Below, in pieces: positions 1 through 32,000 of a stretch of 32,000 bases of DNA. The position numbers and the translations under genes were made by a program. How positions within the stretch are numbered: the first letter of the stretch is position 1; each line of letters starts with the position of its first letter. The notes beneath the pieces are model-generated. The model was not told the origin of the DNA, ran no database searches, and saw only the letters and a program-made list of their open reading frames with translations. The stretch is from the NCBI RefSeq assembly GCF_001272835.1, contig NZ_CP010546.1, forward strand, positions 722,809 to 754,808, read 5' to 3'. This stretch comes from Mycoplasmoides pneumoniae FH. Its GTDB lineage: Bacteria > Bacillota_I > Bacilli_A > Mycoplasmatales > Mycoplasmoidaceae.

Positions 1-1323
1 GGCAATCGCAAACAAGAATAACGCTTCATGGGTTTGTGAGTAAGGTTTACCGTTGGGTTGTTTAATCATCTCCATTACCCGCTTACCGCGTTCCAAGATT
101 TGCTTGGTATTTTCGTCCAAGTCACTACCAAACTGACTAAAGCTGTCTAATTCACTGTACTGCGCTAGCTCTAACTTTAAGCTCCCGGTTTGTTGTTTAA
201 TTGCTTTAATTTGCGCTGCACTACCAACCCGCGACACCGATAACCCCACGTGGATGGCAGGGCGTTGACCGGAGTTAAACAGGTTTGACACCATGAACAG
301 TTGACCATCGGTAATCGAAATGACGTTGGTCGGAATGTAAGCGGAAATGTCCCCAGCTTGCGTTTCAATAATAGGTAAAGCGGTAATCGAGCCACCACCA
401 TGCTCCTCGTTTAAACGGCAAGCACGTTCCAGTAAACGCGAGTGCAAGTAGAACACATCCCCAGGAAAGGCTTCCCGTCCTGGTGGTCGGCGTAACAGTA
501 AGGATAAGGTACGGTAAGCAATCGCGTGCTTGGACAAATCATCAAACACAATTAGAACATCCTTACCCTGTTTGAGCCAGTACTCAGCAATGGTAATGCC
601 AGTAAAGGGCGTGAGGTAGATCATCGAAGCGGGATTACTGGCTGTAGCACACACCACCGTGGTGTACTTCATCGAATCAGTTACCTCTAACTGGTGGACA
701 ATTTGCGCTACCGAGGAATTCTTTTGTCCCATCGCTACATAGACACAGTACACGTCCTTACCACGTTGGTTAATAATGGTGTCAATTGCAATTGAGGTCT
801 TACCAGTTTGGCGGTCCCCCACAATTAACTCCCGTTGTCCCTTACCAATCGGAAACAACGCATCAATCGTCAAGATTCCAGTTTCCAGTGGTTGGTTAAC
901 GGTTTTGCGGGTCATTACCCCAGGGGCAATCTTCTCCACTTGGTCAAACTCTTCAGCCTTAATCGGACCACGACCATCCACCGGTTCTCCCAGGGCATTG
1001 ACAATCCGGCCCAACATTACATCACCCACGGGAGTTTGCATCACGTTGTGGGTCCGTTTAGCCGTACTACCTTCACGGATTTTAGAGTAATCACCAAACA
1101 ACGCCACCCCAACCGTGTTTTGCTCTAGGTTAAGCGCAATCCCCTGCACGTTGTTTTCAAACTCAATTAACTCGTTTAAGAGTGCGTTTTCCAAACCACT
1201 GACCTTAGCAATGCCATCAGCGACACTAATAACCTTGCCAATTTCACTGTTAAAGATCTGTTTGGAATACTTCTTAATCTCATTTTTAATGAGTGCTACA
1301 TATTCATTTAATTTGTCTGCCAT
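1..1323 (-). CDS. atpA: F1F0 ATP synthase subunit alpha (N-terminal ~441 codons; C-terminus lies beyond window start)
   Basis: Minus-strand translation from ATG (1321-1323) gives [22 protein letters not shown]...[36 protein letters not shown]. It has the Walker A motif GDRQTGKT typical of F1 alpha and lies directly downstream of atpH. The frame runs off the window edge. Confidence 0.95.
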
Positions 1324-1325
1324 AA

Positions 1326-1862
1326 TTAATTCCCTTTAAACTGTTCCATTAAACGTGATAGTTGATCACGGATATTCTTTTCAAATAACTGGGCGCTCGA
1401 TTCAATTCGGATACCCGAAATCAAGCTCTTGTCAATTTCGGTTTTGTAAACAATCTTGGAATTGAGCTTCTTTTCCATTGCCGCTACGATTCGCTTGAGT
1501 TGGGGCGCACTCAGTTCAAAAGCGGTAATGATCCTAATGAACTGGACGTGTTTTTCATTCTCAACACAATCAAAGAAGTACTTTAAGGCTTGCTCGACTA
1601 GGTTAAAGTAGCCCTTGAGCACAATCGTTTTTAAAAAGTCAACAAAGAGGTCACAAAAGTGGTTTTTAAACAGCTTATCTATTAGCTTAAGCTTTTCCTT
1701 TTTGGTTAAAGTATAAGTATTGAGTAGAGCAGCTAGTGATCCATCTTTAAAGTTACGCGCTAGTTTTAAAAAGTCATGGCTCTGGTCATAGACCTTCTTA
1801 ACCTTCTTTTCCTCTTCACTAAGTTGGAAGAGTGCCATTCCAAAAGCCTGCGCGTTAATCAT
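1326..1862 (-). CDS. atpH: F1F0 ATP synthase subunit delta (OSCP)
   Basis: 178-aa ORF with ATG start and TAA stop, sitting between atpF and atpA in canonical operon order. The start overlaps the atpF stop by 8 nt. Confidence 0.88.
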
Positions 1863-2478
1863 GGTCGTCCTCTGCTTCTAGTTCGCGGATAAACTCTTCA
1901 ATAAAGGCCTTGTCGGCTTTGACATCCACCTTTTTGATAATCAATTCCTTAGCAGCTAACATGGCTAGCTCGACACTTTCCTTTAAGGATTGTTCTTGGA
2001 TCAAGCGCTTTTCCTTTTCAATTTCCTGACGCGCTTGGAAGATCATTAAGTTAGCTTGCCGGTTAGCCTTCTTTTCGATTTCACTTTTAAGTTGCAACGC
2101 CTCATAGTTGGCCTGGTCTACAATTTCCTTAGCAACTACCAGTGAGTTTTCATGGCGTTGGTTGGCTTGTTGGAGTAATGCTTGAGCTTGTTGTTCTAAG
2201 CTGTTGGCCTGGTTGACTTGCTCTTCCAAAAGCGCTTTGCGTTGGTTTAAGAACTTTTGTGTGGGTTTTCAAAAGAGGAACAACAACAAGAACAACAGGA
2301 TCACAAAGGCCAACAAGTGGGCTAAAAAGACCCAGAGGTTCGGAAAAAGTTCGTTGATGACTGATTCACTTTTAATTTCCTTAACGTTTTCGGTACAGGA
2401 AACTAAAAACAAGGCAAACAGGGCAAAACTAAGCGCAACTAAGGTCGTTTTAAATACAAAAGTTGCTCGTAGTTTCAT
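1855..2478 (-). CDS. atpF: F1F0 ATP synthase subunit b, with N-terminal lipoprotein-type signal
   Basis: Track ORFs 1855-2229 and 2269-2478 share a frame and join through one TGA (2269-2271), giving 207 aa. The N-terminus is [31 protein letters not shown]. The rest is a charged coiled-coil typical of subunit b. Confidence 0.9.
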
Positions 2479-2480
2479 GA

Positions 2481-2798
2481 TTAAGCGCCCGATACAAAGA
2501 TAAGAATGAAGGCTATTAACAAGGAATAGATGGAACTCGATTCACTAATAGCAGAGCCAATAAAGATTAATTTAAAGACCTGCTTTTCCACTTCGGGGTT
2601 CCGCGCTACGGCTTCAACCGCTTTCCCAAAGATGTAACCTTGACCAAGACCCACGGTCGCACCACCGACCATGGTAATCCCAGCCCCAATGTAAGCCCCT
2701 AAACGTTCGGTACTTTTATTGGCAACATTGGTATTAGCTGTTGTTGTTTCGTGTAAGATGCGGCCAACTGTGGCGAGAATTTCATTAACGTGTTCCAT
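2481..2798 (-). CDS. atpE: F1F0 ATP synthase subunit c
   Basis: 105-aa ORF forming a two-helix hydrophobic hairpin (GAGITMVGGATVGLGQGYIFGKAVEAVARNPE...). It occupies the operon position between atpB and atpF. Confidence 0.93.
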   Translation of the reverse strand: MEHVNEILATVGRILHETTTANTNVANKSTERLGAYIGAGITMVGGATVGLGQGYIFGKAVEAVARNPEVEKQVFKLIFIGSAISESSSIYSLLIAFILIFVSGA

Positions 2799-2800
2799 AT

Positions 2801-3682
2801 CTAATTAATTATTTCTTTTGCTACCTCCAAATTTTGCAAACGCTGCGCTGCTTCTTGACTTTCTTCCAAGCCAATGTTACGCATTTTTGCCCAATAATTA
2901 TAAGTCAACATCACAAAGACATATCCCTGCAGTGTACCCACTACTACATCAAAATATACATGTAGGGCTGGGGTGAGAATTCCTGCAAAAATGGCACCTA
3001 AACTAAGCGCTAGTGGCTTATTGCTTAAAGTCGAAAAAGCAAAGAACCAGAAGTTATAAAAGAGCGCTAAAATCAAGGTTCCCCCAAGGATATTGCCCCA
3101 CAAACGAAGCGAAATCGAGAACAGTGGCGCAAACTCACCCAAGAAGCTCAACGGATTGGGAATTAAAGTGGAGTACTTCTTGCCCTTAATCGTAATGTTG
3201 AAGGTAAAGCTTTTAAAGAAGGATCACCGTTGGTACCTAATCCCCATAATGACAATTCCCAAAAAGGTGGCTAGCCCTAAAGAAAAGGTAAAGGTCAGTG
3301 ATGAAGTTGGTGGGGAAATGCCACCTAATAATCCAATCAAGTTACTGGAAACCAGGTACAACAGCAACATTAAAAAGTAAGGGGTAAACTTCTTGTTTTC
3401 CTCACCAATTAAATCCGCTGTAGTATCTTGGGCTCAAACAAAGAGCATTTGCATTAATAACACAAAGCTCGAATGGTTGCGTAACGGATCCGCTTTTCTT
3501 AACTTGATTCAGTAAACCAAGAATAAGGTGAGCAACACAATAAAGACCACAAAGATGCCAAAAACTTGATCAGTGGGTAGCAATGGTTTTCATCCCGCAA
3601 CTGGGGAAATGTCAAAGATACCTTCGTGTGGTACGAGGTTAACTCCATTAGGTTCTTTTAAAACTATCGCCCGTGGTGACAT
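2801..3682 (-). CDS. atpB: F1F0 ATP synthase subunit a
   Basis: Track ORF 2801-3151 extends upstream in frame through 5 TGA codons with no TAA/TAG, to the first ATG at 3680-3682 ([13 protein letters not shown]...), giving 293 aa. The protein is polytopic and carries the conserved [11 protein letters not shown] region. The start is chosen as the first ATG, so the 5' end is less certain. Confidence 0.85.
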
Positions 3683-4121
3683 GCTTCTTATTGAGCTTGG
3701 AAATCAGGTTTTTGCAATGATATTCCAAAGGTAGCCATGCAAATGATATCACTATTTTTAGCAATGGGAAAAATAACGTTGAAATTATTGTGGCAATCAC
3801 ATGAAAATATTGCGGTCTTATAAAAAAGGCGAGCAATACGGGAATCAGGTACAGCAAATACCGTGCCACAAAAAAGGAACCAAAGAAAACCGTAACTCGT
3901 TGTTTTGATAAATGCTTAAACTTTTCAAAAAAGTCCCCTAGTTTTAATAAACCAACCACGCTTAACGCTACAAACGGAAAGGGTAGTAACCAACCGTATA
4001 AAACTTTTAAGTGTTGGGTAGTTAAAGCTCAAACTAAAATACCCACTAAAACCACTAACCAAAGCACCAAGATAATGAGGGCAATTGCTTTAGTGAGTTT
4101 TTTATTGGTCCAGTTGTACAA
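3648..4121 (-). CDS. small polytopic membrane protein in the atpI position, upstream of atpB; function unknown
   Basis: Track ORF 3648-3959 extends upstream through one TGA. The frame opens after a TAA at 4142-4144 and contains no ATG. The best candidate start is TTG at 4119-4121 ([24 protein letters not shown]...). The sequence is hydrophobic and helical throughout. Confidence 0.5.
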
Positions 4122-4126
4122 GGCCG

Positions 4127-5506
<1,380 letters not shown>

Positions 5507-5551
5507 CTAACTAATATTTACTTAAATTATATTGACCAATAAATTTAGGAA

Positions 5552-6025
5552 ATGAAACAAATCTATTTTGGTGGTGGCTGTTTTTGGGGTACCCAAAAGT
5601 ATTTTGATCTGATTAAGGGTGTCCAAAAGACCAGTGTGGGCTACCTCAATTCCAACATGAAAAATCCCACTTACGAACAAGTATGTAGTGGGCAGACCAA
5701 CGCAGTGGAAGCAGTGTTCGTTGAATATGATGAAAACAAGGTAAGCTTAAACGAACTTATTGATGCTTTCTTTAAGGTCATTGATCCCACCATTAGAAAC
5801 CGTCAGGGTAATGATATTGGTACCCAGTACCGTACCGGAGTTTATTGGGTAGATCCCCAAGACGAGCAGTTAATTACGCAAAAGTTTAGGGAACTACAGG
5901 CCAATTATCCAAAACCAATTGTGACGGAAAACCGTGCAATGGAAAACTATTTTTTAGCAGAAGAGTACCACCAGGATTACTTAAAGAAAAATCCTCATGG
6001 TTACTGTCACATTAAGTTTGACTAG
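5552..6025 (+). CDS. msrA: peptide methionine-S-sulfoxide reductase
   Basis: 157-aa ORF with the N-terminal GGGCFWG catalytic motif and GNDIGTQYRTGVYW. ATG start, TAG stop. Confidence 0.95.
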   Translation: MKQIYFGGGCFWGTQKYFDLIKGVQKTSVGYLNSNMKNPTYEQVCSGQTNAVEAVFVEYDENKVSLNELIDAFFKVIDPTIRNRQGNDIGTQYRTGVYWVDPQDEQLITQKFRELQANYPKPIVTENRAMENYFLAEEYHQDYLKKNPHGYCHIKFD

Positions 6026-6699
6026 TTAAAGACTTCTGGGTTTTTCACAAACAGGAATGCCTTAATGATGTTGTAGCAATAGTCATTAATCCGTTCAATG
6101 TGTTTCACCGACAGAATTAAGTCAATTAAGAAGATGCGATCACTCAGCTTCTCGTCTTTAACCTTGTCATAGTATTCAGTTAACACGACGCGGTACTGCT
6201 GTTCAAACTCTGTCAGAATTTTAGTGACATTCTCAAACTGAATAGTAAGCGGTTTTTCCTTATCTTGTAAACTGGCAAACGTTTGCTTTAAGTTGTTCAA
6301 CACACTTTTGTGCAAATTAACTAACTTACTAAAGATGCTGACATCCAAGTGCTGGTAGTGCTTGACAAACTTAGTGAGGTTATTGGCATAATCACAAATG
6401 CGTTCCAAATCACGACTACACATAATGATCGTAATTGTTAAGCGTAAGTGGTTAGTTAACGGGGAGTTTTTTGAAATCGCTCAAATGGATTCGTTAATTA
6501 GTTTAAACTCCGATTTATTGGAAAAGTCTTCCATTTCGTAAATTGCTTGAATCAACTTTTCGCGCTTAGTTACATCCGCTTCACATAACAGTTTATTGAG
6601 TGTTTCATGCATCTTAATGACGTGCTGAAAGTAATCAAAAAAGAGTCCTAACAGCTTTTTTTCTGAACGCTTTAAAATTTGGTAGTTAATGCTTTCCAT
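6022..6699 (-). CDS. phoU: phosphate transport regulator PhoU
   Basis: Track ORFs 6022-6423 and 6481-6699 share a frame and join through TGA at 6481, giving 225 aa. It contains helical-repeat PhoU-like motifs (DLERICDYANN, IERINDYCYN) and lies downstream of pstB. Confidence 0.88.
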
Positions 6700-6701
6700 C
6701 G

Positions 6702-7691
6702 TTAATTCCTCCCACTAATGTAACGGTTAGTTTCCTTTTGCTTTGGTCTCGTAAAGATTTGCTTGGTAGTACCTTGTTCCACTACCCTTCCGTTAGCAAA
6801 GAAAATCGTTTCATCAGTGATTCTAATAGTTTGTGCCATTGAGTGAGTCACAATAATAATCGTGTATTTTTCCTTTAATTGCTGGATTAACAGCTCAATC
6901 GAGTTAGTGGCAATTGAGTCCAACGCACTAGTTGGTTCATCCATTAATAAGACATCGGGTTGTAGAGCAATGGCTCTGGCAATACACAACCGTTGTTGTT
7001 GACCACCCGAAAGGGTATTGGCATTACGGTGTAAGTTATCTTTGACCTCGTCCCATAAGGCGGTTGACTTTAAGGCCTGTTCCACAATTTCATGAATCGC
7101 TTGCTTGTTATGAATGCCATGGGCTCTCAGTCCATAGGCAATGTTTTCAAAGATGGAAAAGTTAAAAGGGGTGAGTTGCTGGAACACCATACCAACCCGT
7201 GTGCGCAAGGTTAAATCATTAATAATTCCGGAATTAATGTTTTTACCCAAAAAGAAAATCTTGCCATTTCAGCGCACATTTTCATTGAGGTCATTTAATT
7301 TATTTAAACAACGGATAAAGGTGGACTTACCACAACCGGATTTACCAATTAAAGCGGTAATCTTATTGCGCTTAATTTTGAGGTTAATGTCAAATAAGAC
7401 CTGCTTGTCCTTGTTGTACCAGAAGTTAAGGTTTTCAATTTCAAAGACATTCTTCTTGTCAAAGTCTTGTTTGACAACATCGTCCTTGGTATTCTTAATT
7501 TTGATGAGGCGTTGCAACACATCAATTTCACTCTGCAAGTTAGCAATTTCCTCAGCTTTGGTAGTGGGATCTAACTTAGCAACTTTTTGCTGGTATTGCT
7601 TAATTTGTTTTTCATATAAAGCACGGTACTGCTTCACCTTTTCGCGCTTTTGGATGAAGTTGTGTCAAATTGTTTTTAGGCCTTTTTTCAT
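6702..7691 (-). CDS. pstB: phosphate ABC transporter ATP-binding protein with ~75-aa N-terminal extension
   Basis: Track ORFs 6702-7250 and 7269-7637 share a frame and join via TGA. Extending upstream through one more TGA reaches ATG at 7689-7691 ([12 protein letters not shown]...), giving 329 aa. It has Walker [10 protein letters not shown], the LSGGQQQR signature and Walker [12 protein letters not shown]. Confidence 0.9.
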
Positions 7692-9631
7692 AATTGCAAT
7701 TTGCTTTTAATTTGTAATCACTTTTGTTTATTAAACGAAAACAGGTAAGGAATTAAGTAAGAGCTTAAAAAGATTAAGAACATCAGGAAGACAATTGATA
7801 CCAAAGCGGTTTCCAGCATTACATCAACCGCCGTACTGTTAGTGGAAAATAACTGACCATAAATTCTTGTGGTTAAGGTTTGACCCGGTAGACTTAAATC
7901 AAACAAGTTGCTGGATGCTAACCCAGCGGTAATAAAGAAAGGAGCTGTTTCCGCAATAATTCTGTTAATCGTTAAAATAAGCGCAATAATTAAACCCTTC
8001 AACGCCCCTGGTAACACAATTTTCCAAATTACTTCCCTTTTACTTACACCTAAGGCATAAGCACTTACCCGCAAGTCCCAACTGACATTATTGAGTGCTT
8101 CCTGACATGTGCGAATTAAAAAGGGTAAGACCACTACACTAATAGTAAGAATACCCGCCATTAAACTAGTACCATTCGCACCACCCGCACTTAATTGCAG
8201 TGTTCGCAAAAAGAAGGATAGACCAAACAATCCGTAAATAATCGAGGGCATCGAGCTGAGCGAATCAATTACAAAACTAAAGGTATTTTTTGCAATCCGC
8301 GACTTCGTGTATTCGTTTAATCAAATGGCAATTAACAAAGCGATTGGAAAGGTAATACCAATGGCAACCAGAATAATCACCAAGGTATTGACTAAAGCTC
8401 GCCCTGTAGTATCTACACCAAACGAAAAGACAGTGGAACCACTGCGCTGAATCGCTTGACTACCATTAATAAAAACAAACAAGAGAATCCCTAACACAAA
8501 ACCAAACGCTAAGACGGCACAAAAAATTTCCTGCAGGATTTTTCACGATGTGTAAACCTTATTTAAGTGGTTAGTCTGCATCCTTTCCTTGAAGAAGGTA
8601 GCGCGCTGCTCAACATTAGCAGCTGTAATCTTTTTAACCTGTTGTCTTCTAGCAGTTAAATCAGTAAAAAGAGCGCCAATGTTATTAGGAATAAACCACA
8701 CTACTTGATAAATAAAGTTACTAATCTTCTTTAGGAAAGGATAGCGTTCCAGCGTTTTTGGCCGGGTCGATCAAATGGCAAAAAAGTTCAAGAAGGAAAT
8801 TAAGACAAAGATAATAATGCCAAAAGTGTATAAGACCCCACTAACCTGTTCATCGCCGTTTTCCGAAAAGATAAAGGTGGAGATAACAGAACCCAAAGTT
8901 TTGAGATCTGAAGTAAAGAAACGATCATTAGCAATCACTTCCTGGTAGTTAACACTCTGCAAAATAAAGTTCACAGCCATCGTTTCGCTAATGGCACGAC
9001 CAAACGCTAATACCAAGATTACTACTAGTTGGGCTTTGATTTCCTTTTTAATTACCTTATAAATCACACTGGTTTTGTTTTCACCAAGTGAAATGGCAAC
9101 CGTCATTAAGCTAGATTCCACGTGCAGTAAGGCATTGGTGGTTAAGGAAATCACAATCGGAATGATCATGAAGGACAGCATCACAATCACGTTAAGCAGT
9201 GATAAGGGTGGCAAGTGCAACACGTCACGGAAGATACTGCTGAGAATTTGGGTAGCAAACAATCCAAAGATCACTGAAGGGATCCCGGACAGAATGTCAA
9301 TTACTAAAAGTAGTTTTTTGCGAATCCGGGGTTTGCAACGATAAACCAAGAAAATCGAAGTGCGAACACCGATATAGCTCGCAATAATTAACGAGCCAAT
9401 CGAAACCACAAAACTAACTAACAGCGGAAACCAGATGCTCGCTTTTTTAGCACCCAAGTTAAATTCCAAACCCAGTAAGGACTTGGTAAAGTCAGGACCA
9501 GTTTTAGCTGCTTCAATTAAGAGGAAAATAAAGAAGCTAATGAAGAGCAGTAAAAAACAAACAGCCACTGTTTGCGATAAGTACCGCAGCCAGTTGTCTT
9601 TTTTTAAACGGCTTTTAATTTTCTGTTTCAC
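7676..9631 (-). CDS. pstA: fused phosphate ABC permease (PstC-like N-half plus PstA-like C-half)
   Basis: Track ORFs 7718-8251 and 8771-9631 share a frame. I translated the 519-nt gap and found only TGA codons, no TAA/TAG. The track 3' end at 7718 is TGA, and the true TAA is at 7676-7678, giving 651 aa. Two permease signatures are present: GRAISETMAV (PstC-like) and IAETAPFF (PstA-like). The GTG start at 9629-9631 overlaps the pstS stop. Confidence 0.85.
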
Positions 9632-10788
9632 TAGAGTGCACCGAAGGTTTGGTTGTTCAGACTGTAATCATCAACCCAGAAGTTGGCAATGTTGCTCATT
9701 TCTGCATTACCTGTTTTAAACATCTTTTTCTTTTCGTCAGCCGTTAACTCTAACACACCAAAGTCATCGTATATTTTCTTAATTTCACTGTTGTTGCTAA
9801 ATAACAATCAGTTAAAAAAGCGTTGGATACTTGGCAGTGTTTTTTGTTTTGGTAACAGGGAAACCACTGAGTTCAACGGGCGTACCCATTTGTAAGTGTT
9901 GCTAGAAACTGCTTGACTGGAGGGGGTAACTGCGTTATTATCATATTTGACTTTTAAAACCTCAAAACCTTCACTCTTAATTAGGTTCATGTTGTTATTC
10001 ACAAACCCTAAACTGAGGTACACCATGCCGTATAAATTGGGTTGTCGCAAAGTTGTGACAAAGGTATTAAAGGCCTCAATGTTGGTTTCACTAGTTGGTC
10101 GCGCATTGGGGCCATAGTTGCGTTGACCTTCCAAAATTTCTTTGGAATCTTTATCTAAAGTTTTTGTCTGTGTAAGACCCGAAAACTTCAAGAAGGCTTC
10201 AGCGGTACCAGAAGCAAAAGCGCCCCCAGTACGGGGGAAGCCTATCAAATTATGATTACTGTTTTTAGTGGTTTGTCCGTTTTCGACAAACTTATTAATG
10301 TCAACGCTTTTGCTACCAGCGAACAGATCGTAAAGATCGTTGAGGTTGTCTTTAGTGAGAACTAGTTTGCCCTTAAACTCTGATGGTGCTTTATAAATAA
10401 CAGCAATGGCATCTTTGCCAAGTGTAATTGTTTTGAGCTTTTTGTCCATCCACAACTGCTTGTTTTCCTCAGCATAGCTCTTGGTGTTTTTCGAGACATT
10501 ACCAATGTCAGCTAGTCCCTTGGTGATTGCTTTCACCCCAGCACTAGAGCCACCCGCTTGGACACTAATTTCTACAAGGTTATCCTTGTCATTGTGGTTC
10601 AAGACATAGTGCGAACTGAGTTTGCTTAACAACGGTTGTACCGAAGAAGAACCAACAGCACTAATTAAATTAATATTGGCACAACCGCTAAAAATAACAG
10701 CGGTTAGTGATAGTAATGCTAGTCTAGAAAGTCTTGCAACTCTTAGCACTTTTCTAATTGTGTGCGTTAATTTTAGAAAAACTGGCAT
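9631..10788 (-). CDS. pstS: phosphate-binding lipoprotein PstS
   Basis: ATG start, then a signal peptide with lipobox (...[11 protein letters not shown]). PBP-type motifs follow ([17 protein letters not shown]). The track stop at 9808 is TGA; reading through gives TAG at 9631-9633 and 385 aa. Confidence 0.85.
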
Positions 10789-10876
10789 TTTCGGTACTTT
10801 TTAACCAACTTTTAATTAAGCAAGTTGCATTTCTTAGTTGTGCTTTAAGTAGTTAAAAACAACGATTTTCTGGCGT

Positions 10877-11008
10877 TTATTCTTTGCCAATTGTTTCCTT
10901 TGCTAATTTCTTTTTACGAGAGGCTGCTTTTCTTTTAATCATTCAACCAATGGCCGTGGCACCTAAAGCTAACACTCCAGCAATCGCTGATAAAGATCAG
11001 GTCAACAT
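10877..11008 (-). CDS. paralog A tail segment: 43-aa TM helix plus basic tail, in frame with the upstream segment
   Basis: Same frame as 11030-11977 and directly after its TAA. From ATG 11006-11008 it reads MLTWSLSAIAGVLALGATAIGWMIKRKAASRKKKLAKETIGKE. This mirrors the C-terminal anchor of paralog B. Independent expression is unproven. Confidence 0.35.
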
Positions 11009-11029
11009 CTGGTTAGTTTTAGCACTAGT

Positions 11030-11977
11030 TTAATCAGTGTCATCTTTATTGTCCAACTTTTCCAGTGCAAAGGCTTTGTTTTGGGTGTGGAAATCAAAGA
11101 CTGGTTTTTGTCTAAACTGGAAGTTGTTTTCCTTTAAGAATCTAGCTAGTTGTTGTGCTAGCTTAGTTTGACTGTCATTTTTAATGTTGAACCAAACTGA
11201 CTTTTCTAGACCATCTTTATTAATGAGATATAGCATTTGCTTATTTTGTGATAGCTTTAAGTCATAGTTAATTGCAAAAAGTCTTTGACTACCCAACATT
11301 GCTTGAATGGAGAGCTGACTAGTATAGCGATCAACATGGAACTCTAAGTTGAACTTTTGGTTGTTTTTTAAAACGGTTAAATAAGCCATTTTATTTACCG
11401 GATTCAACCTAGCATTCTTCGTTTCCACATGGAGGTTCATTTGACTCAAAACAATGTTGAGTTTTTCCAATAACACTTGTTCATCTTGCAAACTAAAGTC
11501 TGATTGAAACTCAAACTCATAGTCATCTATTAATTGGATGTTGGATGTTTCTATATCTAATTTGCCAATTTCGAATTCATCAAACATAAAGCTCACTGTT
11601 TGGGTTTCCAAGTGGGGTTTAAACCACAACTTTTGTTTGTCAAGCAACAGCTTGCGCGTATTAATTTTGAACAAGTAAGTGCGTGTGTTGGGCTTTATTT
11701 GATTTTGTTTAACAAAGTACATTTGCCCTTTTATAATTTCGGGATCGATCGTGGAACCTAACTTAAACAGTTCGTTGCTGTTGTGGATGTCGGCTAACAC
11801 ATAGAAGAAACCTTTGTTTTCGTTCATGTTTCCTAAATCAAGTTTGTATTGTCGGGGATCTTCCACAAAGGTTAAGCTGTTAGCATCTACATCTAACACG
11901 GTTTTATCAACACCAGCAAAACTGTTTTTAATGACAAAAACAATTTGTTGCTTTTCAAAATCATTGAGTTTTTCCAT
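11030..11977 (-). CDS. paralog A C-terminal segment (315 aa), unknown function
   Basis: ORF with ATG start and TAA stop. It is collinear with paralog B segment 14138-15172 (for example EIIKGQMYFVKQNQIKPNTRTYLF versus EIIKGQMYFLKKETKIPTIRTYLF). Confidence 0.6.
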   Translation of the reverse strand: MEKLNDFEKQQIVFVIKNSFAGVDKTVLDVDANSLTFVEDPRQYKLDLGNMNENKGFFYVLADIHNSNELFKLGSTIDPEIIKGQMYFVKQNQIKPNTRTYLFKINTRKLLLDKQKLWFKPHLETQTVSFMFDEFEIGKLDIETSNIQLIDDYEFEFQSDFSLQDEQVLLEKLNIVLSQMNLHVETKNARLNPVNKMAYLTVLKNNQKFNLEFHVDRYTSQLSIQAMLGSQRLFAINYDLKLSQNKQMLYLINKDGLEKSVWFNIKNDSQTKLAQQLARFLKENNFQFRQKPVFDFHTQNKAFALEKLDNKDDTD

Positions 11978-12043
11978 GCGTTGCTTTAACTCACCTACAC
12001 TAAAGCTTTTAATCGCTTTGTGTAACGGAACACTAAAGTCCTT

Positions 12044-14023
12044 TTATTTAAATTGCTGGTTGCTAAAGTTACTGCGATATTTAAATTTGTACTGGTAACC
12101 TTCTGGAATTTTGTTGATCGTTGGTAGGTTTTTCACTGCACCAAAAAGTTGATCAACTACTTGGAAGTGCAAGTTTTCTGATTCATAACCGTCAACAATA
12201 AAATCCAAACTTAAAAAGTTAATGGTGTATTCGTTGGAAGCGTGTTGTTGTGGTGTCAAGTATTTTTCTCAAGTTTTGATATCAAACACATTGACATTGT
12301 TTTTAAGCAACGTAATTTCTTGCAAGGTATCACCAATTTTGACTTTAGCTAAAAGTTTGGCTCGTGCAAAAATAGTTTGCAACATCTCTGGTAAGTTCCT
12401 AATGAAGATAAGGTGTTCTTTATTGGTAGGCTCCATCCCTAATAAGTCATAGAGGTACTGCAAGCTAGCAAAATTAACGTTGCTGTCCTTGGACTTTAAA
12501 GAGTCAAACTTTTGTAGCGCTGTTGCTTTATCAGTAGCTAAATCAATCTCTTCGTTCAACTTACTAATTTGGGCAATCGCTTGAGTAAACTCCTTTTTGA
12601 ACATTATTTGTAATTGATCTTTTTGAGATAGATCTTTTTCATTAAATGTTTTGGACAGAGTATCCACTACCGAATTAGGGTCAAATTGTAATTGTGAAAG
12701 TCACAACCTAGAAAGTTGACTAAAACTAATAGGTGGTTTTAGATCTGCATTATGTTGTTCCACATAAAAGTCAACACCAAAGCGCTGAGCGTTTACTGGG
12801 ATAATTGGGGTGTATTTGAAAATGTCCCACTTATTGCTAAACAAACTTTGTTCCTCATCATCAGTTAATGGCTTTACTACAACGTTTTTACCCATATTCA
12901 AGATTGATTGGGTTACTTGGCGGTTTCTAGTAAAGGCTTCCATGATCTTACGATCTTTAATTACCTTATCTTTAAAACCATTGGAACTACTTCAATATGC
13001 ATTTGCTTGCTTGTTATCAATGGAAAATACTCAAGTTTCTTTTGGTAATACTGGCTCATTCCACTGAACATTATCTTGTTCAAATACTCTAGGTGTTTTA
13101 ATTAACTCCACCTCTCAAAAAACACGATAAATGTAAATGGGAGTTGATTCCAACCACCAGTTATTTCAAAGAGTGGCAATGAAAATATTGTTTGGTCTAT
13201 CTTCAAAGAAACCATCATTTTGTGTTATTGCATAGGCATTAAAAATAATAAAGTAATTGCCATTTTTTCCTTGTTTAATTCACTTAGCATTTTGAACAAT
13301 GTCATTTATGTTAGGTGACTTAACTGATAAGGAACGGTTCATAAAACCGAAAAAAACATTAATCCATTTAAAGTCTTTATTTCTATTCCATACAGGACTA
13401 AATAGCCTTTGGGTTTCTAAGTTATAAGGAATAGATCATCCTGCGTTTTTAGCTTCTTCGGCAGTTCGACCAGCGCTTAATGTCACATATTTATCATGCT
13501 GTGGATACCACGGGTCATTAATGCGAGATGGTCCAAAACCAGACTTACTATCATTGTGAAAGTGGAAATACTGAAGGTCGTGTATATCTGATTTAAAGGA
13601 GTTTCTAACTCCGGGATAGCTAAAAGTTTTGTTCCATGCCAAACTGCTAGTATAGCTACTTTCAATGCCTAAGTTAACATCTTTGATGTAATAGATATTG
13701 TTATACCAATTAAAGTTATTTTCTCTAAGCAATTGGTTATACCGGTCATAATAGCCATCCGCTAGCTGAGTTCAAAGGGTGGAATAGTTTCAACCAAAAG
13801 TAGTTTTGTTATTTGGTTTATAAATTAAAGGATTTTCGAAATTAAAGTCTTTACGGAAATAACTATCCTTTAATTTGATCCCAACAGTAAACCCTTGATT
13901 GTGGTGTGCTGAGTTAGAAATATACAAACTACTATCAACAAGATTTTTATCCAACGACGCGTTCGCTAAAAGAGTTGGGAACGCAACAAAACCTAATAAA
14001 GGTAAATAATGATATGAGCGCAT
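12044..14023 (-). CDS. paralog A N-terminal segment (659 aa): signal peptide plus Trp-rich module plus conserved core; ends at an in-frame TAA
   Basis: Track ORFs 13790-14023, 13436-13732, 12701-12943, 12269-12667 and 12044-12259 all share one frame. I translated every gap and found only TGA codons. The ATG start gives MRSYHYLPLLGFVAFPTLLANAS, a signal-like N-terminus. Confidence 0.65.
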
Positions 14024-14075
14024 AATTAATTCACTTTTTCATCTATTAAATTGCTCAAAAAGGGAATTGACGCCA

Positions 14076-14169
14076 ATTTTTTAAAAGTTTTTATTTATCC
14101 GTTTTGACAACTGCTTTTTGTTATTTTTTAAAAGTTTTTATTTATCCGTTTTGACAACTGCTTTTTGTT
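14076..14169. repeat. perfect 47-bp tandem duplication (2 copies) spanning the stop codon and 3' end of paralog B
   Basis: The unit attttttaaaagtttttatttatccgttttgacaactgctttttgtt occurs at 14076-14122 and again at 14123-14169 with no mismatch. Confidence 0.95.
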
Positions 14170-15172
14170 TGTGCGATTTCAAACTCTTTTTGCGCTTGTA
14201 AAAGTAAAAACTAAAAGCAACTACCACTAAAAACAGACTACTAGCAGCAATTACTAAGTAACCAATAAAATTGGTGTTTTTATTTTCACCATTATTTGGT
14301 TGAGCCTGTTTGGCGATTTTAAAAGTTGCGGTATTATCCTGCAGTTTAAGCGGAATCTTTTCTTTTAAGTACATCTGCTTACTTTGAAGAAATAACTGCA
14401 AGGTATCGAGCAATTTAGCTTGGTATCGTTGATCAGCAACAGACCAGATATACATGCCTAAATGCTTGTTGCGGTTAACAAGTTGTAGAGTGTTTGAATT
14501 TTTAATCACTAGTTCATAATCCAACTTAAATAATGGTTGTTCGTCAACCTTAACAATTACATTAAGTTCACTAGCTTTTGGATTAAATTCAACATCAAAA
14601 TCAAACGATTGATCTATTGACTTTGTAGTGAGTCTTATTTGTTTGGGAAAAGTTTCTATGTTAGTAGCTTGTTCATCAACCATTAAGTTCATGCCAACTA
14701 ATGCAAGGTTCAGTCTTCTTATTAAAAGTTGCTTATCAGCTAACGTTAAGGTAGAAACCAAATCTACTTGGTAATCGTTAAAGAAAGCAACGTTAGGCAA
14801 TTTGGGATCAAATTGATCTAATTCAATCCCGTCTACAATTACCTTAACTTTGTCATTGTTAGCTTGAAATCAAACGTCATTGGCATTCAAAGCAATTTTG
14901 TGTGTTCTCATTTGAAACAAGTAAGTACGAATTGTTGGAATCTTTGTTTCTTTTTTGAGAAAGTACATCTGGCCTTTAATAATTTCCCGATTGGAATCTG
15001 TGCCTCATTTAAAGAAATTATTGCTGTTAGTAATTTCTGCTGCAATATAGAAGATGCCCGTTTTAGGATTTGTCGGAATTAAACCAGGAATTAGTTCTTC
15101 AGGATTTTTAACTAATTTGATTGAATTTAAGGCAACAGTTAATGCCGTATCATCCTGAAATGAAAAAACCAT
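14138..15172 (-). CDS. paralog B C-terminal segment (344 aa) with C-terminal TM anchor
   Basis: Track ORF 14138-14800 extends upstream in frame through 2 TGA codons (translated codon by codon, no TAA/TAG) to ATG 15170-15172, just after an in-frame TAA at 15179-15181. It ends ...FIGYLVIAASSLFLVVVAFSFYFYKRKKSLKSHKQKAVVKTDK. Confidence 0.6.
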
Positions 15173-16112
15173 TTTTAATTACAAAAGCTATTTGGTTTTT
15201 CTGCTCTTCAGTCAATTCTTTATCTTGGATGTCTAAAACGCTAAACTCCTTGCCGTTATTAACGACGGGAATGCTAAAACGATATTTATTGAAATACTGT
15301 TCGTTGTAATTTGAGCGAAACCTTAAACGGTATTGAATGCCCTGGTTTGTTTTTTGAATGGTTGGTTTATTTTTAGCAGATTCAAATAAAGAAAACACAG
15401 GTAAATTCTTCGCTGTTCAACTAGGATATTGATCTGATATGAAATCAAAAGAGAGAAATTCAACTTCAAATAAATTAATGCTAATTTGATCTAAATTTAA
15501 GAATTGTTCAAACTGGCCTAGATTAAAAACGTTATTGTTGTTTTTAACTAAAGTAATCTTTCTTAATTGCCCACCCATCCTAACTTGAAAGTTAATGGAT
15601 GCAGACTCAAAAATTGTTTTTAAAAGCCTTGGTAAATCACGAACAAGACTTAATTCTTGAGGATCCCTAAAATCAAAATTTAGCAGTTTATAAAGGTAGC
15701 TTAGGCGTTCTCATTGCTGTTTTCGTTCAACATTTTTAAGCGTTAAGAAATTTTGTAAAACTGTATTTTTATCAATTGCTTGATCAACTAACTGATTAAG
15801 CTCTGTAATTTCTTGAATCGCTAAGGTAAATTCCCTTTTAAAACGTAATTTCAAAAGAGCTTTTTGGCCAAGCGTTCGGTTATTAAAGGTGATAGAAGTA
15901 TTATCAACTATTGAATCAGGGTCAAACTCTAATTGAACTAAAATAATTCGCGATAGCTGATTGAACTGAATAGGTGATTGATTTTCGCTCTCTACTAAAT
16001 TTTTTGTTAAGTAAAACGAGCTGTCAATTACATGTGAATTGATAGTTGCGCTAGAGAGCAACAGTGGGGTTAATGAAAAACCCATTAATTTTCAATATTT
16101 CAAAAAAGGCAT
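15108..16112 (-). CDS. paralog B N-terminal segment (334 aa) with signal peptide; frame ends shortly after a T6 run
   Basis: Track ORFs 15711-16085 and 15150-15398 share a frame and join through TGA codons (gap translated). The frame extends upstream to ATG 16110-16112 (MPFLKYWKLMGFSLTPLLLSSATINS). That N-terminus aligns with the paralog A N-terminus. True stop is TAA at 15108-15110. Confidence 0.6.
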
Positions 16113-16197
16113 GGCAATCTTTACATTCAATAAATTGAACTAAAGTTTTTAACTTGCCAATTTTTAGAAAATTAGTGCTTTAAAGCTTTTTAAATTA

Positions 16198-17339
16198 CTA
16201 AGCTAATTGTTTGGAAAAGTGAGCAATCTTGCTAAAGATTAAATGGTAGTAATAATCCAATTGCTTTTTGCGCATTTCGATTTCAGCAGGAATACCTTCT
16301 ACTAAATCATTGCAAAGTTTTTCAAAGGCAAAGAGAATATCAGCAATCTTTTCTTGAATTTCTAGAGGTGGAAAAGAGAGTTCAATTTCAGCCATTACTT
16401 TTTGGCTTAGTTTTGGTCTTGAAGCTAGATTATGAACGAATTTTGGTGCTTCTATCTTTAATAAAAAGGATAGGAATTTGGTGCAGATTTTTTTATTTTT
16501 AACTTTTAAAACACCGCAATCTTGTGATGCATTAAACTTGCCATTACGATAAAAAACTACTCCAGCATAACCATTTGTAGTTCAAGTGATGTATTCACCA
16601 TCAAAGTCGCAATCTTTAATGCGTCCTAACTCACCATCATTTGTGGTAGCTGCGGAATAAACTGGATTTTCTCCAGGATTATTCCTAATATACGCTTTAG
16701 TGATCGCTCGACCTCTTCTAATTTCACAAATATCCTTTACTTGAAAAGTTTCGAAAGGTATATTTGCTCCGTAAATTTTTCGGATATTTTCTTGGTTGAG
16801 CAGATAATCGCGATAGAAGGCATACTGCTTCTTTCGCTCTCTTAGCTCGGCGCTTAGCTCGGCGCTTAGCTCGGCGCTTAGCTCGGCGCTTAGCTCGGAA
16901 AAGTATCTAAGATAGTAGCAATTTTCTCTTGAATTTGCAAAGGTGGGAAATCTAGCTCAATTTCTGCTAAAATTCCTTGCATTAATTTAGGAATAGGGCA
17001 AGCATAATTAACAAATTTAGGTGTTTCTAATCTAAGTGCATAAGCTAAAAACTTAGTATTAATTTCATCACTTTTTACCTTAAGAATTCCACAAACATTG
17101 GTTGCGTTAAATTGACCGTTACGATAAAAAACACTACCAGCTTGGGCTCCATCAGTTGTTCAAGTGACGTACTCTCCATTAAAATCACAATCCTTTATCT
17201 TACCGATTTCACCGTTATTAACTGTTGCTGATGAATAAACAGGGAATTCTCCTGGATTGTTTTTGATATATAGTTTGCTGATAACTCTACCGCGTTTAAT
17301 ATCGCAAATATCTTTGATTTTGAAACGTTTAATCAACAC
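16198..17339 (-). pseudogene. hsdS: type I restriction-modification specificity subunit (HsdS), two homologous TRDs, frame broken between the halves
   Basis: The N-half ORF (16890-17339, GTG start) reads ...FKIKDICDIKRGRVISK...ELDFPPLQIQEKIATILDTFPS*. The C-half is in another frame down to TAG 16198 and reads SELSAELSAELSAELSAELRERKKQY...FQVKDICEIRRGRAITK...ELSFPPLEIQEKIADILFAFEKL. No hsdM or hsdR lies adjacent. Confidence 0.8.
16841..16898. repeat. 12-bp tandem repeat (cttagctcggcg, 4 full copies plus a 10-nt partial), encoding (ELSA)n on the minus strand in the HsdS central region
   Basis: Direct reading gives cttagctcggcg at 16841, 16853, 16865 and 16877, then cttagctcgg at 16889-16898. 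Confidence 0.97.
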
Positions 17340-17411
17340 AGTAAAACTTAATCTCCTTTAAGTTTAAAGATTAAGTGGGGAACTGGACAGCTCAAAGTTT
17401 ATTGAAAAAAA

Positions 17412-17810
17412 CTAACGCTTGGTAAATTGTGGAGCACGGCGGGCACCGTATAAACCGAACTTCTTCCGTTCTTTAACCCGCTTGTCACGGGTAGTTAGTT
17501 TCTTGGACTTGAGAATCTTTTTCAATTCTGGATTGAACTGTAAAAGCGCGCGAACAATTCCTAAACGAATTGCACCAGCTTGTCCGGTAAAACCACCACC
17601 TTTAACTACCACATTGATATCAAAGTTCTTTTTAAGATCAGTGAGATCTAAAGGTTGTTCCATGTCTTGGATCACTATTTTATTGGGAAAGTATTCACTA
17701 GGATCACGACGGTTAACAGTAATCTTACCCTTGTCTTGGGTAGGCGTTAGATAAACTTTAGCACTTGAAGACTTACGGCGTCCAAGTCCATAATAAGATT
17801 GTTTTTCCAT
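17412..17810 (-). CDS. rpsI: 30S ribosomal protein S9
   Basis: 132-aa ORF with the S9 signature C-terminus ...[25 protein letters not shown], downstream of rplM. Confidence 0.96.
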
Positions 17811-17815
17811 TTATA

Positions 17816-18256
17816 TTAGCTTCAATTTAAAGTGGTAGGTTTTTGCGCTTCCATGTTGTGTTTATCACCTTTAAACACGTGTACCTTGGTGATTCAACGA
17901 CGGCTTAAACGGTTATCAGGTAACATGCCCTTAACAGCATTATAGACCAGTTTGTCGGATTGTTTTTTCAACATATCACGACCACTTACCTTCTTAATGC
18001 CACCAATGTATTGGGAGTGGTGGTACCAAAACTCGTTTTCTTTTTTATTGCCAGTCAACACAACTTGATCACTGTTAATAATGATCAAGTAATCACCACA
18101 ATCTTGGTTAGGGGTGAAATCAACTTTATTCTTGCCGCGAATAAGATCGGCCGCTTTAACCGCTAACTTACCGAGAACGAGCCCAGCAGCGTCGACAATA
18201 TACCACTGTCGTCGCTTGTTGGCCTGTTCTTTTGTTAGCATTGATGTTTTTTGCAT
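17816..18256 (-). CDS. rplM: 50S ribosomal protein L13
   Basis: [32 protein letters not shown]... is typical of L13. The track stop at 17894 is TGA; reading through two TGA codons reaches TAA at 17816-17818, giving 146 aa. Confidence 0.94.
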
Positions 18257-18286
18257 ATTAACAAAACTGCTTATTATTCTAATTTA

Positions 18287-20332
18287 TTACTTTTCTTCAT
18301 AAAGCCCTTTGAAGAACGTATCAGCGATCTCCTGTGCCGCTGTTTTTTGAGCTTTTTTAACAACGGTACTACTTAACTGTTCTAACTGTTGTAATTGCAA
18401 CACTTGGGGTTTATGCGTTAGTTGTTCCACTTTAGCTAGTACCTTAGTTTCATATTCACTCAAAGTAAAGGAACTCAAGAACAGGTTTTGTTGAAAAATT
18501 TCTAACAAGGTGGCTTGGGCAGTCGCTTCGGTAAGCGCTTCCTTTCACAACCTTGTTGCTATCTCTTTATCTTCGAAAATTAAGACTAAACCAAAGGGTG
18601 ATGCTGCTAGAACCTTAATAGCCTTACTTAAATCACTAGCGGTAAACTTATCGGAAAACTGCTTTAAGTAACTGCTGTCTTTAGTTTTTTCTGCTTGGGT
18701 GAACTCCCTTTTAAAGCTGTCCAATAACTGTTGGAAGTGGGCTACTAGTTTAGGATCATTGTGCCCATAAACAGAAACGGCAATCACAGCCCGGTTAAGT
18801 TTTATTGGGATGGAAACTGGGTTATTATCTGATGGTTCTATTAACTTAATAGGAGCAGGCTTGCTTACAGGCTGTATTAATTTTTTAACAGCGGGCTGAA
18901 AAAAATCAGTGTTTTCTACAGAAAGAGGTCTACGACCGCGTTTGCGTACCACCTCTGGTTTAATCGCTAACCCAAATAAATCAGTTGCTGGAGCTGGTGA
19001 AGTTTCTGTTGGTTGTTCTACTTCTGTAATTTCTTGCTGTGCTTCTGGTTGCACTATAGTTTGGGGTTGTTCTATTAGTTTAGAAGCAACAGGATCTTTT
19101 ACGAATGATGAAACTTTAGGTTCTTCTATTACTTTATAAAGAACAGGTTCTTTTGCTGGTAGTTGGGGCTTGGCCTCTTCTACAGTTTTTGAAGGAACGG
19201 GTTCTTTTGCTGGTGATTGAGTTTGTACCACTGGCGTATAAGCGGGTATGTGTGGCTCTTTGCTAACGGCATTTTTATAGTGAATCACAATTGCTTTAAT
19301 CTGATCACTTAAGGATAGTTGTGAAGGACCATAACCATTGTTAGCTTCAATTGCTTGAACCAAAAGAGCATACTGTTTGGGGTGAAAACGAAGCTTTGCC
19401 GCCATTGTTTGGTCGCTGGGTTTTACAACTGCAATTTGTCCCGTTTTGACATAACCATATAAATCAACTGTTAGGGCAAACAGTTCCCTGAGAAAGTGAA
19501 CAAAGTTAATCCCTTGACTTTCAAAGTTGTCAATTAAGTGAAAGGATTGTTTGAGATCACCACTTAAAACTGCTTCAATAAAACCAAACTTTTGTTCCTT
19601 GTCAAGCAGGTTAAAGGTCTTTTCAACATCAGCTAAACTAATGGTTTTACTTTCACTAAAGTTACTAATTTGGTCCAACAAGCTCAACCCATCACGCAAC
19701 GAACCTTGCGCTAAATCAGCTAGTTTGACCAAAGCATCAGTAGTAATCTTAATGCTTTCCTTAGCCGCTACTTCCGCTAACCGTTGCTGGATGAGATCGT
19801 TAGTAATTTGTTTAAAGAAGAAGCTTTGGCAACGCGACAAGATCGTGATCGGAATCTTGTTAAATTCGGTGGTGGCAAAAATAAACAAGACATAATCGGG
19901 TGCTTCTTCTAAGGTCTTTAAAAGCCCACTCCAAGATTGGGGGGTGAGCATGTGGGCTTCATCCAAAATGTAAACCTTCTTTTTGAACTTAAAGGGTAGG
20001 TTAAAGACATTTTCCGCTAGCTCCCTAATGTCGTTAATCCCGTTTTTGGAAGCAGCATCAATTTCAAACACATCAATCGCACTGTTGCTGTTAATCGCTT
20101 GGCATGCCTCACACTGGTTGCAAACATCGCCGTTCCAGTTTAAACAGTTAATGGCTTTGGCAATAATCTTGGCAAAGGTCGTTTTTCCCGTACCCCGCTC
20201 CCCCGCAAAGATGTAACCGTGGGGTAATTGGTCTTGGGTAATGGCATTAACAATAATGCGTTTAATGCTGTCCTGACCGACAGTATCGCTAAACTTGGTG
20301 GGACGGTATTTCTGGTAAAGGACCTTGCGCAT
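18287..20332 (-). CDS. dnaX: DNA polymerase III subunit gamma/tau
   Basis: Contains Walker A GERGTGKTT, the Cys zinc module CLNWNGDVCNQCEACQ and the SRC motif (ILSRCQ). Track ORFs 18545-20332 and 18287-18508 share a frame and join via TGA at 18545, giving 681 aa. Confidence 0.94.
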
Positions 20333-20340
20333 GTTTAAGC

Positions 20341-30531: not shown

Positions 30532-32000
30532 ATGAAGATATCCTTCTTCTTGAAGAATTTTTCCACTAGCTTTTCCACCTCCTTGGCGTTCGCTAAGGTT
30601 AATGCTTTTTGTGCTAATGTCTGACACTCTGTGTAATTGAGCTTAGCGATAATCATCCGCGCCTTAAACATGGAACTAGCACTCATGGAAAACTCTTTGA
30701 GACCCAAACCTAAAAGTAGGGGAATCGCTAACGGTTCACCGGCCATCTCACCACACATTCCCGTTCAAATATCATTCACTTTACCCCCTTCAATGGTGAG
30801 GTAAATGAGTTTTAATAAAGCTGGGTTTAAAGGTTGGTAGAGATAACTAACATTCTTATTCATCCGGTCAGCCGCAAAGCTGTACTGGATCAGGTCATTG
30901 GTACCAATGGAGAAGAAATCCACGTGGTGACTTAAGGTGTTAGCCGCTAAAACAGCAGCGGGGATTTCGATCATAATCCCGAGCTTAAACTGTTTATTGC
31001 CACCCAACTCCTGGTGCACCTGGTTTAACAGTTGCTTGGCTTGCAACAGTTCATCCAAGGTAGCGACCATCGGGAACATAATGCCCAACTGACCGTGATC
31101 AGCAGCACGTAGTAAAGCCCGCAATTGTGTTTTAAAGATGTCCTGTTTGTCTAAGGTTAAACGCAAAGCGCGGTAGCCCAAGAAGGGGTTATCTTCGTGA
31201 GGAAACTCATAGTAATTAAGCTTCTTGTCCCCACCAATGTCTAGGGTGCGGATAATCACTAAATCACCGTGCGCTTGTTCTAACACTGCTTTGTAAGCCT
31301 GGTACTGCGTTTCTTCATCGGGTCATTCTTGACTGTTCATGTAGAGGAACTCAGTGCGGAATAAACCAACCCCGTTGGTATTGTACTGACATGCCAATTC
31401 CATGTCTTTCACATTACCAATGTTAGCAGCCACCACAACCGCATGACCATCTAAAGTCACGGTTTCCTTGTTGGTGTACTGCTTGAGTTCTTGTTGGTAT
31501 TTTTCTTCCAACGCTTTTTGTTTCTTCCACTCGGTAGTGTCCTTGGAGTTTAGGTCTAAGCCAGCTATTCCTTTGCGCCCATCAACCCCAACTATTTGAC
31601 CGTCTTTGACCTTAGTAGTAATGCCCTTAATGCCCACCACTGCGGGAATTTCCAGTGAACGCGCCATAATGGCAGCGTGACTGGTACGACCACCTATTTC
31701 GGTTAAAAAACCCTTGACGTATTTTTTGTTAAGGGTAGCAGTTTGACTCGGCGTTAAGTCATGGGCCACAATAATGACATCACTCTTAATCTTGACCAGG
31801 TCATGTGGTTTTTGTCCGGTTAAATAAGCTAATAAGCGTTGGCGCAAGTCCAAAATGTCTGCAGCACGTTCCTGGAAATACTTGTCCTGCATTTGGCTAA
31901 ACATGGTAGCCGTTTGGCTAAAGACAGTGTCCACGGCTATAACAGGATGAACATTTTGCGCTAACTGTTGTTCTAGTTGCTCGGTGATCGTGGGATCGTT
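30528..32000 (-). CDS. ptsI: phosphoenolpyruvate-protein phosphotransferase (PTS enzyme I); N-terminus beyond window end
   Basis: Three same-frame track ORFs (30528-30758, 30765-31286, 31323-31934) join via TGA. Contains the phospho-His motif [21 protein letters not shown] and the PEP-utilising motifs [12 protein letters not shown] and CGEMAG. Confidence 0.94.

What the first reader, a model, noticed from the sequence alone, without database searches (positions are those of the whole stretch)
10877..16112. Tandem pair of collinear paralogous surface-type proteins of unknown function, both interrupted, between the pst operon and an orphan hsdS
The two adjacent minus-strand loci (A: 10877-14023; B: 14138-16112) align collinearly over their whole shared length. 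Example block pairs, A then B:
- NLVDSSLY / HVIDSSFY
- ISFSQLSRLWLSQLQFDPNSVVD / IQFNQLSRIILVQLEFDPDSIVD
- QIVFVIKN / QIAFVIKN
- EIIKGQMYF in both
- TRTYLF / IRTYLF

Each locus begins with a signal-like N-terminus and ends with a hydrophobic helix plus a Lys/Arg tail. This predicts a large ectodomain anchored at the C-terminus. I recognise no enzymatic or binding motif.

Both copies are broken within about 40 aligned codons of the same region (A by TAA at 12044, B by a frame break near 15165). Each therefore splits into a secreted-type N-part and an anchored C-part. Disruption of both paralogs at nearly the same place argues against random decay and suggests a selected two-part or switchable architecture.
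Basis: seen in the sequence. Interest (0 to 1): 0.7.

Follow-up and report, generated by a model that had tools for sequence, protein, structure and literature searches.

The report
Broken sigma-20-controlled surface protein gene pair
These are the Mycoplasma pneumoniae copies of two already known, rarely switched-on M. genitalium membrane-protein genes (MG414 and MG415), and they are breaking down by different mutations in different strains rather than being built as deliberate two-part genes.

Summary
Read with TGA as Trp, locus A (10877-14023) and locus B (14138-16112) are collinear paralogs: 36% identity over 595 aa, E 4e-109. Both have a signal-like N-terminus and a C-terminal helix with a Lys/Arg tail.

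They are the M. pneumoniae orthologs of M. genitalium MG_414 and MG_415/MG_525. Both are published members of the sigma-20 (MG428/MPN626) recombination and gene-transfer regulon. Each locus has the published promoter motif just upstream, and these are the only two matches in the window. The sigma-20 gene itself lies at 30013-30531.

The "selected two-part architecture" reading fails for A:
- The TAA at 12044 is a lineage-specific GAA-to-TAA change, found in FH-like type 2 strains. M129 has an open 997-codon ORF.
- Other lineages carry different frameshifts, at codons ~92 and ~225.

B's frameshift sits in a T6 run and is present in every M. pneumoniae sequence recovered. M. genitalium MG415 is usually intact. 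Published mutants in these genes grow faster.

Best reading: costly, normally silent genes that are decaying.

One point remains unexplained: four independent B-type lesions in the two species fall within about 12 codons.

The parts
16130..16160 (-). Sigma-20 (MPN626)-type promoter of locus B: TTGGCA-N19-ATTTAT, 17 nt upstream of the ATG
   Evidence: one of only 2 matches to TTGGCR-N18/19-ATTYAW in 32 kb (0.24 expected). It is the same sequence listed for MPN614 in PMC4446450.
15108..16112 (-). Locus B N-part (MPN614-type ORF, 334 aa). Signal-like N-terminus. Reads 20 out-of-frame codons past the frameshift to a TAA.
   Evidence: cluster with AAB95876, 'Uncharacterized protein MPN_614'.
15163..15168 (-). 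T6 run holding the B frameshift. T5 would be in frame. An ATG at 15170-15172 opens the downstream ORF.
   Evidence: The same state is seen in L001 and in every M. pneumoniae cluster member listed.
14138..15172 (-). Locus B C-part (MPN613-type ORF, 344 aa) with a C-terminal TM helix and KR tail
   Evidence: (AAB95877, 'MG415 homolog').
14076..14169 (.). Perfect 47-bp x 2 tandem repeat. It spans the B stop codon and abuts the -35 box of A's promoter.
   Evidence: An MLVA typing locus is reported in 'MPN613' (PMC9203060). That this repeat is that locus is my inference.
14046..14076 (-). Sigma-20-type promoter of locus A: TTGGCG-N19-ATTTAA, 22 nt upstream of the ATG
   Evidence: It is the same sequence listed for MPN612 in PMC4446450.
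12044..14023 (-). Locus A piece 1 (659 codons): signal peptide, A-specific N-domain and first part of the shared module. Ends at the lineage-specific TAA (12044-12046).
   Evidence: T in the window, G in L001 at 12046; E660 in the M129-type 997-aa protein.
11030..12043 (-). Locus A piece 2 (337 in-frame codons; annotated elsewhere as a 315-aa ORF from the ATG at 11977). Ends at the TAA at 11030-11032, which is shared by every M. pneumoniae sequence recovered.
10877..11029 (-). Locus A piece 3: 50 in-frame codons encoding the severed TM helix and Lys/Arg tail
30013..30531 (+). Gene for the alternative sigma factor (MPN626 / sigma-20 ortholog, 172 aa), the inferred regulator of both loci
   Evidence: PF08281 Sigma70_r4_2, 26.1 bits against a cutoff of 25.7. 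It follows an OsmC gene and a hairpin terminator, as described for mpn625/ter625/MPN626 in 10.1101/2025.02.06.636790.

Best explanation
**Identity (shown).** Loci A and B are the M. pneumoniae orthologs of M. genitalium MG_414 and MG_415 (renamed MG_525). These are two paralogous type I membrane proteins with a large ectodomain. Each is its own transcription unit behind a promoter for the alternative sigma factor sigma-20 (MG428 in M. genitalium, MPN626 in M. pneumoniae). The sigma-20 gene lies 14 kb away in the same window.

**Regulation and role in M. genitalium (published).** Sigma-20 is active in under 1% of cells. It co-induces recA, ruvAB and these surface proteins as part of a programme that drives homologous recombination and DNase-resistant gene transfer.

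**Function (inferred).** The pair acts at the cell surface during that rare sigma-20-ON state, as accessory factors for cell contact or DNA exchange. MG_525 contributes to recovery of recombinants. MG_414 does not, as far as has been measured.

**State in M. pneumoniae (lesions shown, pseudogene status inferred).** The genes are decaying.
- B carries a +1 T frameshift in every sequence recovered.
- A lost its membrane anchor to a TAA in every sequence recovered.
- A has since picked up different extra lesions in different lineages: TAA at codon 660 in the FH-like strain of this window, and frameshifts at codons ~92 and ~225 elsewhere.

**Cause (inferred).** Published M. genitalium mutants in these genes grow faster. 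Recurrent inactivation is therefore best explained by relaxed or positive selection for loss, not by a designed split or an on/off switch.
For: **Paralogy.**

**Orthology and synteny** (rpsI - [hsdS in M. pneumoniae] - B - A - pstS)..

**Promoters.** The only two matches in 32 kb sit directly upstream of A and B. The equivalent M. genitalium motifs are upstream of MG415 and MG414 in L002.

**Literature.**
- PMC4446450: promoters, qRT-PCR up-regulation of MG_414 and MG_525, and a TSS mapped for MG_414.
- Same paper: a ten-fold drop in recombinants for delta-MG_525 and none for delta-MG_414.
- Same paper: Glass et al. transposon hotspots and faster growth of the mutants.
- PMC6105099: MG_414 up 15-fold on sigma-20 overexpression, and sigma-20-linked, DNase-resistant marker transfer.
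- PMC6753208: MG414 and MG415 are among the transposon hotspots.

**Sigma factor gene in the window.**

**Lesion survey.**
- Window versus L001 DNA.
- Cluster members: M129 997 aa with E660; FH 659+315; strain 309 238+432+315; a large clade 91+900.
- All end at ...DNKDDTD.
- MG414 is intact at 1036 aa and MG415 at 664 aa in most M. genitalium genomes.

**Recurrent, varied MG415 lesions in M. genitalium samples.**

**Anchor loss also in some M. genitalium MG414 alleles** (1002 aa, frameshift before the TM)..

**Family distribution.** It extends to M. testudinis and uncultured Mycoplasmatales with the same signal-peptide-plus-anchor design. The M. testudinis gene has a sigma-20-like motif at its start.
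Against: - No expression or peptide data for M. pneumoniae MPN612-614 could be retrieved. 'Pseudogene' is therefore inferred from sequence only.
- Both halves of B, and all pieces of A, are still open. They are as similar to the M. genitalium orthologs after the breaks as before: A 47/48.5/47%, B 42/42%. Decay is thus recent, or the pieces are still constrained.
- Both sigma-20 promoters are perfectly kept.
- Four independent B-type lesions cluster within ~12 codons: three in M. genitalium of three different mutation types, plus the M. pneumoniae one. The uniform-model p is ~0.001, though the window was chosen post hoc. Simple random loss does not predict this.
- The surface role in DNA exchange is inference. 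No fold or motif supports it.
Confidence: 0.72

Rival explanations
1. Selected two-part architecture. Truncation at a specific point is favoured. The cell then makes a secreted N-terminal fragment (MPN614-type, with signal peptide) and a separate C-terminal anchored fragment (MPN613-type, starting at the ATG created at the junction).
For: - Four independent lesions of different kinds fall within ~12 codons of a 664-codon gene in two species.
- Homopolymers there are ordinary: A5/T5, against up to A7/T7 elsewhere in the gene.
- An ATG lies in frame with the downstream half exactly at the junction.
- Both halves are open in every M. pneumoniae sequence recovered.
- Conservation is equal before and after the break.
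- A-type genes lost only the anchor twice, independently.
Against: - The reference and most M. genitalium genomes have an intact 664-aa MG415.
- Other M. genitalium lesions lie at codons ~246, ~455, ~571 and 596.
- The C-part would lack a signal peptide, so its large domain could not reach the surface in the native topology (inference).
- Within-species diversity is so low (99.7% identity) that open downstream ORFs say little.
- The clustering statistic is post hoc and rests on 8 events.
Confidence: 0.13
2. Phase-variable contingency locus. Slippage in the T-run (B) reversibly switches the surface protein ON and OFF.
For: The B break lies in a homopolymer (T6, 15163-15168). One M. genitalium isolate has a 1-bp change in the neighbouring A5 run.
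Against: - No in-frame B allele appears among the M. pneumoniae cluster members, which stand for many hundreds of contigs.
- T6 is short for high-frequency slippage (general knowledge of mycoplasma phase variation).
- A's lesions are nonsense substitutions, which are not reversible by slippage.
- Two of the three clustered M. genitalium lesions are a C-to-T nonsense change and a 2-bp deletion.
Confidence: 0.05
3. Recoding. Full-length proteins are still made, by programmed +1 ribosomal frameshifting on GGT TTT TTC (B) and by stop-codon readthrough (A).
For: T6 is a slippery sequence on which tRNA-Phe could re-pair in the +1 frame.
Against: - The M. genitalium ortholog is in frame at this site, so no conserved recoding signal exists.
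- No stop or rare codon follows the slippery site. The zero frame runs 20 more codons.
- TAA660 reads GAA in other strains.
- No supporting data were found.
Confidence: 0.04
4. Sequencing or assembly error, or a single-strain artefact.
For: None beyond the homopolymer context of the B break.
Against: - The same B frameshift and the same TAA998 occur in independent assemblies of M129, FH, 309 and hundreds of other contigs.
- TAA660 is shared by FH-type strains: 151 contigs for the 315-aa product.
Confidence: 0.01

Closest known systems
M. genitalium MG_414 and MG_415/MG_525, members of the sigma-20 (MG428) regulon (Torres-Puig et al. 2015, 2018)
   Same: - Orthologous sequences: A is 45-48% identical to MG414 and B 42% identical to MG415.
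- Same gene order next to pstS.
- Same signal peptide, ectodomain, TM helix and KR tail design.
- Each gene has its own sigma-20 promoter.
   Different: - Here both genes are interrupted: A by two TAA codons, B by a frameshift.
- In M. pneumoniae, an hsdS remnant lies between rpsI and B.
Bacterial pseudogenes formed by lineage-specific nonsense and frameshift mutations in reduced genomes
   Same: - Different disabling mutations in different lineages.
- Intact orthologs in the sister species.
- Published growth advantage of knock-outs.
   Different: - The promoters are intact and all pieces are still open.
- Lesions in the B-type gene are clustered rather than scattered.
Homopolymer-driven phase-variable mycoplasma surface proteins (my own knowledge, e.g. 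poly-A tracts in vaa or P78)
   Same: A surface-protein gene with a frameshift in a mononucleotide run.
   Different: The run is only 6 nt. No ON allele is seen in the species. The paralog's lesions are base substitutions.
P1 / P40-P90 type I membrane adhesins of the M. pneumoniae group (my own knowledge)
   Same: A large ectodomain with an N-terminal signal sequence and a single C-terminal TM helix.
   Different: No sequence or profile similarity (Pfam adhesin families not hit). No fold match. Controlled by sigma-20 and silent in normal culture.

Membership tests
MG414/MG415 protein family (sigma-20-regulated membrane proteins of Mycoplasmoides) | Significant full-length sequence homology to MG414 and MG415 | tested here: met
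   MG414, 925 bits, 45% identity, 98% coverage. B versus MG415, 42% identity end to end; profile hits at E = 0.
MG414/MG415 protein family (sigma-20-regulated membrane proteins of Mycoplasmoides) | Conserved position between the rpsI side and the pstS-pstA-pstB-phoU operon | tested here: met
   same gene order in M. pneumoniae L001 and M. genitalium L002.
MG414/MG415 protein family (sigma-20-regulated membrane proteins of Mycoplasmoides) | Signal-like N-terminus plus single C-terminal TM helix and basic tail | tested here: met
   The design is present at DNA level, but the ORFs are interrupted before the anchor.
Sigma-20 (MG428/MPN626) regulon | Promoter TTGGCR-N18/19-ATTYAT (M. pneumoniae form) immediately upstream of the gene | tested here: met
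   2 matches in 32 kb, at 14046-14076 and 16130-16160, against 0.24 expected. They are identical to those tabulated in PMC4446450.
Sigma-20 (MG428/MPN626) regulon | Transcription induced by the sigma factor | not testable with these tools
   Shown for MG_414 and MG_525 in M. genitalium (PMC4446450, PMC6105099). No M. pneumoniae data were retrieved.
Phase-variable contingency gene | Long simple-sequence tract at the break, with both ON and OFF alleles in the population | tested here: not met
   The tract is T6 only. All M. pneumoniae members are frameshifted. A's lesions are substitutions.
Programmed ribosomal frameshift gene | Frameshift site and stimulatory signal conserved in orthologs | tested here: not met
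   M. genitalium MG415 is a single in-frame 664-aa ORF. No stop or rare codon lies at the site.
Pseudogene | Independent disabling mutations in different lineages, with an intact ortholog in a sister species | tested here: met
Pseudogene | Relaxed sequence constraint after the break, or loss of expression | tested here: inconclusive
   Identity to M. genitalium is equal before and after the breaks. Window versus L001 shows 4 nonsynonymous changes against 1 synonymous in A (one of the four lies in the severed tail), but the numbers are tiny. No expression data are available.

The most novel reading that the evidence does not exclude
The B-type gene (MG415/MPN613-614) has a preferred breakpoint at the end of a helical hairpin, between an N-terminal module and a beta-rich anchored module. 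Different mutations converge there in M. pneumoniae and in several M. genitalium isolates. A-type genes repeatedly lose only the anchor. On this reading, selection favours converting these sigma-20-induced membrane proteins into released N-terminal fragments, rather than simply destroying them.
Probability: 0.12. Interest if true: 0.6.

Novelty: already known. Interest (0 to 1): 0.3.

Why it matters
The pair is not an uncharacterised oddity. It belongs to the only alternative-sigma regulon known in these minimal bacteria, the one that controls recombination, antigenic variation and a mobile-element-independent form of gene transfer in M. genitalium.

If its two surface components are dead or dying in every M. 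pneumoniae lineage, that may bear on why the two sister pathogens differ in genetic exchange. That link is my inference.

It also gives strain-typing markers: TAA660 for FH-like strains, the codon-92 deletion for another clade, and the 47-bp repeat.

The clustering of independent lesions is a small, testable puzzle.

Tried and rejected
- **Table-11 ORF list.** Useless here. I redid the ORF calling with table 4.
- **Family and profile searches.** Pfam, NCBIfam, PHROGs, PADLOC and a PDB profile search found no family.
- **The search for homologous proteins.**
  - It returned nothing for repaired B and only two proteins for A and for the family profile.
  - The word index seems swamped by low-complexity words, so 'no hit' there is not evidence.
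  - The exhaustive representative search found the distant relatives.
- **The search for related loci.** It failed with the full family alignment. It worked with a 181-aa core block but gave only M. testudinis and one MAG.
- **AlphaFold models.**
  - The A-type model is poor in the N-domain (pLDDT 61.5).
  - The MG415 model is fair (pLDDT 75, pTM 0.50).
  - Foldseek against PDB gave no hit at E <= 0.001 for either model.
  - BFVD hits at E ~8e-4 have TM scores of 0.11-0.16 and rmsd of 18 A, so I reject them.
- **Fusogen or phage receptor-binding idea.** I considered it for the ectodomain and found no support.
- **Literature.** Supplements with M. pneumoniae proteome and transcriptome tables were not held. 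Glass et al. 2006 was not held, so I cite it only through PMC4446450 and PMC6753208.
Full report
**Checking the observation**

The tools translate with table 11, which breaks this region into fragments. With table 4 (TGA = Trp), the minus strand between the PstS-like gene (9631-10800) and the hsdS remnants (16198-17357) resolves into four long ORFs:
- 12044-14080
- 11030-12043
- 15108-16139
- 14138-15178

Locus A, read from the ATG at 14023, is one reading frame interrupted by two in-frame TAA codons:
- The second, at 11030-11032 (codon 998), was missed.
- After the second TAA, 50 more in-frame codons (10877-11029) encode the hydrophobic helix and the Lys/Arg tail.

Locus B, read from the ATG at 16112, changes frame inside AATGGTTTTTTC. 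The T6 run lies at 15163-15168. Deleting one T gives ...QIAFVIKNGFSFQDD..., which aligns with A's ...QIVFVIKNSFAGVDK....

BLASTP of repaired A (1048 positions) against repaired B (657 aa) gives a single collinear HSP: 36% identity over 595 aa, E 4e-109. A second short HSP joins the two signal-like N-termini. B therefore looks like A without A's residues ~37-420. The two breaks are about 42 aligned codons apart. All the quoted motif pairs are present.

**Identity of the genes**

A homology search returned two proteins:
- a 99%-identical 900-aa M. pneumoniae protein;
- the 1036-aa M. genitalium protein MG414 (45% identity over 98% of the query).

Cluster listings give the public names:
- A = 'MG414 homolog' (997 aa in M129, AAB95878).
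- B N-part = MPN_614 (334 aa, AAB95876).
- B C-part = 'MG415 homolog' (344 aa, AAB95877).

The window's protein pieces are identical to those of strain FH/NCTC10119, so the window comes from an FH-like type 2 strain.

The M. genitalium locus (L002) and a second M. pneumoniae genome (L001) show the same gene order: rpsI, B, A, pstS-pstA-pstB-phoU. M. pneumoniae has an hsdS remnant between rpsI and B.

**What is already known about them**

Torres-Puig et al. (PMC4446450) showed that MG_414 and MG_525 belong to the regulon of the alternative sigma factor MG428 (sigma-20). MG_525 is the current tag for MG415: compare the transposon hotspot lists in PMC4446450 and PMC6753208. Their findings:
- Each gene has its own promoter, TTGTCA-N18/19-ATTWAT.
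- Both genes are up-regulated when MG428 is overexpressed.
- A sigma-20-dependent TSS was mapped for MG_414.
- Deleting MG_525 lowered recovery of recombinants ten-fold. Deleting MG_414 had no effect.
- The paper tabulates the M. pneumoniae counterparts: TTGGCG-N19-ATTTAA before MPN612 and TTGGCA-N19-ATTTAT before MPN614.

I searched the window for TTGGCR-N18/19-ATTYAW. There were exactly two matches, at 14046-14076 and 16130-16160 on the minus strand. These lie 22 and 17 nt upstream of the A and B start codons. The chance expectation was 0.24. The M. genitalium-type motif likewise occurs exactly twice in L002, in front of MG415 and MG414.

Other published points:
- PMC6105099 reports MG_414 up 15-fold on sigma-20 overexpression. 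It links sigma-20 to DNase-resistant marker transfer between cells.
- Both papers, and PMC6753208, relay from Glass et al. that transposon insertions in MG414, MG415, recA and MG428 made up 31% of all mutants.
- They also relay that MG414 and MG525 mutants grew faster.

The regulator is in this window as well. The ORF at 30013-30531 (+) encodes a 172-aa protein with a sigma-70 region 4 domain (PF08281, above the Pfam cutoff). It is preceded by an OsmC gene and a strong hairpin terminator. This matches the mpn625-ter625-MPN626 arrangement described in 10.1101/2025.02.06.636790.

**Are the interruptions fixed, variable or designed?**

Aligning 9.5 kb of the window with L001 (99.7% identity) shows:
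- Position 12046 is T here and G there, so TAA versus GAA.
- L001 instead has a 1-bp deletion at window 13748, which splits A into 91 + 900 aa.

Mapping all cluster members onto A gives four allelic states in M. pneumoniae:

| Lineage | State of A |
|---|---|
| M129-type | open 1-997 (E660) |
| FH-type (this window) | TAA660, giving 659 + 315 aa |
| Strain 309-type | TAA660 plus a frameshift at codon ~225, giving 238 + 432 + 315 aa |
| Large clade including L001 | frameshift at codon ~92 |

Every member ends at ...DNKDDTD. The TAA that severs the anchor is therefore common to every M. pneumoniae sequence recovered.

M. genitalium MG414 is intact with its anchor (1036 aa). Some strains, however, have a 1002-aa allele that frameshifts just before the TM helix.

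For B, every M. pneumoniae member has the frameshifted lengths (325-340 aa and 276-344 aa, differing only in the start call). No ~657-aa form appears, although fragments of M. genitalium MG415 did cluster with the full-length 664-aa protein. MG415 is an intact 664-aa ORF in G37 and most M. genitalium genomes.

From this:
- A's break at 12044 is a recent, lineage-specific, irreversible substitution. It is not a design feature.
- The B break is a lesion found in every M. pneumoniae sequence recovered, not a switch.
- The proximity of the two breaks is not significant on its own: about 14% for one pair, and more given A's several lesions.

**How old is the decay?**

Identity to the M. genitalium orthologs is the same before and after each break:
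- A: 47%, 48.5%, 47%. Only the short tail drops, to 26%.
- B: 42% and 42%.

All pieces remain open and both promoters are exact. Within-species divergence is only ~0.3%, so this is what recent inactivation would look like. It does not prove continued function.

**An unexplained pattern**

M. genitalium samples carry many different MG415 lesions:
- a 2-bp deletion at codon 315 (ERR1192741);
- CAA to TAA at codon 317 (ERR486828);
- a 1-bp deletion in an A5 run at codons 322-323 (ERR486839);
- others at codons ~246, ~455, ~571 and 596.

The M. pneumoniae +T aligns to M. genitalium codon ~325. Four of eight lesions, of four different mutational kinds, thus lie within ~12 of 664 codons. A uniform model gives p ~0.001, although the window was chosen after seeing the data.

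The homopolymers there are ordinary. The M. genitalium gene has 45 runs of at least 5 nt, and several reach 7.

In the AlphaFold model of MG415 (pLDDT 75, pTM 0.50), these codons end a helical hairpin (302-325). The hairpin lies between an N-terminal module (50-275) and a beta-rich module (342-612) that leads to the TM helix. A's TAA660 aligns to a low-confidence linker: residues 278-281 in the MG415 model and 652-661 in the A model.

It could equally reflect a local mutational hotspot, or chance.

**What the proteins are**

- No Pfam, NCBIfam, PHROG or PADLOC family matches.
- No PDB sequence relative was found.
- No Foldseek match to PDB was found. BFVD hits have TM scores too low to mean anything.
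- The exhaustive profile search found only a handful of distant relatives (E 1e-10 to 1e-4). All are long A-type proteins with a signal peptide, TM helix and basic tail.
- One relative is from M. testudinis and another from an uncultured Mycoplasmatales MAG.
- The best-conserved block is G-x-FYA-x(3)-I-x-NSN-x-L ... R-x-YL.
- The M. testudinis gene is single-copy, not next to pst. It has one sigma-20-like motif (TTCTCA-N19-ATTTAT) 20 nt before its ATG. This is the only such motif in 12.5 kb.

B therefore probably arose from an A-type gene by duplication and loss of the N-domain, before the M. pneumoniae / M. genitalium split (inference).

**Verdict**

The finding is real, but it describes known genes: the MG414/MG415 orthologs of the sigma-20 regulon, in a decaying state.

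The mechanism I commit to is as follows. These are sigma-20-driven, normally silent surface proteins that act during the rare recombination and gene-transfer state. They are costly in culture and are being lost in M. pneumoniae through lineage-specific lesions.

- Shown: the regulon membership (for M. genitalium), the promoter motifs in this window and the lesion pattern.
- Inferred: the surface role and the pseudogene status.

Novelty is low. The lesion clustering is the only new and possibly interesting element.

Noticed in passing
window 30013-30531 (+), with 29453-29878 and ~29906-29938: The gene for the alternative sigma factor (MPN626 / sigma-20 ortholog, 172 aa, Sigma70_r4_2) lies in the same window. 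It sits behind an OsmC-like gene and a strong hairpin terminator (GAAAAAATACCTGA...TCAGGTATTTTTTT).
   Followed up: partly
window 14076-14169: A perfect 47-bp x 2.0 tandem repeat covers the last codons and stop of B and ends at the -35 box of A's promoter. It is probably the MLVA typing locus reported in 'MPN613'. Copy number would change the spacing between B and A's promoter.
   Followed up: partly
window 16841-16898 and 16198-17357: A 12-bp unit (CTTAGCTCGGCG) repeated 4.8 times sits inside the hsdS remnant, which is itself split into two overlapping ORFs. L001 differs here by one repeat unit and a 1-bp insertion.
   Followed up: no
L002, L005, L006, L007 (M. genitalium MG415): Four M. genitalium read sets each carry a different disabling mutation in MG415. 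Three of them fall within 25 nt (gene positions 943-967), next to the site of the M. pneumoniae frameshift.
   Followed up: partly
P0019 / P0024 (M. genitalium MG414, 1002 aa): Some M. genitalium strains have an MG414 allele that frameshifts just before the TM helix (...KLEKMKLKNKIQMLS). This parallels the anchor-severing TAA in M. pneumoniae.
   Followed up: no
L003 3632-3662 (M. testudinis): The single-copy M. testudinis homolog (3683-7077) has a sigma-20-like motif, TTCTCA-N19-ATTTAT, 20 nt upstream of its ATG. It is the only relaxed match in 12.5 kb.
   Followed up: partly
window 13748 versus L001 5985: A 1-bp deletion, relative to this window, defines a large M. pneumoniae clade (A = 91 + 900 aa; more than 300 contigs). 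It is a possible lineage marker.
   Followed up: no

What the first reader, a model, noticed from the sequence alone, without database searches (positions are those of the whole stretch)
11030..12046. Paralog A keeps one intact 1,048-codon frame interrupted only by two TAA codons
From ATG 14023 to TAA 10877 a single frame holds. It is interrupted only by TAA at 12044-12046 (…NQQFK*KDFSVP…) and TAA at 11030-11032 (…DNKDDTD*TSAKTNQ…).

Sequence after each stop is still homologous to paralog B, or still encodes the expected TM anchor (SLSAIAGVLALGATAIGWMIKRKAASRKKK). There are no frameshifts or further stops.

The first TAA aligns with the AAA-TAT (Lys-Tyr) region of paralog B, so a single base change explains it. 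An ATG follows each stop (11977 and 11008).

I see three options:
- recent nonsense pseudogenisation;
- three separately translated products;
- low-level stop read-through giving a minor full-length anchored form.
Basis: partly seen in the sequence, partly recalled or inferred. Interest (0 to 1): 0.6.

Follow-up and report, generated by a model that had tools for sequence, protein, structure and literature searches.

The report
Decaying sigma-20 surface gene MPN612
The two in-frame TAA codons lie in the Mycoplasma pneumoniae gene MPN612: one is a strain-lineage nonsense mutation and the other is the species' normal stop that cut off an ancestral membrane anchor, so this is ordinary gene decay rather than read-through.

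Summary
The minus-strand frame 14023 to 10877 has 1,048 codons, 12 TGA=Trp, and exactly two internal TAA codons (12044-12046 and 11030-11032).

The window is Mycoplasma pneumoniae, a type-2, FH-like genome. Paralog A is MPN612, the ortholog of M. genitalium MG_414, which is an intact 1,036-aa protein of the sigma-20 (MG428/MPN626) regulon.

- **TAA at codon 660:** this is a lineage-specific GAA-to-TAA change. M129 and other type-1 genomes read Glu there and encode a 997-aa protein.
- **TAA at codon 998:** this is the annotated stop of MPN612. It is present in every allele I read. It separates an ancestral TM anchor that MG_414, MG_525, paralog B and distant relatives all keep fused.
- **Other lineages:** they carry different disabling mutations. 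One is a 1-nt deletion that creates TAG at codon 92. The other is a T7-to-T6 frameshift at codon 223, on top of TAA-660.
- **Expression:** published data show the gene is non-essential, essentially untranscribed in culture, and seen by one low-confidence peptide.

Side result (post hoc): 4 of 13 sigma-20 regulon genes are split in this genome, against at most 7 of about 450 other genes.

The scan's earlier notes cover only this same window, not other DNA. Raw reads could not be checked.

The parts
14046..14076 (-). Sigma-20-type promoter of MPN612 (TTGGCG-N19-ATTTAA)
   Evidence: Read and found by pattern scan of the genome at G000 736884. It is identical to the motif that Torres-Puig et al. 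2015 list for MPN612 (PMC4446450).
12047..14023 (-). MPN612 segment 1: codons 1-659, with a signal-like N-terminus and the Trp-rich N-terminal module
   Evidence: Code-4 translation. It is 46-50% identical to MG_414. The same 659-aa product is on record in other type-2 assemblies.
13748..13750 (-). Codon 92 (TAT): site of a 1-nt deletion in other strains that creates TAG
   Evidence: L013 and L014 read GGCTATTA-GACC where the window reads GGCTATTATGACC. This gives the 91-aa plus 900-aa gene calls.
13350..13356 (-). T7 run (codons 222-224): site of a T7-to-T6 frameshift in another type-2 sub-lineage
   Evidence: L015 lacks one T. This gives the 238-aa plus 432-aa products also recorded for strain 309.
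12044..12046 (-). First in-frame TAA (codon 660): lineage-specific nonsense mutation, GAA in type-1 strains
   Evidence: T in the window, L015 and L016. G in L013 and L014. The M129 protein P0008 reads ...QQFKEKDF....
11033..12043 (-). MPN612 segment 2: codons 661-997, still 47% identical to MG_414. It contains the 315-aa ORF starting at ATG 11977.
11030..11032 (-). Second TAA (codon 998): the normal stop of MPN612 in all M. pneumoniae alleles read. It separates the ancestral anchor.
   Evidence: All protein variants end ...DNKDDTD. The site is identical in the 5 genomes compared. MG_414, MG_525 and paralog B read through to a TM anchor here.
10877..11029 (-). Relic tail: 50 codons plus TAA. 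It includes the TM helix (about 10937-11005) and a Lys/Arg tail. Gene finders call it as a 43-aa ORF from ATG 11008.
   Evidence: The highest hydropathy window of the whole frame lies here.
14138..16112 (-). Paralog B (MPN614 + MPN613, ortholog of MG_525). It is split by one extra T in a T-run at 15163-15168, in all 5 genomes compared.
   Evidence: M. genitalium MG_525 is an intact 664-aa ORF. There is no variation at the run in L013-L016.
16130..16160 (-). Sigma-20-type promoter of paralog B (TTGGCA-N19-ATTTAT)
   Evidence: It matches the motif listed for MPN614 in PMC4446450.

Best explanation
Paralog A is MPN612 of Mycoplasma pneumoniae, the ortholog of M. genitalium MG_414. MG_414 is a signal-peptide-bearing, C-terminally anchored surface protein of unknown function, transcribed from a sigma-20 (MG428/MPN626) promoter.

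Shown: the ancestor of the M. pneumoniae genomes compared here had acquired a TAA at codon 998 that detached the TM anchor. That left a 997-aa anchorless ORF, the M129 state.

Shown: in the type-2 genomes read, which include this genome, a single G-to-T change turned Glu-660 (GAA) into TAA. Other lineages independently acquired a deletion creating TAG at codon 92, or a homopolymer frameshift at codon 223.

Inferred: the gene is dispensable and decaying. The downstream frame is still open only because the mutations are recent and the species is nearly clonal. The sequence after each stop is untranslated relic, not a read-through extension or a purposeful separate product.
For: - **Identity and orthology:**
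- **Strain comparison:** 5 genomes differ at only 6 sites in the 3.1-kb gene. Three of those are disabling: a deletion at codon 92, a deletion at codon 223, and G/T at codon 660.
- **Variant density:** the roughly 8 kb of pst/phoU/eno/atp genes downstream has 3 SNPs.
- **Allele records (contig counts in a redundant collection):**
  - 997/974-aa form, about 72 contigs
  - 900-aa form (codon-92 frameshift), about 309 contigs
  - 659/636-aa form, about 70 contigs
  - 238+432-aa form, about 80 contigs
- **Anchor is ancestral:** MG_414, MG_525, paralog B and weak relatives in other Mycoplasmoides all end in a TM helix plus basic tail within one ORF.
- **Comparative-omics paper (PMC4559472 supplements):** MPN612 is non-essential. 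It is listed among the few ORFs with strain-polymorphic frameshifts. It is 2993 nt in M129 against 1910 nt in FH. Its RNA level is about log2 -1 to 0.2, against 3-4.5 for pstS.
- **Proteomics (PMC6385055 supplement):** one low-confidence peptide across the compiled MS runs.
- **Sigma-20 papers (PMC4446450; PMC6721554):** MG_414 is sigma-20 dependent. Its deletion has no recombination phenotype. Transposon mutants in MG_414 and MG_525 grow faster in vitro. Sigma-20 is not expressed in culture.
Against: - The 997-aa ORF is still intact in a minority of genomes, so the gene is not uniformly dead in the species.
- The sigma-20 promoter is conserved.
- The 50-codon tail after TAA-998 has no stop or indel. 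The chance of that is about 6% at this composition, by my estimate from base frequencies.
- Expression has been measured only where sigma-20 is off, so absence of protein in culture is weak evidence.
- Too few substitutions exist within the species to measure dN/dS.
Confidence: 0.85

Rival explanations
1. Remodelled but functional gene. The anchorless 997-aa protein is the working M. pneumoniae form, secreted or peripherally bound. In type-2 strains the 659-aa N-terminal product, which carries the signal peptide, the A-specific Trp-rich module and part of the shared region, still does the job. The stops would then be domain-trimming events, not death.
For: The signal peptide and sigma-20 promoter are intact. 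The N-terminal module is 46% identical to MG_414. The 997-aa ORF persists in M129-type genomes.
Against: Two other lineages destroy the N-terminal part itself, with TAG at codon 92 and a frameshift at codon 223. The latter occurred in a genome that already had TAA-660. The paralog is frameshifted too. The AlphaFold model is too poor to say whether codon 660 lies at a domain border.
Confidence: 0.1
2. Low-level stop-codon read-through of one or both UAA codons yields a minor full-length, membrane-anchored 1,046-residue protein.
For: The frame stays open through both stops, and the tail still encodes a plausible TM anchor and stop-transfer sequence.
Against: TAA-660 is not conserved; it is GAA in other strains. 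Lineages with frameshifts could not make such a product. No extended product is on record. From general knowledge, UAA is the least leaky stop, and I know of no described programmed read-through in Mollicutes. Recent mutation in a near-clonal species explains the open frame.
Confidence: 0.03
3. The 43-aa ORF from ATG 11008 (TM helix plus basic tail) and/or the 315-aa ORF from ATG 11977 are translated on their own as new small or cytoplasmic proteins.
For: Gene finders call both ORFs in all assemblies. The FH annotation lists them as separate genes, for example MPNE_0713.
Against: The 43-aa sequence was not found in the held supplementary tables of the M. pneumoniae small-protein study (one file was cut when stored). 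The 315-aa ORF lacks a signal peptide although it is a piece of an extracellular protein. The whole locus is transcriptionally silent in culture.
Confidence: 0.04
4. Sequencing or assembly error at one or both TAA codons.
For: None found.
Against: The same T at codon 660 is in independent complete genomes (L015 CP179180, L016 CP010548), and the resulting 659/315-aa products are recorded on many contigs. TAA-998 is in all five genomes.
Confidence: 0.01

Closest known systems
M. genitalium MG_414 (MG_RS02495), sigma-20 (MG428) regulon member
   Same: It is the ortholog, with 45-50% identity along the whole length. Synteny is the same (pstS downstream, the MG_525 paralog upstream). Both have a signal-like N-terminus and a sigma-20 promoter just upstream (PMC4446450, PMC6105099).
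   Different: MG_414 is one uninterrupted 1,036-aa ORF with a fused C-terminal TM anchor. The window's gene has TAA at codons 660 and 998.
MPN612 of M. pneumoniae M129 (997 aa, 'MG414 homolog', AAB95878.1)
   Same: It is the same gene, about 99% identical, with the same stop at codon 998 and the same relic tail architecture.
   Different: M129 reads GAA (Glu) at codon 660 and Ile at 768. The window reads TAA and Met.
Other lineage-specific truncated genes of M. pneumoniae (for example hsdS MPN365 and MPN615 truncated by premature stops in all type-2 strains; hsdR and arcA MPN304 frameshifted)
   Same: They are the same kind of event: point nonsense or homopolymer frameshift mutations that separate type-1 from type-2 strains or are fixed in the species (PMC4537597).
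   Different: Here at least three independent hits fall in one gene, and the gene belongs to the sigma-20 regulon.
Programmed stop-codon read-through (recoding)
   Same: The only shared feature is an open, homologous frame downstream of a stop.
   Different: The first stop is not conserved among strains. There is no evidence of an extended product. Frameshifted alleles exist in sister lineages.

Membership tests
MG_414/MG_525 family (sigma-20-regulated surface proteins of the M. pneumoniae/M. genitalium clade) | Collinear sequence homology to MG_414 over the whole length | tested here: met
   E = 0 and about 1e-258, with 46-50% identity in each segment. A HMMER scan of 1.84 billion representatives finds only 6 hits, so the family is very narrow.
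MG_414/MG_525 family (sigma-20-regulated surface proteins of the M. pneumoniae/M. genitalium clade) | Conserved position between pstS and the MG_525 paralog | tested here: met
   pstS and pstCA lie downstream. The paralog lies upstream. The order is the same in M. genitalium.
MG_414/MG_525 family (sigma-20-regulated surface proteins of the M. pneumoniae/M. genitalium clade) | Sigma-20-type promoter (TTGGCR-N18/19-ATTYAW) within about 50 nt upstream of the start | tested here: met
   TTGGCG-N19-ATTTAA lies at 14076-14046, as listed for MPN612 in PMC4446450. Promoter activity in M. pneumoniae was not tested.
MG_414/MG_525 family (sigma-20-regulated surface proteins of the M. pneumoniae/M. genitalium clade) | Signal peptide and C-terminal TM anchor in one uninterrupted ORF | tested here: not met
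   TAA-998 separates the anchor in all M. pneumoniae alleles read, and TAA-660 splits this allele as well.
Decaying gene / polymorphic pseudogene | Disabling mutation relative to intact orthologs, with the sense codon still present in conspecific strains | tested here: met
   GAA in L013, L014 and M129 against TAA here.
Decaying gene / polymorphic pseudogene | Independent additional disabling mutations in related lineages | tested here: met
   A deletion giving TAG at codon 92 (L013, L014). A T7-to-T6 frameshift at codon 223 in a genome with TAA-660 (L015). MPN612 is also listed among frameshift-polymorphic ORFs in PMC4559472 table S8.
Decaying gene / polymorphic pseudogene | Dispensable and not expressed | tested here: inconclusive
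   The literature gives non-essential status, log2 RNA near 0 or below, and one low-confidence peptide. All of these data come from cultures where sigma-20 is off.
Decaying gene / polymorphic pseudogene | Relaxed selection on substitutions (dN/dS near 1) | tested here: inconclusive
   Apart from the disabling changes, the five genomes differ in the gene by only two missense changes (S466F, M768I) and one third-position change at codon 969 whose effect I did not check. A further missense variant, P277S, is recorded in other strains.
Programmed stop-codon read-through | Stop codon conserved across strains and species together with the downstream frame | tested here: not met
   TAA-660 is strain-specific. 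TAA-998 is conserved only within M. pneumoniae and is absent from MG_414.
Programmed stop-codon read-through | Extended protein product observed | not testable with these tools
   This needs targeted proteomics under sigma-20 induction. Existing MS data are essentially negative for the whole protein.

The most novel reading that the evidence does not exclude
The stops in MPN612 may be one symptom of a selective erosion of the membrane and secretion arm of the sigma-20 regulon in M. pneumoniae.

In this genome 4 of 13 regulon genes are split: the orthologs of MG_285, MG_390 (a C39-ABC exporter), MG_414 and MG_525. At most 7 of about 450 other genes are split. Sigma-20 itself, rrlA, recA, ruvA and ruvB stay intact. 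MPN612 alone has been hit at least three separate times within the species, in addition to the shared TAA-998.

If those four genes serve the sigma-20-dependent cell-to-cell DNA transfer seen in M. genitalium, their loss would explain why M. pneumoniae keeps recombination for antigenic variation but shows so little horizontal transfer. The repeated hits might then reflect selection for loss rather than neutral decay.
Probability: 0.25. Interest if true: 0.5.

Novelty: already known. Interest (0 to 1): 0.15.

Why it matters
On its own the finding matters little. It is a strain-level nonsense mutation plus an old truncation in a silent, non-essential gene. Both states are already in public annotations: 997 aa in M129, and split genes in FH.

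It is useful as a caution. An open, homologous frame after a stop codon in a near-clonal species says nothing about read-through.

The wider pattern may deserve a proper population-genomic test. MPN612 has been inactivated repeatedly, and split genes are over-represented in the sigma-20 regulon. The function of MG_414, MG_525, MG_285 and MG_390 is unknown, and so is the machinery of sigma-20-dependent DNA transfer in M. genitalium.

Tried and rejected
- **Table 11 translation:** it gives 14 internal stops. Code 4 is required.
- **Domain searches:** Pfam and NCBIfam find no domain in any piece of A or B.
- **Candidate paralog:** the 839-aa ORF at 23165-25684 is not a paralog.
- **Structure:** AlphaFold2 of MG_414 with a 7-row alignment gave mean pLDDT 51.5, with the N-terminal 430 residues below 50. 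Foldseek against PDB gave nothing better than E = 0.1. No fold assignment is possible, and I make no statement on whether codon 660 lies at a domain border.
- **Raw reads and RNA runs:** I saw no read-level check of the two codons and no RNA coverage.
- **M129-type DNA:** it could not be fetched, because the 997-aa protein came from the listing of cluster members, which the fetching tools do not accept. The GAA state rests on the M129 protein sequence and on the DNA of L013 and L014.
- **Genome-wide split-gene screen:** the first version was contaminated by spurious ORFs from rRNA regions, antisense frames and start-codon extensions. One example was a false flag on ruvA. It was redone with overlap resolution by bit score and manual curation. 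The background count of 7 is an upper bound that still includes multi-copy lipoprotein families.
- **Genome scan with the M. pneumoniae sigma-20 consensus:** it hits many repeat-family copies and is not specific on its own.
Full report
**1. Observation**

With the standard bacterial code the claimed frame has 14 internal stops. With table 4 (TGA=Trp) the minus-strand frame from ATG 14023 to TAA 10877 reads 1,048 codons. It has 12 TGA-encoded Trp and only two internal stops, both TAA. They lie at codon 660 (12046-12044) and codon 998 (11032-11030).

The ORF list under code 4 shows a 659-aa ORF (12044-14023) and a 315-aa ORF from ATG 11977. The ATG at 11008 is present.

**2. What the locus is**

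- The window lies at 722,809-754,808 of a single 817,207-bp contig.
- Exact and near-exact protein matches carry the source name Mycoplasmoides pneumoniae.
- Downstream of paralog A lie a PstS-like lipoprotein gene and a fused pstC/pstA gene.
- The only other cluster found for segment 1 is the 1,036-aa M. genitalium protein MG414 (47% identity, full coverage).
- A search of 41 related genomes finds a full-length intact ortholog only in the M. genitalium-like genome G009. Weak C-terminal matches occur in three other genomes of the genus.
- HMMER over 1.84 billion representative proteins returns six hits in all. The family is very narrow, and Pfam and NCBIfam know no domain in it.

Torres-Puig et al. 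equate MG_414 with MPN612 and MG_525 with MPN614 (PMC4446450). Paralog A is thus MPN612. Paralog B (14138-16112) is MPN614 plus MPN613.

**3. The first TAA is a lineage-specific nonsense mutation**

The 90%-identity cluster around the window's products holds several length variants:
- a 997-aa protein (M129 entry AAB95878.1, "MG414 homolog"), which reads ...NQQFKEKDFSVP... across the position of the first stop;
- 659/636-aa plus 315-aa products, which is the window's type;
- a 900-aa product starting at an internal TTG;
- 238-aa plus 432-aa products (strain 309 and others).

I fetched four other complete M. pneumoniae genomes through the identical PstS protein. I then aligned 5.6 kb and 15.2 kb of DNA. 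The gene differs among the five genomes at only six sites:
- codon 660, position 1: T in the window, L015 and L016; G (GAA, Glu) in L013 and L014;
- a 1-nt deletion in L013 and L014 that turns TAT-92 into TAG;
- a T7-to-T6 deletion at codon 223 in L015, which also has TAA-660;
- S466F;
- M768I;
- a third-position change at codon 969.

The roughly 8 kb of housekeeping genes downstream carries three SNPs.

The contig counts attached to the variants are rough and redundant, and only 15 of 42 members were listed. About 72 contigs carry the 997/974-aa ORF, about 309 the codon-92 frameshift, about 70 TAA-660 alone, and about 80 TAA-660 plus the codon-223 frameshift.

The supplement of Lluch-Senar et al. 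2015 gives MPN612 as 2993 nt in M129 but 1910 nt in FH (MPNE_0715). It lists I768M as a variant and includes MPN612 among the few ORFs with strain-polymorphic frameshifts. The FH gene MPNE_0713 carries an M86I variant, which corresponds to residue 768, so MPNE_0713 is the 315-aa ORF.

The window's state is therefore the known type-2 (FH-like) allele.

**4. The second TAA is the species' normal stop and removed an ancestral anchor**

Every M. pneumoniae variant ends ...DNKDDTD. The TAA and the following 50 codons are identical in all five genomes.

In a four-way alignment, MG_414, MG_525 and paralog B all continue in frame into a hydrophobic helix and a Lys/Arg tail. MPN612 has the same features only after the TAA. 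The strongest hydropathy window of the whole frame lies there. The weak relatives in other Mycoplasmoides genomes also end in a TM helix plus basic tail.

A fused anchor is thus ancestral, and TAA-998 is derived on the M. pneumoniae branch. Tail identity to MG_414 is low (14%), as expected for a TM segment.

At this base composition I estimate a 6% chance that 50 codons stay open. The species is nearly clonal, so the intact tail carries little information.

**5. Expression and dispensability (literature)**

- MG_414 is induced 6.6-fold to 15-fold by sigma-20 (MG428), from a mapped sigma-20 promoter. Its deletion does not affect recombination.
- Glass et al. found that transposon mutants in MG_414 or MG_525 grow faster in vitro (PMC4446450; PMC6105099).
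- The M. pneumoniae promoter versions listed in that paper are present in the window: TTGGCG-N19-ATTTAA at 14076-14046 and TTGGCA-N19-ATTTAT at 16160-16130.
- The sigma-20 gene itself (window 30013-30531, 172 aa, Sigma70_r4_2) is intact.
- Sigma-20 is not expressed under normal culture conditions in M. pneumoniae (PMC6721554).
- Accordingly, MPN612, MPN613 and MPN614 sit at log2 RNA values around -1.5 to 0.8 in all profiled strains, against 3-4.5 for pstS. MPN612 is scored non-essential.
- In the compiled M129 proteomics of Miravet-Verde et al., MPN612 (997 aa) is seen with one peptide at low confidence. The 43-aa tail sequence was not found in the held tables.

**6. Interpretation**

One of them arose in a genome that already had TAA-660.

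- **Read-through:** TAA-660 is not conserved, and frameshifted alleles cannot yield a full-length product.
- **Three purposeful products:** the 315-aa ORF would be a signal-less piece of an extracellular protein. The locus is silent in culture.
- **What I cannot exclude:** the 997-aa or 659-aa secreted products may retain some activity when sigma-20 fires. A small TM peptide may also be made. These are rated as minor rivals.

**7. Wider pattern (post hoc)**

Paralog B is frameshifted by one extra T in a T-run in all five genomes, while MG_525 is intact. The supplement of PMC4559472 also lists MPN571, the MG_390 ortholog, as frameshift-polymorphic. In this genome its ABC domain is split between two frames.

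I therefore compared all M. genitalium ORFs with this genome by tblastn under code 4.

- **Split in this genome (4 of 13 sigma-20 regulon protein genes):** the orthologs of MG_285, MG_390, MG_414 and MG_525.
- **Intact (9 of 13):** MG_010, rrlA, MG_286, recA, ruvA, ruvB, MG_389, pstS and sigma-20.
- **Background:** at most 7 of about 450 other ORFs of 100 aa or more are split.
- **Statistics:** one-sided Fisher p is about 8e-5, computed on 12 regulon genes before the intact sigma-20 gene was added. It is 2e-4 when the background is limited to equally diverged genes.

The test was conceived after seeing the pattern. It uses one genome and crude ORF calls, so it is a lead and not a result.

**8. 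Limits**

- Raw reads and RNA runs could not be searched.
- The structure model is of low confidence and found no fold match.
- M129-type DNA was not fetched. The GAA state rests on L013 and L014 DNA and on the M129 protein.

**Verdict**

This is an ordinary, already-annotated strain polymorphism plus an old truncation in a decaying gene. Interest is low.

Noticed in passing
G000:C1:483778-484811 (outside the window); G000:C1:687142-689117 = L017:1-1890: Two further sigma-20 regulon orthologs are frameshifted in this genome. The MG_285 ortholog (MPN404 region) changes frame near 484044. The MG_390 ortholog (MPN571, a C39-peptidase ABC exporter) changes frame near 687459, and its ABC domain is split between frames. 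Together with MPN612 and MPN613/614 this makes 4 of 13 regulon genes split, against at most 7 of about 450 others (post hoc Fisher p about 1e-4).
   Followed up: partly
window 15163-15168 (minus strand T-run) within paralog B, 14138-16112: Paralog B (MPN614 + MPN613) is split by one extra T in a T6 run. The state is the same in all five M. pneumoniae genomes compared. The M. genitalium ortholog MG_525 is an intact 664-aa ORF with a fused TM anchor.
   Followed up: yes
window 14076-14169: A perfect tandem duplication of about 47 bp covers the last codons and stop of paralog B and abuts the sigma-20 promoter of MPN612. No differences were seen there among the five genomes aligned.
   Followed up: partly
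window 16863-16899 (hsdS, MPN615): A 12-bp CCGAGCTAAGCG tandem repeat in hsdS varies in copy number: L013 lacks three units relative to the window. Xiao et al. 2015 (PMC4537597) describe it as a variable AELS repeat. That paper also says MPN615 is truncated by a premature stop in all type-2 strains.
   Followed up: partly
window 30013-30531 (+): The sigma-20 gene itself (MPN626 ortholog, 172 aa, Sigma70_r4_2 hit) lies in the same window and is intact. It sits about 16 kb from the two decaying regulon genes.
   Followed up: partly
G000-wide scan: The M. pneumoniae sigma-20 consensus TTGGCR-N18/19-ATTYAW matches about 40 places. Many share a nearly identical spacer (for example ...CTTCTCAATAAGCCGGTCAATTTAT), which suggests the motif is embedded in a repeated element family.
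   Followed up: no
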